From: a virus
Length of the DNA: 64,000 bases
Reading direction: 5' to 3' (one strand)
IMG/VR virus record: IMGVR_UViG_3300034103_001746
Coordinates: 64,001-128,000 of that record
Shown: positions 1 to 64,000 of the stretch, piece by piece
Layout: the number at the start of each line of letters is the position of its first letter
Position numbering within the stretch: position 1 is the stretch's first letter
The notes under the pieces: model-generated
Seen by the model: only the letters and a program-made list of their open reading frames with translations
What the model was told of the DNA's origin: nothing
Databases searched by the model: none
Position numbers and translations under genes: made by a program

Positions 1-2
1 AC

Positions 3-3000
3 TATAAACCAGGACAACAAAGTAATGAAGAGATTGGCCAACAAAATACTGCTGCAAATAGAGCCGCTTCGGATGCTGCTATGCAACTATTAACAACCAA
101 AGTTAATAGTGGTATGGGATTTGATGCTGCTTTAGCGTCAACTGGTAATGCGGCACTAATAAAAGAACAAATTGCTCAAGGTGTTGGTGGAGAGTTTGCT
201 ACAAAAGACGCTTCTTTACGAGAAACAAGAGCTAAATTTGCCGGAAAAACAGACTCCACCAGCAAAGAAATAGTTGCTCAATTAGATCAAAATATAAAAG
301 CTAATGCTGATGCTGCTTTTGCTTCTGCTACGGCTGGTCTTAAAGCTGCGGACGCTGATATACAGAGAGCCAAGGCCGCTCAAAAAGTGGCAAAAGCATT
401 AAATTTAGCTAGCGTTAGTATTGATCGTACATTCTCTAATATGGAGTCTGCGATTAGTAAAGCTAGCGCCCAGTTAGAAATGTCCGGTGAAGACTTAGAT
501 GCTATTGCTAGTGGAAGAATTTCTACCAAAACCAGATTCTCGCAGCAAAATGTACTAGAAAACCCAAATGCTTATTCTAGCGCAGAGAGAAGCGCTGCTG
601 TTAAACAAGCTGGTAATGTTTTTGGACAAGACTTTGCTTTTGTTAGCAAATTAACAGATGTTGGTAATAATATTAAGAATACTATGACTCGTATGGGTGT
701 TGAGGCTCAACAATCTGGCAAACCAAAAGAAATGGTTGCGGAAGAAATTCAAAGAACAGTAGATAAACAACTTAGAGATGCTTTTGGAGATAATAATTTA
801 AGTAGACAAATTAGCGAACAACTTAAATTAGCATTACAAAACCAATTAGTGGATAAAGAATCTAAAGAAATAGATCTTGATAAGTTAATGGCCGAGACTA
901 CAGGTTTAACTAACTTATTAGAATCTGAGAAAAAAGCGTACAAAGCATTAGCCGATGCTGCTAAGTTAGCTACAGATTCTATAAATCAATATAGTGATCA
1001 AATAGATAAAGCTAATGCTATGCTTAATGAAGTTAATGGCATGAGAGGCGATGCTATTGCTACTAAAGCATCTAATGACTTTAGACTTACAGAGGTTTTA
1101 GGTGGCAAAGTCTCATTAAGAGATAGATTTGGAGCAAGATTAGAAGAAGGAGCCGCAAGAGCTGGTGTCAAAGCTAATCAATTTAATTTACCAAGCCTAC
1201 AAAACAGATTAACACAACTGTCTACCAATATTAATGCAACTAATAATGCTAAAAATAATTTTCAACAAAATAACGCTATTACAGATCCTAAAACAATACA
1301 AGGTGTAGCTAATTTTAATAGAACTATTAGCTCATTAAACAACGATATTGAAAATACTAAAAGAGCTATTAAAGATTTACCAAAAGATATTCAAGGATTT
1401 ATAGATGATACTTTTAATGAATTACAAAAGAAAGTTAGTGATTTTGAAACCAAACAACAGGCCGGAGCATCTTTTGGAGAAAAATTAGTCACAAGTACCC
1501 CACAAGAATTATTGGATTTAAATAATACATATACTTTAGTTAATAATACATTAAATGGCCAAGTTAGAACCATTCAACAGTCCATATCTGCACAACAGGC
1601 TTATGCTAAAGTTATAAACGATGGTGGCAATGCTGTGGATGCTATGAGCGCTGCTCAAAATGCTTTTGCCGGTGAAAATAGAGCAGCCTTTAGTATGTTT
1701 AGTGAATTAATTAGTGTGGCTGGTATAGAAAAGCCTCAAGCCAATCAAATGAGAGCGGATTTCCTTGAAAACATGGCTAAGTCTCAAGGAATGAATTTAC
1801 AAAATAACCCACTATTAAATTCTATTGTCGCGAATTTAAGAAAAGAACCGGGTGAAGATCCAGAAATTAAAAAACTTAGAACTCTTTATCAAGATTTACA
1901 AAAGGCTCAACAAGATGCTGCCGACGCAGCTAGAACAATGGTTGTTGATGATGCTACTAAGCTTATTAATGCTGCTGGAATCGCAGTAACTAAAGCTATT
2001 GAAACTGCTAGAATTAGCTTTAATGAACAACAATTAAATGATGTTGGGCTAGGTATTAGTAGACCATCTCAAGTCATGAATAAGTCTGAGGGCGGTGTTG
2101 TTTATGCTAGTAATGGTAAATTTATACCAAAAGGTACAGACACAGTACCAGCAATGCTAACACCAGGAGAGTTTGTTGTTAATGCTAAAGCTGCTAGTAG
2201 TCATTTACCATTATTAAATGCTATTAATAAATCTAAGGGTGGTGTTATACAGTATTTATCTGCTGGTAGTGATAATCCTGTTGGATATACAGGATCACCA
2301 ATGGATAGATATAGATTAGCTCGTCAGATGTTCGGTCCCTCTCATAGAATTACTCTTAGAGAAGGTGCTGCTGCTGGTTTAAATCTCAATAGTCTTGGTA
2401 ATCAAATAGATCCCTATTTAGCAGATCCGAATCGTGGTAGAGTATCTCAAGCACAAGCAGATGCAATTATAGACGATCATAATCGTAGCGCTAGACAGTA
2501 TAGTTTAGATAATGATTTTGTAAATCAAAAACCAACTCCATCAACACCTAAATCAAGCAGACCAAGTTTAGGACAAAGAGTACGAGAGGGTTTTAATTAT
2601 GGAATGGGGGCTATTAGAAATGGTGCTTCTGCTGTTGGTGAATATTTAGGAGACATGGGTAGATTTGCTAATAGACCATATGCCGATGCCGATGCTGCCG
2701 AAGGCATAATGAGTGGCTTGTGGAGAACAGGAGTAAGAGTTGTTAGAGGTATTGGTTATGCTGGGGTTACAGGAACAACAGGATTGGGTCGTGTTGCAAG
2801 TTCTTCGAATTTAGGTGGTGGTTTAGCCACAGCTGGTGCTGGTATGGCTGTTGATTTTGCTCTCGGACAAGCCGGTGTTTCAGAGGGTGCTAGAAGTTTG
2901 GTGGGTGCTAGCATAGATGCTGGTAGTACACTACAACAAGGCACTCAAATAGGTATGGGCGCTGCCGCTTCTGCTAGAATTTTAGCAGAGCTTGGTATTC

Positions 3001-5897
3001 AATCAGCGTATGAGATTGGTAGTGCCATTTATGATAATAAAGCTTATGTAAATAAAAAACGAGAAGAAGGTGATGCTCAACAACAAGCCAGAAATGATTA
3101 TGGTGTTGTTGGAGGTGTTAGCAGCAATATTCTAGGTAATATTTTTGGAACAGATGCTAGTATATATAGACCGGGAACATGGATTCCAGGCAGAGGTATT
3201 CCTGCTGCCATAGGTAGACTAGTGCAAACTGTTAACGACACCGAAACTGCGCAAAAAGCAGCGGTAAATTCTCAGAAGGCCGTAGAAGCAAAACAAGCAG
3301 AGATGAATTCTAAGTATGAAATGAAAATGACAGATGGACAAACTAGAGCACTTGGTGTTCAGGGTGAACAATGGGTAAGAAGAAGGACAGAACTAGAGAT
3401 GGAAAGAGCGACTCTGGGTGAGGCTGAATACAATGCGCGTTTAGCTAATCTAGAAGCTGATAGAAATGCTGTAAATGTTCAAAAGGGTTGGTTTAGTAAT
3501 ACAACCACTCGTAGAATGAGCGCTAGTAATGCTGATTTAAATTATGCATACCAACAAAACTATAGAACAGCACAAGATAATCAAAAACAACAAAATGCAG
3601 CAGAAACAGCCAGAAGAGATGCAGAAGCGCAAAAACAAAGAGAAGAAGCTGAAAGAAAAGCTAAAGAAATAGAAACACAACAACAGCAAACTCAACAAAC
3701 TATGACAGCAATTGGTAATGGAACAATAGCTTTATGGAATAATGCTGTTAATGCATATAATCAAGGAGTACAACAAAAACAAGAAGCAGACACTAGAGCA
3801 TTAGCTGGTAGGGACGCTAGCAGATTTTTAACCAATCCTGCTTCCCCAGCATTAATCACAGACATGAATAAATTAGGGGCAGAGAGAGCAGCAAAGCTAG
3901 CAGAACTAGCAAAGACTCCGCTTTCTGATCCTATGACACCTGAACAAAAGAGGCTTCAAGATGAGATATATGGTATTAATCAAAGAATAGTTGATTCTAA
4001 TCGCGCCATATTTGCCAAAAGCAGCAATAAAGAACTACAAGACGAATGGGCACAATATAATAAGATGCAAGATAGAGCCGCTAAAAAGGCCGCAATTGAA
4101 CAAGTTAAGCAAAAGAAATTACAACAAACTCAAGCTATTAATAAAGAACTTAAGCTTAGAGAAACACTTTCTAAGGCTACGGGTTTGTCCGTTCCTCAAG
4201 ATCCTGAAAAATTAGCCAATTGGAGAGATAAAGTTCTCAAGAAGATTCAAGATAAATTCTATTTAAGCGGAGATACCGCCAAAGATATAGAATTAATGAC
4301 CTCATACGGTATGAGTCCAGATTTAGCAAAAACAATTCTACGGCCAATGACAGATGCTCAAAAATCTGCTGTATATGATATTATGGCTAGTCAAACCCAA
4401 GGAGGCGTTGCTAAATATAGTGATAATGATCTTAAACTATTAAAAATGAGCGAAGAAGAAATTGTCAAACAAAGAGCTACTGCAACAGAACAATATGGTG
4501 GAGAACGTCAGTCTTTAGCCATTAAAAATGAATCACGTAGACAAAAACTTGAAAGAGCTAGAGAAAAAGAGTTCGGTAAAGCTGTTAAACAAATGGGTAG
4601 ATTTAACGCTTTAGCACAAAAAGGTATGAGTGGTTCACCAGGACAACAAAGAGCTATTCAAAGTAATTTATTTAAGAAACTATCTAAGGCAGGATATATT
4701 GACCCATCGTTGAGCGCAGAAGAAAATACTCAAAAATTATCCGCTTTAAATATGGGTCAAACAGCTTCTTTCCTATATCCAAATCAAGCTGGTGGTATGT
4801 TAGCAATGAAAAAATCTCGCGGAGGCATAATTTATGCTGCTAAGGGTCAGCTAATTAATTTTCAGCCACAAGGCACGGATACTGTTCCTGCTATGTTAAC
4901 ACCAGGAGAGTTTGTGGTTAATGCAAAAGCCACCCAAGCACATCTTCCATTATTAAAGGCTATTAATAAACAAAGAGGAGGCCATATTGGATATTATGAT
5001 GCTGGTGGCACAGTAGAGTCATCATTATTAAGAAATCAGCAATCTGTTGCTAACGTGTCCAATAGACAAGATCAAACACTGCGTTCAATATATAGTCAAA
5101 CTAATTCTATTAATAGAAAAACATCCTCAATAGATAATAGTAATTCAGCAATAGAGCAGAATATTCAAGAAAATTATAATAGTACTAATAAAGATCTTGG
5201 TAGATTACAGTCTACGGCCGCTAAAACTCTTGACTCTTCTGAATCTACAAGAATGGATCTACAAAATACTGGATATATTAATAGGTTTAATAAAGGTGGT
5301 GTGGTATATGCCGCTAATGGAATGCTAATACCTTATCAGCCAAAAGGCACTGACACTGTTCCAGCAATGCTAACGCCCGGGGAATTTGTAATAAATAGAA
5401 ACGCAACTGCTAAAAATTTACCATTACTTCAAGCTATTAATAATGGCGGTACATCATTTATGGCCAGGGGTGGTCAAGTAAATTATATGGCTGGTGGTGG
5501 ATTATTGGGTCAAATTTTAACTCCAATGTTTAATTCTTTTGTTTTATTAAATGAGTCTATCAAACAAAGCATTAAGGCGTTACAAGATTATCAAAGACAA
5601 TTAGCATCAACACAGCCAAATAGTGTATCTACTAATGGTGGCGCTGGACAGCTTGCTGGTCTAGATGGATTAGGCCAGTTTGTAGTAAAATTTGATCAAT
5701 TTATTGCCGCAGTAAATGCGATCAACTTACCACCAGTTATTAGTTTACAAGTAGCACCAATACAAGTAAATATTACAGGAGCAGAAGCATTGACTCAAGC
5801 ACTACAAGGACCAATGGGAGAAATGCTAACCAAGCAAATTAGTTCAGCATTCGGTAGACTATCTGCGGCTACAGAAGGAGCATTACAAGTAGGTTAA
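3..5897 (+). CDS. Tape-measure-like protein (5' truncated; frame open from the window edge)
   Basis: Ala/Gln-rich helical protein with a Gly-rich hydrophobic segment and three GTDTVPAMLTPGEFV motifs resembling the tape-measure C-terminal D-x-(I/V)-PAML-x-x-GEFV motif; no in-frame stop in 3..80; precedes tail genes. Confidence 0.8.
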   Translation, partial: YKPGQQSNEEIGQQNTAANRAASDAAMQLLTTKVNSGMGFDAALASTGNAALIKEQIAQGVGGEFATKDASLRETRAKFAGKTDSTSKEIVAQLDQNIKANADAAFASATAGLKAADADIQRAKAAQKVAKALNLASVSIDRTFSNMESAISKASAQLEMSGEDLDAIASGRISTKTRFSQQNVLENPNAYSSAERSAAVKQAGNVFGQDFAFVSKLTDVGNNIKNTMTRMGVEAQQSGKPKEMVAEEIQRTVDKQLRDAFGDNNLSRQISEQLKLALQNQLVDKESKEIDLDKLMAETTGLTNLLESEKKAYKALADAAKLATDSINQYSDQIDKANAMLNEVNGMRGDAIATKASNDFRLTEVLGGKVSLRDRFGARLEEGAARAGVKANQFNLPSLQNRLTQLSTNINATNNAKNNFQQNNAITDPKTIQGVANFNRTISSLNNDIENTKRAIKDLPKDIQGFIDDTFNELQKKVSDFETKQQAGASFGEKLVTSTPQELLDLNNTYTLVNNTLNGQVRTIQQSISAQQAYAKVINDGGNAVDAMSAAQNAFAGENRAAFSMFSELISVAGIEKPQANQMRADFLENMAKSQGMNLQNNPLLNSIVANLRKEPGEDPEIKKLRTLYQDLQKAQQDAADAARTMVVDDATKLINAAGIAVTKAIETARISFNEQQLNDVGLGISRPSQVMNKSEGGVVYASNGKFIPKGTDTVPAMLTPGEFVVNAKAASSHLPLLNAINKSKGGVIQYLSAGSDNPVGYTGSPMDRYRLARQMFGPSHRITLREGAAAGLNLNSLGNQIDPYLADPNRGRVSQAQADAIIDDHNRSARQYSLDNDFVNQKPTPSTPKSSRPSLGQRVREGFNYGMGAIRNGASAVGEYLGDMGRFANRPYADADAAEGIMSGLWRTGVRVVRGIGYAGVTGTTGLGRVASSSNLGGGLATAGAGMAVDFALGQAGVSEGARSLVGASIDAGSTLQQGTQIGMGAAASARILAELGIQSAYEIGSAIYDNKAYVNKKREEGDAQQQARNDYGVVGGVSSNILGNIFGTDASIYRPGTWIPGRGIPAAIGRLVQTVNDTETAQKAAVNSQKAVEAKQAEMNSKYEMKMTDGQTRALGVQGEQWVRRRTELEMERATLGEAEYNARLANLEADRNAVNVQKGWFSNTTTRRMSASNADLNYAYQQNYRTAQDNQKQQNAAETARRDAEAQKQREEAERKAKEIETQQQQTQQTMTAIGNGTIALWNNAVNAYNQGVQQKQEADTRALAGRDASRFLTNPASPALITDMNKLGAERAAKLAELAKTPLSDPMTPEQKRLQDEIYGINQRIVDSNRAIFAKSSNKELQDEWAQYNKMQDRAAKKAAIEQVKQKKLQQTQAINKELKLRETLSKATGLSVPQDPEKLANWRDKVLKKIQDKFYLSGDTAKDIELMTSYGMSPDLAKTILRPMTDAQKSAVYDIMASQTQGGVAKYSDNDLKLLKMSEEEIVKQRATATEQYGGERQSLAIKNESRRQKLERAREKEFGKAVKQMGRFNALAQKGMSGSPGQQRAIQSNLFKKLSKAGYIDPSLSAEENTQKLSALNMGQTASFLYPNQAGGMLAMKKSRGGIIYAAKGQLINFQPQGTDTVPAMLTPGEFVVNAKATQAHLPLLKAINKQRGGHIGYYDAGGTVESSLLRNQQSVANVSNRQDQTLRSIYSQTNSINRKTSSIDNSNSAIEQNIQENYNSTNKDLGRLQSTAAKTLDSSESTRMDLQNTGYINRFNKGGVVYAANGMLIPYQPKGTDTVPAMLTPGEFVINRNATAKNLPLLQAINNGGTSFMARGGQVNYMAGGGLLGQILTPMFNSFVLLNESIKQSIKALQDYQRQLASTQPNSVSTNGGAGQLAGLDGLGQFVVKFDQFIAAVNAINLPPVISLQVAPIQVNITGAEALTQALQGPMGEMLTKQISSAFGRLSAATEGALQVG
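2079..2270 (+). repeat. Protein repeat copy 1 (GG-x-x-YA...GTDTVPAMLTPGEFVVN...LPLL-x-AIN...GG); boundaries approximate
   Basis: Core starts at 2133; matches copies at 4872 and 5346. Confidence 0.9.
4806..5010 (+). repeat. Protein repeat copy 2; boundaries approximate
   Basis: Core GTDTVPAMLTPGEFVVN starts at 4872. Confidence 0.9.
5283..5500 (+). repeat. Protein repeat copy 3; boundaries approximate
   Basis: Core GTDTVPAMLTPGEFVIN starts at 5346. Confidence 0.9.
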
Positions 5898-5922
5898 TTT
5901 TTTTAAAAGGGTTGTATAAACT

Positions 5923-8900
5923 ATGAGCCAAAATATTACCACAGAAACATTGTATATTGGTACTGGTGTTCCATATAATAATATTATATCAGCATCTGGT
6001 GGCACCAATACTGTTTTTAATCAAAATAAACTAAATATAGACTTTGAAGTTAGAGGCACAGGTAATTATGCTTCTTTGTATTATGATGCTTCTACTGGTA
6101 GATTAGGCATAGGCACAGGACTCCCCGATGCTGTGCTTCACGTTATTGCTCCGTGCGCTAAAGATGGATTAATAGTAGAAAGTATCACAAATTGTCCTAC
6201 TGGAGTAACTTTATTATTAGTTCATAATCCACAGACCCCACCACAAACTGGTAGTTATCCAGCTATGATTACATTAGCTGGTCGTGATACCAACTATAAT
6301 GAAATTGCTTATGGTCAAATCAAATCCAGAATTTTAAGTCCTGTTACATCCGCAACTAGTGGAGAAATTTTATTTTTAGTTGATCATACAGGAGTAGCTA
6401 AAGAAGTTTTTGTAGCAGGTTTGACCAATTTAGTTTTAGGGGCTAATAATAGTGTGTCTGGTTTTTCTTATGAAGTATTGGGTCATAAGAATATCGGATC
6501 TGGAAATTATTATCTCACTATAGGATCAAATAACTCTGGATCATTAATGACTAATTCATTAAATATTGGTAATGATAATATCTTACGTGGACCTCAGATA
6601 TTTGCCATATCTAATGATTCTGTATTAAATGGTAGTGGGTTGTTTGTTCTTGGACTAGATAATACTGTTTCTGGTAATAACTCTGTTTTCTGCGGATCCG
6701 CTATATATGCAACAGGATCCAATAGCTTATTTGTTGCTAATAATAGTATAGTGCGAGGAAGCTACGGGGTCGGACTGGTGCAAAATGCTATGGTATCAGG
6801 ATTATCTGGTGTTATTTTAGGTACAAATTCTTTTGTTTCTGGTAATAATAATATCGCTATAGGTAATGACAATGCAATCGTTGGTAGTTCAACAAATGCT
6901 ATAGGTTCTTCCGTAGTCAGTTCTGGTAATAGAAATGTGGTTTTTGGTAATGATGTATTTTTGAGCGGACATAATTTAATTGCTATAGGTTCTAATCAAA
7001 TTGCATCCGGAATTAATAACGGTATTTTTATTGGTAATGATTTTGATCTTTTAAACACAGAGAATGTTCTTTATGTTGGTTTTAACAATACTACCGAGTC
7101 CGGATTAGTAAACAGTGTAGTGTTGGGTGCCAATAATGATTTAGATAATGGCTCTTTATCTAATGTTATTCTATTAGGTCAATATAATCTTACTAAAGAT
7201 ATATATAATTCAGTTATTATAGGCAATACTAATAATACCAGTGGAACATTAAAAAATAATATTTTAATTGGTAGTGGAAATGCCTTGATAGCGAATAATT
7301 ACAATAATATATTTTTAGGAGCACTAAACAATCAAACTGGAGTTTATATTAACTCTCAGGGTGAGGTTAGTGGTAACGCCAGAGCTATTAATGCCAATAA
7401 TACTAACTCAATATCTATTGGCACCAATAATTTATCAACCCTTAGTAATTCTAACGTGTTTGTTGGTAATAAAAATATAGTATCCGGGTTGAATGTTAGC
7501 GTTCTTGGATCATTCAATAATACCAGAAATACCAACAGAGTTTATATACTTGGTAATTCTAATTATGTTGAAGGTGAAAATCTTATTATTCTAGGTAAAA
7601 ATATTCTTGCCCTAGGCAAAGATATCATTGGGATGAACAATACGAATAGTCCTATGGATATTTATGGTAGTGGCTCTGTGTCTATTGGTAACAATACAGT
7701 TGTTTGCAGTGGTATAGCAGTCGGTTATGGTAATAATATGAATGGTGTTTCTGGTTTAATCTATGGTAAAAATAATACCTTGGGATTAGCCAAGCATATG
7801 TTCACTTTTTCTACTATCACACCATCTCAGTTAAATATTAATGGATTAGTTGGGGCGTTTTATAAAGCAAATGACGAAGTATTAGTACAGGTTAAAAATC
7901 CAGCTGGGACAGATAATTTATATAAATTTCAATTAAATTCTGTAGTAGAAGACGTATTTAATACTACTACGACACTAAATCTTGGTGGTGTTATTAATAC
8001 TGCTGGATTATCTAATAGATACTATGCTATTAATAATTCTTTTGATGATAATAATAACCCAACGATTACTGGTAGTGGTATCGTTATAGCCTTAAAGAAT
8101 TATGAAGAGTCCAAATTTTATGGCTCTAATAATATAGTTGTTGGAAGTACGAACACCGTAAGATACAGCGATAGTATCATTATCGGTAATAAAAACGTAT
8201 CTTCAGGAAATAATAGTATAGTTATTGGTCATAATATTAGTGGTGTTAATGATGGAGCCGTACATATTGGTACATCCAATGCGAATAAATTAATATTAGA
8301 TAATGAGCAAATAGTTATTAATAGCGGTACTGTACAAGAAAAAATAGTTATTCGTGGATATAATGGTAATATAGTAGAGTATCATGATTTAATTAATTCT
8401 AGACTAGGTATTAATAATACAGTTCCAAGATCAAGTTTAGATGTTAGTGGCACGGTTACAGCCGAAGCTTTTAGAATGGGCTTATCTACCACTAGCGGTT
8501 CTGTATTAACAGCTAATTCTAGTGGTATAGCTTCTTGGGTATTGCCAGTTAATTTATCTGGTACAAACCAAGGTTTATTATTTAGAGTGAGTGATAAAGT
8601 AGCTAGTGGTATTGATAGTATTAGATATGTTAGTGCCAGCACCGGTATTAATTTTTATGATAATATCTATATATTAAGAAATTCCGGTATCATAATAAAT
8701 GCTGATAAAGGTAGTAATATTTTACCAGTTAATTTTACGATTTGGGGATCTGGTGCAGCGTTTGCTCCTAAACTTTTAGAGGTAATTCCCGGACAAAACA
8801 TTACTAATTTTTATCAATTTACAGCAGATTCTGGTTCGCTTACTGGATTATCTGTTAACACAGCACTAAATGTTCCTAGAAGCTTAACTGGTACATTTTT

Positions 8901-10191
8901 ATATGCTACAACTGGAGGTAATTTATTAAGTCAAACTGTTTATCCTCATAATGTATTATTTAGTAGTTCTAATTCTTGGGCTAGTGGTAGTACCAAGTTT
9001 AGATGGGTAGACTCACAATCAACACTAGTGTTGGGTCCAACATCGGGATTAGTTTCTACAACTATTTCTACTAATCCTATTGATACCACATATAACATTG
9101 TTCTAAGTTCAGATTCTACTATTAATACATCATTTAATAATAGGGGTTTATCAAATGTATTTTCAGTTTATAGATCTGGTGATGCTGGAACCGCTAGTAG
9201 ACAAGGATTCCACATTTTACCAAACAGCGGACAAGTTGGTATCAACACTACTACTGGTACAATCCTCGGTAGTGATGCTTCCTTATATGTTAATGGTAAA
9301 ATAGCCACTAATGGATTAAAACTTTTAACAAACCCCGCCACCGGCCTGTATTTAAGAACAACGTCTAATGGAGATATTATTACTGGTGGTTTAGATATAT
9401 CTGTTGGTTTTAGTGGCTCGTATCCTATGAGAGCCACAACCAATAATGTCACTAATGTGGTCACTATAGATATTAATCCGCTCAAACCTAATGGGTCTTC
9501 TTATGAAGTATCAGAGTATGGTAGAACTTTAGTTCATAATGGAACAAATTGGACAGTTGGTTCTGGATTACAAGTATGGCAAGATACTAATGGTAATGGC
9601 ATTAAAGGATTATCATTAGGATATGGAACATCTTTAGGGGGATCAGATGATGGTAATCCAAATTCCTACAATGGAATAGTATCTGCTGGCGGATCTTTTA
9701 ATTTGGGTAGTCCTCTTAAACGAGGATCATCACAATTTAGTCAATTCTTCTTAAGAACTAGATCTTCTGATACTAATCAAACACCATATTTAACCATGGA
9801 TTGGCAAACCACCAATGCAACAGCTCGTAGTTCTAGTAACACTATCAAATTCCCCGCTGCTAAACACGGCGTTTGGACATATACAGCATATGTAAATGTT
9901 CTTTGGGCAGATAACTTAGGAAATAATAAGGGCGCTGGAGGATATATTTTACAAGGCACTATAGCTAATATAGATAATACTATTACTCAAGTTGGTAGTG
10001 GAACCATTATTAAGAATGTAACTAATACAACGCCGGCAAATAATGTGTCTATAGAATTAAATACATATGGTGGATTTAATGCAATGGATCTTAGAGCATC
10101 TGGTGTGGCTGGATACGTAATGTTGTGGTCTGCAACAGTTAATCTGAATCAGCTTCATTGGTCAACATCAGAAGCCTTTACGGCCACATAA
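5923..10191 (+). CDS. Tail fibre/adhesin with YadA-head-like beta-roll repeats
   Basis: Recurrent N-x-x-(I/V)-G-x-x-N repeats of about 14 aa; three RLGIGT/RLGINN/QVGINT shaft motifs typical of phage fibres; follows the tape measure. Confidence 0.75.
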   Translation: MSQNITTETLYIGTGVPYNNIISASGGTNTVFNQNKLNIDFEVRGTGNYASLYYDASTGRLGIGTGLPDAVLHVIAPCAKDGLIVESITNCPTGVTLLLVHNPQTPPQTGSYPAMITLAGRDTNYNEIAYGQIKSRILSPVTSATSGEILFLVDHTGVAKEVFVAGLTNLVLGANNSVSGFSYEVLGHKNIGSGNYYLTIGSNNSGSLMTNSLNIGNDNILRGPQIFAISNDSVLNGSGLFVLGLDNTVSGNNSVFCGSAIYATGSNSLFVANNSIVRGSYGVGLVQNAMVSGLSGVILGTNSFVSGNNNIAIGNDNAIVGSSTNAIGSSVVSSGNRNVVFGNDVFLSGHNLIAIGSNQIASGINNGIFIGNDFDLLNTENVLYVGFNNTTESGLVNSVVLGANNDLDNGSLSNVILLGQYNLTKDIYNSVIIGNTNNTSGTLKNNILIGSGNALIANNYNNIFLGALNNQTGVYINSQGEVSGNARAINANNTNSISIGTNNLSTLSNSNVFVGNKNIVSGLNVSVLGSFNNTRNTNRVYILGNSNYVEGENLIILGKNILALGKDIIGMNNTNSPMDIYGSGSVSIGNNTVVCSGIAVGYGNNMNGVSGLIYGKNNTLGLAKHMFTFSTITPSQLNINGLVGAFYKANDEVLVQVKNPAGTDNLYKFQLNSVVEDVFNTTTTLNLGGVINTAGLSNRYYAINNSFDDNNNPTITGSGIVIALKNYEESKFYGSNNIVVGSTNTVRYSDSIIIGNKNVSSGNNSIVIGHNISGVNDGAVHIGTSNANKLILDNEQIVINSGTVQEKIVIRGYNGNIVEYHDLINSRLGINNTVPRSSLDVSGTVTAEAFRMGLSTTSGSVLTANSSGIASWVLPVNLSGTNQGLLFRVSDKVASGIDSIRYVSASTGINFYDNIYILRNSGIIINADKGSNILPVNFTIWGSGAAFAPKLLEVIPGQNITNFYQFTADSGSLTGLSVNTALNVPRSLTGTFLYATTGGNLLSQTVYPHNVLFSSSNSWASGSTKFRWVDSQSTLVLGPTSGLVSTTISTNPIDTTYNIVLSSDSTINTSFNNRGLSNVFSVYRSGDAGTASRQGFHILPNSGQVGINTTTGTILGSDASLYVNGKIATNGLKLLTNPATGLYLRTTSNGDIITGGLDISVGFSGSYPMRATTNNVTNVVTIDINPLKPNGSSYEVSEYGRTLVHNGTNWTVGSGLQVWQDTNGNGIKGLSLGYGTSLGGSDDGNPNSYNGIVSAGGSFNLGSPLKRGSSQFSQFFLRTRSSDTNQTPYLTMDWQTTNATARSSSNTIKFPAAKHGVWTYTAYVNVLWADNLGNNKGAGGYILQGTIANIDNTITQVGSGTIIKNVTNTTPANNVSIELNTYGGFNAMDLRASGVAGYVMLWSATVNLNQLHWSTSEAFTAT

Positions 10192-10229
10192 TAGTAATAA
10201 GGAATTATTTTAATAGGAAAAAATAATAT

Positions 10230-11831
10230 ATGTCATATATTAAATATGGATTATTTAATTTTATAGCAGATAGTGGGTATCCTGTTCCTCAAATATCTAT
10301 TTCTGTTGATCAAGACAGAGATGGTGGTGGTAGGATTATTGGCTCAAAAACTGTTGTTACATTAGAAGGTGTTATATATTCAGCTAGTGGTAGCAGGGGT
10401 TTTGAATCTTTAACATCTAAAGAAAATGGACTCAGAGAAGCTTTTAAATCTGATGGACAAATGCTTCAAATTGGTTGCACCGGTACCGGTGGCTCTAATT
10501 TACCTCCATACTTTTCTGGATATCCAAAAGTTAATAGATATTCAGCAGAAAAAACTGATAATTATTGGGTGAATACTATTAATTATAGCATTGAGCTACA
10601 GATAGAAAGTAGCGGCAATGGTAGTGGTATTTTTGCTGTAACTAGTACTCAAGATGAGTGGAATATAGAAATATTAGACGATACATCTTTTGTGAATAAT
10701 CCAGTAGGGGGTTCTGTACTAAGACAAGCTCTATCGATTCCTGATGGGACTGGTTTTCCAACATATAGAGTAAGCAGAACGTTAGGGGCTGTCGGTAAAT
10801 ATATTCCGACGGGTGGTAATGGTGGCCTGAGCGCAGTAGACAATGCTAAAAAATGGGTTCTATATCAAGCTTCTAGTGGTTTAACTTTAAGTGGAATAAT
10901 TAATGGATTACAATTATATAACTTTACTAGATCGATTAGTGTTAGTGATGTTGATGGGTCTTATAGATTAACAGATAATTGGATTGCTGTACCATCTGGC
11001 GCATTAAGCGGAAATTATGTAGAATCTTATACTGTTGAAAGTTCATTGGATAATAGTTATCTTCGCAGCGTGGTGATCAATGGTACAATTAAAGGATTAG
11101 AACCGTTTAATACTGGAGCAATTTATCAAAACAATACTATTGGATCTGGTATTAGCGGCAGTATATATCCAACTGTAGCCGGTCCTGTAAGAGTAACTAA
11201 TACTAGTAAATTTGATAAAGCTGTTAGTGGGTATTCTGGAGTGAAATCCTTAATTTACAATAGGGCCCAGTCTTTTATAGAAAAACAAAATAATACTTCA
11301 GGTATTTTTAGACGTTTTTTTGGTAGAGACGAAGCTATGCTTAATCCTTTACCATTATCTATAACAGAAGGATATAATCCCACAGAGGGATCTGTAACAT
11401 ATAGTTGGACATTTAATAACAGACCATTAAATTTAGTAAGTGGTTCGATTAGCGAAGTTTTAACAGTTAATGATAATTTTCCAACACAACAAGTAGCAGA
11501 AATTTTTGTACTAGGTAGAAGACTTGGTCCTATATTACAGGATTTGGGTACATATACTACAGCAAGCAGAGATGTAAACTTTGAAGTTGTTATGTTGCGC
11601 CCAACAGGTTTAAATGGATTAAGGTTTCCAAAAACTGCTTATACTGCTATTACAGGTATAGTAGAAACATTTAATCCAGCCTATTTATTTGGTGCTGGTG
11701 GTCAATGCAAATCTTTTGTGAAAAATAATACTGAAAATTGGAGCGTATCAGAAGGTAGATTTGTTAAAACTAAAGGTTGGTCATGGACAAAATGTGATGA
11801 TATTCCTGGAACAAATCCCAATGTGGGATAA
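10230..11831 (+). CDS. Putative tail/baseplate structural protein
   Basis: 533 aa, beta-strand rich, located in the tail operon. Confidence 0.55.
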   Translation: MSYIKYGLFNFIADSGYPVPQISISVDQDRDGGGRIIGSKTVVTLEGVIYSASGSRGFESLTSKENGLREAFKSDGQMLQIGCTGTGGSNLPPYFSGYPKVNRYSAEKTDNYWVNTINYSIELQIESSGNGSGIFAVTSTQDEWNIEILDDTSFVNNPVGGSVLRQALSIPDGTGFPTYRVSRTLGAVGKYIPTGGNGGLSAVDNAKKWVLYQASSGLTLSGIINGLQLYNFTRSISVSDVDGSYRLTDNWIAVPSGALSGNYVESYTVESSLDNSYLRSVVINGTIKGLEPFNTGAIYQNNTIGSGISGSIYPTVAGPVRVTNTSKFDKAVSGYSGVKSLIYNRAQSFIEKQNNTSGIFRRFFGRDEAMLNPLPLSITEGYNPTEGSVTYSWTFNNRPLNLVSGSISEVLTVNDNFPTQQVAEIFVLGRRLGPILQDLGTYTTASRDVNFEVVMLRPTGLNGLRFPKTAYTAITGIVETFNPAYLFGAGGQCKSFVKNNTENWSVSEGRFVKTKGWSWTKCDDIPGTNPNVG

Positions 11832-11843
11832 TGAGGAGTGTAA

Positions 11844-14800
11844 ATGGCATACTGTAATTTACCGGAAAAAATAGTAGGACCATACAACCAAGTATTGTTT
11901 TTAGGTTGTAGTGTTACTAGTTTTAATTGTAATTTAGGCTGGGGAGCAGAACAAAGTACTCTTAATGTAAATCTAGTAGAAGATAAATGTTTTCATCCAC
12001 AATCTAATGAGTATAGTCCAGTTGATGTTAAATTAAATACATTAGTACAACAAGATGATAATATAGAGGGTGGAACGGCATTTAAGAAAAAAGCAGATGA
12101 CTCGTATGAAACATTAGATCCAACAAAAGCTCTTCATAAGAATATTGCTTTTCAAATGAAGGGTCTCGAAGATGCTAGAGATCAAGAAAATATAGAGTTA
12201 TCACCAGAATTTAAAGATTATGGCAAATTATGTTATGATATTAATGGCAATAGAGTATACTGGAGAGATCCAGATCCTATGTTTATAGGACTTTCTGGAG
12301 CATTTCATCCTAGTGGCTTAGATATTTTAGGTACTCCAGTAAGATTTAAATTTAATAATTTTAGTTTTGGCGGGTTGGTTTCTTCTTGGAAACAAAATGG
12401 TTCTCAAGGAGGTTCTCGTTCTTTTGAAGTTGAGATCAAAAGTTTTGCTAGTCTCTTAAATGGTTGTCAATTAATAGTTAGTAAATATGCTGGTACAGTT
12501 TGTGGCATTGTACCTAACACTAATATTCCTACAAATCCTATTGATAAAAACATAGCAATGCCGATGCCATATAACATAGATAATACAACCACTCCTCCCA
12601 CGTTTTATTTTTTTGATCATAGAGCTTCCATAGAACAAGGTAACATTCCCAATGTTTTTAATATATTTGGATATCTAGAATATTTAGGATACAAAGATAA
12701 AATATATGGTAATGCTGGAGTGACTGATGAGGGTATTAGGGCTCAATATATTTATGATGCTTTAATTACACTATTGAGTCCAAATAATGAAAATCATGTA
12801 GATAATAAAGGTCCTTTTTCTCCTTATGGGGCTATAATATCTCGCTCAGTTAGGGTCAACGGCACGTCTGATCAAATCGATCCATTAAATCTTATATTAA
12901 ATGCTTTTGATGGTGGACAAATTAATTTAACACACATGGGGATATGTCCTAATTCTGTAGCCATAGATAATTATCGTAGATGTCGTTTAAAACTGGATTT
13001 ATCTGAGGTGCCAAGACCACCAAAGTGGTTAAGGATGCAAGGGCCAGTAATCAGTCTGATGCAGTTTATTACTGAAATTTGTGACGGGACTGGTTTTGAC
13101 TTTTTTATTGATTTTATATATCCTACAACCGAACAAATTCAGCAAAATATTTCTGGTACCATTAAAATACGTACTGTTTCTAGGAGAAAACAACCAAAGA
13201 AGGATCAAATTGAAAAATTAATTGAATATTTAACTAATAATGGGGGAGTTTCTTCTTATACTAAAGGCAAAGAATTTACTGATGTTAATACCAGAACAAT
13301 GTATGTTGGAGGAAAACAAAAAAGATTATTGCAATTAAAATGTACACGATTAGCATTCAAGCAAAATACTTTGATATATGATCCTTGGGCTAATAATGGC
13401 AATGGGGCGATGATCAATTATGATCAACTACCTGCTGTCGGGTCTACTCCTAATCAATTAAGAATGCCAAATACATCATCTACTAGAAGATACTCTTTTA
13501 AATATATTGGTGGAGCTGCTGTTGCTAGCGAATCAGCGACATTCGATAATTCGGTTAATTTTGTTAATGCTGCGGATTCTAGACATATATCACAGGGTAA
13601 CTATTATCCTGCGGTTAATCTAGCGGAGGCTCAGGGGTTTTTGGGTAGTATTGGTCCGATAGGAAAAAACATAGAGTTATATAAAGATACCATATGTCCT
13701 TATTTTGGTGTTGGATCTAACGGATTAATACGTCAAGTATATTTTGATAAAAATATGGGTCAAATGCAAATTATTTTTCAAACAGCTGATGTACAACAAT
13801 TAACATCTCTTCCATTGTCTAACTATAATCCATATTCAGCAGCGGGTCAAGTTACGGGCACCACATCTAGTAGTCCAATATTTTTAGTTTTGGAAAATGA
13901 ACTTAGAGCTGCTGCTGGAGGATTTAAATCTTGGCTAGATTACTGTTTTGGCAATTTGTTTACTACAGATATCGCAGAAATTTTATATAAAGGATTTCGT
14001 GATAAATACGGATTTGGTTTTATTCCTAATGGATCTGTAGCCATGTTTGCTAATCTAAAAAACGAGTTTTTAACAGGCATCAGTTTGATTCACGCTAAAG
14101 CATCTCAAAAAACAATTATTCGTAACGGAAGACCTATGCAAGTTAATCTTTCTGATTTAGCTCCTCATTTTAAAGCTTTGTATAAAGACTTAGAAAATAT
14201 TCATCAATTTTTTCAAAATGTTGCTAACGAGCATTATGGTAAACAATTTATGATTAGAATACCAGAGTTAGCATGGTATAGGGATTTATCTACTGCTTAT
14301 GATAACAATAACCAGCCCATCATTTTAGACTATGATGAGGATGGATATCCAATTTATGCTGTAGAAGGCACAGGCAAAGTTTTTACAAATTATTCTATAT
14401 CTACAGATGGGGCATGGGAGGAACCAGGAAATTTTATAGATGACGCTCTAGTTGTTGGAGGAACAAGAGTTTCAGCCATGTCTGACGATTCAGGTAAAAT
14501 TCCTTGTATATTAGGCTATAATGCTTCATTAGAGAAAGATTATTCTAGACAGTGGAATAGGCAACAGTTTTTAGCAGCTTTATCAGTAAGAAGATTTAGT
14601 GATGTATCGTTTAATTGTGTTACAGACTGGGCGTTTGTCTTACAAAATATGTTGAGCGATCCAGATTTACAGGACGCTAATCATTATTTTATGTCATTGA
14701 GACATAGTTTACCTCCAGAAGAATATTCTTTGCTATCTTATATCGCGCCCGCCGTTCCTTTTACTACCGCACATGGATTAACTATTCCAGATGATAGTAA

Positions 14801-15767
14801 ATATAAGCTATATGTTAGAGGTAATCCGAGTGCGGATATACAATTTTTAACACCAGATTACGGAGATGCCAGAGCCATCGTTTCTGTATCATCTCCAATT
14901 TTTATTGGACAAGATAAGCATGGTGTTGATTATAATGTCATGGCAATGGGGGCGCAAGATAGTTTATTAAGACTAGTTAATGGAGCAAGCATTCCGGTGA
15001 TATTAGCTGGTTTAAGTATAGGATCTGCTGGCGCTACCACGATTCTAGGAGGTCTTGGTCCAAATCCTATTTCAAATGCTTTAATGGGTACTAATTTCCC
15101 CGAGGCTATTCGTAATTTACAAATGGTTCATGGTTCATTTTGGGGAGATGAGGCCAGGGAGCATGACGATAACAGTCGCACAATTGAAAAAATTCTACCC
15201 AAAGCTGCTATTCCTATGTTTTGTGCCTTGCCTATTGAATTTAATGATTTTGTTTATGGTCCATGGATTAATCATCCTGGTTTAATTGCTAGTACTATTT
15301 TTCCAGATTCCACAGATGCAAATGTGCATAGGTTAGAAGTAGAAAATTTAGTGGGTGGAGTTAAGGTTTCTGTTGATGAAAGTTTAGTTCCATGGAATTA
15401 TGGTGGTATGACAGCTCTGGACGAAGCTGTAATGCTTAAAATTGCTGATGAAGTTAATTATCAACAAACACTAGAAATGGGAACGATACAAATTCCTGGT
15501 TTTGACAATTTTAGTTTAGGCGATATGATAAAATATTATGGTAATTTATTTGATGGTCCAATTATTAATAGTATTCAAGTTCAGATAGGAGAAGGTGGAA
15601 TTACTACAACATATAATTTTAGAACCTATCTAAGAAAATTAGGACTTTTTAATAAAGAAAATGCAGAAAGACTTAAAGCTATTAATCAAGAAGCTATTAA
15701 ACGTAATAAAGAAATTAACACTAAATTATTACAATTATCATCCAAAATAAATATTAAAATTTTATAA
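11844..15767 (+). CDS. Putative baseplate hub/tail protein
   Basis: 1307 aa; N-terminal FLGCSVTSFNCNLGWG and C-terminal GPIINSIQVQIGEGGITTTYNFRTY suggest a hub fold; SD GAGGAG upstream. Confidence 0.55.
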   Translation: MAYCNLPEKIVGPYNQVLFLGCSVTSFNCNLGWGAEQSTLNVNLVEDKCFHPQSNEYSPVDVKLNTLVQQDDNIEGGTAFKKKADDSYETLDPTKALHKNIAFQMKGLEDARDQENIELSPEFKDYGKLCYDINGNRVYWRDPDPMFIGLSGAFHPSGLDILGTPVRFKFNNFSFGGLVSSWKQNGSQGGSRSFEVEIKSFASLLNGCQLIVSKYAGTVCGIVPNTNIPTNPIDKNIAMPMPYNIDNTTTPPTFYFFDHRASIEQGNIPNVFNIFGYLEYLGYKDKIYGNAGVTDEGIRAQYIYDALITLLSPNNENHVDNKGPFSPYGAIISRSVRVNGTSDQIDPLNLILNAFDGGQINLTHMGICPNSVAIDNYRRCRLKLDLSEVPRPPKWLRMQGPVISLMQFITEICDGTGFDFFIDFIYPTTEQIQQNISGTIKIRTVSRRKQPKKDQIEKLIEYLTNNGGVSSYTKGKEFTDVNTRTMYVGGKQKRLLQLKCTRLAFKQNTLIYDPWANNGNGAMINYDQLPAVGSTPNQLRMPNTSSTRRYSFKYIGGAAVASESATFDNSVNFVNAADSRHISQGNYYPAVNLAEAQGFLGSIGPIGKNIELYKDTICPYFGVGSNGLIRQVYFDKNMGQMQIIFQTADVQQLTSLPLSNYNPYSAAGQVTGTTSSSPIFLVLENELRAAAGGFKSWLDYCFGNLFTTDIAEILYKGFRDKYGFGFIPNGSVAMFANLKNEFLTGISLIHAKASQKTIIRNGRPMQVNLSDLAPHFKALYKDLENIHQFFQNVANEHYGKQFMIRIPELAWYRDLSTAYDNNNQPIILDYDEDGYPIYAVEGTGKVFTNYSISTDGAWEEPGNFIDDALVVGGTRVSAMSDDSGKIPCILGYNASLEKDYSRQWNRQQFLAALSVRRFSDVSFNCVTDWAFVLQNMLSDPDLQDANHYFMSLRHSLPPEEYSLLSYIAPAVPFTTAHGLTIPDDSKYKLYVRGNPSADIQFLTPDYGDARAIVSVSSPIFIGQDKHGVDYNVMAMGAQDSLLRLVNGASIPVILAGLSIGSAGATTILGGLGPNPISNALMGTNFPEAIRNLQMVHGSFWGDEAREHDDNSRTIEKILPKAAIPMFCALPIEFNDFVYGPWINHPGLIASTIFPDSTDANVHRLEVENLVGGVKVSVDESLVPWNYGGMTALDEAVMLKIADEVNYQQTLEMGTIQIPGFDNFSLGDMIKYYGNLFDGPIINSIQVQIGEGGITTTYNFRTYLRKLGLFNKENAERLKAINQEAIKRNKEINTKLLQLSSKINIKIL

Positions 15768-15778
15768 TAGGATTGAAT

Positions 15779-17410
15779 ATGTATACCAATCTTCCCAATG
15801 TTCTTATAGGAATGAATTTTTTTACTGTTCATAGCAGTGCAGAAATATCTAAACAAAGACAATTAGATTTTTCTCCAGAATGGCTAGAAAGACCATATAA
15901 TCCCACCCAAGATATATCTTTTACCCCAAAAGATTATCCAAGAGTTCAGACAAATATCAATCTTAGATCTAATGACGATTGTGCAGAAGAGCTTATTGAG
16001 GGGTATTCAGCTAAGTCTATGATGAGTTTAGATGGTATTTTTTCGCCAATATCATTTTATCCCACACCATATAGCGCCACATTTAATATTACTAAATATC
16101 CAACGCCAAGTTGTCCTTTTTGTTTTGGCACTAAATCCTATACATATAAACTAGAAAATGATAATTTACAACTTAATATGAATGGGGTTAAAGAAATATC
16201 TAATCAAGAATCTGATATAACCAGAATTTGTCCATTTTGTGAATCTATAAATACAAAATTAGATAAACAATATATTGGTGTCTCGCCAAGAGAAACTATG
16301 CCACCCTTCATTATCGCTAGTGGAGACGATCTAACAATTATATCTAAACTACCAACTACGGGATCAAGCGGCATACCTATTATTAACTATGCTACTCTTA
16401 ATCCAGTAGTATTATCTGGTGGTGAATTTAGTAATTTTCAAAATAAACAGAGCGGGGATTTAACAGGACATTCTATTGATTTGGTGGGTTTTGGATTAAC
16501 TGTACCTAGACAAGTAGACGGCATAAGGCCATCATTTTCATCAAATATTGATAGATCATATGCTGATTACGATTTAAATTTAGTGTCTTGGAGACAAGAC
16601 ATCATGAGTAAAGGTATTCCTGTGCCAGAAATACCACCTATAGCTAATAATATGAGATTTTTTGGTTTGCGCGGACCATTAATGGTTCATGGGTGGGGTT
16701 ATGATGTTGAGGGTTTTCCTGTACCAAATTCTTCAGGAGAGCCGTTAATTCAAAATGGTCAGGTTGTCAGAGATTCTAATGGTAATATCTTAGGTAAAAA
16801 TCAAAAATGGATTAGTACCGCAAATGGGGGATACTGGTCCAAACCATATAAAGAAAATACTTTTTATAAAGGTTGGGCACAACAGCCTGGATCTTGGCCG
16901 GTTGGACCTATAGACTTAAGATGGGATGAAATTGGAGGAGTATGGACAGTAGGAGCTAGCTATAAGCCGGTTTATGTTGTTATAGAAGAAGATTTGGTGG
17001 GTACTAGACCATCAAGAGGTGAACTCATAGATAGTACTTATGATAATAATCCTTTACCAGACCAATTAAGAAGATTAGTTTTTGTGAAAGATTCATTGGG
17101 TATGTATCCGGCTCCACGAGGAGCGGCTCTTTATTGTAAATATAACTCGAATAACGGTTTTTATGAGCCTATAGGACACAGACCGTTCGTAACATCTGGA
17201 AATATTTTATCTGCCAATACTGTTGAAGTTTATAAAATATATAGTAAGCCGAATAATCCAGATATCAGACTATCAGATGATCCAAAATTAGAAAAATATG
17301 AAACCCTATATAAAAATCCTTTGGAGTATAATATTACAGTAGGAGATATAGGATTATTTACATTTTTAGATGGATACTGGACATTGTATTCTTACAATCC
17401 AGATAAATAA
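15779..17410 (+). CDS. Putative virion protein with two CPFC motifs
   Basis: ORF track gives TTG at 15773, ATG is at 15779; tail operon context. Confidence 0.55.
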   Translation: MYTNLPNVLIGMNFFTVHSSAEISKQRQLDFSPEWLERPYNPTQDISFTPKDYPRVQTNINLRSNDDCAEELIEGYSAKSMMSLDGIFSPISFYPTPYSATFNITKYPTPSCPFCFGTKSYTYKLENDNLQLNMNGVKEISNQESDITRICPFCESINTKLDKQYIGVSPRETMPPFIIASGDDLTIISKLPTTGSSGIPIINYATLNPVVLSGGEFSNFQNKQSGDLTGHSIDLVGFGLTVPRQVDGIRPSFSSNIDRSYADYDLNLVSWRQDIMSKGIPVPEIPPIANNMRFFGLRGPLMVHGWGYDVEGFPVPNSSGEPLIQNGQVVRDSNGNILGKNQKWISTANGGYWSKPYKENTFYKGWAQQPGSWPVGPIDLRWDEIGGVWTVGASYKPVYVVIEEDLVGTRPSRGELIDSTYDNNPLPDQLRRLVFVKDSLGMYPAPRGAALYCKYNSNNGFYEPIGHRPFVTSGNILSANTVEVYKIYSKPNNPDIRLSDDPKLEKYETLYKNPLEYNITVGDIGLFTFLDGYWTLYSYNPDK

Positions 17411-17412
17411 TT

Positions 17413-20400
17413 ATGAGTAATAATTGTACTATTTTTAAAAAAAGCTTATTTAAAGATGTTTCTAATTTATCTAATTTTACTTTAGAGATAGATTGGTTAA
17501 AAGGACTAATCCCAGAGTATCAAGCGGATAATAGTGGTATTTGGCTACCAATTGTAGTTAAAAAAGATCAAACAAAAATTAACTTTGTTGATATACTTTC
17601 TAGAGCAGAGTCAGAACAATCATTATTTGATCCTTGTGATTGTATTGCTACTACTGGCAATTCTTTGGAAGACGAAAATTCAGAAGACATTTCTTTAGAT
17701 TGCATTTATTGTTATAAAAATGGAATTGATTATCAATTTGATTGGCAATTAGTAGATCAAAATAGGAATATTAGTAGCCCTGTTATCAATTCTAAGTGTT
17801 GTGACGGTGCCTGTGATGTTAGAATGACTAAAGATGATTACTTAGCAAAGTTACCGGTGCTTAACTCATCATATATTACTAAATTTTATGATTGGAAAAA
17901 TAAATTACAATTTCCCGCATGTTCTAATAAGGGTCTAGGATACGAACAATTTGCATATAATAATGTATTAAGTTCTTTTAAAAATAATATTCCAAGATTA
18001 ATGATAGATTGGAAAATTAAAGAAAGAATATCTGAAATACCACCAAATGATATTGATAGTTATCATAAAGATATAGATACTCATGAAAAATCATATACTA
18101 GATCATTAATCAATAGCAAAACATGTGGTAATTTTTTATTAACTAAATTAAATGAGTCTTATATCAAGAATCCGATTTATCCTGTATTGAGTGGCTTAAT
18201 CGGAGATATTGCGATGACAGGCAATTTTTCTAAGTTAATTCCAGCGGTAAAAGATTTTACTAAGCCATATGGTTTTAAGAATCAAGACCACTTTAATATT
18301 TTTGCTAAAACAGAAAAAGTTGGCTCTTACTGGAAATGGAATTATAGTTCTGGTGTTTTATGTTGGTATAGGTATTTTGATATAGATTTACCAGAAAACG
18401 AAGATAATAGACTTATTAAAGGTGTGGATCTTTATATTTCTGATGGAGATATGTTTTATGCTACAAATGATGGTCCGGAACCAACACCAGTAGATCAAAA
18501 TCAAAACCCTCCAAATATTAAATCATGTCCTTCTGGTTTAAAGCTTGTTAAGAACAATACTATTACAGGAATTATTCCTAGTGGTTCAGAATTTATATAT
18601 ATATCTGAAAATATATATAATAAAGTATATAATATTATTAATAAATTAGACGATTTAGAAGCCTCATTAGACATAGCTGATGATAATAAAATTTCACCAA
18701 TTAATAAATTACAATTGTCAGCATTACTTGCTACTGGCCCTAATTATTATGAGGTCACAGTTGATTTATTAAAAACTATACCAAATTTAGAAGATTTACA
18801 AAAAGATTATGCCAGAGATGTATATCAACAAATCAAGGTCTTTAATAGTGGTATGTTGTTAAAACAACAACACCAAGCTAATAAATTAAATATTGTTAAA
18901 ACCAAAGAAGATCTAATTAACACTCTTGTTAATAAGTATGGATACTATGTTTGGTGTCCACCAAATAGTAGTATTTCTTTAGATTTTAAAAAATCTTACG
19001 ATGTTCATGCATATATTGATTTAGATTTTGAGCCAGTAGTTCAAGAAACAAACACCTTTTTCAGTAGACCTTGTACTCCACCGACCGATTGTTTAGATAC
19101 AACGACAGAGCGAAATTTTAGTTATGATCAGAAAATTGTAGCTGGTAATTTAATATTTAGTACTAATATTGATAAAAGATATAAAAGTCAAATTTGTAAA
19201 AATGGAGAATTTAGTATCGATAGAGCGGTTAACATTATTAGTGCTTATTTTAATGATAGACTGATTAAAGAAGAAATTTATGGTAGTGGTTGTACTGTTT
19301 TTAATCAAAAATACTTAAGAGCACCATCATTTGATATTGCTCTTGATAAAATAGGCAATACGTTATGTTCTCAATATAAATTATGCAATAAATCTTTAGC
19401 ATTTACTTATAACAATGACAATAATTGGTTTGGTACCAATAACGAACTTAAGGAAGGAAAATTTTTAGATGCTTCTGTAGTCTTAGGCCGTAGATATCCT
19501 GCTAATGCTAGTAATATTAATATAGATCGTATAGGATTTCATACAGACGGTGGGTTGTATTACGATAGTAATAATTTAGGTTCGGGAAATGTACTATTTT
19601 TGAACGATATATCTTCTTCTGATCCTGGTTTTTATTCTATACAATTTAAAACAAAAGATGTTGGTATAAAATTATATGATATAAATATTCACCATTTGAG
19701 AGATAAAAAATTTAGTAAATGTAAAACTTTCCCATTGGATCAAGCCTGCAAATGTTTCCCTCTGAGTTCTGTAACAGGGTATAGGTATAATTGTGATGGT
19801 TCTTTAACTTTTAGTAATGATGGAGCTGTTTTATATACTCCTAATATATCTACACAATCTAGTCCTGTTTTATTAAGTTATGGTGGATATTCTAGTGAAG
19901 AATTATTAAATATTATTCAAGAACAAAGAATACCGAATCATCCAGACCCGGAAATAATTTTAAATACTGTTAATAGAATTATAGATCCATTAAATCCATA
20001 TGGGTGTAGCAAAGAAATTAGTGCTGGTTTTCCTAATTATCTATATACTAAATGGTCTATGGGATTACCCAACTATAGTACGGATCATATTGATGTTTGG
20101 ATGAAGCTCTTTGAAAATGTTAGCTTATTCAATCCTACAATACCAAAATATGATTATGAGACTGGAGAATTTGAAACAATTAATAATCCATCGTATAGAA
20201 GATATACTACAAAAGCTATAGTAAATGGGAATACGATATATAATAATCAACAAAAAGTATTATTTGATAAAGACACCAGCATCCCCAACTCTTTTGATAT
20301 AGAATTAACTAATCCGTTTTTATTTGCTTTATTGAGTCAATTATCCGAAGACATGGAAAAAAATAAACTTTTATATACTAATTTGCCATGTTCTTTAGAC

Positions 20401-23400
20401 ACAACTAATAGAGATGCATATCTTAATAATATTAATTTAACCTTTAAACAGGTACCTCGCAAACAAGTTTTAAATTTTCAAATACAACCCTTATCATCTG
20501 CTGGCAAAATTAATAAAACGTTTTTTCATCCTAATGAAGGCATTATTAATAATTCTATATTCTATAATTTAACATCTTTAACTTTTAATAATAAAAATTG
20601 CTCATTTGATTTTGCTTATGAAAAACAACTATTTGAAAACGGAGCAATAGATTACTCAGATGAAGGGATAATGTTTTCAGGCCATATATCTAATCAAATG
20701 AAACAAATCTTAGATTTAAATAATAGTCTTTTAAACCATAAAAAATTAAGACTTTATATTAAATACAATAATATTTGGTATGAGTATTTAAACCCTCATT
20801 TATTTGGTTTTAATAATAAAATTAATAGTACTATATATCCTGGTTTTCCAACATTTTTTGAATACGCTAAACAAGATAAATACAAAGCATTATTGCATAT
20901 GACAGAGTATGCTAATAACGCTCTGAATACAAACAAATTACCAACTATAACTACTCCATCACAGCTAATTCCTGCATCGGTTAAGAATAATACTGAATTT
21001 CTATATTTTCATAATACAAAACCAACGGGCCTTATTAATGGCTTATCTCAAGAGTTTTATCCATTATTATATAGTAATTTTATTTTAGATAAAAATTCTC
21101 AACGTAAAATTGTGCTCAAAGGATCTAGGCCATATTTTATGTTTGAAGAACAAGATCCGGCTATCTTTGTTGAAAATATTACTACGATGCCTATCTCTCA
21201 ACAGGATTTAATTTTTAGAAACACCTTTATTGTAGACGCCGAGGAAAAAAGATGGAGATATAAAGGAGAAGGAAATAAACAACTTTTAGATTCTTATGAG
21301 CTAGTTCCACCAAGAGACTATAGAGATAGTAATTATAATGAATTGTGGATTAATTATAGTGCAACTAATAATGATGGATATATTGCTAATACAGAATTAA
21401 AAACAAAACCCACAAAAATTCAACTCATTGATAAACAAAATCCCAAAATTAAATTCGAATACTCGGTTATATCCAAATCGCTCTATGCTCAAAAAGTTGA
21501 TGCGTTTGGTAATGAGTTGGATTCATTTGGATACTTTAAGCAACGACAACATTTAGATGTTTATACCGTGCTTGAAATAGATATTTGTGAAAATTGTATT
21601 TTAAAATTATCAGAGGGAATAGTGCAGCTGGTGACACCTACGCAGAATACTAATGTCAATAATACTGATTCATTTGTGATACTTCAAAATTTTAAAGACT
21701 CATTAAAATCAGAATCTTATCCATTATTAAGAAATAAGTATTATGAAACCAAATGGGGCGATTTGATTCATTTTGATAATAAAACATTTCAGGATCTTAA
21801 TAATTCCACAATTTTAAATCATGCTCTTGATTTATATTATCCATCATCATTATATGATAATATTTTGTATAGTATATCTGTTAATAATTTAGAAACTGGG
21901 AATTTTAAATTTTTAATTACTTCGACCAATAATTCAAATTTGCAAACTATTAGTGGAGTTACTACATACGACGATGTTGTATATTACAATATTCATCAGA
22001 AATATAATATTGGTTTAAATAATTTATATATGGAAAATATTATTACTGATTATCAAAATTATTTACCATTTATAGATATTAATTTTATTAATAGTTCAAA
22101 AATTAAAAATCAACCCTGGTTTAATAATATTTATCAAAATTTTGAGACAAACACACTATCAACAGGACAATTTTATATTAGTGGAATTAGATCTTTTGTA
22201 GAAACCAAAGATTTAAAGGTTGATCCATCTAAAAATTCAGTATTTTTTATATCTTTAAATAAAGAACAAAAATTAAAACCGGTATTATTTAATAAATCTT
22301 TTTATTATAATACTTTAAGAGTAGATGATGTTTATTATAGATTGGCTAAATTAGAAAAAGAAGATGTTTATAATTCAACGCAATGTGCTACTATTTTTAT
22401 GCCAAAAATAAATTTTTCTAGTCAAACATTTACGGACTATTTTGATACTAATGGTTTTGATGCATCATCTTCTCTAATAAAAACTACATTTGATACATTT
22501 CCAATATATTGTGATACAGATAAAGCCCAAGCATTATGCGGTAATGAATCCTGTTCTATTAAAACTATTGGATTTACTAGACTTAAAGCCGGATACCAAC
22601 ATTACAACTACTCATATATTACAGCAAAAGATTTGGAGGGGTCTAATTCTCTAGAATTTGCACTATCGGTAGACGAGGGTTTGTATAATACTATTGGTAC
22701 TAATATGGTTCCTTATATTCAAAGATTTGAAATTCCACCGAACTCTAATTTATTTAATAATATTACATTAGACGGAACAGACAATTGCTTGATTGGAGCA
22801 GATAACCGACCATCGAGACAACAAAATTACATAGATACCGAATATCAAAACAAATTAGTTGAATATATTTTACCAGAAGATAAAAAAGGGGACTTGGTTC
22901 GTGATACTGATATTCTTGCTAATGAAATGTTATTTAGGTTAATTTATGGTTCTAAACAACAAATATCTTATGATAATATTAAAAAGAAAACCACAGCAGA
23001 CATTATTAAAGACAATACTAAAAAATCGATTTCCTATTTATTACAGTATTCTGAGCCACGCACTACTGCTGATGTAATATATGATTTAATTCCTTATGAT
23101 TATTCAGTAAATGCTGATGTGTCAAAAAGAAAAATTAATGGATCTATTAGTATAGACGGCGTACTTGCTGTGGGATCAAATGTGTCTGTTAATATTGGCG
23201 GATATGTGATAACAATTTCTATACAAAATATTAATAACAAAATTTGTGCTGTTGCGTCCTGTAATGGCAAAACATATACTAGTTCGTTTTTTGATACCAA
23301 GCCCACTAGTACCACGACTACTGCTGTAACTGCTGGCACAATACTATATCCTCCATCTGAAAATAGTAGAATAGTTAAGCTTACAACCTGTAGGGGCGGT

Positions 23401-25377
23401 GTTACACCGTTGTACTGGTCACTGAATAAGCATTTTACTAAGATAGAAATCGAAGGAGGAGAAGAAAATTTTGACCTTGTAGCAGAATATAAACGATGTG
23501 TAGAGACCAACCCCGGTGGTTGTATTACTAATTCAGTAAATCCGGCCGTTACATCGCTTGCTACAATCGGACCAGGCCCAATTTGTCCGTTTACTTGTCT
23601 TGTCTGTAACCCAAGAGGTTGGGCCAGCAGCCCTGCTGTGCCATCTAATTGTAGTATATTAACAAGCACAAATAAATCTGTTAAAATTGGTAGTGTTAGT
23701 AGAGGGGTGTTTTCTTATTATTCTTGTTCACCAAGACATAGTAGTGTTAGTTTATCTCCCGCTTTATATGAAGGAGACTTTGATGGTCTTATGGGTGGTT
23801 TAGCTATTAGAGATCATAGTTTTGTAGCCAATTGCAATCCTAAACCAGCCCCATGCAAAGGTAATTGTGTGTCTTTAGATGCAGAAGATCAGTTTGGTAA
23901 AATTTTTGATCCATTAAGATATACAGCTAATTCTTTATATACTCCGTGTGAATGTCAATCATACTCATATGATTATTGTACTATCACAGAAAATTCTTGT
24001 AATTGCAAAGCATATGCTAAAGGGTTTCCAAAGATTTTTGATTATGAATTCGATAATTGTAACTATACATTTAATAATATGAAAGGTCATTTGTATAAAT
24101 ATGAAGATGGCGATCCTATAGAATCTAATAAAGTTTCTGAAGATTATGGGTGTTCACCGCAAGCGGAAACTCTAGCTATTGGACAAAGAAACGGAAAGGC
24201 TGATGAATTTTGTTATTGGCTTGAATGTGAGGGACCAACCCCTCCCAATTGGGATATATATAATATTATTACATCCACTCCGAGTCCATATGAACCAAAA
24301 TGTCCGGTATTTTTATGTTCTATAACTTATGATAATAATACTGCCACCGTTAATTTAGCTGGGGGAACAGCAGGATGTTTTGATATTAATCTTAGAAATG
24401 ATTGTCCAGTCATATCAATTACACTACCTAATAATTCATTTACATTTACAGACTCTATTAATAGTGAATGTACAGAATGTAATGTAGATAAAAATATAAT
24501 ATCTATGAATCCAAAAGAGCAAAATCCAGACTGGGATATTATTACAGAAACTAGAACTGCAATATTAGGATATCTACCAATAGAGGGCAATAAAAACGTA
24601 GATGTAATTGGTGGTGGCGGTCGAACATTTGCAGATAACATAATATGTAATCCTCTCATACAGCTTTGTTGTTACGATAATTGTTACTCATCATCATCTG
24701 CAACTTTACAATGTGGTCAATCGGCTCCTAATAGTTGGCCATGGAGTCATGCTTTGGTTTGTAATTTAAATGGGGCACCACCTCCCACATTTACTCCGTG
24801 TATTTCTAATCCTATTCCAAACGTAGGCGTTAATTCTACTATAGTAAGCAACATACTTGGTGGAATAAATTTTGCTGTAGGCTCTGATAATAGCACTGTT
24901 AAAAGAAACCATATTGCTCATTGGAAAGATTTAATGAAGGCAGCATACTTTGATGTTTCAGCTTGTCATAATAATTATGGGGTATTTCAGGTAGAAGATC
25001 TTGTAGAAGGTGTTGTCCCTGGTTCTTGTACAGATGTAAAGTTTGAAGTTTTAACATATCCAATGGTTGCATGGAGACAAACATTGAACGGTGGTCAAAT
25101 AGAAAACGGCTATTTAGGCGTTCATGTTGCATATTTTCAATATGAATATAGAAGACCAAGAACCATTCAAGATGTATTTCTTAAAGATGAAGCCACTAGA
25201 TGCTCCACAAGAATTGCATACCCTGCTCCATCCTCTTATAATATAACTGAAAAATATACTATAAAAGATTGTCAGTCCACACCATCGTGTTTCGACACTA
25301 AGATTGCTCCATGCAATGTTGGTAATATTTGTTGTGAACAACATCAATCTAATGCTAATATCACATCGAGGCCATAA
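17413..25377 (+). CDS. Giant protein with Cys-rich C-terminal region, probably virion/receptor-binding
   Basis: 2654-aa ORF in the tail operon; Cys/Pro-dense after about 23200. Confidence 0.6.
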   Translation: MSNNCTIFKKSLFKDVSNLSNFTLEIDWLKGLIPEYQADNSGIWLPIVVKKDQTKINFVDILSRAESEQSLFDPCDCIATTGNSLEDENSEDISLDCIYCYKNGIDYQFDWQLVDQNRNISSPVINSKCCDGACDVRMTKDDYLAKLPVLNSSYITKFYDWKNKLQFPACSNKGLGYEQFAYNNVLSSFKNNIPRLMIDWKIKERISEIPPNDIDSYHKDIDTHEKSYTRSLINSKTCGNFLLTKLNESYIKNPIYPVLSGLIGDIAMTGNFSKLIPAVKDFTKPYGFKNQDHFNIFAKTEKVGSYWKWNYSSGVLCWYRYFDIDLPENEDNRLIKGVDLYISDGDMFYATNDGPEPTPVDQNQNPPNIKSCPSGLKLVKNNTITGIIPSGSEFIYISENIYNKVYNIINKLDDLEASLDIADDNKISPINKLQLSALLATGPNYYEVTVDLLKTIPNLEDLQKDYARDVYQQIKVFNSGMLLKQQHQANKLNIVKTKEDLINTLVNKYGYYVWCPPNSSISLDFKKSYDVHAYIDLDFEPVVQETNTFFSRPCTPPTDCLDTTTERNFSYDQKIVAGNLIFSTNIDKRYKSQICKNGEFSIDRAVNIISAYFNDRLIKEEIYGSGCTVFNQKYLRAPSFDIALDKIGNTLCSQYKLCNKSLAFTYNNDNNWFGTNNELKEGKFLDASVVLGRRYPANASNINIDRIGFHTDGGLYYDSNNLGSGNVLFLNDISSSDPGFYSIQFKTKDVGIKLYDINIHHLRDKKFSKCKTFPLDQACKCFPLSSVTGYRYNCDGSLTFSNDGAVLYTPNISTQSSPVLLSYGGYSSEELLNIIQEQRIPNHPDPEIILNTVNRIIDPLNPYGCSKEISAGFPNYLYTKWSMGLPNYSTDHIDVWMKLFENVSLFNPTIPKYDYETGEFETINNPSYRRYTTKAIVNGNTIYNNQQKVLFDKDTSIPNSFDIELTNPFLFALLSQLSEDMEKNKLLYTNLPCSLDTTNRDAYLNNINLTFKQVPRKQVLNFQIQPLSSAGKINKTFFHPNEGIINNSIFYNLTSLTFNNKNCSFDFAYEKQLFENGAIDYSDEGIMFSGHISNQMKQILDLNNSLLNHKKLRLYIKYNNIWYEYLNPHLFGFNNKINSTIYPGFPTFFEYAKQDKYKALLHMTEYANNALNTNKLPTITTPSQLIPASVKNNTEFLYFHNTKPTGLINGLSQEFYPLLYSNFILDKNSQRKIVLKGSRPYFMFEEQDPAIFVENITTMPISQQDLIFRNTFIVDAEEKRWRYKGEGNKQLLDSYELVPPRDYRDSNYNELWINYSATNNDGYIANTELKTKPTKIQLIDKQNPKIKFEYSVISKSLYAQKVDAFGNELDSFGYFKQRQHLDVYTVLEIDICENCILKLSEGIVQLVTPTQNTNVNNTDSFVILQNFKDSLKSESYPLLRNKYYETKWGDLIHFDNKTFQDLNNSTILNHALDLYYPSSLYDNILYSISVNNLETGNFKFLITSTNNSNLQTISGVTTYDDVVYYNIHQKYNIGLNNLYMENIITDYQNYLPFIDINFINSSKIKNQPWFNNIYQNFETNTLSTGQFYISGIRSFVETKDLKVDPSKNSVFFISLNKEQKLKPVLFNKSFYYNTLRVDDVYYRLAKLEKEDVYNSTQCATIFMPKINFSSQTFTDYFDTNGFDASSSLIKTTFDTFPIYCDTDKAQALCGNESCSIKTIGFTRLKAGYQHYNYSYITAKDLEGSNSLEFALSVDEGLYNTIGTNMVPYIQRFEIPPNSNLFNNITLDGTDNCLIGADNRPSRQQNYIDTEYQNKLVEYILPEDKKGDLVRDTDILANEMLFRLIYGSKQQISYDNIKKKTTADIIKDNTKKSISYLLQYSEPRTTADVIYDLIPYDYSVNADVSKRKINGSISIDGVLAVGSNVSVNIGGYVITISIQNINNKICAVASCNGKTYTSSFFDTKPTSTTTTAVTAGTILYPPSENSRIVKLTTCRGGVTPLYWSLNKHFTKIEIEGGEENFDLVAEYKRCVETNPGGCITNSVNPAVTSLATIGPGPICPFTCLVCNPRGWASSPAVPSNCSILTSTNKSVKIGSVSRGVFSYYSCSPRHSSVSLSPALYEGDFDGLMGGLAIRDHSFVANCNPKPAPCKGNCVSLDAEDQFGKIFDPLRYTANSLYTPCECQSYSYDYCTITENSCNCKAYAKGFPKIFDYEFDNCNYTFNNMKGHLYKYEDGDPIESNKVSEDYGCSPQAETLAIGQRNGKADEFCYWLECEGPTPPNWDIYNIITSTPSPYEPKCPVFLCSITYDNNTATVNLAGGTAGCFDINLRNDCPVISITLPNNSFTFTDSINSECTECNVDKNIISMNPKEQNPDWDIITETRTAILGYLPIEGNKNVDVIGGGGRTFADNIICNPLIQLCCYDNCYSSSSATLQCGQSAPNSWPWSHALVCNLNGAPPPTFTPCISNPIPNVGVNSTIVSNILGGINFAVGSDNSTVKRNHIAHWKDLMKAAYFDVSACHNNYGVFQVEDLVEGVVPGSCTDVKFEVLTYPMVAWRQTLNGGQIENGYLGVHVAYFQYEYRRPRTIQDVFLKDEATRCSTRIAYPAPSSYNITEKYTIKDCQSTPSCFDTKIAPCNVGNICCEQHQSNANITSRP

Positions 25378-25379
25378 TA

Positions 25380-25871
25380 ATGATATCTGATACCAGCCCA
25401 TATTGTAACTTAACCGATACCGGCACAATATTTAATAACAAAAAAGTATATTCTTGTGAGTATTGTGGAATTAAAATTGGACTAGATAATCCTGATACAA
25501 AAATGTTTTGTTTTAAAAAAATACAAGATTTTTCAATGTCTATTAAAAAATATGCTAATCCATCAGCAGTTGTTAATCCTATTGATATAGGAGAAAAAGA
25601 ATTTTTACAAGATATTGTCTTAAACAAAGTTATTCAAGATCATTCCGAAGAGCAAAAAATTAAAACTAATGAAAACAATCCATTAAATCTTTGCAGTGAA
25701 GAACAAATAGAATCAAGACTTAAAGTATGTAGATCATGTGAATTTTATAAAGATAATTCATGTATGTTATGTGGGTGTCAAATAGTTAGAGAAGCTAATC
25801 ATATGAATAAGCTAGCTCATAAAGATCAAAAATGCCCAGCAGATAAATGGGGGCCTATCGTTGACGAGTAA
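25380..25871 (+). CDS. Cys-rich small protein (DUF6171-like C-terminus)
   Basis: RLKVCRSCEF...CMLCGC...KCPADKW pattern. Confidence 0.6.
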   Translation: MISDTSPYCNLTDTGTIFNNKKVYSCEYCGIKIGLDNPDTKMFCFKKIQDFSMSIKKYANPSAVVNPIDIGEKEFLQDIVLNKVIQDHSEEQKIKTNENNPLNLCSEEQIESRLKVCRSCEFYKDNSCMLCGCQIVREANHMNKLAHKDQKCPADKWGPIVDE

Positions 25872-26820
25872 AAGTTGTTATGCGGGTAACCGGATCCCCG
25901 TATTTAACTATTACAGGAAAACTTTTTGTTTCACCGTCTACTTTGATGACTAATATTCCTCTAATTTGTTGTGCTCGTGACCAATTCATAAAGAAATGAA
26001 CACCAACAACATATTCCGCAAACGGAGCGTTTCCTCTCGCCCAAAATATGTTTTCTATCGGTCTTTGATTTAATAGCCTGGGGTGAGCATTCATATCTAT
26101 ATCCAAAGCCCCGCCACAAATACCAACTCTGTTTGTCCAGTTAATATCAGATCCTATTGGTTTAACTAGAACATATAGATCTAAATCGTCTATAGTATCC
26201 CAGGATAAAGAAATTTGAACATCTCCAGTTTTTGCTCCGTACTGCTGAAGTCTTTTTTGCATCTCTCCAACCTGTGTTTGTTCCATTATATTAGGAACAC
26301 TTTGTTGTTGCGCAATTCCTCTTCTCGATAAAAGAACCTGGTTTGTACGTCCAGTATATTCTATCTTTTTTTCTTCTTTATTAGAGGGCTGCTTAATTTC
26401 TTGTGCAAGATCGGCTGTGTTGATACTGTCTATTAGATCTACTTGTTTCTCTATGCCGGTGTCGGGTATAGCGATACTAGGGATCTCAACACTATCTTCT
26501 AATAAAGACACAGTATCTAGTCCAATTTTTTGAGAAGTGGATTCTAAAGAATCTTTTGATTCTTCAAGAGAAACAATTTTAATCGGATGGTCTTCAAAAG
26601 TTTCTAGATCAGGTTCAGTAGTTTCTTCTGTTGATGTAAAATGTAGAGTTAGTTGTATTTTTTGTTTGTGAACTTCAGAGGGAAACATCATAGCTAAAAT
26701 TAAAAATAATACAGTATGTACTATTAAGCTATGCCAAACCCCTCTATAGTAAAGAATACTAACTATAGACTCAATTTTATTTATGTTTGACTGTCTGTGT
26801 TTTTTTGCCATTTGTGCCAA
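25855..26820 (-). CDS. Membrane-anchored protein with C-terminal YfaP/DUF2135-like domain
   Basis: TM helix WHSLIVHTVLFLILAMM, acidic linker, then GDVQISLSWDTIDDLDLYV, GGALDIDMN and PIENIFW motifs. Confidence 0.7.
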   Translation of the reverse strand: MAQMAKKHRQSNINKIESIVSILYYRGVWHSLIVHTVLFLILAMMFPSEVHKQKIQLTLHFTSTEETTEPDLETFEDHPIKIVSLEESKDSLESTSQKIGLDTVSLLEDSVEIPSIAIPDTGIEKQVDLIDSINTADLAQEIKQPSNKEEKKIEYTGRTNQVLLSRRGIAQQQSVPNIMEQTQVGEMQKRLQQYGAKTGDVQISLSWDTIDDLDLYVLVKPIGSDINWTNRVGICGGALDIDMNAHPRLLNQRPIENIFWARGNAPFAEYVVGVHFFMNWSRAQQIRGILVIKVDGETKSFPVIVKYGDPVTRITTFTRQR

Positions 26821-27113
26821 CCATTATGTGGTAACCAATTGTTGTTGTCATCTTTTCTTTTGGGGAAAAGAGTACCACCCTTCTTATGTTGTCCGAAAGC
26901 CAGAATTGCTCCACAATCACTGCATCGCAATTCATAGTAATCATTGCCGTCTACATTCCTGACGATATATTTAATATTGTTTTTGCTACATAAACCACAC
27001 TTCTCTTCACCAAAAATTTCTTGAATTAGCGCCAGTTCTTTAAAAATCTCTTTTTGTCCAGAACCTTCTAATTCGAATTCTAGTTTTGAGTTTGGTTTAT
27101 ATCGTAGTTTCAT
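26781..27113 (-). CDS. Zn-ribbon hypothetical protein
   Basis: CGLC...CSDC pairs. Confidence 0.65.
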   Translation of the reverse strand: MKLRYKPNSKLEFELEGSGQKEIFKELALIQEIFGEEKCGLCSKNNIKYIVRNVDGNDYYELRCSDCGAILAFGQHKKGGTLFPKRKDDNNNWLPHNGWHKWQKNTDSQT

Positions 27114-27116
27114 AAG

Positions 27117-27833
27117 TTACTTTCTTTGTTTCCAGTTAGGTTGATAATTCAACAGGTCTGGAGATATATTTTCCATATTTTGTTGAAGTTTTGTTAATTC
27201 TTTGATGAGCAACACAGCGTCATCATGAGATATATTATCTATATTATCTGATGATATTGCAAGCGTTTGCATTAAAGAAACCACATTAATATTTAATCGC
27301 TTAGACATTACGTCTATAAAGTTGACCTGATTGTTGCTGATTTTAGAGACCGAATTTTCGTCGGGATTATCTTCTATGTCTTTAGCAATTTCTTCAGCCG
27401 CCACAACTTTACGCAATCTTAATGCTCTACGCAAAGCTCGACCTTCTGCTCTGGTTTCGGCCACAGCCACAGGATGATTACGATATACTTTGTCACAATT
27501 ACCCCAATAAACGTCGGCAGAGCCATCCACAACCACTTTATTTAAAAGAGTAGGGTCCGAAGATGGTTCATTTAAATAAAACGCTATGGAATGAACTACG
27601 GTCGCTCTTTTTTCATTATTTGGGTCCGGAGATTGGACCACTTTTGATACAGATTCTACAACTCTACAATTCATAACCTTTTCAAAAATACGTCTCAAAC
27701 CATCTGTTGTGGGATTTCCGGCTATTTTTTCATCTTCAGATAATAAACTTAATACATGATCGGTCCATTCCAAATCATGAATAGAGGGCATCTTATCTTT
27801 TTCCTTTTTTTCCGATGACTTTTCTTTGCTCAT
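27117..27833 (-). CDS. Putative ssDNA-annealing protein (Rad52/Sak-like)
   Basis: AVAETRAEGRALRRAL motif, C-terminal helical domain, DNA-metabolism context. Confidence 0.5.
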   Translation of the reverse strand: MSKEKSSEKKEKDKMPSIHDLEWTDHVLSLLSEDEKIAGNPTTDGLRRIFEKVMNCRVVESVSKVVQSPDPNNEKRATVVHSIAFYLNEPSSDPTLLNKVVVDGSADVYWGNCDKVYRNHPVAVAETRAEGRALRRALRLRKVVAAEEIAKDIEDNPDENSVSKISNNQVNFIDVMSKRLNINVVSLMQTLAISSDNIDNISHDDAVLLIKELTKLQQNMENISPDLLNYQPNWKQRK

Positions 27834-28627
27834 AGTGAATCCTCTATTTCTATTGTCTTTTCGTTTGAGTTTTTTATGTCTTTAATAGCGTTGATTAATT
27901 TAGTATAAACAATACTTGCTCGTGATTGAGAATAGTCATGTATTTGTTTAACCCTAATCAAGGACAATCCTTTTCCTATTATCAATCCTGTTTTTTTCTT
28001 ATCATACTTTTGATTTCTAGCCAAAACATCTTCTCCCCACACGGGAAGAAAATGAGAAGGACCATCAACCTCAATTGCTAGATTCATTGTAGGAAGAAAG
28101 AGGTCAATTTGCAACTTTGTATTTGATAAGATTTGTTCTTTATGAAACTCTACAACAAACCCATCTTCTAGTAATTTTTGTAGAAGAAATTTTTCTAGTT
28201 TTGATCCTGTTTTACTGCTTTTCCTCACAGCTTGATTAGCTGATGCTATAATATTTTCTTTTTGATCGTCATCTAATGCTTGCCATGCTAATTTACTTTT
28301 ATGTTTTCTAGCATCCAGCGTTTGCTGATCCATATCATCCCAAGACTTCATTACAGACAATCCAATTTTACTTTTTGTAATTTCGTCTCTTGATAAACCT
28401 TTAGTTGGATGTTTATGTTTACCAGTCTGTAACGCATTTATTTGGGCTGCGCTTTTGTCTCTAATTGGTATACCTAATTTTTTAGCGTCTCTTCTAATTT
28501 TATTGGCATAGGTTCCACACTCACTAGCTATGTCGGCAAAACTTTTTTTCTGAACTAAATATTGTTCATTAATTAAAGCTATTTTTTGTTGATCTGATAA
28601 TTTATTATACTTTGGTAATAACATCAT
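27830..28627 (-). CDS. HTH plus Vsr/DUF559-like PD-(D/E)XK endonuclease
   Basis: N-terminal SFADIASECGTYANKIRR helix-turn-helix; C-terminal QIDLFLP...AIEVDGPSHF...YDKKK. Confidence 0.7.
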   Translation of the reverse strand: MMLLPKYNKLSDQQKIALINEQYLVQKKSFADIASECGTYANKIRRDAKKLGIPIRDKSAAQINALQTGKHKHPTKGLSRDEITKSKIGLSVMKSWDDMDQQTLDARKHKSKLAWQALDDDQKENIIASANQAVRKSSKTGSKLEKFLLQKLLEDGFVVEFHKEQILSNTKLQIDLFLPTMNLAIEVDGPSHFLPVWGEDVLARNQKYDKKKTGLIIGKGLSLIRVKQIHDYSQSRASIVYTKLINAIKDIKNSNEKTIEIEDSL

Positions 28628-29069
28628 AAAGTTCCTTAGCGTTTATGTTTTCTATCGTTGCTATAGGTTGCGACCAGCATATACTTAGTAAGTCTTCTAT
28701 TTCTTTATTTCTAGCTATAAGCTTAATATCTGGATTAACATATATACCATGCCAAAACATTACTGGTATAGTATGGTCATTAGACCAGCTTAATTCATCA
28801 ACATAAAGTATTTGTTTTTCTGGAGACGGAAAGGTTTTTGTGACCATAGCGCTTTTAATATCAAAGCACACCAATTTGCCTCTAAAGTATTTGGCTTGAT
28901 TAAGATGTATTATAGGAAATTTTTTATTGGAATCTGTACGATTAAATTGACTATTAAATAGTATGATATTATCATAAGGATGTTGATCGATCATGTCGTT
29001 TAATATATCAATAATCCTATTGCATTTATCAGAATGATCAGCGTTTATTAAATAAAAAGCTATGTCCAC
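28605..29069 (-). CDS. Hypothetical protein, possibly a glycosyltransferase N-terminal-like domain
   Basis: 154-aa alpha/beta ORF at the end of the GT operon. Confidence 0.5.
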   Translation of the reverse strand: MDIAFYLINADHSDKCNRIIDILNDMIDQHPYDNIILFNSQFNRTDSNKKFPIIHLNQAKYFRGKLVCFDIKSAMVTKTFPSPEKQILYVDELSWSNDHTIPVMFWHGIYVNPDIKLIARNKEIEDLLSICWSQPIATIENINAKELYDVITKV

Positions 29070-29070
29070 T

Positions 29071-29796
29071 TTATGCCTCTATAAGTTTTAGAAGTTTATT
29101 GTTTATAAAATTTTCCATAGAATATTGTTGAATATTATCTTTTAACGATATCAAATTTAATTCTTTTATATTGTCTATTAAATTACCATTTAAAGATATA
29201 TTTTTAATTCCACAAGACTGTGCCTCAAGACTATAAGATTGTGTTAAATCTAACACATATTCAAATTTATTCAATAATACAGCCATATCAGCGCTATTAG
29301 CTAGTCCAATATTTTGAGGGTGATTAAATTGGGGATTATTGATTAATACAATTTTAGTATTACTTTTAGGATATAGGATATCGTCTAACAGCTGATGATT
29401 GATAGTATTATCATTATGCAATATAGTTAAAATTTTATCATTTCTTTGTGTTTTTAAATCCACAAATACTGTTGAATCATATATATATTCATAAGTTTCA
29501 CCTTGCTTTATGGTTTTAATATTAAACTTATGACAATATTCGGTTAGATCCTTATGGACAATATCACCCATAAAAATAACGATGTTAATTTTGTCTTTAA
29601 ACGTATCAACAAACTCATGGAATTCTTGAGTATATTCATATATTGGTAAGATCACCGTATTTGGTTGATATTTATGATAGGCATCAAAAATATTACCATG
29701 TAAAGACCCATTAATAATATCAATCTTTTGATTAAGTTGTTGTAATAGTGGAAAGTATATTCTTTGATTGCAAACATGGGCTAAGATTTTATTCAT
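29071..29796 (-). CDS. Divergent glycosyltransferase-like protein
   Basis: C-terminal LEAQSCG resembles the GT-B EAxxxG motif; operon context. Confidence 0.45.
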   Translation of the reverse strand: MNKILAHVCNQRIYFPLLQQLNQKIDIINGSLHGNIFDAYHKYQPNTVILPIYEYTQEFHEFVDTFKDKINIVIFMGDIVHKDLTEYCHKFNIKTIKQGETYEYIYDSTVFVDLKTQRNDKILTILHNDNTINHQLLDDILYPKSNTKIVLINNPQFNHPQNIGLANSADMAVLLNKFEYVLDLTQSYSLEAQSCGIKNISLNGNLIDNIKELNLISLKDNIQQYSMENFINNKLLKLIEA

Positions 29797-30485
29797 ACTG
29801 TTTCTTTTATTTTGTTAGAGTCTTTTATACTGGAAATTTTGATAATACTATTATTTTTAGTTTTGACCGGATGATAAAGTGTACCAGCATCGATTGATTT
29901 ATTAATTAATTCAAATAAAAACATATTTCTCATAGACTGGTTGTATATAGTCTTATATTTGAGCATAGACGAGTTGTCAATGTATATTATTTCATTCCAC
30001 GCATTATCTGTTAAATTAAAAAACATGTGTTGTACTTTAGAATCAATAATCGTAAAACCAATAGGAAAATCCGCTTTATTAGAATTAGTATAATAGATTT
30101 TTGGTATTGTAAGATCAGAATTTAATAAATTATTTTTGATATCGTTATTAAACAATATGCCATTATTAATAATAATACATCCGTCATATTTTTTTGTATT
30201 GTATTGATTTAGTATAAGTTCAAAAGCATATCCGTGATTAGCTGATTCATATAAATCATTTTTTATGATATAAACATTTGGATATTCGATTCTTTTTTTA
30301 ATTTTATCCAATCCAAAACCCAAAATAACATACGTATCTATTACCTTATCTCTGATGTTGGCAATTTGACAATTTATTAATTCTTTAGATTTAGATTTTT
30401 TAGATTTTAATAAGCCTTTTGGGCCTACAGATTTCATACCTCTAGTAATTTCATAAGATAGAATAAAACAAGCTAATTTTTTCAT
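29793..30485 (-). CDS. Divergent sugar-phosphate nucleotidyltransferase-like protein
   Basis: RGMKSVGPKGLL and VILGFG...N-x-x-Y motifs as in NTP_transferase/LicC; the LAAG and GD motifs are degenerate. Confidence 0.55.
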   Translation of the reverse strand: MKKLACFILSYEITRGMKSVGPKGLLKSKKSKSKELINCQIANIRDKVIDTYVILGFGLDKIKKRIEYPNVYIIKNDLYESANHGYAFELILNQYNTKKYDGCIIINNGILFNNDIKNNLLNSDLTIPKIYYTNSNKADFPIGFTIIDSKVQHMFFNLTDNAWNEIIYIDNSSMLKYKTIYNQSMRNMFLFELINKSIDAGTLYHPVKTKNNSIIKISSIKDSNKIKETV

Positions 30486-30892
30486 AGTTTCTTTTGTAAA
30501 ACAATAACAACATGATTATTGTCATTATATATTTTATATATTTTGATACCATCCATTTGTGAAATAATTTCTATCATATCAGAATCTAAAAATAAAGACT
30601 TAGACTGAGCTACAATATTGGATAAAAATTGACTATTAGCATTTCCCTTAGCGACATCTTTGCAAATTTTTGTGGCGTTAAGAAACTTAAAAGTTAAAAA
30701 GCCAGAATTGGTTAGTTTTTTACATAAATTTACAATATACGAAACCCTATCCTTATACAAATAAGAGTCTAATACTCCACAGATAATTTCTCCGCACGTA
30801 CCATTAGTTACCTTATCTAGATGATCAATAGTCAAATTGAAATAACCATCAAGATTATCTGATTCTGTAATAACAATATTAAGTTTATTCAT
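30482..30892 (-). CDS. Small methyltransferase-fold-like hypothetical protein
   Basis: EIICGVLD...KKLTNSGFLTF resembles the end of a class I MTase fold; no GxG motif. Confidence 0.35.
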   Translation of the reverse strand: MNKLNIVITESDNLDGYFNLTIDHLDKVTNGTCGEIICGVLDSYLYKDRVSYIVNLCKKLTNSGFLTFKFLNATKICKDVAKGNANSQFLSNIVAQSKSLFLDSDMIEIISQMDGIKIYKIYNDNNHVVIVLQKKL

Positions 30893-31806
30893 ATGATATA
30901 TGCCTCATTATTAGACTGATTAATAAGATTGCTGGTATGATTTTTAAATTTTTCAAAGTTGTAATTCAATTCTAGATGTGTCGTATATGTTTCTGTCAAT
31001 GGGGATATTAATGCTTGTTTAGCAACAGAAATAAGATCCTGAACGGTTCTTGCCATATATAAATTTGGCGTATTTGTATAATTATTAATTATCATGGGCG
31101 TAGCATATGTAATAACCTTACATCCACAAGCAACAGCGCACAAGAGATTAATAATATTATGTTCACCAAGATCTATACATACGGAATATTGATTAAATAA
31201 ATCTCTTATTAAGTCTATATCAAAATGAATCTCTGTTAAAATATCAATTTCGAGTCCTTGGCTGTGTAAAAATTGAGCTAATGGTTCTATATTTGGGGAT
31301 TTTTCAAAATTTAAAAGTAATACTTTGTTTGATCTAACTTTTTTCTCTGGATATAGTTTATTTGTAGGAACACCATAATTGTAGACAACGCGATTGTTGA
31401 GCCTCCACGAGTCCGCAACATCTTGAGAAAAGAATACTTTAGTATCTCTTCTTAGGTTTTGATCTAACAATACAACATCTTCTTTTTTAATTTGTTGTGG
31501 TTTATATGAGTGTGTAAAGATAATAGCGTTTAGATGCTCTACAGCAAATCTTTTGTGTGTCGAATATCCAATAATATTATTTGTAATACCAAGATTATAA
31601 TTAAATAGATGCTCTTGATTATTATCAACAAGAGTCATATTAGATTCTTTTAATCCTAAAAAATTATATGTTTTTGGTGAAAAAAGTCTAAATCCACTTT
31701 CTGATAATAGAAGATCAAATAAGCTTCTTTGTGGTTCATATAAAATGTTGATTGGTTGATTATTAAATTTATTTAATATATTACCAGTAATTTTGCTTAG
31801 ATACAT
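30889..31806 (-). CDS. Divergent GT-B glycosyltransferase-like protein
   Basis: YNYGV...LLCAVACGCKVIT matches the GT4 C-terminal pattern with the Glu lost. Confidence 0.55.
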   Translation of the reverse strand: MYLSKITGNILNKFNNQPINILYEPQRSLFDLLLSESGFRLFSPKTYNFLGLKESNMTLVDNNQEHLFNYNLGITNNIIGYSTHKRFAVEHLNAIIFTHSYKPQQIKKEDVVLLDQNLRRDTKVFFSQDVADSWRLNNRVVYNYGVPTNKLYPEKKVRSNKVLLLNFEKSPNIEPLAQFLHSQGLEIDILTEIHFDIDLIRDLFNQYSVCIDLGEHNIINLLCAVACGCKVITYATPMIINNYTNTPNLYMARTVQDLISVAKQALISPLTETYTTHLELNYNFEKFKNHTSNLINQSNNEAYII

Positions 31807-32921
31807 AGCTTAGAGCCTATACTTTCATAGGAGAAGTTATTTAAACACGACATACCATTTTGTTGTTTTCTTAAAAGTAGAGAATCCTGTTTTTGATGCA
31901 TATCATAAACCATTCTCATTTTTTCTATGAGATCATAAATATCAACTTTATACCAATATTCATTAGCATTATAAATATCAAAATCTTCAGACAGTGTTCT
32001 CTGATTTAAAATCACAGGTGTTCTATGGCTTTTAACTAAAAAGCCATTATCATCAGTAATATAATCTTTCATTCCCGTATTTTGATTAACTATAGGAGTC
32101 TTACCAAGTACCACAGCTTCGGCAGCTGGTCTACAAAATGCTTCGCCATAAGATGGTGCAACAAAACAATCACAAGAATTATGCAATCCGATAATATCTT
32201 GATAAGATAGTGAGTTAGTTATAATAATTTCTTTTTTGTATTTTTTACTAATGCCTAGCTTATTTTTGACAATATTAATTTCTTCTTCTAGTCTTCTAGC
32301 TACCTCTGTTGGATTTACTCCTCCTTGATTAGTTTTGATAATTAAGCACACGGGTTCAGAGTAATCGAAAGCTAAATTAAAAGCTATTACTAGATCAAGA
32401 ATATTTTTTCTAAAATTATGTTCGCCTATAAAATAGAACTTAAACATATTATCTAGTATACTATTGAGCGATAACTTATAGTTGCGATTTTCTTCAATAA
32501 ATGCTGTGTCTAGCGGTTGTGAAATAATTTTAATATTTGTGGTTACGCCCGATTTTTTGAGACATTGTTCCTCCATCTTTGATGGAACCCACACCTCATC
32601 CATCCTATTAATATTATCTATGCATACTGATTCTTTGATATTATTGGTTTCTAGTACAAATAGGCCAATATTTTTTGTATATGATTTATTTAAAAACAAG
32701 CAATGAGGTAGTGTTTTTTGTATGACCATATCATAATGATCGTACCTATTATTTTCATATCCAATAATTTCTTGGTCATTAAAAGTTAAATCTGGTTTAG
32801 ATAAATATATGGGTCTGGTTGTTATATTTTTGTGTTGTGTAGCTAAAGCTTTTATATAAGATCTTGTAGCCAACCCCCAACCATCATTTTGACGATAGGG
32901 CCCTATAAACAAAGTATTCAT
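31797..32921 (-). CDS. Glycosyltransferase family 4
   Basis: DEVWVPS, RKNI, DCFVAPSYGEAFCRPAAEAVVLGKTPI (E-x7-E). Confidence 0.85.
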   Translation of the reverse strand: MNTLFIGPYRQNDGWGLATRSYIKALATQHKNITTRPIYLSKPDLTFNDQEIIGYENNRYDHYDMVIQKTLPHCLFLNKSYTKNIGLFVLETNNIKESVCIDNINRMDEVWVPSKMEEQCLKKSGVTTNIKIISQPLDTAFIEENRNYKLSLNSILDNMFKFYFIGEHNFRKNILDLVIAFNLAFDYSEPVCLIIKTNQGGVNPTEVARRLEEEINIVKNKLGISKKYKKEIIITNSLSYQDIIGLHNSCDCFVAPSYGEAFCRPAAEAVVLGKTPIVNQNTGMKDYITDDNGFLVKSHRTPVILNQRTLSEDFDIYNANEYWYKVDIYDLIEKMRMVYDMHQKQDSLLLRKQQNGMSCLNNFSYESIGSKLCI

Positions 32922-34588
32922 TTAATGCTATCCTTCATATGTGCATAATTAATATAATCTTCTGGATTTAATTTATCTAAATTATTTTTAGCCGTTTGTC
33001 CTAAATTATGGTTTTTAATAATAGTATTTAATATATCTAGTGCCTTTTGAACACTGTAACCTTCCGTACTTAATCCTTGAGTAATAAAACCATAATCTAA
33101 ATCCCTAATGATATTTAGCATAATAGTTGATGATCCAATTTGATGGTTAGGAAGATGTTTTGACACCAAGAAGGTTATTAGATCATATGAATTATTAATA
33201 TTTTCTGGAATATCTGTAATTTCTTCCATTAATGGAATTACTTGATCCCATTTACCTTGCAAACCAGTCAGTTGAATATTATCGAAATAATTTTCCCATT
33301 TTTTAGCTATGTCATCCCAATTATAATATTTTTCTGTTAATTTTCTAGTCTCAAATCTTTTTTGTTCCTTTAGTGGCTCAGGCATCTTATAAAAAGATTC
33401 AAGCGTTTGTATTAAATCTTTATTATCTGGAAAAACCCTAATGGCTCTGGTTTCTAATTCTTTGAAATATTGTCCAACCTTAATTGGGTAACCATTAACT
33501 TTCCTTACTACATCGCTCATAGCGCTATAGTCTATGGATGCAACTGGGACGCCGCAAGCAGAAGCTTCTACCTGTGGCATACCAAAACCTTCGCAAATAG
33601 CATATTGTACATAAATATCAAAAAGATTCATCACCATGGCCAAGTTATTGGATGAAACACCATTACTAACATTTGGCATACTACAAGCCTTCTGTCCACA
33701 TCTTGGACAAACTGCTACTGGATGTTGAAATAATGATGGATAAAAATATCCACAGCTTTTGCAAGAATAAGTGAACAGCACCCTGTTTCCGATTTTGTAT
33801 TCTTTTAATAGTTGCGGTATATCCCAACCAGCATCCGGATAGCTTGTATGTAAATATAAATACAGGTTTTTGCCTAATTTATGATTGTTGGTTTGTTCAC
33901 ATTTTTCTAGTAGCTTTTTGATTGCGTAAAATAAGTCTGGTATTAGTTTACGCTTTTGATTCCTCATTACTGACCCAACAATAAATAAGTCTTCGCTGAG
34001 ATTAAACATCTTACGAAGTCCTTTTCTATCAGTTGTGGGTACGAATGTTTGTAGATCTACACCTGGAGATGTTGTGTCAATATAATTAATTTTGCCATTA
34101 CTTTGTTTGATTAGGGTATCTCTACCAAAATCAGAATAAGTAAATATCGCATCCGCATGTAAAAACGTATCTATCCAATCCTCTTGTTGTGGTTCAGAAT
34201 CGACTGTTGGCATTAGTACCCAGTGAAAAAATGGTCTTAGTGGAGAGAATTGTTGATAAGAATTCATCCAATAATCTCTAACATCAAAAACCACATCTGG
34301 TTGAAAATCTAATAGAACTCTTTCAAATCTCCATCGACCAAACTGATTTTCAGCAGAAGATTGGTATTCTGAATATCTGGGGTCTTTTTCATCAACGGCT
34401 CCAGCATAATATTTCCAATGAATATCTACGTCTTTTGGGTCGTTAGTTTTTCCATAACAAGCAAGTTCAGCTATGTCATACTTGCCTGTGGCATGAAGTC
34501 TCTTTAATATTTCTTTAGCATAAGTACCGAATCCTGAGCTTAAAAAGCTAGCCTCTGATACCATTAAGATTTTAAGTTTTTTATTCAT
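32918..34588 (-). CDS. Glycosyltransferase family 4 with inserted Zn ribbon
   Basis: SGFGTYA, MRNQKRK, EGFGMPQVEASACG; CKSC...CPRC insert. Confidence 0.88.
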   Translation of the reverse strand: MNKKLKILMVSEASFLSSGFGTYAKEILKRLHATGKYDIAELACYGKTNDPKDVDIHWKYYAGAVDEKDPRYSEYQSSAENQFGRWRFERVLLDFQPDVVFDVRDYWMNSYQQFSPLRPFFHWVLMPTVDSEPQQEDWIDTFLHADAIFTYSDFGRDTLIKQSNGKINYIDTTSPGVDLQTFVPTTDRKGLRKMFNLSEDLFIVGSVMRNQKRKLIPDLFYAIKKLLEKCEQTNNHKLGKNLYLYLHTSYPDAGWDIPQLLKEYKIGNRVLFTYSCKSCGYFYPSLFQHPVAVCPRCGQKACSMPNVSNGVSSNNLAMVMNLFDIYVQYAICEGFGMPQVEASACGVPVASIDYSAMSDVVRKVNGYPIKVGQYFKELETRAIRVFPDNKDLIQTLESFYKMPEPLKEQKRFETRKLTEKYYNWDDIAKKWENYFDNIQLTGLQGKWDQVIPLMEEITDIPENINNSYDLITFLVSKHLPNHQIGSSTIMLNIIRDLDYGFITQGLSTEGYSVQKALDILNTIIKNHNLGQTAKNNLDKLNPEDYINYAHMKDSIK

Positions 34589-34603
34589 ATTAGATGATAA
34601 GAG

Positions 34604-34637
34604 AAAAAAGATAGGGGGTTTTTACACCCCCATCTTT
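34604..34637 (-). terminator. Intrinsic terminator after ssb
   Basis: Minus strand AAAGATGGGGGT-GTAAAA-ACCCCC(T)ATCTTT-TTT: GC stem followed by a U-tract. Confidence 0.75.
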
Positions 34638-34653
34638 AAGAATGAAAAATATA

Positions 34654-35025
34654 TCAGAACGCTACGGTTTCGTTCTGTTCGGACTTATTCTTCTTTGATA
34701 GCTTGGTAATCTTGGAGAAGTTGTTTACGCGTACCTTTAGAGTACTATGCTTTACTCCATCCTTTTCCCAAGAATCATTACGCAATGAGCCTTCAACTAG
34801 CACTAGATCGCCCTTCTTAAAAGAATCAGCGATGATCTCAGCGCCTGTGTCCCAGGCTTCACATGAAACGAATGTTGTTACCTTATCCTTTTCACCATTA
34901 GACTTGGTATACTCACGAGAAACAGCAACTGTAAAGTTAACAACAGTAGTCTGCCTTCCGCCAGTGTTAACAACACGAACTTCTGGATCACGAGCTAAAT
35001 TTCCTCTTAAGATATTAATATTCAT
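34654..35025 (-). CDS. ssb: Single-stranded DNA-binding protein
   Basis: LRGNLARDPE, FTVAV, KGDLVLVEGSL OB-fold motifs; AGGAG SD before ATG at 35025. Confidence 0.93.
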   Translation of the reverse strand: MNINILRGNLARDPEVRVVNTGGRQTTVVNFTVAVSREYTKSNGEKDKVTTFVSCEAWDTGAEIIADSFKKGDLVLVEGSLRNDSWEKDGVKHSTLKVRVNNFSKITKLSKKNKSEQNETVAF

Positions 35026-35063
35026 ATTCAAACTCCTTGATGTGAAAAACCAAATTACAAACT

Positions 35064-35091
35064 ATTATAGAAGGTCTCTGATCGGTGTCAA
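35064..35091 (-). promoter_or_regulatory. Sigma70-type promoter for ssb (TTGACA-16 bp-TATAAT)
   Basis: Perfect hexamers at 35091-35086 and 35069-35064; the -35 box contains the dnaE-C stop codon. Confidence 0.8.
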
Positions 35092-36713
35092 GATTTTGCG
35101 ATGTAAGCCTTTTCCACTATGAGCGAATCCCCGGTCTTTGACCTATTACCTTTCACTATGATAACATTGCTTCCAAACAACAAGTTTCTATAGCTTCTGT
35201 ATTGCTCTGGAAAAAATACAACAGAATCTAACACACCAGAACCATCTGTTAATGTTACAAATGCCATCTCTAAACCGGGATTCTTTCCTGTTTTGGTTTT
35301 GGTAACACTAATATTGTCTACCTCTCCACATAATATGATATTATCTTTATTGAGACTATTTTTAAATTCTTTACAAGTTGTATTAGTCATACTAATATCA
35401 TACATATCAACCTTGGAACACGTTATACTACAACCGAGCGTTTCTTCCTCTGTATCCGCTATCCATTCTGGATTATCTTCTAAAGCATATGGAGGTCTCT
35501 TTAAAGTATTAAGTAAGTTTTGTACTACAGTTACTCTGTTTTTATTGAGTTTGCCTATTTTCATTAATCCTATAAAAGCATCTTCTAAATTAGAATAAGA
35601 ATATATATTTGTTAATATCGTTCCGATTTCTTTCTTTGTCAATTCATTTATTAAACTCAATTCAAACAACATAGAGTTTCTGGTCTTTTTTAAAAAAGAC
35701 AAGGCCCCGCTCTGAATTAAAGATTTTGCTGCTGTAGAATTAATGTCTGATAGTATCATTAAAGCTGTTTGAATCCAGTTCAATTTATTTAAATCTATTT
35801 GCTTACTAGATATAATATTATTTAGTTTTTCATATACAGCATTTCCAAATCCCTTGATATCTGTTAAGCCAAAATAAATTTGATTATTTTTTAAGATAAA
35901 TAACTTGTTCAGATTACGAATGTCTGGGGTGCTAACAGTTATATCCATCTCGCTAGCATTTTGTACTAATTCTTTAATTTCTGCTTTTGGATCAATTTTA
36001 TCTTTAGCAAATCGTAAATAAGATGCGAAAAATATTTTTGGGAAATGCGATTTGGTATACGCTGATAAATATGCATTAATAGCATAGCTAACAGCATGTG
36101 ACTTATTAAAAGAATATCTTTGAGACTTTTCAATCCAACCAAAGATCTGCTCTGCCTCATCTTCTGTGACTAAATTTAGATTTTTAGCACCCAATAAAAA
36201 TTTTGATTTAACTTTAGCCATTTCTTCTGGCTTTTTCTTTCCAATAGCTTTTCTTAACATATCGGCTTCTTGTAGATTAAAACCAGCGATAGTTTTAGCG
36301 ATCTCCATCGCTTGTTCCTGATAAATCATTTCGCCATATGTTGTTTTCAAAATGGGTTCTAGAGATGGATGAAAATTATCTATAGTTTCTTGTCCATTTT
36401 TTTTATCTATATAGTGATTAGTCACACTCTTTCCATCACGTATAGCCTCTAAGCATCCGGGTCTAAGAATACTGATTAGGGCAGATAATTCTTCAATATT
36501 GGAAGGTTTTAATTTTTTAGCAATAGATCTTCCTAGTCTAGACTCCAACTGAAAACAACCTTTTGTGTTTCCATCAGATATTAAATCCCATGTTTTATAA
36601 CATTCCAAATTGATAGTTTCAATACGGGGATCAAAGGACAATTTCATATCCTCTCCTTCGCCCGAAATAATATTAAAAGAACATCCGCACGGATATTGAA
36701 ATTTTTTAGACAT
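35088..36713 (-). CDS. dnaE: DNA polymerase III alpha, C-terminal part (fingers, HhH, OB fold)
   Basis: FQLES, LRPG, TYGEMIYQEQ, ADMLRKAIGKKK, YSFNKSHAVSY, GLTDIKG, MAFVTLTD. Confidence 0.92.
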   Translation of the reverse strand: MSKKFQYPCGCSFNIISGEGEDMKLSFDPRIETINLECYKTWDLISDGNTKGCFQLESRLGRSIAKKLKPSNIEELSALISILRPGCLEAIRDGKSVTNHYIDKKNGQETIDNFHPSLEPILKTTYGEMIYQEQAMEIAKTIAGFNLQEADMLRKAIGKKKPEEMAKVKSKFLLGAKNLNLVTEDEAEQIFGWIEKSQRYSFNKSHAVSYAINAYLSAYTKSHFPKIFFASYLRFAKDKIDPKAEIKELVQNASEMDITVSTPDIRNLNKLFILKNNQIYFGLTDIKGFGNAVYEKLNNIISSKQIDLNKLNWIQTALMILSDINSTAAKSLIQSGALSFLKKTRNSMLFELSLINELTKKEIGTILTNIYSYSNLEDAFIGLMKIGKLNKNRVTVVQNLLNTLKRPPYALEDNPEWIADTEEETLGCSITCSKVDMYDISMTNTTCKEFKNSLNKDNIILCGEVDNISVTKTKTGKNPGLEMAFVTLTDGSGVLDSVVFFPEQYRSYRNLLFGSNVIIVKGNRSKTGDSLIVEKAYIAKS

Positions 36714-37401
36714 TGCCTGAAAAAGAATCCTTAAACTTAATTTTTTGAGCCAAATTTCTGTGTAGTTTTAGAAACCTAATAAGAATTTCTGCACAATCTT
36801 GTACGTCTTTTAGAGCGTCGTGAGCGCCTTCTTTCGATAATCCAACATAATCCCTCACAGAATCAAGAGTATAGCTCTTTAAGTCATTATTGTATTCAAA
36901 CCAATAAAAAATTAAATTCATTATATCAACTACGTCTCTTGGGAAAAAGACATTAGAGGTACCTTCTTTATTTGTATTTCCATATTTACCACTAAGCCTA
37001 TCTATAATTTTGAGATCAAATCTATTGATATTATATCCAGCAGCAATTGGGGCTGTAAATTGACTCTTTTTAGAAGACCTAGTATGATACATATCTAGAT
37101 AATTTACAAACAGTTTCCAAGATTGTTCTTGAGAAGGGTAGTTTTTCCATTGGCTTAATATATCGTCTTTAGAACAACTTTTAACTTTTGCATGAAAATC
37201 CAGAATGTCTGTGGTATAAGTATAGTTATCATCATTCGCCAAAACTTCCGGCTTAAAGAAAATATTAAATTCGGATTTTGGTATAACCTCTAATTTGATC
37301 GGGTCGATCATGACAGCAGCTATTTGTACAGGACTGCATTGCTTAGGATCGGATCCATCTGTTTCAAAATCGAATACGCAAATTTTGTTATAATTAATCA
37401 T
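36706..37401 (-). CDS. DEDDh 3'-5' exonuclease (DnaQ/epsilon-like)
   Basis: VFDFETDG (ExoI), AGYNINRFD (ExoII), HDALKD (ExoIII). Confidence 0.88.
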   Translation of the reverse strand: MINYNKICVFDFETDGSDPKQCSPVQIAAVMIDPIKLEVIPKSEFNIFFKPEVLANDDNYTYTTDILDFHAKVKSCSKDDILSQWKNYPSQEQSWKLFVNYLDMYHTRSSKKSQFTAPIAAGYNINRFDLKIIDRLSGKYGNTNKEGTSNVFFPRDVVDIMNLIFYWFEYNNDLKSYTLDSVRDYVGLSKEGAHDALKDVQDCAEILIRFLKLHRNLAQKIKFKDSFSGNV

Positions 37402-37585
37402 TAACTTCTACTTCTGTAATTGGTATGACTTGAATTTTTGTGTTACTATCATTAGCTTGTGATGCATTATTAACATGGCAACAACTAACTCTTTCATCAG
37501 GTATCTTCACATATTCGATACCGTTTAGAGTAAATTTGTCACCAACCTGAACATCAATAAACTTTTTTAAAGACATATTAATCAC
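37394..37585 (-). CDS. Small beta-rich hypothetical protein (start may be ATG 37576)
   Basis: Fills the gap with overlapping start and stop; VGDKFTLNGIEYVK...SCC. Confidence 0.65.
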   Translation of the reverse strand: MINMSLKKFIDVQVGDKFTLNGIEYVKIPDERVSCCHVNNASQANDSNTKIQVIPITEVEVND

Positions 37586-39453
37586 CTATCTCCTAGAATA
37601 TCTTGAATTGTCATAATTTTATCCAACATTGCTACTCCTAATATATCAAATTTAATAATACCAATTGATTCTAAATCTTGCATTTCCATTCCCGCTATTA
37701 ATTGCTTATTCTTAGAGTCATAAACCATTGGACAGGCTTCGTTCAATGGTAATGCACTGATAGCAATACCGGCCGCGTGTTTGGATTGATTCGATTTAGT
37801 ACCCTCTAATCTAATAGCTTGTTCGAAGCGTTTGGCAAGTGGTCCTTGTAGTTCATTTTTTTCATCAATAAAGCACCACTCTTTGAGTTTGTCCGGATTA
37901 TTCTCCAAAGCCCATCTAATAATAGACGCTTCTCCGGTTTCTTCTTTCATTTCTTGTAAATCGTCTGCTATTTTGGCTTCGTCCGGAATATTTTTAGTAA
38001 TTTTATTCATTTCATCAAAAGAAATATTGCCATATACTCTTAATACGTCCTTCAAGGCTCCTCGACCCTTAATAGTATTAAATGTAATCATTTGAGAAAC
38101 TTTATCGTGACCATATTTGTTTTTAATATATTCAATAATAGTTTCTCTCTTATTGATCGGTACGTCCACATCAATATCTGGCATGGATATATGGTCTTTT
38201 GAGTTACGACCAGCATTATAAAATCGATCAAACATTAGATTATATTTCATCGGATCAATACTGGTAATACCAATAAGATAAGATACTAAACAACCGGCAG
38301 CACTACCTCTACCCGGACCCGGAAGCCAAGAGTTATGTCTTACATAGTTAACAATATCTTGTACTATCAAAAAGTAGCTACTAAGTCCAGCTCCTTGTAG
38401 AACTTCTAGTTCATATTTAATTCTATCTACATATTGTTGTTGATCGTCTTTATTAATAGTGTTTGCTATTTTGTCTCTCCAGCCATCTCTACACAGTTGT
38501 CTTAGATATTCGTCTGGATTATATCCATCAGGACAAGCAAACGGAGGAAGCCTAGGCTTACTCAAAACATTATATTCTTCACACAAACCAGCAACAAAAT
38601 TGGTATTTTCTATTTCTTCTTCTGTATGCAGACTATTCATTTCTTCTTGTGACAACAAATGAAAGTTATCAGAAGTAAAAAAACAAGAAAGAGGAACTTC
38701 TTCGTCATTGCTAATTTTTCTACTAATTTCTGGAAATGTTGTCTTTAAATTGTTACACAGTAGGATTCTTTGGTCATTAGCATCTTCTTTACGACAATAA
38801 TGAGCATCTGGTGTGCAAACCACTTTAGTATTAGTGAGTTTTCCCAATTCTCTGACCACACCGGTTAAATCTTTTTGGATCGGGGTGTTGTTCATATCCA
38901 TTAACTGAGATTCTAAAAAGAAATTATCTTTACCAAAGATATCTTTCAATATACCTATTTGCTCTAGTCCTACATTTTTCCAATCCTTAATTAATGCGTT
39001 ATTTTGAACTATCTTGTCCGCTAATACAGAGCCTAAATGACCACAAATGCCTATAATGTCGCCATCGCAAAATCTAGCAACATGATCTAGACTTAATCTG
39101 GGTTTATGATAATAAAAATCTGGCCTATTAGATTCAGACACCAACTGAATAAGTTTATTCCAACCCTTTAAGTTTTTTGCCAAAACAAGAAAATGACTTA
39201 AGTCTTTATTAGACTTGTCTTGTATTGTGGGGTCTTGATCACAAACATAAATCTCGCAACCTAGTATGGGTTTGATGCCCTTAGACTTCATTTCTGTATA
39301 AAACTTAATAGCCCCAGCTATATTTCCGTGATCTGTTAAGGCACAAGCAGATGCCCCAATTTCTTGACATCTTTCTGATATTTGTGATGGTTTTGATAGT
39401 CCGTCCAACAAACTAAACATTGAGTGACAATGTAAAGGTATATAATTCCTCAT
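37582..39453 (-). CDS. dnaE: DNA polymerase III alpha, N-terminal part (PHP, palm, thumb)
   Basis: LHCHSMFSLLDG, TDHGN, GPGRGSAAG, MPDIDVD, SKHAAG, KFDILG. Confidence 0.93.
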   Translation of the reverse strand: MRNYIPLHCHSMFSLLDGLSKPSQISERCQEIGASACALTDHGNIAGAIKFYTEMKSKGIKPILGCEIYVCDQDPTIQDKSNKDLSHFLVLAKNLKGWNKLIQLVSESNRPDFYYHKPRLSLDHVARFCDGDIIGICGHLGSVLADKIVQNNALIKDWKNVGLEQIGILKDIFGKDNFFLESQLMDMNNTPIQKDLTGVVRELGKLTNTKVVCTPDAHYCRKEDANDQRILLCNNLKTTFPEISRKISNDEEVPLSCFFTSDNFHLLSQEEMNSLHTEEEIENTNFVAGLCEEYNVLSKPRLPPFACPDGYNPDEYLRQLCRDGWRDKIANTINKDDQQQYVDRIKYELEVLQGAGLSSYFLIVQDIVNYVRHNSWLPGPGRGSAAGCLVSYLIGITSIDPMKYNLMFDRFYNAGRNSKDHISMPDIDVDVPINKRETIIEYIKNKYGHDKVSQMITFNTIKGRGALKDVLRVYGNISFDEMNKITKNIPDEAKIADDLQEMKEETGEASIIRWALENNPDKLKEWCFIDEKNELQGPLAKRFEQAIRLEGTKSNQSKHAAGIAISALPLNEACPMVYDSKNKQLIAGMEMQDLESIGIIKFDILGVAMLDKIMTIQDILGDR

Positions 39454-40493
39454 TCTACGCTTCCTGGTGCTTTGTACTTACCAACAGTATAGCCGGGAGT
39501 CGTGTACTCGTCAACAACGTTTTTTATACCTTTCATCTCTATATCGTGTCGAATTTGTTCACATTTAGTCATAAATTTATCTTTTTGTGTTACCTGACCA
39601 TCTCTATATTCTATTATTGGTAACAACTTAGAGTTTTCAAAAGTTGTTTTTCCAAAATGGCATAATTTAGTACATTTCCATGTTTTGGTTAGTTTCGGGA
39701 TTTGAGCATTTTTAATTGCTTCAAATTTTTTACGAAGCATTTCTTCTGTAGATAATAAATCATCTTTATCATAGCAAATAGTAAATGGTCCACCATCATT
39801 AATAAAATTAATAGAGACCATTACATGATCAATATCAGGATATAACTGACTCACAGCATAATGATATATTTTAAGCTGAGGATCATTTTGTAACTTCTCA
39901 TGAGTTTTTTCCTCACCAGTTGCCCAATCTAATCTTCTTCCTGTTTTCCAGTCTATAATTTCTATAGTATTATTATCTACTTTTGTTATTAAGTCTATTG
40001 TACCTTTAATTGCTAAATTACCCTCTATAATTTCTCCTTGATGATTATATTTAAATTTTGCCCACTCTCTTTTGATTTCTATATCAAAATGTTGTTCGGG
40101 CTGTAGGATATTTCTATTTCTAGGATCAAACATTCCATTATTACTGTCTAATGCCTTATGTACCCAAGCGTGACAATCTTTATAGTCCTTTAGTTCCCAT
40201 GCGTGGTGAGTAAATTGGCTAGTATAGTAATTATAGACTTTCTCAATAATAGTGTTCAAATTATATTTGTTTGTACTAACTTTTCCAATAACATCGTCTA
40301 TTATGTCTTTTTCTTTATTTTGGTCGGCCAATTTGATACAGGCTAGAATTTCTAGAACTTTATGTACTATTGTTCCTTTGTCTGCTTTTTTATTCGAGGG
40401 TGATCTCATTCCAAGAACATACTCTATAAAATATTGCTGTTCGCACATAGAGTGTGTGCCATAGGAACTACTTCTAAGGTATGTAATTATAAT
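39450..40493 (-). CDS. Cas4/AddB-like PD-(D/E)XK nuclease, probable ATT/ATA start
   Basis: GTIVHKVLE, GTIDLI, IIDWKTG, QLKIY; Cys set C...CTKLC...C; frame extends upstream as IITYLRSSSYGTHSMC. Confidence 0.8.
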   Translation of the reverse strand: MIITYLRSSSYGTHSMCEQQYFIEYVLGMRSPSNKKADKGTIVHKVLEILACIKLADQNKEKDIIDDVIGKVSTNKYNLNTIIEKVYNYYTSQFTHHAWELKDYKDCHAWVHKALDSNNGMFDPRNRNILQPEQHFDIEIKREWAKFKYNHQGEIIEGNLAIKGTIDLITKVDNNTIEIIDWKTGRRLDWATGEEKTHEKLQNDPQLKIYHYAVSQLYPDIDHVMVSINFINDGGPFTICYDKDDLLSTEEMLRKKFEAIKNAQIPKLTKTWKCTKLCHFGKTTFENSKLLPIIEYRDGQVTQKDKFMTKCEQIRHDIEMKGIKNVVDEYTTPGYTVGKYKAPGSVE

Positions 40494-41107
40494 GGTAGTA
40501 TTCCCTCGGTTTTAAGAAAATGAAAGATTTGATTATTTTTATCATCTAGATTTAGATTTTGATTATCTACAACTAGACTAAATTTAGACCAATCATAATT
40601 ATTTTTATCTAAAGCAACTTCAGCTTCTGCATTGGAGTTAAATAGATCTCTGGTTAGTCTAATAACAAATCCTCCAACATTGAGTATTCCATCAACCTCA
40701 TTAGGGAATCTATTGTCTAATACTATTGCTAGATCGTATTGTTCTCTATCAATTTTATCTAAAGTGGCATCAACCCATATATTATTTTTGATTTTTCTAA
40801 ATATTTTAGTGCCAACAACTTCCATGACTTCTCTGGCAGTCATGTATTCATCTCTGTTACAGTCTATGCCGGGTATGTCTTTCCACTTTACAGAAGTTAA
40901 AGTATTTTTTTGCTCGTCTGTACCATAGCATTGTTCATGTGTTAAACCCAATAAATTAATACATATGTCTTGTTTTAATGGATCAGCAAAGCTATATAGT
41001 TTATAACTGATTGGTAAATTATAAGTTTTGATAAGATGTTCTATATATTCTCCTCCAGTACTTTTACCAGATTGCTTGCGTCCAGAAAAGGCTAAAATTT
41101 TTGTCAT
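40487..41107 (-). CDS. Deoxynucleoside monophosphate kinase (T4 gp1-like)
   Basis: SGRKQSGKST P-loop, SFADPLKQ, TAREVME-x-x-GT, DNRFPNE. Confidence 0.82.
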   Translation of the reverse strand: MTKILAFSGRKQSGKSTGGEYIEHLIKTYNLPISYKLYSFADPLKQDICINLLGLTHEQCYGTDEQKNTLTSVKWKDIPGIDCNRDEYMTAREVMEVVGTKIFRKIKNNIWVDATLDKIDREQYDLAIVLDNRFPNEVDGILNVGGFVIRLTRDLFNSNAEAEVALDKNNYDWSKFSLVVDNQNLNLDDKNNQIFHFLKTEGILPL

Positions 41108-42264
41108 ATAATTTTTCCCATATATTCCACGATCTCCTTTTTAATTTCGTCCGGTGTCATTTCTGCTATGTCTGGCTTAGATATTTGTGGTATAAATATC
41201 CTATAAGTGTTTTGACACTTATTTTTAATTTGTTCCGCAGCTTTTTTGCCCGCTTCGTCATTATCTGTTAATATTACTATATTCATTGCTCCAGAAGAAT
41301 CAAGTATTATTTTCTGTCTATCGCTCAACGAAGAACCAAACATGGCTACGCTATTATGTATATGATTTTCTTCTAACTTCCATACATTTCCTGGGCTTTC
41401 TACAATAATAACTATACCAGAATCTAGTATCTGTTTTTTTGCAAACCAGAAGTTATATAAATAATTTTGGCTTTTAAATTCATGGTTGTGCTTCCACTTT
41501 GAATATTTCCATTTTTCTTCATCAGTAGGACAATTGTCTATCGGATTATGATGAGATTTACACTTGTCACATTTTTCAAAAATACTTCTTCCTGAACACC
41601 CAACAAGATATTTGTGGTCGTGATCATATATAGGAGCTACGGCTCTATTAAACATTTCTTTTCCTTGTTTATCACATACGCCCACATCATACTTGTCTAA
41701 GATTTCTGGAGAAAAGCCCCTATCAATAAAATATTGTGCTGGTATGGTCAAAGACTTTCTTACAGAGTCTCTAGAGACTAAGGCAGATGCTAAAGGGGTT
41801 GGCTCCGATTTCATATGGCCCACCAGACTAGTGAAAAGTCTTTTGTCTCTATCTGCTTTAGATATTTTAATTTGTTTTAAGTCTTTTTTGAGAAAAGTTA
41901 AACAATAATCTAATGCCTCATCAAAAGTGCAAGTAGAATCTCCCTGTTTTTGCCAGCCGTGTTTTTTATTGGACAAAACCCCTCTTACAAATCCAATGAT
42001 AGAACCCTTAAAACACTCTTCACAACCGTGTGTTCTACATTTCCAGTTACCCCTATAGTTATCTCCCTCATAATATATATTAAGAGCTGAACTATTATCC
42101 CCGTCATGAATAGGACAGGCCATAGATAACATCTTGGGTCTAAGATTATATTCTAATCCTAGATTATCCATTAATGATTCTATATTATCGCAAAGATCGT
42201 CGCAAACTACTTTAAGCTTGGCTTGATCAATTGAACGGGATTTCTTCTGCATGGCTGTTTTCAT
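41104..42264 (-). CDS. dnaG: DNA primase (Zn finger plus TOPRIM)
   Basis: CPIH...WKCRTHGC; IVESPGN and LTDNDEAG TOPRIM motifs; adjacent to the helicase. Confidence 0.82.
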   Translation of the reverse strand: MKTAMQKKSRSIDQAKLKVVCDDLCDNIESLMDNLGLEYNLRPKMLSMACPIHDGDNSSALNIYYEGDNYRGNWKCRTHGCEECFKGSIIGFVRGVLSNKKHGWQKQGDSTCTFDEALDYCLTFLKKDLKQIKISKADRDKRLFTSLVGHMKSEPTPLASALVSRDSVRKSLTIPAQYFIDRGFSPEILDKYDVGVCDKQGKEMFNRAVAPIYDHDHKYLVGCSGRSIFEKCDKCKSHHNPIDNCPTDEEKWKYSKWKHNHEFKSQNYLYNFWFAKKQILDSGIVIIVESPGNVWKLEENHIHNSVAMFGSSLSDRQKIILDSSGAMNIVILTDNDEAGKKAAEQIKNKCQNTYRIFIPQISKPDIAEMTPDEIKKEIVEYMGKII

Positions 42265-43687
42265 CGTCTACTATAAATCCTTGATCTGATGTTGATTTGT
42301 TATTTACTATTTCAAGTCTAGTCTTACCTTCTGTAATTTTAGCGCACCAGCCCTTCATATGACAATTAATATAGTCATTGTCATCTAGACCTCCTCCGTG
42401 TCTACTAATAAGAGGTAAAAGCTTACGATTTCCGTTGGTCGGCCCGTCCTCCGCTATTTCCTCGTCACTCTTTCTTTTAAAGATCGTAAAATTACTACAT
42501 AGCCATATTATACGATCAGATCCACTCGCTGAGTCTGTGCTTTCTTTTGTTATGCCGTCTCTATTTAATTGTATAAATGCCACAATAGGAACTTTATATC
42601 TTACAGCAAAATTATGTAGACTTGTCATCATAAAACCTAGTACTTGGTATTCTTTCATATCTTGACTAATACCCGCACTATCCATAAGTTTAAGATAATC
42701 ATAAAAAATTACGCATTCTTTTGCTGTTCCGTCATCATTCAAACCAACCTCTTTTACTAGCCATCGCCTCATAATTGCCAACTGGTCTTCGAATGGTTTA
42801 CCAGCAATACTTTTATGATATAGTTTCATCTGTTTTAGTTCTGAAACCGCTTGTGATATTTTTGTTTTAGAATCTGCTGTTTCGGCGAACTTTCCGGTTT
42901 CAATATGATTAATTTCTATCTCTGTCATCATCGCTAAAATTCTATGGATATGATCCTCTTTATTCATTTCTGTATCCATATTCAATACCGGTATACCAAG
43001 CTTTGCAATATTTTTACCCATATTGTCAGATAGCAATGTTTTACCGGTTTTTGGTCTGGCTCCTATTACATTAATAGTTCCTTTTCTTAAACCGCCTCCG
43101 ATAGCTTGGTCATAAATAGGAAACCCGGTTGGTATACCTACTTGATCTATTTTATTTTCTTCAAGAGCTTTAATATAGTCATCAATATTAGAGCCAATAA
43201 CTTCCGGGCTTCCATCAGCATCATTTAACAAAGAAGTAAAATTAAAAATGCTATCTTCTGCTAAACCTATAATAGAAGATATCGGTTCACTACCCGTTAC
43301 ATCTAGAATTTTTTCTTGAGCTAGTTCTAGTTGTTGTCTTAATAAACGAGCTATTTCTAGTTTGCGTATTTTTGCTGCAAATCTACGAACGTTTTCCAAA
43401 CTAACTGGAAAATCCATTATAGCCCTTAGATGCTGTGCCTCTTCTTTTTTAGCAAGAACATGACTCAGATTTAATTCTTGTGCAATAGAGTATATTGAGG
43501 CTATGTCTATTTTAGCCTTTGTTTCTGATTCACACAACTTTTTAACGCATTTAAAAATTAAAGCGTTACTATCAATAGTAAAAGATGATTCTTGGACGAT
43601 ATCAGCAACATCCAAAAAAGCATCTTCGCCATAATTACAAATACCCGCCAATACGGCTCTTTCTGCCGAAGGATCACTCAAAATCAT
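42227..43687 (-). CDS. dnaB: Replicative helicase
   Basis: AERAVL, GIPTGF, GARPKTGKT, DYLKLM, QLNR. Confidence 0.92.
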   Translation of the reverse strand: MILSDPSAERAVLAGICNYGEDAFLDVADIVQESSFTIDSNALIFKCVKKLCESETKAKIDIASIYSIAQELNLSHVLAKKEEAQHLRAIMDFPVSLENVRRFAAKIRKLEIARLLRQQLELAQEKILDVTGSEPISSIIGLAEDSIFNFTSLLNDADGSPEVIGSNIDDYIKALEENKIDQVGIPTGFPIYDQAIGGGLRKGTINVIGARPKTGKTLLSDNMGKNIAKLGIPVLNMDTEMNKEDHIHRILAMMTEIEINHIETGKFAETADSKTKISQAVSELKQMKLYHKSIAGKPFEDQLAIMRRWLVKEVGLNDDGTAKECVIFYDYLKLMDSAGISQDMKEYQVLGFMMTSLHNFAVRYKVPIVAFIQLNRDGITKESTDSASGSDRIIWLCSNFTIFKRKSDEEIAEDGPTNGNRKLLPLISRHGGGLDDNDYINCHMKGWCAKITEGKTRLEIVNNKSTSDQGFIVDDENSHAEEIPFN

Positions 43688-43697
43688 AAATTTAATT

Positions 43698-44093
43698 TCA
43701 TCCTGACGCCGCTGAACACTTGTTACACTTATATCTATCGACGGATTCTGGTACTAGTCCAGGACTTACTTTTTCCCTTTTTCCGCATACACGACACACT
43801 ACGTTTAGGAGCTTAAATGGTCTTGCTCTAGGAACCGGCGGTTGAACAACTAATTTTTTATCTACAAGAACATCCTCTTTGTGCATATTTTTTTCTGGCA
43901 TGTCTGTAAATTTATTATAGTGTTCTTCTCTGCTGCCTCTGCTTTTGGATTTTCCTTGACTATTAGAAGAGTTTTTTCTTTTAGTTTTCTTAACAGAAAA
44001 TTGTTTCGTTGTATCGTCATTACTACTATTGGGTAACATATTTTGTAACATAGTTATCATAGCTTGAATCTGTTCTGGTGATAAATTATCCAT
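43698..44093 (-). CDS. Hypothetical protein with C-terminal Zn ribbon
   Basis: CRVC...CNKC. Confidence 0.65.
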   Translation of the reverse strand: MDNLSPEQIQAMITMLQNMLPNSSNDDTTKQFSVKKTKRKNSSNSQGKSKSRGSREEHYNKFTDMPEKNMHKEDVLVDKKLVVQPPVPRARPFKLLNVVCRVCGKREKVSPGLVPESVDRYKCNKCSAASG

Positions 44094-44577
44094 GTTTTAA
44101 AGCCTTTATTTTTTGTATAGAAATGAGAATATCAGATAAATTTTTAATACCATTTGCTAAATATGACAACCTATCGCTTCTTTGTTTAGCATATTTTTTA
44201 ATTTTGTTTAATGATTGAGCCCTATCGTTGTGCTTAATCGCCTGATAGGCTTTTTCTACATAGCCATAACCCTTATAATTATTTATTTCGTCTGCGATAA
44301 CTTCTTTAATAGTCTCTTCTGCCCAATTATATCTAGCCAATTCTCTATTAATGGTTCGTTGCACATGAAAAGAAAATTGTCCTAATCTATATGATATTTG
44401 AGCACAATCCTCTGGTGTTAATTTTTCTAGTTCATCTCGACTCATCGTTAAATAACCATTTAATTCAGTTTCTGATAAAACAGTAGAATTATATGTAGAC
44501 AATCCTAGACTATTTTCATATTGGTCTAAAACTGTATCCCATTCATTTAATTCTTCTTTAGCATTTTTGGTTGTCAT
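44086..44577 (-). CDS. Helical hypothetical protein
   Basis: 163 aa, overlapping neighbours in the RecA-DnaB operon. Confidence 0.65.
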   Translation of the reverse strand: MTTKNAKEELNEWDTVLDQYENSLGLSTYNSTVLSETELNGYLTMSRDELEKLTPEDCAQISYRLGQFSFHVQRTINRELARYNWAEETIKEVIADEINNYKGYGYVEKAYQAIKHNDRAQSLNKIKKYAKQRSDRLSYLANGIKNLSDILISIQKIKALKHG

Positions 44578-44977
44578 ATATTATTCTATTTTTCCATTGG
44601 TCAATATCTTCATGAAATGGTAACTCAATATATTTAATATTATTAATATCGCACCATTCTTGTTTTTCTCTATCTCTTTTTTGTGCTTTTAAAAAGTTTA
44701 ACATATTCGAGTGATAGAAAGCTATAAACTTATAATGTTGTTCTCCATGAACCTCAAAACAAATCTTTTTTAATGGTAAGTAAAAGTCTAAATAAAGAAT
44801 TTCATTTTTTCTAAGTTGTATCGGTACTTCTTCTAAGATTTGTAGTGTTGGATATGATTGACTAATTAAGTTTCTAGCATTTAGATGATATGATGATTTA
44901 TTGGTTATTTTACCTTTAGACATGTTTCCAGTTAGTAGCCAATTATGATTATTTCCATCTAAATCTTTTATCAGCAT
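44558..44977 (-). CDS. Vsr/DUF559-like endonuclease
   Basis: YLDFYLP...FEVHGEQHY...RDREKQEWC. Confidence 0.72.
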   Translation of the reverse strand: MLIKDLDGNNHNWLLTGNMSKGKITNKSSYHLNARNLISQSYPTLQILEEVPIQLRKNEILYLDFYLPLKKICFEVHGEQHYKFIAFYHSNMLNFLKAQKRDREKQEWCDINNIKYIELPFHEDIDQWKNRIIYDNQKC

Positions 44978-45984
44978 TTTAGGCCCATTGTAACCTTAAT
45001 ATTTTTTACTAAATCTATATAAGCAGCCTCATTATCATATAGATATTGACGTAATTTTTCTGTACCTTGAAACTTTGGTTTGTCTGGCAAAGAAGTCAAA
45101 GTATACCAGGCCCCACCTTTGTGAATAATACCCATATCAGATCCTAGTGTTATGGCTTCCATATATTTATCAACACCTTGTCCATATCTGATATAACTAG
45201 TAATATTGCCGCCTGGAGGACCAAGAGCGGAACAAATAACTTGCCACTCAATTTCTTGTCCTATTTGTGTACTGTCCGCACTCAGAGTCCAAGGCTTGAA
45301 TGTTTTTGCTCGTAACTTAATATCGGTTTGATAAGCAATAGCCTGACCACTCTTCTCTTTAAATTCTGCACCATATCCTGTTGGATTTCCCATAAGATGA
45401 GTAATACCTATAACAATATTTTTATTAACAGGAATAACATTGGCAACTTTACGACAAAACTTAGCTAATAATTTAGCTCCGTCTGCTCTTTGCATTTTAT
45501 CCATTTCACTAGTAATTTCAGCTTCGGTACATAGTGCAGAATAGGAGTCTATGATTAGAACACATCCTGGTACTTCATTAATAATTTTTTCTGCTATTTG
45601 TAAGTATTCTTCAGCGTGTAGAATTTTTCCTTGCTGACTACCAATTACATGAAACTTATCTAGATTTAGTCCAGGTATACCTTCTAAGTCTCTTTTCTTT
45701 AGTCTACCTTCTATGTTTAGATAATACACCTCTCTGGTGTCTTTCAGATCTCCTTTATATTCTGCTCTTTGTGCTGTTGCTGCGAAGTCTAATGATGTTG
45801 TGGTTTTACCACACTTTGGCTGACCAGTTAATACTACAAAACTTCCTTCTGGTATTCCACCATTTAATACTATGTCTAACGACGGACTAACTGGAATAAT
45901 AACGCTTTTTTTATCTACAATAGCATTGCCATTAAGAATAATATCGTCGCCGAAATTTTTTGTTACATCTTCTTTAAGACTCAT
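44971..45984 (-). CDS. recA: RecA/UvsX-family recombinase
   Basis: SLDIVLNGGIPEG, GQPKCGKTT (Walker A), IIDSYSAL, GAWY. Confidence 0.88.
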   Translation of the reverse strand: MSLKEDVTKNFGDDIILNGNAIVDKKSVIIPVSPSLDIVLNGGIPEGSFVVLTGQPKCGKTTTSLDFAATAQRAEYKGDLKDTREVYYLNIEGRLKKRDLEGIPGLNLDKFHVIGSQQGKILHAEEYLQIAEKIINEVPGCVLIIDSYSALCTEAEITSEMDKMQRADGAKLLAKFCRKVANVIPVNKNIVIGITHLMGNPTGYGAEFKEKSGQAIAYQTDIKLRAKTFKPWTLSADSTQIGQEIEWQVICSALGPPGGNITSYIRYGQGVDKYMEAITLGSDMGIIHKGGAWYTLTSLPDKPKFQGTEKLRQYLYDNEAAYIDLVKNIKVTMGLKC

Positions 45985-46396
45985 TGTCTAAATCCTTAAG
46001 TTTTGAGATTATGTTTTGTGAGTGTGCGGTTTTTTGAAAAACAACATCTTCTTTTCGTTCTATCGGCTTAGTTATCGATGTGTTTTCTGTAGCCAAGATC
46101 GCAGCTTGTTGTTCTATCATAGCCGGAAGATGTGGCGCTCGCAATGAATATATTTTTTTCCCTTTGTCACTTTGCAAAGCTCTTATAATAGCTTTTGCCG
46201 GATATCTTTGTAAAAGCTTATGGGCGGATCCTATTTGGTTTCTATAAAAAGCAGCCCATTTCTTTTGTATCCAAAATCTGTAATGAAGATCAGATTTTTC
46301 TGTTACGGCTTTTCTTTCGCATATTATCTCCGTAATGTATTGTGCCGGAGACACCTCTTTGCCGTTGGAATACTTAGACAGATATTTATCGTTCAT
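45974..46396 (-). CDS. Hypothetical protein
   Basis: 140 aa, fits the operon. Confidence 0.65.
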   Translation of the reverse strand: MNDKYLSKYSNGKEVSPAQYITEIICERKAVTEKSDLHYRFWIQKKWAAFYRNQIGSAHKLLQRYPAKAIIRALQSDKGKKIYSLRAPHLPAMIEQQAAILATENTSITKPIERKEDVVFQKTAHSQNIISKLKDLDNES

Positions 46397-46401
46397 TTTC
46401 T

Positions 46402-46806
46402 TTATTGAACAGGCTTTACCAATTCTTGACAGGTAGCAGTCAACTTTTGTTCAAATGTACTAAAAAACTTTTCTGTATATACCATATAATCCTTTCCCGT
46501 GAGTACGGGAATATGATAATTTTTTCTAAAAACATCTTTAACATCCTGCAAATAACCCTTATCATCGATACTACTTATTTCGGCCACAACCGTTATTTTA
46601 ATCTCGTGAGGAGCTTCTGTTATGTGCGTGGGAGATATTGTTTCCGGATGTTTTTGAGACAAATCTAAAGGGGTATCATTATCTAAATGATCATATTTAT
46701 GATTTTGTATACTTTTAATTTTTTCAGAAATTTTTTTTTCCAAATCAATCAATATTTGTTTTTCTTCTGGAGTTAAAATCTCTTCTAAAAAATTATTAGT
46801 TTCCAT
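46402..46806 (-). CDS. Hypothetical protein
   Basis: 134 aa, fits the operon. Confidence 0.6.
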   Translation of the reverse strand: METNNFLEEILTPEEKQILIDLEKKISEKIKSIQNHKYDHLDNDTPLDLSQKHPETISPTHITEAPHEIKITVVAEISSIDDKGYLQDVKDVFRKNYHIPVLTGKDYMVYTEKFFSTFEQKLTATCQELVKPVQ

Positions 46807-47137
46807 TGGGTCTATATATTCCAGTATTATTTCTTACCGGTGGAGCAGTCTTCTTTTTTAATTCATCATTTAACATAGAAGATTCTTTGGTCATAATAGA
46901 GACGTTGTTTCTTTTGTTTGCCGTTTCCCTTATCATTAAATTTTTAGATGGAGATGTGGCAACCGGTGATGATACTGTTTTGATTGGATTGCTATCGTTC
47001 GTCTTTTGTGATTTTTCTATTAAGTTCTGTATCTGTTTTTCTGTTAAGTCTAATTCATTGGATATTTTTGTTATGCTCCAACCCTGTGAATTTAACCAAA
47101 GAGCCGCATAACTTTGTGTTTTATTAACCCTAGACAT
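46796..47137 (-). CDS. HTH-containing protein
   Basis: QGWSITKISNELDLTEKQIQNLI helix-turn-helix pattern. Confidence 0.6.
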   Translation of the reverse strand: MSRVNKTQSYAALWLNSQGWSITKISNELDLTEKQIQNLIEKSQKTNDSNPIKTVSSPVATSPSKNLMIRETANKRNNVSIMTKESSMLNDELKKKTAPPVRNNTGIYRPNGN

Positions 47138-47538
47138 TATTCCATCTCCCTTTCTGCGTTATTTAACCAGCCTATGTTTTTAGTATTTAAAAATTTTAGA
47201 TACCAATCAAATGTTTTTTGATTAACTTCTCTAAACTTTTTATTGGACCTACACACACGATTTAGAAAAGAATTGTCTTGTTCTACCCCATAAATAGATA
47301 AAGGATTAAATAGCTTTCCATTGCTAGCTAATCTAATCATGAATTTGGTAGTTCCATCTTTTCTAGAAATTTGTTTGGCAAAGACCTTCTCATTATTTTC
47401 ATTAGTGAGTTTAGCTAAACCTACAGAATCTATAAAATCCTCAAAACCCACAAGAGTAAAAAATTGCTCTTCTACATTCGAGTCTTCTGGTTTAATGTTT
47501 GTAAACACACTAGTTGGATTATATATAAAATCACTCAT
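47137..47538 (-). CDS. Hypothetical protein
   Basis: 133 aa; TAATG coupling to the next gene. Confidence 0.65.
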   Translation of the reverse strand: MSDFIYNPTSVFTNIKPEDSNVEEQFFTLVGFEDFIDSVGLAKLTNENNEKVFAKQISRKDGTTKFMIRLASNGKLFNPLSIYGVEQDNSFLNRVCRSNKKFREVNQKTFDWYLKFLNTKNIGWLNNAEREME

Positions 47539-47544
47539 ATTTGT

Positions 47545-47889
47545 TTATGTCCATTTGGGTTTAGTTTTTGGTTTTTTAATTCTAGACATTCCGGTTGGAA
47601 GTTGTTTGATTGATTCTTGCTCTTTATAATCATTGTGTTTCTTTTGTAGGGCAAGTTTTTCATCATTAGACAATCTGTCTCTATTTCTATTTGCTAAATC
47701 TCCCACTGTTTTTAGTTCACTGTCTGATTTTCTTACAGATCCAATAATAGTACTAAAATCTTCTAAATAATTTCTTTCAGTATGATTACTCCCGCAATCG
47801 CACACAGGATTATTCACATAGTCTTTTATGTGAAAAAACAATTCAAAAAAATTGTTGCACTTTAAGCAATGATAAGAATATGTTGGCAT
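47545..47889 (-). CDS. FmdB-family Zn-ribbon protein
   Basis: MPTYSYHCLKC...F...CDCGS. Confidence 0.75.
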   Translation of the reverse strand: MPTYSYHCLKCNNFFELFFHIKDYVNNPVCDCGSNHTERNYLEDFSTIIGSVRKSDSELKTVGDLANRNRDRLSNDEKLALQKKHNDYKEQESIKQLPTGMSRIKKPKTKPKWT

Positions 47890-48471
47890 TTATATATATG
47901 AACTAGGAAGATATGTCATCCACTCTTCAGGGATGTCTGTCCTTATCTTAAGGAGATATGAGGACAAAGGCAAGTATTTAACACTTTTTACAGGTTCTCT
48001 TGGCAAATTTTTAAGAGGCATATTGGCCTGTTTTGGTGTTCTATTACCTTTCTTTCTATTACAATGGACACATGCTGTAACAATATTAAACCATGTTGTT
48101 GGAGATGTATCTAAATTTTTCCATAATGATTTTGGGATAACATGATCATATGTTAAATTATTGATATCTTGTTTAATCCCACAATATTGACATGTATAAT
48201 TGTCTCTAATAAATATATTTCTTCTAGAAAAATTTACTCTTTGATTATGCACTCTAAAATATTTGGATGTTCTTGCCACCGCTGGTATGGGAAACTTTTT
48301 TCCATTCACGCCAGCAATATAATCATTTTTATAGAAATCAATAATTTCTATACCGACATTATTATCCTCTTCATGTTTAATAGACCATATTAAAGCTCTT
48401 TTCCATCCAATAACAGTTAATGGAGAGAAATCTGCATTTAAAACTAAACATCTACTGTTTTGTGTTCTCAT
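47890..48471 (-). CDS. HNH endonuclease (McrA-like)
   Basis: RDNYTCQYCG, DHVIPKS, NIVTACVHCNRKKG; likely start MRTQNS at 48471. Confidence 0.88.
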   Translation of the reverse strand: MRTQNSRCLVLNADFSPLTVIGWKRALIWSIKHEEDNNVGIEIIDFYKNDYIAGVNGKKFPIPAVARTSKYFRVHNQRVNFSRRNIFIRDNYTCQYCGIKQDINNLTYDHVIPKSLWKNLDTSPTTWFNIVTACVHCNRKKGNRTPKQANMPLKNLPREPVKSVKYLPLSSYLLKIRTDIPEEWMTYLPSSYI

Positions 48472-49186
48472 TTTGTTCAAAGTTATCCAATCTAGATAAA
48501 ATTTTTCCAATAATGGGATTTCTCACAATATCAGAAAAATCTAGCCTTGATATACCTATTCCTTCTAAATTTTCTAATACGTTGGTCATGGTATAAAAAC
48601 CACCCCGCATATGCCTAATTAAGTCTGATTGACTAACATCGCCAGTTAATACCATCTTACTATCTGTTCCTAATCTTGTTAGCAACATTTTAATTTGATC
48701 ATAAGAAGCATTTTGACATTCATCAGCCACAATAAAAGCATTATGAAAATTACGTCCACGCATAAGTCCTAAAGGAACTATTTCTATTCTATTATTCAGT
48801 TTAAGAGTAGCAAACTGTGCGGATGAAATAAAATAATTTACTTCATCTAATAATGGAAGCAGATATGGGTGTAATTTTTCCTCTGCTGTACCTGGAAGAT
48901 AACCAATCTTTTCTCCAGATTCAACAACAGGTCTAGTGATAATAATTTTTTTAACTTTTTCGTCAAGCAGATATTCTAATGCCATACCTATTGCGATATG
49001 GGTTTTACCGCTACCTGCGACCCCATGACAAAATGTTATAGAATTTTCTGCTATAGTTCGAATATATTCTTTCTGATTTTCACTCCTTGGCTTTAATCGA
49101 TTTCGATATGTCTGTGTTACTGGTCCAATCTCATTGGCTAGGTCTATAACTTTAGACCTTTTCTTAGAATTTTTATTTTTTCTCAA
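48452..49186 (-). CDS. phoH: PhoH-family ATPase (TTG start)
   Basis: GVAGSGKT, GYLPG, MRGRNF, DECQN, GDVSQSD. Confidence 0.93.
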   Translation of the reverse strand: MRKNKNSKKRSKVIDLANEIGPVTQTYRNRLKPRSENQKEYIRTIAENSITFCHGVAGSGKTHIAIGMALEYLLDEKVKKIIITRPVVESGEKIGYLPGTAEEKLHPYLLPLLDEVNYFISSAQFATLKLNNRIEIVPLGLMRGRNFHNAFIVADECQNASYDQIKMLLTRLGTDSKMVLTGDVSQSDLIRHMRGGFYTMTNVLENLEGIGISRLDFSDIVRNPIIGKILSRLDNFEQNENTKQ

Positions 49187-49208
49187 GTTTTGCCCTTTTA
49201 TGAATAAG

Positions 49209-51401
49209 TTAAATTAGACACGCGCCACCAGCGCAACTAATTTCCTCTATTCCAACCGTGTTATCTTCCGTCTCAGATAGTTGCGTATAATCGACCTTAG
49301 AAAAACTATTAAATAAATCACAATAGATTTTCCAATTATAAACATCTTTCATACAGTATGTTAATCTACGAATATCTCCATTAAAATATTTGCCAGCAAA
49401 GTTTTTCATTTTTGTAACAAATATTAGCTTAGATTCGTGATGGTCCTTATGAGCTTGATTCAATGTTACATAATCACACGCTGCCCAAAGATTATTATCA
49501 AATGCATTTAATCCTAATTCTATTAAACCTGAACACCATAATGCGGCATCTCCGTATTCCTTAACGATCTCTCTACTGGTATAAACAGTAGTGAATGGGG
49601 CTTGTGGATAATCCTTGTCTCCACTTTGAGGAATTAAACTAATACCAGCAAAATATTTTCTATTATCATAGATATATTTAGTAACATCGTCCCATTCATC
49701 TGGTTTAACAGTAACGGTGTTACTTACATTATGACTTAGATAATCTTGAGTACATAATGATCTATTTTTCCCAGAATGGACCCAATTTTTTTGGGTTTCT
49801 TTTACTATGGATAACATTTCCACGGCTGGAAGTTGATTCTTAAGTTTTGCACCGTCTGGAACTTCTATTGGAAACTTAATAACCTCGTCAGTATTATTGG
49901 CCGACCACGATGACTTCTCACACGCTTGCGGGTTTGATTTCTTAAAGTGTTGGTATGGTGCTTCTAAAACGTTGGCCTGTACATGGCGTATATATCGTTT
50001 AGCGTGATGTGGATGGATACCAGAACTTGTTCCAAGCATACTGCTACTAGTACCTTCTGGTTTTAAACACGTTACTCTAGCGGCTTGATTAATTTGAATT
50101 TTTTCGGCTAACTTTTTGTTAGTTTCAACAGCAATTTTAGCCCCTTTAGTAAGAACTTTTTCGGTTAAAACCAAGTCATGCTTTTCCATTGTCCCGGTTA
50201 ATGAAACACCAAGTAGCGCTTCTCTTTCGAATATCTTTTCACTAATAGAGCCAAGATATTCTAGTTTTGTAAAACCAGCTTGTAAAGTTCCAATAATAGC
50301 AGCAGCCTTGCATCGTTCATAAAAATCTTCTTCATCAGTAACACTAGAGCAATTAATTGTTGATAAATTACAACCCTGCCATCCACTCTTTCCGCTTTCT
50401 TCATCAACTGGCCACATACCAATTTCTACACATGGATTAAAAATCATTTCTGTTGATTCGCTCCATATGAATCCCGGTTCTCCGAATTCTTTCACAGATT
50501 GCATTAAAGTACTAAATTCCTCAAATGTAGTTTCATTTTTTAATAGGAGTGCTGAATTGTTACTTCTGGCTCTCTGTGGATTATCAATATACCAATTACC
50601 TGTTTTTGCTTTTGCCATTTCTTCATCATCTGGACTAAATAGTGCTAATGATGCGCTTCTGCGAACACCGCCAGATAGAACAGCATCACTGCTATGCATC
50701 ACAATGTCATAGGCGTCAATAGGACGTAGTTTTTTTTGTCCATTAGCAATGCAACGATCAAGCAAAGCTCTAATTTTTTCTAAACCCTTTTGCAACGGCT
50801 CAAAGCCTGGAGCTTTACCAACACCAGAACTTAAAGAAGAACCCTTTTGACGAATATTAGAATAATCAAATATTACGTGAGAATTTTTATAAGTCTTAAA
50901 TTCTTCTATAGGTTTACTGAAATACGAACTTAATAGAACCCCCAATGCATCAGCCCAACCCTCTATACTATCTTCAACAACATATTTAGTACCGATACCT
51001 GGTTCTACATTATGTTCAAAAGTTGGCAATTTAGATACGTGTTGCTTTTGTACACTAAAACCTGTTCCGCTACCACACAACAATAACCAAAAACACTCTT
51101 GAAAAAATCGTAATCTATCACAATAAGAGCTAGTGCAATTGTAGATTTTTGCGTGTCTTTTAAGGATGGGTTCGCCACCAAACTGTAAGGCTCTTTGACT
51201 GCCAAGAACCTTCTTTTTATACATCATGTCATAAGCCCAGTCTATATCTTGGCCTATATCGAAGTCAGCATATTTTGTATGCATCATCTGCTTCACTCTT
51301 TCAACAGCTTCTTTCCAAGTTTCTCTACGATTTTTGTCCTCCATCCACCGAGCGTATTTGCTGACGAAAGTATAATTTTGAAGCTCTTGTAATGCTGACA
51401 T
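49209..51401 (-). CDS. nrdJ: Class II (B12-dependent) ribonucleotide reductase
   Basis: YNCT, GGVRRSA, NPCVEI, GCNL, KPEGT, C-terminal CAGGAC; no beta subunit nearby. Confidence 0.87.
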   Translation of the reverse strand: MSALQELQNYTFVSKYARWMEDKNRRETWKEAVERVKQMMHTKYADFDIGQDIDWAYDMMYKKKVLGSQRALQFGGEPILKRHAKIYNCTSSYCDRLRFFQECFWLLLCGSGTGFSVQKQHVSKLPTFEHNVEPGIGTKYVVEDSIEGWADALGVLLSSYFSKPIEEFKTYKNSHVIFDYSNIRQKGSSLSSGVGKAPGFEPLQKGLEKIRALLDRCIANGQKKLRPIDAYDIVMHSSDAVLSGGVRRSASLALFSPDDEEMAKAKTGNWYIDNPQRARSNNSALLLKNETTFEEFSTLMQSVKEFGEPGFIWSESTEMIFNPCVEIGMWPVDEESGKSGWQGCNLSTINCSSVTDEEDFYERCKAAAIIGTLQAGFTKLEYLGSISEKIFEREALLGVSLTGTMEKHDLVLTEKVLTKGAKIAVETNKKLAEKIQINQAARVTCLKPEGTSSSMLGTSSGIHPHHAKRYIRHVQANVLEAPYQHFKKSNPQACEKSSWSANNTDEVIKFPIEVPDGAKLKNQLPAVEMLSIVKETQKNWVHSGKNRSLCTQDYLSHNVSNTVTVKPDEWDDVTKYIYDNRKYFAGISLIPQSGDKDYPQAPFTTVYTSREIVKEYGDAALWCSGLIELGLNAFDNNLWAACDYVTLNQAHKDHHESKLIFVTKMKNFAGKYFNGDIRRLTYCMKDVYNWKIYCDLFNSFSKVDYTQLSETEDNTVGIEEISCAGGACLI

Positions 51402-51436
51402 AATAATTTTAATCTCCTAGATGTTCTAAATATACA

Positions 51437-52138
51437 CTATTGTAGTTGGTTGATATCAAAATTTAAGTCGAGAAAATCCGACTTTAAAGAACGATTGATA
51501 CCTTTATTTAATTCAACCGAAATAACTTTTGTAGGCCAATTTAAAAAATTTATTATAATATTTGCGATTTCATATTTTGTATATGTGATATTACCAAATA
51601 AATGATATAGTCCGGTACTATTATTTTCTAAAAGTTTTTTTGTTTCGATTGCTACTTGTTTAGCCGTCAAGCCATTCCAGTAATAATTACTATAGCCACA
51701 GAACTCTTTGTCGCAAGATAGTTTTTGTACGAATTCACTTCTAATATCCAAAAACGATGTTCTTATAACTGTGGCGTTTGTATTGTTTAACAAATATTCT
51801 GAGCCCATGCTTTTGGTAACACCATACTGATTAGTAGGACAAACAATATCGTTTTTAGTATATTGCTGTCCAAGAGTCTTAAAACCAGAAAATACCGCAT
51901 CTGTGCAAAAATGAATAAGCTTATCAGAATGTTTAGAAAGAAAATTTGGTAATTCTATATTAACTACTGGATCACCGGTTTTGTCTACTGCACAATTAAT
52001 AATTGTAGAATATGATTTTTTCTTAATAAGATCTATAAATTCTACAGATGGAAACTTAAAATTTATTGTTTCACAATCTATAATAGATCTAATCCTAGAT
52101 CCTAAGATACCATTATGACCAATTAACAAAGGTATCAT
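51437..52138 (-). CDS. RmlD-like NDP-4-keto-6-deoxyhexose reductase
   Basis: GHNGILG, IINCA, TDAVFSG, YGVTK. Confidence 0.8.
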   Translation of the reverse strand: MIPLLIGHNGILGSRIRSIIDCETINFKFPSVEFIDLIKKKSYSTIINCAVDKTGDPVVNIELPNFLSKHSDKLIHFCTDAVFSGFKTLGQQYTKNDIVCPTNQYGVTKSMGSEYLLNNTNATVIRTSFLDIRSEFVQKLSCDKEFCGYSNYYWNGLTAKQVAIETKKLLENNSTGLYHLFGNITYTKYEIANIIINFLNWPTKVISVELNKGINRSLKSDFLDLNFDINQLQ

Positions 52139-53061
52139 ACTAAAGCTAATTCTTTTAAGTAGTTGAATAGTTCTTGTTTTGAGACTTTATTATGTTCACT
52201 AGAATATACGTCTGTAACTGCTGGACTATTACATACAACATTTGGACTAATAAGAATATAATTATTATCTAGTTTTGTTCTTGGCGCCTCTTCTTTTCCT
52301 ATCATTAGTTCGTGTATTTTTTCGCCAACTCTTGGTTGAGATAATGTATATTGTAGCCCATGGGTTTCTTTATAAAGATCGAATAAATCTTTCACTAGAA
52401 AAGACTTGAGTTGAGGTACAACAACAGCACTAGTAGCATTTAATAAACTATATATTACTAAATCTACAGCTTCAGATTCTGTAATCATAAATCGTGTCAT
52501 AATATCAGAATATAATGTTAAACTTTGTTTACTATTAATACTATGCTTGATTAATGGAATAATAGAACCAGTTGAATTAGTAACGTTCCCATATCTACAT
52601 GCAGATAACATAACATGTGATTTATTAACAATAAAAGATTGTTCTGCCGTATATTTACAAGAACCATAAATAGTGGTCGCCTCACATGCTTTATCAGTAG
52701 ATATAAAACAAGCAGACTCAAAATTATTATCTTCAGCAGATAGCCTTGAATTTATAGCACCAATGCAGATAGTATTTATTGCTTCTATTGGATTTTCATC
52801 ACAAGCAGAAATTTGTTTTAAACTAGCGGTAAAAATTCCTAGATCATGATTTTTAGCAGATCGTCTGAGCCTGTCGGCGTCAACAATACTACCAACTACA
52901 CAATCAATATTTGGATATTCTTTTTTCAGAAAATAATGTTTTGCTTCATCTCTACTATAGATAGTAATATGATTGTTAGGATAAAGTCTTTTAATTAACG
53001 CTTTTCCTAAAAATCCAGCACCACCGGTAATAAATATTCTCTTATTAATTATTGTGTCCAT
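52135..53061 (-). CDS. UDP-GlcNAc 4,6-dehydratase (PseB/FnlA/CapD family)
   Basis: ITGGAGFLG, SRDEAK, STDKA, YGSCK, RYGNV, GEKIHE. Confidence 0.87.
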   Translation of the reverse strand: MDTIINKRIFITGGAGFLGKALIKRLYPNNHITIYSRDEAKHYFLKKEYPNIDCVVGSIVDADRLRRSAKNHDLGIFTASLKQISACDENPIEAINTICIGAINSRLSAEDNNFESACFISTDKACEATTIYGSCKYTAEQSFIVNKSHVMLSACRYGNVTNSTGSIIPLIKHSINSKQSLTLYSDIMTRFMITESEAVDLVIYSLLNATSAVVVPQLKSFLVKDLFDLYKETHGLQYTLSQPRVGEKIHELMIGKEEAPRTKLDNNYILISPNVVCNSPAVTDVYSSEHNKVSKQELFNYLKELALV

Positions 53062-54266
53062 ATAGTTTTAATATTAGGGAGAGGGATTATCCATTTAGCC
53101 TTTAACGCTTCGTGTTTTTTTGATATTTCATTAAAGAAGGTATATGCTAAACACAATATATAATCTGGTTTATGTTCATATAAAAAACTAGACGGTTTAA
53201 TTGGAATCAAACCGCTAGATGTGAATTTGCCAATTTTAAGAGGGGAATCGTCAATGATAAATGGAACTAAACTACTATCTATCCCATAGAAAGATAAAAA
53301 TGTATTAGCTTGACCAGATGCTCCATAGGCTACAATTTTTTGCCCACATTGCTTTAGACTTTGTAACATTTGTTTAGTTTGATCTCTTAAGATTAAAATT
53401 CTTTGGCCAAAATTATCAAATGTAGCAGCGGAGTAAAGTCCCATATCTTTTTCTTCATTTTCTAGATCAACAACAGATTGTTCTATAATTCTAGCCCCTT
53501 TTTTACAACAATAATATCTAATACTTCCTCCGTGCGTGGGTATGTGTTCCACTTTATAAACATCTATATTCACAAGATTTAATAAAAATCTGAAACTCTT
53601 TAAACTATAATAGAAAATATGTTCATGGTAAATAAACGGAAATTGTAGATTTTTAATTAACGACCCAAGCCAATGTACTTCACATATGAAAACGCTTGAT
53701 GTGTCTGTTAAAAGTGTTTCGACGCCTTCTGCTACTCCTAATATATCGGATATATGAGCAAAACAATTACTAGTATAAACAATATCTATATGAGGATTAT
53801 CTGCTATAATGGCTTTAGCAATATCTTTGTTAAAAAATGTATTGATTAAACTAAGACCATTATTTGTATTTAATGACACAAACTCTCTTTGAGCAACATC
53901 GCTAGGATCAACTCCTATAATTCTGTCGCTATCATTTAGAAAATTTTTCAAAAAGGTAAAATCATTGGAACCTATTTCTACAATAGTGTTGTGTTTAAAG
54001 TTTTTTTTTATAGAAGTAGCGCATACATCAAAATGGTCTACGAGCGTTTTTATTGCTCCTGTTTTATACATATATTCATTAAATAGTTTACCGGGAGGAA
54101 TGTCTTCCGCTACCTGTACCAAACCAGAATCTTCGCAAAACTCTACAGTAATAGGGAAGTGCTCATTAGGAGAATTGATGTCAGATAAAAAAGATCCTGC
54201 TAGTGGCATACTAAAGGACATGAAGCTTTTTGTGGGTTTTTTAGAAATTCTACAAATTCCAGTCAT
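53049..54266 (-). CDS. NDP-hexose C-methyltransferase
   Basis: MPLAGSF, EIGSND, GVDPS, IYHEHIFYYS, THGGSIR, YGASGQA; N-terminal Zn site degenerate (CRIS, CEDS). Confidence 0.85.
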   Translation of the reverse strand: MTGICRISKKPTKSFMSFSMPLAGSFLSDINSPNEHFPITVEFCEDSGLVQVAEDIPPGKLFNEYMYKTGAIKTLVDHFDVCATSIKKNFKHNTIVEIGSNDFTFLKNFLNDSDRIIGVDPSDVAQREFVSLNTNNGLSLINTFFNKDIAKAIIADNPHIDIVYTSNCFAHISDILGVAEGVETLLTDTSSVFICEVHWLGSLIKNLQFPFIYHEHIFYYSLKSFRFLLNLVNIDVYKVEHIPTHGGSIRYYCCKKGARIIEQSVVDLENEEKDMGLYSAATFDNFGQRILILRDQTKQMLQSLKQCGQKIVAYGASGQANTFLSFYGIDSSLVPFIIDDSPLKIGKFTSSGLIPIKPSSFLYEHKPDYILCLAYTFFNEISKKHEALKAKWIIPLPNIKTIWTQ

Positions 54267-55711
54267 ACTTCACTCCCATAATTAATTTTTTGTCTAAATT
54301 CTATTATATTCATATTTGTATACTTAATGAATAGGTCTTGATTATGATTTTGTTGCCTATAATGATGAGAAAGTTTTTTCATAGTTCCGCTTGATAAATG
54401 AAAGACGAAAGAATTATTAGAACATATAAATTTATATGCATTATTAAATTTCCATAATTCATAAGCAAACATATCGTCTCTTCCATAGCCACTTAAAAAA
54501 TTTCTATCCCAATTTCCTGAATAACCTCCAATATTTAAGAAATCTTTAGATTTAACCATAATAGGATGATTGTAACTAATAATTTTCTTATATGTTTTAT
54601 ATTTTAGATTATCATAATTTTTATGAAATTGTTGAATATAAAAATCATCATATTTACTTAAAGAAGTGTCAACCACCACACACAGATTGTTGCTATTAAA
54701 ATTTTCTATTAAACCACACGAAGCGGAACAGGGATAGTTACTGTCTATAATATTGATCAGATCAGAAATAAAATCTCCATGATATATCATATCATCATTA
54801 GTATTTAAGAAATATTCACTTTGTTCAATAAAAGGCTTTAGAAAATCAATTGCTAACGGGCCCCCGTTTTTATTATTACATACAAAGGGTATTCCAAGAT
54901 TATATAAATAGTTTATAGACTCAGGATCCGGCTCATTTAATACTACTGCTATACCATCTTTTTCATGATCGATGCACGACAAAATTGAGTCGATGCAAGA
55001 CTTTAAAAGATAAAAATTATTCCAAGAACATAAACCAATTAAAACTCTATATTTTTGTATAGATATAGGATTTGATATTTTTTTAGCTATTTGATCATAA
55101 AAAGTATTCTGTTCTCTTTGCCTATTGATTTCTTTGTGATGTGTAATAGCTAAAAATTCATTCTCTGTGATAGCACCGTAGTTTTCATATCCCTGTAGAG
55201 TTTCATGAACATCACCCTGCCATAATATTTTTTTATTATTTTTATATAGTCTGGGTTGAAAATCTGGCCAGTTAATCCATCCCCTCTCATTAACTCTCCA
55301 AGACCATTTTTGTATATCGTCTTCTGTTATTCCTTCTACAGTATTTATTCTAGGAAATAAATATAGATCTAGATCATTTTCTTTTAGAATTTGTCTAATA
55401 ATTGGAAAAGCTTCGTCTTTTAAGTTTTCATCAGCATCTAAATTTAGAATATATGTTTTAGTAGCTAAGGATGTGAGATAGTTTTTAAGTTTAGCAAATT
55501 TACCATCAAACCTATATTCATAGGGGATAATATTATTATTTTTTAGATAATTATAAATATCTTGATACCATTGGGTATTTTTTTCAGATTCATCTTTGTG
55601 AGTTTGAACAACAACTATTTCTTCATCTTCTTGTTTTGCTGCTAAGATTGTATTTATTAATTGTTGAATATAGTCTACTTCATTGTAAACTGTAATGCAG
55701 TATGAAATCAT
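54263..55711 (-). CDS. Two-domain glycosyltransferase family 2
   Basis: ISYCITVYNE, LDADE, PDFQPR, VHE; second domain NTNDDM...GGY...YGRDD. Confidence 0.82.
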   Translation of the reverse strand: MISYCITVYNEVDYIQQLINTILAAKQEDEEIVVVQTHKDESEKNTQWYQDIYNYLKNNNIIPYEYRFDGKFAKLKNYLTSLATKTYILNLDADENLKDEAFPIIRQILKENDLDLYLFPRINTVEGITEDDIQKWSWRVNERGWINWPDFQPRLYKNNKKILWQGDVHETLQGYENYGAITENEFLAITHHKEINRQREQNTFYDQIAKKISNPISIQKYRVLIGLCSWNNFYLLKSCIDSILSCIDHEKDGIAVVLNEPDPESINYLYNLGIPFVCNNKNGGPLAIDFLKPFIEQSEYFLNTNDDMIYHGDFISDLINIIDSNYPCSASCGLIENFNSNNLCVVVDTSLSKYDDFYIQQFHKNYDNLKYKTYKKIISYNHPIMVKSKDFLNIGGYSGNWDRNFLSGYGRDDMFAYELWKFNNAYKFICSNNSFVFHLSSGTMKKLSHHYRQQNHNQDLFIKYTNMNIIEFRQKINYGSEV

Positions 55712-55739
55712 AGTTTATTTTCTAAAATCATTAAAGATA

Positions 55740-56435
55740 TTATTTGACAATATAACAACCTGGTGGTAGACCTGTCTCATCGTCGGCATACTTATTCCCC
55801 ATAGTTAGAACCTGTTTGGTATTTGGATGTATAACAGTTAACGGGCGTCCAATTTCTGTAAAGAATGTTATCATTGCATCAAAAGTTTCTCTCAGTCCAG
55901 AATCATCAAATATTATATATCCTCCTTTTATCACCTTATCATATAAATTATAGAGAACCTCTAATACAGCGGAGTAGGAGTCAACGTCTATGCGTAATAA
56001 AGATATCTGTTGAATATCTAAATTCTTGGTTGTATCTCTGACAAATCCCTTTACAATAGAAATGCGCTTTTTATTAATATCGGAATCCAAACCATAAAGC
56101 TTAAAGTTATTTAATGTCTCGTTGTAAGGTATTCCTATGGGTCCAACCATATTAGCAGTGAAAGAAGGTATGTGTCTTTCTGTTTTAGAATAGGAATATA
56201 TGGCATCGTTAATATTTTGAAAACCTTCAAAGGAATCCAGTACCCATATCTTTTTATGTGGAAACAATTTTGATAGAAAAATAGAAAATCCTCCTCGCCA
56301 ACACCCGCATTCTATAATATCTCCATCTAATTGGTCTATTACATCTTTTTGCTGTAAAACAGTATCAAAATTATTTTTATATACCATAGAAATTTTTTGA
56401 GATATTAAATTATCTATTAATTCATTGATTTCCAT
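55740..56435 (-). CDS. TylF/MycF/NovP-family sugar O-methyltransferase
   Basis: GDIIECGCWRGG, DSFEG, RIDVDSY, GGYIIFDD. Confidence 0.87.
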   Translation of the reverse strand: MEINELIDNLISQKISMVYKNNFDTVLQQKDVIDQLDGDIIECGCWRGGFSIFLSKLFPHKKIWVLDSFEGFQNINDAIYSYSKTERHIPSFTANMVGPIGIPYNETLNNFKLYGLDSDINKKRISIVKGFVRDTTKNLDIQQISLLRIDVDSYSAVLEVLYNLYDKVIKGGYIIFDDSGLRETFDAMITFFTEIGRPLTVIHPNTKQVLTMGNKYADDETGLPPGCYIVK

Positions 56436-56455
56436 ATAAAATATTTCCTTTTTAT

Positions 56456-56917
56456 TTAATTAATATTTTTTAACCAAGTTAAGTCAGGATTAACATATTC
56501 AATTTTCATTCCACTCATTTTAACGAATAGATCAAAGCGTTTTTGGTGTTCTTCATCAAACAAGTGTGTACCATGTCCTTCACACATATATACTTGAGTA
56601 ACACCTTCTTGCCATAAGGCCATAATACAATCATTACAACATTGGCCAGTTACATACGCTATTCCGTTGTCTGGTCTAATCACACAGTTTGATAGAGCAT
56701 TTCTTTCAGCGTGGATCATCCACGGATATTTGTCTGGTCTAGTATTTGGTAATTGACTGTCATCTAATCCTTTTGGAAAGCCGTTGTAGCCAACGCCCAA
56801 TATTCTATGATTAGTATCTGTGATAATACAGCCGTGCTGTGTTTGAGAATCATGACTCCTCAAAGAGACAACTTTAGCCAAACCTATAAAATATTCGTTC
56901 CATGATGGTCTATTCAT
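56456..56917 (-). CDS. dCMP deaminase
   Basis: RPSWNEYF, GYNGFP, HAERNA, CCNDC. Confidence 0.9.
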   Translation of the reverse strand: MNRPSWNEYFIGLAKVVSLRSHDSQTQHGCIITDTNHRILGVGYNGFPKGLDDSQLPNTRPDKYPWMIHAERNALSNCVIRPDNGIAYVTGQCCNDCIMALWQEGVTQVYMCEGHGTHLFDEEHQKRFDLFVKMSGMKIEYVNPDLTWLKNIN

Positions 56918-56922
56918 GACAT

Positions 56923-56950
56923 ATTATATCGAGCGCGACGCATAGTGCAA
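56923..56950 (-). promoter_or_regulatory. Sigma70-type promoter (TTGCAC-16 bp-TATAAT), probably leaderless, for dCMP deaminase
   Basis: -35 at 56950-56945, -10 at 56928-56923, ATG 5 nt downstream, no SD. Confidence 0.65.
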
Positions 56951-56959
56951 GTTGGGTTG

Positions 56960-59900
56960 TTAACAGCCACAACCGCTACAGGCGCCCACTACCGTTCCAT
57001 AATTACACGAGCTTTCATCAAATGTAGCATCGCCATTCACCGTACCATAATTATATGATCCATTAGAAAAAGTTGCATTGCCATTCACCGTACCATAATA
57101 ATTATTAGATGCATTGAAGGTGGCATTAGTATTAATAGTACCATAATTAGTAGAGTTTATAAATAATCCACTATTAACAGAACCATTATTTGAAGAAGTT
57201 ATAAAAATACCAACGTTAGTTACTGATCCATTGTTAGAACTATAAGATGTAAAAGTGCCAGTTTGAACAACTGTACCTTCGTTTGTACTAGTATTAAAAG
57301 TGACATTACCACCAATATTATTGTAATTAACAGAATAAGAATTAAAAGAGGCGTTTCCGTTAATATAGCCATAATTACTAGCATTATTAAAAGATATATC
57401 TGTGCCTAAATTACCATAATTTGCACAACCGGGTCCAAAGGTCACTGTTCCAGTAATAGTCCCAGAGTTAATGGCCTGATTAGTAAAAGAATGACCACTA
57501 CCATTTAATGTACCAAAATTAATAGCATTATTAAAAGATGAAGTTTTATGAATAACACCCCTATTAGAAGCAGGAGGAATTACGATATATGTTGATGTAT
57601 CATTATTCCATATATAATTATATGATCCATTAAAAGAAGCAGTACCGGATATATGTCCATTATTTATACTTTGGTCTTGAAATGATAAAGAAACCCCGCT
57701 GAATGGTATATCTGAATTATTAATAGATTCATTATAAAAAGTTCCTCCAGATATTTTAGCATTATTAACACTATAATTATAAAAAGATGTTGATGGTAAC
57801 AAACCGGTAGCATTATTAATTCCTGAATTTCTAAATGTAGATACTGATGAGTACGATCCTCTATTTATTGCATTATTATAAAATGTTCCTTGATTGATTC
57901 GCCCATAATTAATGCTGTTATTATAAAAGTTAACATTACCTGCTATTCCAGAAAAATTATTCTGACTAGAGTTATAAAAAGTGGCGTCTTGTATTACCCC
58001 ATTATTTTTAGAGTCTGAATAAAAAGTGCTGTTACCCAAACAAACACCACTATAATCATTAGATGACGATTCACGAAACACAACTACGCAAGATAGCCCT
58101 GAAGACTGATTCATAGAATTACCAGAAAATTCTACAGAAGATGTTACATTACCGATATTAATACTATTATCAAAAAAATAAGCTATACTGCCTGTGCCAT
58201 GATTTTTACTGTTATTATAAAATTTACTATTATAGAAAGAACCTTTATTAGTACTAGAATTTTGATAAAATCCGTATGTTACAGATCCGGAGTTGGTTGA
58301 AGAATTATTAAAATATCCACTATACGATATAAAACTAGTATTAATTGACAAGTCATTAAAAATTCCGTTTGATATATTGCTGTAGTTAAAAGTAGCGTTT
58401 TGAAAGTATCCTGTAGTACTAATAGTCCCAGAGTTTATAGTATTATTTTGAAATATTCCTTTGTTTATAGTTCCTTGATTTACGCTATTGTCTTTAAAAA
58501 TCAAATATCCACTACTTGAAACATTAATATTAGCTGCGTTCTTTGCAAACTTTTGAAATGTAATATCGAATATAGATATATTCGCATTATTTGTGGAGGT
58601 ATCAGAAAAAGTAGCTTTACCAGTTAAGGGACCACTGTTAACACCAGACACAGTAAAAACTGTTACACCACTCACGCTACCGTTATTATTAGAGTTATTA
58701 AAAGCATGAGTACCCGATATGATACTACCATTATTAGTAGAATTATTAAAATTTGTACTTTTAGTAATAGTGCTATTATTAATGCTTTGATTATTAAAAT
58801 CTGCTGACCCATCAATACTGCCATTATTTGTACCACTACTAAAAATACATTGACCACTTACACTAGCATTATTTGTAGCATTAACAAATTGACCATATCC
58901 TTGAATGATCCCACCGTTTTGGCCACTAATCATATACAGATTTCCAATAATTCTTCCAGCGTTATTAGATTTATAAAACTTGACTGAGCCGGATATAGAT
59001 CCATTATTAGAAGAGTCTATAAATAAACTATTTCCATAAATAATATTGTTATTCAGAGAAGAGCTTCCACTAAAAATAGATAAAGCCCCTGAAATAATGC
59101 CATTATTTACAGAGTTTAAAAAAAGACTTGTGGTATTAATAATACCATTATTGACTGCTGAACCGCTAAAAATAGTGTTTCCATATAATTTACCATTTAC
59201 TGAGTTAATAGAATTAGATATAAATAATGTTTCAGAAAAACAATATCCATTATTTGTAGAAGCATTTTCAAATCTAGCCTCATTTGTTATAGTCCCATAA
59301 TTAATAGAATTCAATAAAGTAGTTTTAGCAGATATGGTGCCATAATTATTTGACGAGGATAATAAGGCCGATGGGGCCGTGAGTGAGCACCCAGACGCTA
59401 TATTAGAATCAAAAAAATATGCTCCGGGTGGAATACTTTTTAAAAAATTTGGATCATCACTTCCATTATCGGTCTGTGCGGAATTAGGGTATATCGAAGA
59501 ACTTTCCGAGCTTCTAATATTAATATTAATTAATATTCCAGAAATATTTAACTCTTGATTATATGTTTTAAAAGAGCTATTTTGAAAAAATAATCTTTTA
59601 TTAAGATTAATATTTAATAAAGGAGATATTAAGCCTTGAGAACCTATTATACCATTGGTAACAAGTAGATTATTAGTTGTAATATTTCCAAAAGAGAAAG
59701 GAACCCTATCCTCCGGCCGATTTGTATCTGCACCAAATATTATTAGAGTGTTTTTTACTTTGATAGATTTAAGACCCAACAATCCGATGGAAGATTTACT
59801 AAAACATGAATTCGTTTGTGCCATAACACTAGCGTCAATAGTAATTACGCTAGGTTTACTAATCACAATATCTGTTTTATTACTGGGAAGATTTTTACTA

Positions 59901-59974
59901 TTAATTTCTAAAGAGCCATCCTCAAACCACTTAGATAAGTCGCACCAGACATTTCTTGAAAGAGGATTGCTCAT
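56960..59974 (-). CDS. Asn/Ser/Gly-rich beta-solenoid repeat protein
   Basis: Dozens of tandem repeats of about 14-17 aa, F-x-N-x-S-x-N-x-G-x-(I/V); ends CSGCGC. Confidence 0.8.
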   Translation of the reverse strand: MSNPLSRNVWCDLSKWFEDGSLEINSKNLPSNKTDIVISKPSVITIDASVMAQTNSCFSKSSIGLLGLKSIKVKNTLIIFGADTNRPEDRVPFSFGNITTNNLLVTNGIIGSQGLISPLLNINLNKRLFFQNSSFKTYNQELNISGILININIRSSESSSIYPNSAQTDNGSDDPNFLKSIPPGAYFFDSNIASGCSLTAPSALLSSSNNYGTISAKTTLLNSINYGTITNEARFENASTNNGYCFSETLFISNSINSVNGKLYGNTIFSGSAVNNGIINTTSLFLNSVNNGIISGALSIFSGSSSLNNNIIYGNSLFIDSSNNGSISGSVKFYKSNNAGRIIGNLYMISGQNGGIIQGYGQFVNATNNASVSGQCIFSSGTNNGSIDGSADFNNQSINNSTITKSTNFNNSTNNGSIISGTHAFNNSNNNGSVSGVTVFTVSGVNSGPLTGKATFSDTSTNNANISIFDITFQKFAKNAANINVSSSGYLIFKDNSVNQGTINKGIFQNNTINSGTISTTGYFQNATFNYSNISNGIFNDLSINTSFISYSGYFNNSSTNSGSVTYGFYQNSSTNKGSFYNSKFYNNSKNHGTGSIAYFFDNSINIGNVTSSVEFSGNSMNQSSGLSCVVVFRESSSNDYSGVCLGNSTFYSDSKNNGVIQDATFYNSSQNNFSGIAGNVNFYNNSINYGRINQGTFYNNAINRGSYSSVSTFRNSGINNATGLLPSTSFYNYSVNNAKISGGTFYNESINNSDIPFSGVSLSFQDQSINNGHISGTASFNGSYNYIWNNDTSTYIVIPPASNRGVIHKTSSFNNAINFGTLNGSGHSFTNQAINSGTITGTVTFGPGCANYGNLGTDISFNNASNYGYINGNASFNSYSVNYNNIGGNVTFNTSTNEGTVVQTGTFTSYSSNNGSVTNVGIFITSSNNGSVNSGLFINSTNYGTINTNATFNASNNYYGTVNGNATFSNGSYNYGTVNGDATFDESSCNYGTVVGACSGCGC

Positions 59975-61584
59975 TATGTATTACCGTCAAAAAATAATTT
60001 AAGTTTGGGCTCATATGTATTTTCTCTAGCCTTATAAAATTGTGTATAATCTAAATCCTGTTTGGGGAATCCTTCTGTCATAGATAAAGCAAACACCATT
60101 CCCATAGCATGTTGTTTAGTAGCACATCCCCATGGAGAACACGCCGTATCATCCACACACGGATCATTATTAGGGTCGTTTGGATTGGACACAGAAGTTT
60201 TTCTTCTACAATTAACTTTATCGACTCTATATAAATTTAACATACATTGTAGATGACTCTCTGTTACTAAAAATGATCCGTCAGGAATTGGGCCCCAAGA
60301 AGGATGTCCTCCGTCGTTCCATTTTCCCCAACTATTTGCTAATAAGTATACACACTCAGTATAATCTACTTTTCTATCATCATACCCAATAATAGCATAA
60401 GAATGATACCATATTCTATCTGGATATGAAACACCACCAGAGTCTCGGATATTTGGAAAACCAACATTAGTCATTAGTATTACTCCATAACCATTATATA
60501 TTAAATCTTTAATAGACTGTAATACATTCGATGTGTTTGTGAACTGAATTATTGATATAGTTCTTACTCTATCAATAGTTTCTACTGGTTTTCCTAAATA
60601 ATCAACATTTTTTGATTTTTCATATTTATTAGTTTTATAGTCATAATTATTAATTGTTTGAAAATATTTTAAAAGTATATCTCCGGGACAGCTATAAAAA
60701 TTAGGACCACTATTATTAATTAAATTAACATATCCACCATATGATTTTCGTTTTAATATCCCTATGTGCCTAAGTGGAAAATCTTCATTTGTTACATTGG
60801 TTGTATCGGTTGTTAATTGAGTATATTCCCAATAACCATAACGAGTACCAGTAATATCTCCACAACACCAGTTCATTTTTTCTGCGCATGATCCGCTAGT
60901 ACAACAATCTTGTTGGTCTGGTGTTATATCTTCCGGATTAGATGTACAAGCTCCGCATGGTGTGCATTCTCTAAATCCAGATTTTTCATTCTGTTTACAT
61001 TCAAATGTTGCTCCTAACGCAGATCCTTCCTTTTTAGGATCAAATTTTGGTAAACAATCTAAATCTCCACATCCTGTTCCTCTATTCATAGAGTCACTTT
61101 CGGGAACTAGGTCTGGTCCTAAGAGCATTAAACAGTCTGTTATATAATTTTGACCAAAATATTGTAAATACTCTGTTGCTCCTCTGTGTTCCCAAGAGGA
61201 TCTAGTGCCAGAAGCCTCAACATAACACGCTCTCATAACATCGCAAGCATTACGAATAGCGTGAGACGTACCACTTTTAATGTCGGGTTGAATCTCTGAA
61301 AAAGCTTCAACATCTATTCTTTGTAAAAACCTAAATGGCAAAGCTAATTTTCTTGATCCTGTATTTAGAATACCGAATGGATCACTATCGCTTGGCTCTA
61401 TTTGTGTATATGGAGCTTTATTAAAACAAGGATATTTTAGTTGTTTTAAAAAATTACTTAATCTAGGTAAATCGTATGGAGTTCCGCGTCCAACATTTTG
61501 TTCAGGACGCCCAACAAAATCTATTACACCCATTTCGCACGGGGATGTGGTGTATTCGTAATAAAGCTCTTTGGGCGTTAACAT
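59974..61584 (-). CDS. Papain-like (C1) protease paralogue lacking the catalytic Cys, with Cys-rich inserts
   Basis: SGTSHAIRNACD aligns with DCVSHGTRNACD of 62752..63675; HSYAIIGYDD and ANSWG are retained. Confidence 0.78.
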   Translation of the reverse strand: MLTPKELYYEYTTSPCEMGVIDFVGRPEQNVGRGTPYDLPRLSNFLKQLKYPCFNKAPYTQIEPSDSDPFGILNTGSRKLALPFRFLQRIDVEAFSEIQPDIKSGTSHAIRNACDVMRACYVEASGTRSSWEHRGATEYLQYFGQNYITDCLMLLGPDLVPESDSMNRGTGCGDLDCLPKFDPKKEGSALGATFECKQNEKSGFRECTPCGACTSNPEDITPDQQDCCTSGSCAEKMNWCCGDITGTRYGYWEYTQLTTDTTNVTNEDFPLRHIGILKRKSYGGYVNLINNSGPNFYSCPGDILLKYFQTINNYDYKTNKYEKSKNVDYLGKPVETIDRVRTISIIQFTNTSNVLQSIKDLIYNGYGVILMTNVGFPNIRDSGGVSYPDRIWYHSYAIIGYDDRKVDYTECVYLLANSWGKWNDGGHPSWGPIPDGSFLVTESHLQCMLNLYRVDKVNCRRKTSVSNPNDPNNDPCVDDTACSPWGCATKQHAMGMVFALSMTEGFPKQDLDYTQFYKARENTYEPKLKLFFDGNT

Positions 61585-61835
61585 TATGCATTTTTAGTCA
61601 GTTTATTATATACTACTAAAGATAAAATTGATCCAGCAACCCCCATAATAATTCCAGCTGGGGACACAGCATCATAGCTTCCTAATAAATAAAGTATGGC
61701 TCCTCCCATATATGAGCCAGCAACTCCCAAAGCTACTGTTTTTACAAAACCAAAATTTTCTTCGCCAGGAACTATACTTTTGGCAATAGACCCTACAAAT
61801 AAGCCATATACACACCACACTAAAATATTAAACAT
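61584..61835 (-). CDS. GlsB/YeaQ/YmgE (transglycosylase-associated) membrane protein
   Basis: GLFVGSIAKSIVPG...LGVAGSYMGG...GVAGS; three Gly-rich TM segments. Confidence 0.8.
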   Translation of the reverse strand: MFNILVWCVYGLFVGSIAKSIVPGEENFGFVKTVALGVAGSYMGGAILYLLGSYDAVSPAGIIMGVAGSILSLVVYNKLTKNA

Positions 61836-62220
61836 TTGCTGCCTCCACTAAACATAAAACTTCTTGATTATTTAAATTTTCGCCAGTATCTAATAAAGCG
61901 TTGACTAATGCTAAACTATATTTTTCGTATTGTTCTTTATCTAGTTCTCTTCGTAATATTTTTTTAATTCTCATTTTGGTAAACCAACCACGACGAATAC
62001 TATACTCTTTAATTTCTTGTCCATATAACTCATATTTATCAGAAGACGAACAATTTGCGGATAATTTATTTTTGTTGCATTCCTGTAATACTCTAACTAA
62101 AGTAAGAATTATACTAATAATCATAAGTATAGCTACTACACTGCCAAATTTTTCTTCTTGTGGAACTTTGGCTTTTTGTAATACTTTAGAGGCGATCTCT
62201 TTTAATTTATTATCATTCAT
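61828..62220 (-). CDS. Single-TM hypothetical protein
   Basis: VVAILMIISIILTLVRVL hydrophobic helix. Confidence 0.7.
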   Translation of the reverse strand: MNDNKLKEIASKVLQKAKVPQEEKFGSVVAILMIISIILTLVRVLQECNKNKLSANCSSSDKYELYGQEIKEYSIRRGWFTKMRIKKILRRELDKEQYEKYSLALVNALLDTGENLNNQEVLCLVEAANV

Positions 62221-62582
62221 GGTTGTATCCTACAATTAGGTCCGGTGCATTGTGGTTGAGGATTACGAATTATAATAGGCGGATGTTGGATAATGGTTTT
62301 TTGTGGAGTGCTAGGTTGTACTTTTGGTGTGGTAGGCATCTCTTTTTTTTCTGGTTCACAATATCCACAATCCACCATTTTTATACCATCTCCGCTCAAA
62401 TATCTACCTGTGCCTTTACATACGGGACAATTTTTGCGTTCATATTTTTTATCTGGCATTTCAATATGTGTAGATTTTATAATGCCACCAGCTAATATTA
62501 CTGCTGAGGTTGTTGACCCTTTATATGGAGATGATCCAAATAATATAGTTGCTATTAATAATAAACATATTGTGTTATTCAT
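62217..62582 (-). CDS. Signal-peptide protein with DnaJ-like Zn knuckle
   Basis: Hydrophobic N-terminus, CPVCKGTG...CGYC, Pro-rich linker, CTGPNC tail. Confidence 0.7.
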   Translation of the reverse strand: MNNTICLLLIATILFGSSPYKGSTTSAVILAGGIIKSTHIEMPDKKYERKNCPVCKGTGRYLSGDGIKMVDCGYCEPEKKEMPTTPKVQPSTPQKTIIQHPPIIIRNPQPQCTGPNCRIQP

Positions 62583-62743
62583 TTTCTAATCCTTGGAAAA
62601 ATTCTTTTTCTTTTAGGTTTAGGATTATCAGTCTCATCATTAGCTTCTGTTTTTTCAGGCACGAATAACTTAATTAGTACTAATATAAAATTTAACAACA
62701 TACTGATGAGTCGTTGTAAAGCAATTCTATCTATTATTCTCAT
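62579..62743 (-). CDS. 54-aa single-TM protein missed by the ORF track (holin-like shape)
   Basis: Translated by hand: MRIIDRIALQRLISMLLNFILVLIKLFVPEKTEANDETDNPKPKRKRIFPRIRK; ATGA overlap with the next gene. Confidence 0.75.
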   Translation of the reverse strand: MRIIDRIALQRLISMLLNFILVLIKLFVPEKTEANDETDNPKPKRKRIFPRIRK

Positions 62744-62751
62744 AATACACC

Positions 62752-63675
62752 TTATAGGTAATCAAAACCATAGTCTGGTAATTTTTGTACAGGAAATCCG
62801 TTAAAATTGCTAAATGCGTAGGTGGCATTTTGTTTAATCATTCCCTCTGCCACATCGCTATGAATAAGAAATGACCCATCTGGGATCGGACCCCAATCTG
62901 GATGTCCACCATCATTCCATTTTCCCCAACTATTTTGTACTAAAAATGCTGTGTCCCCATTAGTATCATCACAAGCTATCCAAGCCATACAATGAGCCCA
63001 ACTACCACTGGTTCTTGAAAATCCTTTGCTATCTCTTTTATTACTAAAACCATAATTAGAACATACAGCTAATCCATATCCATTAGCTAGAGCGTCTCGT
63101 GCTTCTTCAACGCTTGTAATTAAAGATACTGTTTTAATTTGATGATCATTAGCTAAATCTAATACTTTGTCTGGAACGCCACGACCTCCCCAACCAGCGC
63201 CAAGCATCCCGTCGTATTTAGTAAGATCAACAACTCCTTTATAATTTTTACGAACAAGAATACCTCCAATTTTATTTACAAATTCAGCAGCTTTGCTGCC
63301 TGTCATACCTTGACCACTCCAACCACGAGCACCATAAATAGCTTCTGTAGCTCCTCTGGCTACCCAGCTCTCCTTTTCTCTTAATATATCTATCTCTACT
63401 GCTCTACTAATATCACATGCGTTTCTTGTTCCATGACTTACGCAATCACCAGTAACTTGTCTCTCTTCATAAGGCTTCTTATCAAATTTTAATACGCTTT
63501 TGTATGGTGTTGATAGTTTGCCTTTGCCACTATTTGTAATTTTAGAGCTAGCATCACCAAAGTATGGATATTTCAAGGTTGTCATTAAATGATCAAATTC
63601 TAATTGATTCCAAATGGCTCCCTGAAAGCCCTGTCTATAATTATCATAAAGATCTACTGGAGATAAACGAGGCAT
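62752..63675 (-). CDS. Papain-like (C1 family) cysteine peptidase
   Basis: QVTGDCVSH (Gln, Cys), WAHCM (His), VQNSWG (Asn). Confidence 0.82.
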   Translation of the reverse strand: MPRLSPVDLYDNYRQGFQGAIWNQLEFDHLMTTLKYPYFGDASSKITNSGKGKLSTPYKSVLKFDKKPYEERQVTGDCVSHGTRNACDISRAVEIDILREKESWVARGATEAIYGARGWSGQGMTGSKAAEFVNKIGGILVRKNYKGVVDLTKYDGMLGAGWGGRGVPDKVLDLANDHQIKTVSLITSVEEARDALANGYGLAVCSNYGFSNKRDSKGFSRTSGSWAHCMAWIACDDTNGDTAFLVQNSWGKWNDGGHPDWGPIPDGSFLIHSDVAEGMIKQNATYAFSNFNGFPVQKLPDYGFDYL

Positions 63676-63999
63676 TTATTTTGCTCCTTGTTGACAGGCC
63701 CATGCTAATGCTTTAAAACCCTCTACTGCTTGAGATCGAGATTCTGAGTTTAAAGCAACACTATCGTCACCAATAGCCTCAACCATAACAGCGTAGCAAG
63801 CTTCTGCTAATTTAGAATATTTATTTTTCATATCTAATTTTAGCATGGTTCCTGCTAATCTATTGGCTTGTCTAATTTCTTCTGTATTTTTCAGAACTTC
63901 GTCATCTCCATCTAGAGATACAAGAGTTGCTAAATCTACATATAAACTAGATAATCTTTTACCATCAAATTTACGATCAGAATCGCCCTCTTTTAAAAT
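63676..63999 (-). CDS. Hypothetical protein, C-terminal part (runs off the window)
   Basis: Open frame ending ...AVEGFKALAWACQQGAK-stop, directly abutting the peptidase ATG. Confidence 0.7.
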   Translation of the reverse strand: MLKEGDSDRKFDGKRLSSLYVDLATLVSLDGDDEVLKNTEEIRQANRLAGTMLKLDMKNKYSKLAEACYAVMVEAIGDDSVALNSESRSQAVEGFKALAWACQQGAK

Positions 64000-64000
64000 T

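Follow-up and report, generated by a model that had tools for sequence, protein, structure and literature searches.

A full-size DnaE polymerase encoded as two separate proteins with an intein-free break in an uncultured aquatic phage and its relatives

To our knowledge, structural and mechanistic work on C-family polymerases, which are bacterial replicases and drug targets, has always dealt with an alpha subunit that is a single chain, whether made so or joined by intein splicing. Intein-free splits are familiar from family-B polymerases of phages and archaea (e.g., gp43A/gp43B of some T4-related phages). The dnaE gene itself occurs in two pieces in the cyanobacterial Ssp/Npu split-intein system and among “fractured genes” (Dassa et al. 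2009; PMC2677866). In T4-like “group 2.2” jumbo phages, a minimal split Pol III alpha was predicted to form two standalone proteins without inteins and was proposed to be an auxiliary or ancestral form, alongside a family-B replicase (Iyer et al. 2021; PMC7824862); a further report (PMC13648687) concerns a split polymerase of a chimallivirus, counted here with the family-B splits. Full-text search of the literature, combined with targeted reading, found no description of the split-DnaE arrangement analyzed here.

The window under study (64,000 nucleotides, positions 64,001 to 128,000 of IMG/VR record IMGVR_UViG_3300034103_001746) comes from an uncultured aquatic phage whose DnaE (Pol III alpha type) is encoded as two separate proteins. 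Four overlapping minus-strand ORFs make up the locus: the DnaE N-half (37582..39453; 623 aa; PHP, palm and thumb), a 63-aa protein (37394..37585), a DEDDh (DnaQ/RNase T-type) 3'-5' exonuclease of 231 aa (36706..37401) and the DnaE C-half (35088..36713; 541 aa; fingers, beta-binding-type HhH domain and OB fold). Successive ORFs overlap by 4, 8 and 8 nt, in agreement with the original prediction that an exonuclease gene and a gene of about 60 aa lie between the halves and are joined to them by overlapping ends. The N-half ends at a stop codon after residue 623, and 880 nt downstream lies the C-half, an ORF of its own. A PD-(D/E)XK nuclease gene directly upstream of the N-half (39450..40448) and an SSB gene directly downstream of the C-half (34654..35031) hold conserved positions; these and the DnaG-type primase (42264..41104) and DnaB helicase (43687..42227) of the replication module are likewise on the minus strand. 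An Rfam scan of 34500-40000 returned one sub-threshold sRNA match, located outside the genes. The phage genome is 149.5 kb long and rated complete by CheckV. It encodes a single DnaE palm and no second polymerase (PolA or PolB), and the split DnaE is its only DNA polymerase; neither a beta clamp nor a clamp loader turned up in the 149.5 kb.

Pfam, phrog_405 and PDB alignments all bear out the earlier claim that the two ORFs are complementary parts of one DnaE. The N-half matched PHP (PF02811, E = 1.3e-35) and DNA_pol3_alpha, which holds the Pol-beta-like palm (PF07733, E = 1.7e-72), and the C-half matched DNA_pol3_finger (PF17657, 4e-46) and HHH_6 (PF14579, 6e-9); the OB match of the C-half fell just below threshold (26.1 bits, cut-off 27), and its fold model has a C-terminal beta-barrel. 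On phrog_405, a profile of full-length phage DnaE, the halves occupy adjacent stretches (41-615 for the N-half, 622-1068 for the C-half), with domains neither lost nor duplicated. In the PDB alignments, N-half residues 4-613 lie on E. coli alpha 6-565 and C-half residues 31-298 on 586-850, placing the breakpoint in the loop between alpha residues ~565 and ~586, after the third-Asp strand, at the palm/fingers border as had been proposed. One detail required correction: the N-half ends 20 residues, rather than 18, past D603, the third catalytic Asp. Catalytic D426, D428 and D603 of the N-half were invariant in 58 sequences. Of the nine candidate metal ligands in the PHP domain, all but C137 were essentially invariant, and C137 was Cys in 48 of the 58. 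Where the HhH domain of the C-half ends, residues 345-351 show the conserved pattern R-x-x-M-L-F-[E/D], a candidate internal beta-clamp-binding motif that may correspond to the one in E. coli; no C-terminal tau-binding region was detected in the split DnaE.

From these sequences, we consider it likely that the replicative polymerase of this phage is a genuine two-polypeptide DnaE whose halves reassemble non-covalently. A tightly coupled operon would yield the two halves as separate translation products. Besides the PHP domain and the thumb, the N-half would contribute the palm, which carries the full set of three catalytic carboxylates; the C-half would bring the fingers, which bind nucleotide and template, along with its HhH domain and OB fold. 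One active site would then form as the halves reassemble non-covalently across a surface loop where palm meets fingers.

The exonuclease encoded between the halves matched RNase_T/DEDDh in Pfam (PF00929, E = 1.2e-10) and phrog_192 in PHROG, carries the Exo I, II and III motifs, and keeps D11, E13, D129, H194 and D199 invariant in 52 relatives. It is the likely epsilon-like proofreading partner of the split DnaE and might bind the PHP domain in that role; what was observed on this point is gene adjacency and co-variation with both halves. The 63-aa ORF starts with GTG, and an ATG four codons further in would give a product of 59 aa. Its protein has invariant F18, C35 and C36 and was modeled as an all-beta, SH3-like five-stranded barrel (pLDDT 93), for which a fold search gave generic SH3/Tudor/KOW-like best matches (Z ≤ 5). 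No family was found for it in Pfam or PHROG, and in Atlas it matched viral hypothetical clusters only. Theta (HolE), the small epsilon-binding subunit of the Pol III core, is helical; the 63-aa phage protein, which may or may not be its counterpart, is modeled all-beta. The C-half opens with a split-specific leader (residues 1-30; 36624..36713, minus strand) of conserved pattern aromatic-x-Cys-Gly-Cys-x-Phe, modeled as a two-stranded hairpin with CGC at the turn (pLDDT 85-88). Two loci with the split (L066 and L073) lack this leader. It was also absent from the fused relatives examined, whose junctions were recovered among nested fused relatives only for P0150 and P0200, plus four outgroups. 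The SH3-like protein and the CGC leader are candidate assembly aids, which may help the two chains come together.

To judge how widely the arrangement is kept, related phages were surveyed for breakpoint and gene order, as the original prediction had proposed. Both were conserved, together with the tight spacing, in 80 of 80 IMG/VR relatives with enough flank (N-half identity 68-93%), and a split layout identical in every one of these loci is far beyond chance. Among the 150 nearest 50%-identity clusters, about 143 end at the same point, down to 39% identity (126 N-half-only, plus ~17 intein-bearing N-halves ending at the same residue), and the breakpoint is identical across thousands of independently assembled sequences. 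The split is still present at 39-43% identity, with at least 2.5 kb of unrelated genes between the halves; in divergent relatives, the gap holds up to six unrelated genes and reaches 2.5-3.6 kb. Purifying selection acts on each of the four genes: dN/dS medians are 0.077 (N-half), 0.236 (C-half), 0.176 (exonuclease) and 0.48 (63-aa ORF, weakly constrained), all of them rough, since dS is saturated for many pairs. Distance matrices of the N-half, exonuclease and C-half were correlated with one another (r = 0.76-0.78; partial r about 0.6), compared with mostly 0.52-0.56 against flanking genes and 0.69 for C-half versus SSB; shared recombination blocks of adjacent genes may partly account for these mirror-tree correlations.

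The same break is found in culture. The best cultured relative in INPHARED has about 34% identity, and the cultured Rossellomorea phage phiT1 (PV767480.1; 52.8 kb; host Rossellomorea aquimaris), also at about 34%, groups with the aquatic split clade in the N-half tree with support of 1.0. Its locus runs gp20, gp19, gp18, of which gp20 and gp18 are the DnaE halves, with an intein-free break in the same loop as in the aquatic phage. The gap holds one 49-aa ORF directly after the N-half, without detectable relation to the 63-aa protein, and no exonuclease gene; the C-half starts directly at the fingers block and has no CGC leader. In GenBank, two CDSs of phiT1 are each labeled “DNA polymerase III subunit alpha”, and no paper on its split polymerase was found in the literature searched. 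Since phiT1 shows the same break with the 49-aa ORF alone in between, the exonuclease gene is not obligatory to the split. The earlier claim that a proofreader gene is inserted at the split stands for this phage and the 80 loci, and does not extend as a requirement to phiT1 and divergent relatives. The 63-aa protein is not essential to the split as such either, its HMM having no match in the divergent loci L082-L088 or in phiT1.

Fused relatives are few, and in the N-half tree they fall into two nested clades, which suggests one old split followed by two re-fusions. A fuller scenario can be offered only tentatively. It is possible that a very large phage clade, phiT1 included, inherited the split from a single old event that gene re-fusion later reversed at least twice, and that the aquatic branch gained the CGC knuckle leader and an SH3-like Cys-Cys mini-subunit, giving with the epsilon-like exonuclease a four-chain viral Pol III core.

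We regard it as unlikely that the halves are not one enzyme but hold separate jobs while host Pol III copies the genome. On that reading the N-half could, for example, be a PHP nuclease or else a crippled polymerase, and the C-half a clamp/DNA-binding factor. Catalytic residues and fingers are under strong purifying selection, the halves co-occur wherever flanks allow and their distances co-vary, and the phage's own DnaB, primase and SSB are encoded around them. Separate jobs would nonetheless fit the several kilobases that can part the halves in distant relatives, and one relative in which the N-half is fused to a cpYpsA SLOG domain. The failure to find a phage clamp or clamp loader points the same way, and it means that some host replisome parts would be needed anyway.

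A two-chain DnaE also has to be weighed against covalent joining. The gene family is intein-rich (positions ~66 and ~383/384 in the N-half, ~86 in the C-half, and the YxFNKSH site), and one of the syntenic relatives, L083, has a genuinely fractured gene, with its break at YxFNKSH, intein-fragment matches and an intervening gene. Even so, a cryptic or atypical split intein that joins the halves by trans-splicing, in the manner of cyanobacterial DnaE or fractured genes, is very improbable here. Neither half had an intein/Hint match in Pfam at E 0.01, whereas the same search detects inteins at other sites in relatives, in keeping with the predicted lack of intein motifs at the new termini. The classic intein site, described earlier as continuous, is indeed unbroken at C-half residues 200-206 (Y200-S-F-N-K-S-H206). 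Past the last conserved block of the N-half there are just 7-10 or so residues, and the first conserved block of the C-half is preceded by roughly 22-25, tails far too short for a HINT fold at the junction. Moreover, the leader end lacks the usual His-Asn plus nucleophile, and the leaderless C-half of phiT1 begins at the fingers block. There is no homing endonuclease gene between the halves, where the gap consists of the DEDDh exonuclease and the SH3-like mini-protein. A homing endonuclease as the cause of the split was rejected, the extra DNA in L060 and L062 being ordinary cargo; in L010, extra DNA by the C-half is an intein inside the fingers and does not explain the break.

Phage polymerase genes are known as intron targets, and a group I/II intron carrying both ORFs, or translational bypass or frameshifting, could in principle yield a single chain. 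This, too, has very little chance of being correct. As all four ORFs overlap, there is no non-coding space for an intron, and a permissive Rfam search (E up to 1, 34500-40000) found none, so that the proposed check for inteins and introns (Pfam on both halves, Rfam on the locus) was negative. The exonuclease in the gap is no homing endonuclease but an enzyme of cellular type that is conserved and under selection, and in relatives the gap spans as much as 2.5-3.6 kb, filled by ordinary genes. The C frame relative to the N frame was spread 17/11/15 over 43 loci, and fusion of the halves by frameshift or bypass was rejected because this relation is not conserved. Finally, a decaying or misassembled gene, to which only the presence of a stop codon within a normally undivided gene would point, is refuted and has a negligible probability, since conservation of the breakpoint in thousands of independent assemblies from independent metagenomes excludes misassembly, and invariant catalytic residues and low dN/dS in all four ORFs (medians of 0.08 and 0.24 for the N- and C-halves) gave no sign of the relaxed selection that had been raised as an objection. 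With nothing present that could splice the pieces, non-covalent assembly of the two DnaE chains is the most likely outcome.

If the halves assemble, it follows that separate chains can provide palm and fingers in trans, and the phage enzyme would offer a natural system for studying fingers closure on the palm and proofreader docking, as well as a ready design point for an engineered split Pol III. The cultured phiT1 puts the split-DnaE idea within experimental reach. The arrangement also bears on annotation: thousands of these genes carry just the label “DNA polymerase III subunit alpha” or may be mistaken for fragments. The four-chain viral Pol III core, should it be real, which we would not presume, would be a replicase architecture without earlier description.

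Set against known systems, the phage polymerase is closest in content to single-chain DnaE (T. aquaticus 2HPI/3E0D, E. coli 2HNH/5FKU and M. tuberculosis 5LEW/7PU7). The PHP-palm-thumb-fingers-HhH-OB order and the catalytic Asp triad are shared, the phage PHP metal ligands are of Taq type, and the halves match the single-chain structures at E values of 1e-82 and 1e-50; the phage form differs in being two polypeptides and in the CGC hairpin leader on its C-half. The minimal split Pol III alpha of jumbo phages (PMC7824862) is a core without PHP or other domains whose genes lie far apart, whereas the phage DnaE is full-size, with PHP, HhH and OB present and its halves 880 nt apart, in a genome without PolB. 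Compared with cyanobacterial split DnaE, the phage break lies ~200 residues upstream of the YxFNKSH site, and unlike split-intein DnaE and fractured genes, it has neither HINT halves nor a homing endonuclease gene. Split family-B polymerases likewise present a replicative polymerase in separate pieces, although their family and fold are unrelated.

The window spans positions 64001-128000 of an IMG/VR virus record (149,532 bp) rated complete by CheckV. The DnaE (Pol III alpha) polymerase of this phage is encoded by an N-half of 623 aa (39453..37582) and a C-half of 541 aa (36713..35088), between which lie genes for a 63-aa protein (37585..37394) and a 231-aa DEDDh exonuclease of RNase_T type (37401..36706). 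All four ORFs are on the minus strand, with successive overlaps of 4, 8 and 8 nt. Against the full-length phage DnaE profile phrog_405, the N-half covered positions 41-615 and the C-half 622-1068, adjoining, with no part lost and none doubled, bearing out the original prediction of two complementary ORFs enclosing an exonuclease and a ~60-aa gene in an overlapping array. PHP and Pol III alpha palm domains were found in the N-half, and fingers, HHH_6 and an OB fold (near threshold) in the C-half; the 63-aa ORF matched no Pfam or PHROG family. In alignments to PDB structures, N-half residues 4-613 matched residues 6-565 of E. coli alpha (reaching 625 in Taq) and C-half residues 31-298 matched residues 586-850 (starting at 647 in Taq), and these aligned ends put the cut in the loop after the third-catalytic-Asp strand, at the palm/fingers junction. 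The catalytic residues D426, D428 and D603 all lie inside the N-half and did not vary among 58 distinct relatives. Of nine residues aligned to PHP metal ligands, eight were essentially invariant (58 sequences), and the ninth position (C137) was Cys in 48 of the 58 and S, T or A in the remainder; the exonuclease D-E-D-H-D residues were kept in 52/52 relatives. Neighboring genes encode a PD-(D/E)XK nuclease, dNMP kinase, DnaG-type primase, DnaB, RecA, class II RNR and SSB, and the phage genome contains a single DnaE palm and no family-A or family-B polymerase. Immediately downstream of ssb lies a glycosyltransferase cluster (window:28605-34588) that keeps its synteny in distant relatives whose dnaE is fused (L082:11411-15368) or intein-split (L083:6780-10405), making it a conserved companion of the replication module.

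The split DnaE layout is genuine, widespread and selectively maintained. An IMG/VR scan yielded 180 relatives, and among the best 80 of these (68-93% N-half identity, contigs up to 244 kb) the breakpoint and the gene order PD-(D/E)XK, N-half, small ORF, exonuclease, C-half, SSB were kept in all loci with enough flank. Junction spacing fell between -23 and +10 nt at almost every locus, with L067 and L068 at +57 nt, and the C-half frame relative to the N-half was spread 17/11/15 across 43 loci. Relaxed selection on either half was checked using pairwise NG86 medians (pairs with dS of 0.05-1.5), which are rough figures owing to saturation in many pairs: median dN/dS was 0.077 for the N-half, 0.236 for the C-half, 0.176 for the exonuclease and 0.48 for the small ORF, with flanking SSB and PD-(D/E)XK at 0.14 and 0.16, respectively. 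Rfam identified no intron. The claims that the classic intein site of cyanobacterial DnaE is continuous (YSFNKSH) and that the new termini are free of intein motifs also held: the site runs unbroken from Y200 to H206 of the C-half, Pfam returned no intein or Hint match in either half, and the junction tails (7-10 residues on the N-half, 22-25 on the C-half) are too short for a HINT fold. The same Pfam search detected inteins elsewhere in relatives, at N-half ~66 and ~383/384 and C-half ~86. These are recurrent sites across the polymerase family, in the PHP, palm and fingers, respectively; the intein at C-half ~86 is HNH-type in locus L010 (10726-13092) and LAGLIDADG-type in P0127. Intein-bearing L010, P0127, P0142 and P0126 (the last also counted as a fused protein) are listed as keeping the intein-free break. 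The reading of an intein-free two-piece DnaE is thus supported, with the joining of its chains a proposal.

To establish how far the split extends, an exhaustive HMMER search was run over 1.84 billion cluster representatives, and the nearest 150 clusters (39-73% identity) were considered. Of these, 126 were proteins with the N-half alone, ~17 were intein-containing N-halves stopping at the same residue, and four (P0126, P0133, P0145 and P0200) were fused N+C proteins; P0129 and P0150 read through the palm/fingers junction and carry an intein fragment at their ends, close to the classic site. In L084 (39% identity) six genes separate the halves, including a uracil-DNA glycosylase (L084:7386-7955), with the exonuclease still directly upstream of the C-half; a trypsin-like protease gene (L084:4136-4999) directly precedes the N-half. 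The gap in L086 holds five genes, the exonuclease and a 60-aa ORF, followed by the C-half, and its divergent N-half (P0251, L086:2028-4316) is fused C-terminally, exactly at the usual N-half end, to a circularly permuted YpsA SLOG domain (PF12694, E = 1.6e-35). The C-half of L085 was not within the fetched flank. In syntenic L082, DnaE is a single fused protein of 1133 aa, and the exonuclease gene follows several genes further downstream. Cargo between the exonuclease and C-half (L060:10740-14232; L062:10769-11784) comprises ordinary genes (FkbM methyltransferase, a DUF1559 protein, ThyX and unknowns). The DUF1559 protein has a prepilin N-methylation motif, a combination common in Planctomycetota, and is a possible clue to a host in that phylum.

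The same split occurs in culture. Rossellomorea phage phiT1 (PV767480.1), for which no publications were found, has two CDSs annotated as "DNA polymerase III subunit alpha", gp20 of 573 aa and gp18 of 469 aa, separated by gp19 (49 aa). Its N-ORF ends 14 residues past the aligned palm block and its C-ORF starts 6 residues ahead of the fingers block, placing the break in the same loop. Unlike the window phage, phiT1 lacks both an exonuclease gene in the gap and the Cys-Gly-Cys leader of the C-half. Fused DnaE was found in Bacillus phages PK-1, 056SW001B and vB_BpsS-36, two gut-phage contigs, Pseudomonas phage Y1, Saccharomonospora phage PIS 136 and Moorella phage MTATph1. In a FastTree phylogeny (LG+gamma; 624 N-half profile columns, 150 sequences) phiT1 grouped with the aquatic clade (support 1.0) and all of these fused phages fell outside. 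Within that group all members are split except for the nested groups {P0145, P0129, P0200} and {P0150, P0126, P0133} (support 0.998 each). Judged from this one quick tree of a single gene, whose outgroups are distant, a single ancient split followed by two re-fusions would be much more parsimonious than at least a dozen independent splits. In P0150 and P0200, the nested fused relatives whose junctions could be extracted, the junction aligns collinearly with the N-tail followed by the C-head, the ~22-residue leader being absent.

Beyond separate translation, we infer that the DnaE chains assemble. The four genes would form one operon with coupled translation, and the N-half (PHP, palm, thumb) and C-half (fingers, HhH, OB) would dock at the junction loop to give a single active site, with the DEDDh exonuclease probably bound as an epsilon-like proofreader beside a PHP domain that itself appears metal-competent. 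The N-half, exonuclease and C-half had distance matrices that correlated with each other (r of 0.76-0.78) more strongly than with flanking genes (mostly 0.52-0.56; C-half against SSB, 0.69), with partial r of ~0.6 once flanks were controlled for; coupling of the small ORF was weaker (partial r of 0.24-0.38). Because the genes adjoin, this co-variation may stem partly from shared recombination history. Where the HhH domain ends, C-half residues 345-351 (window:35661-35681) form a conserved R-x-x-M-L-F-[E/D] motif. With no clamp or clamp loader genes found in the phage genome, this motif is a candidate for binding the host beta clamp. An aromatic-x-Cys-Gly-Cys-x-Phe leader opens nearly all aquatic-clade C-halves (absent in L066 and L073), with C9, G10, C11 and F13 each at ≥90% conservation and C38, slightly past it, invariant. 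AlphaFold2 modelled the C-half at a mean pLDDT of 86, with the leader (pLDDT of 85-88) as two strands and CGC at the turn, indicating a knuckle-like element rather than a loose tail. The 63-aa protein, found in hypothetical clusters of viruses only, has invariant F18, C35 and C36 and a predicted five-stranded barrel (pLDDT of 93), whose nearest solved folds are SH3/Tudor/KOW-like (e.g., eIF5A/EF-P domain I, FeoA and CarD), the matches being generic (Z ≤ 5, Foldseek E ≥ 0.04). Leader and SH3-like protein may together steady the assembly, possibly via a common metal site.

No such DnaE split is mentioned in Kazlauskas et al. 2016 or in a 2026 survey of bacterial polymerases. PHROG partial DnaE families (phrog_13169 up to residue ~417; phrog_12219 from ~424 through the fingers) and two-CDS annotations in Bacillus jumbo phages (e.g., LC597490.1 gp235/gp236) point to further DnaE breakpoints in cultured phages. 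The "split DNA polymerase" that Flores-Uribe et al. describe in uncultured cyanophages belongs to family A and is T7-like. Split inteins at a different site underlie cyanobacterial split DnaE and "fractured genes" (Dassa et al. 2009, PMC2677866). L083 is such a fractured gene inside a phage group otherwise using the intein-free split: its dnaE breaks at the classic site, with matches to intein fragments (L083:58-6407). One such match ends the 891-aa N-part, which a 303-aa gene separates from the C-part of 373 aa, and the exonuclease and a LAGLIDADG gene lie upstream. Of published proposals, the nearest is that of Iyer et al. 2021 (PMC7824862), a minimal split Pol III alpha in T4-like jumbo phages, which differs in lacking PHP and other domains and in being encoded by genes far apart, alongside a family-B replicase. 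The polymerase of the window phage, by comparison, is a split replicative polymerase within the DnaE family.
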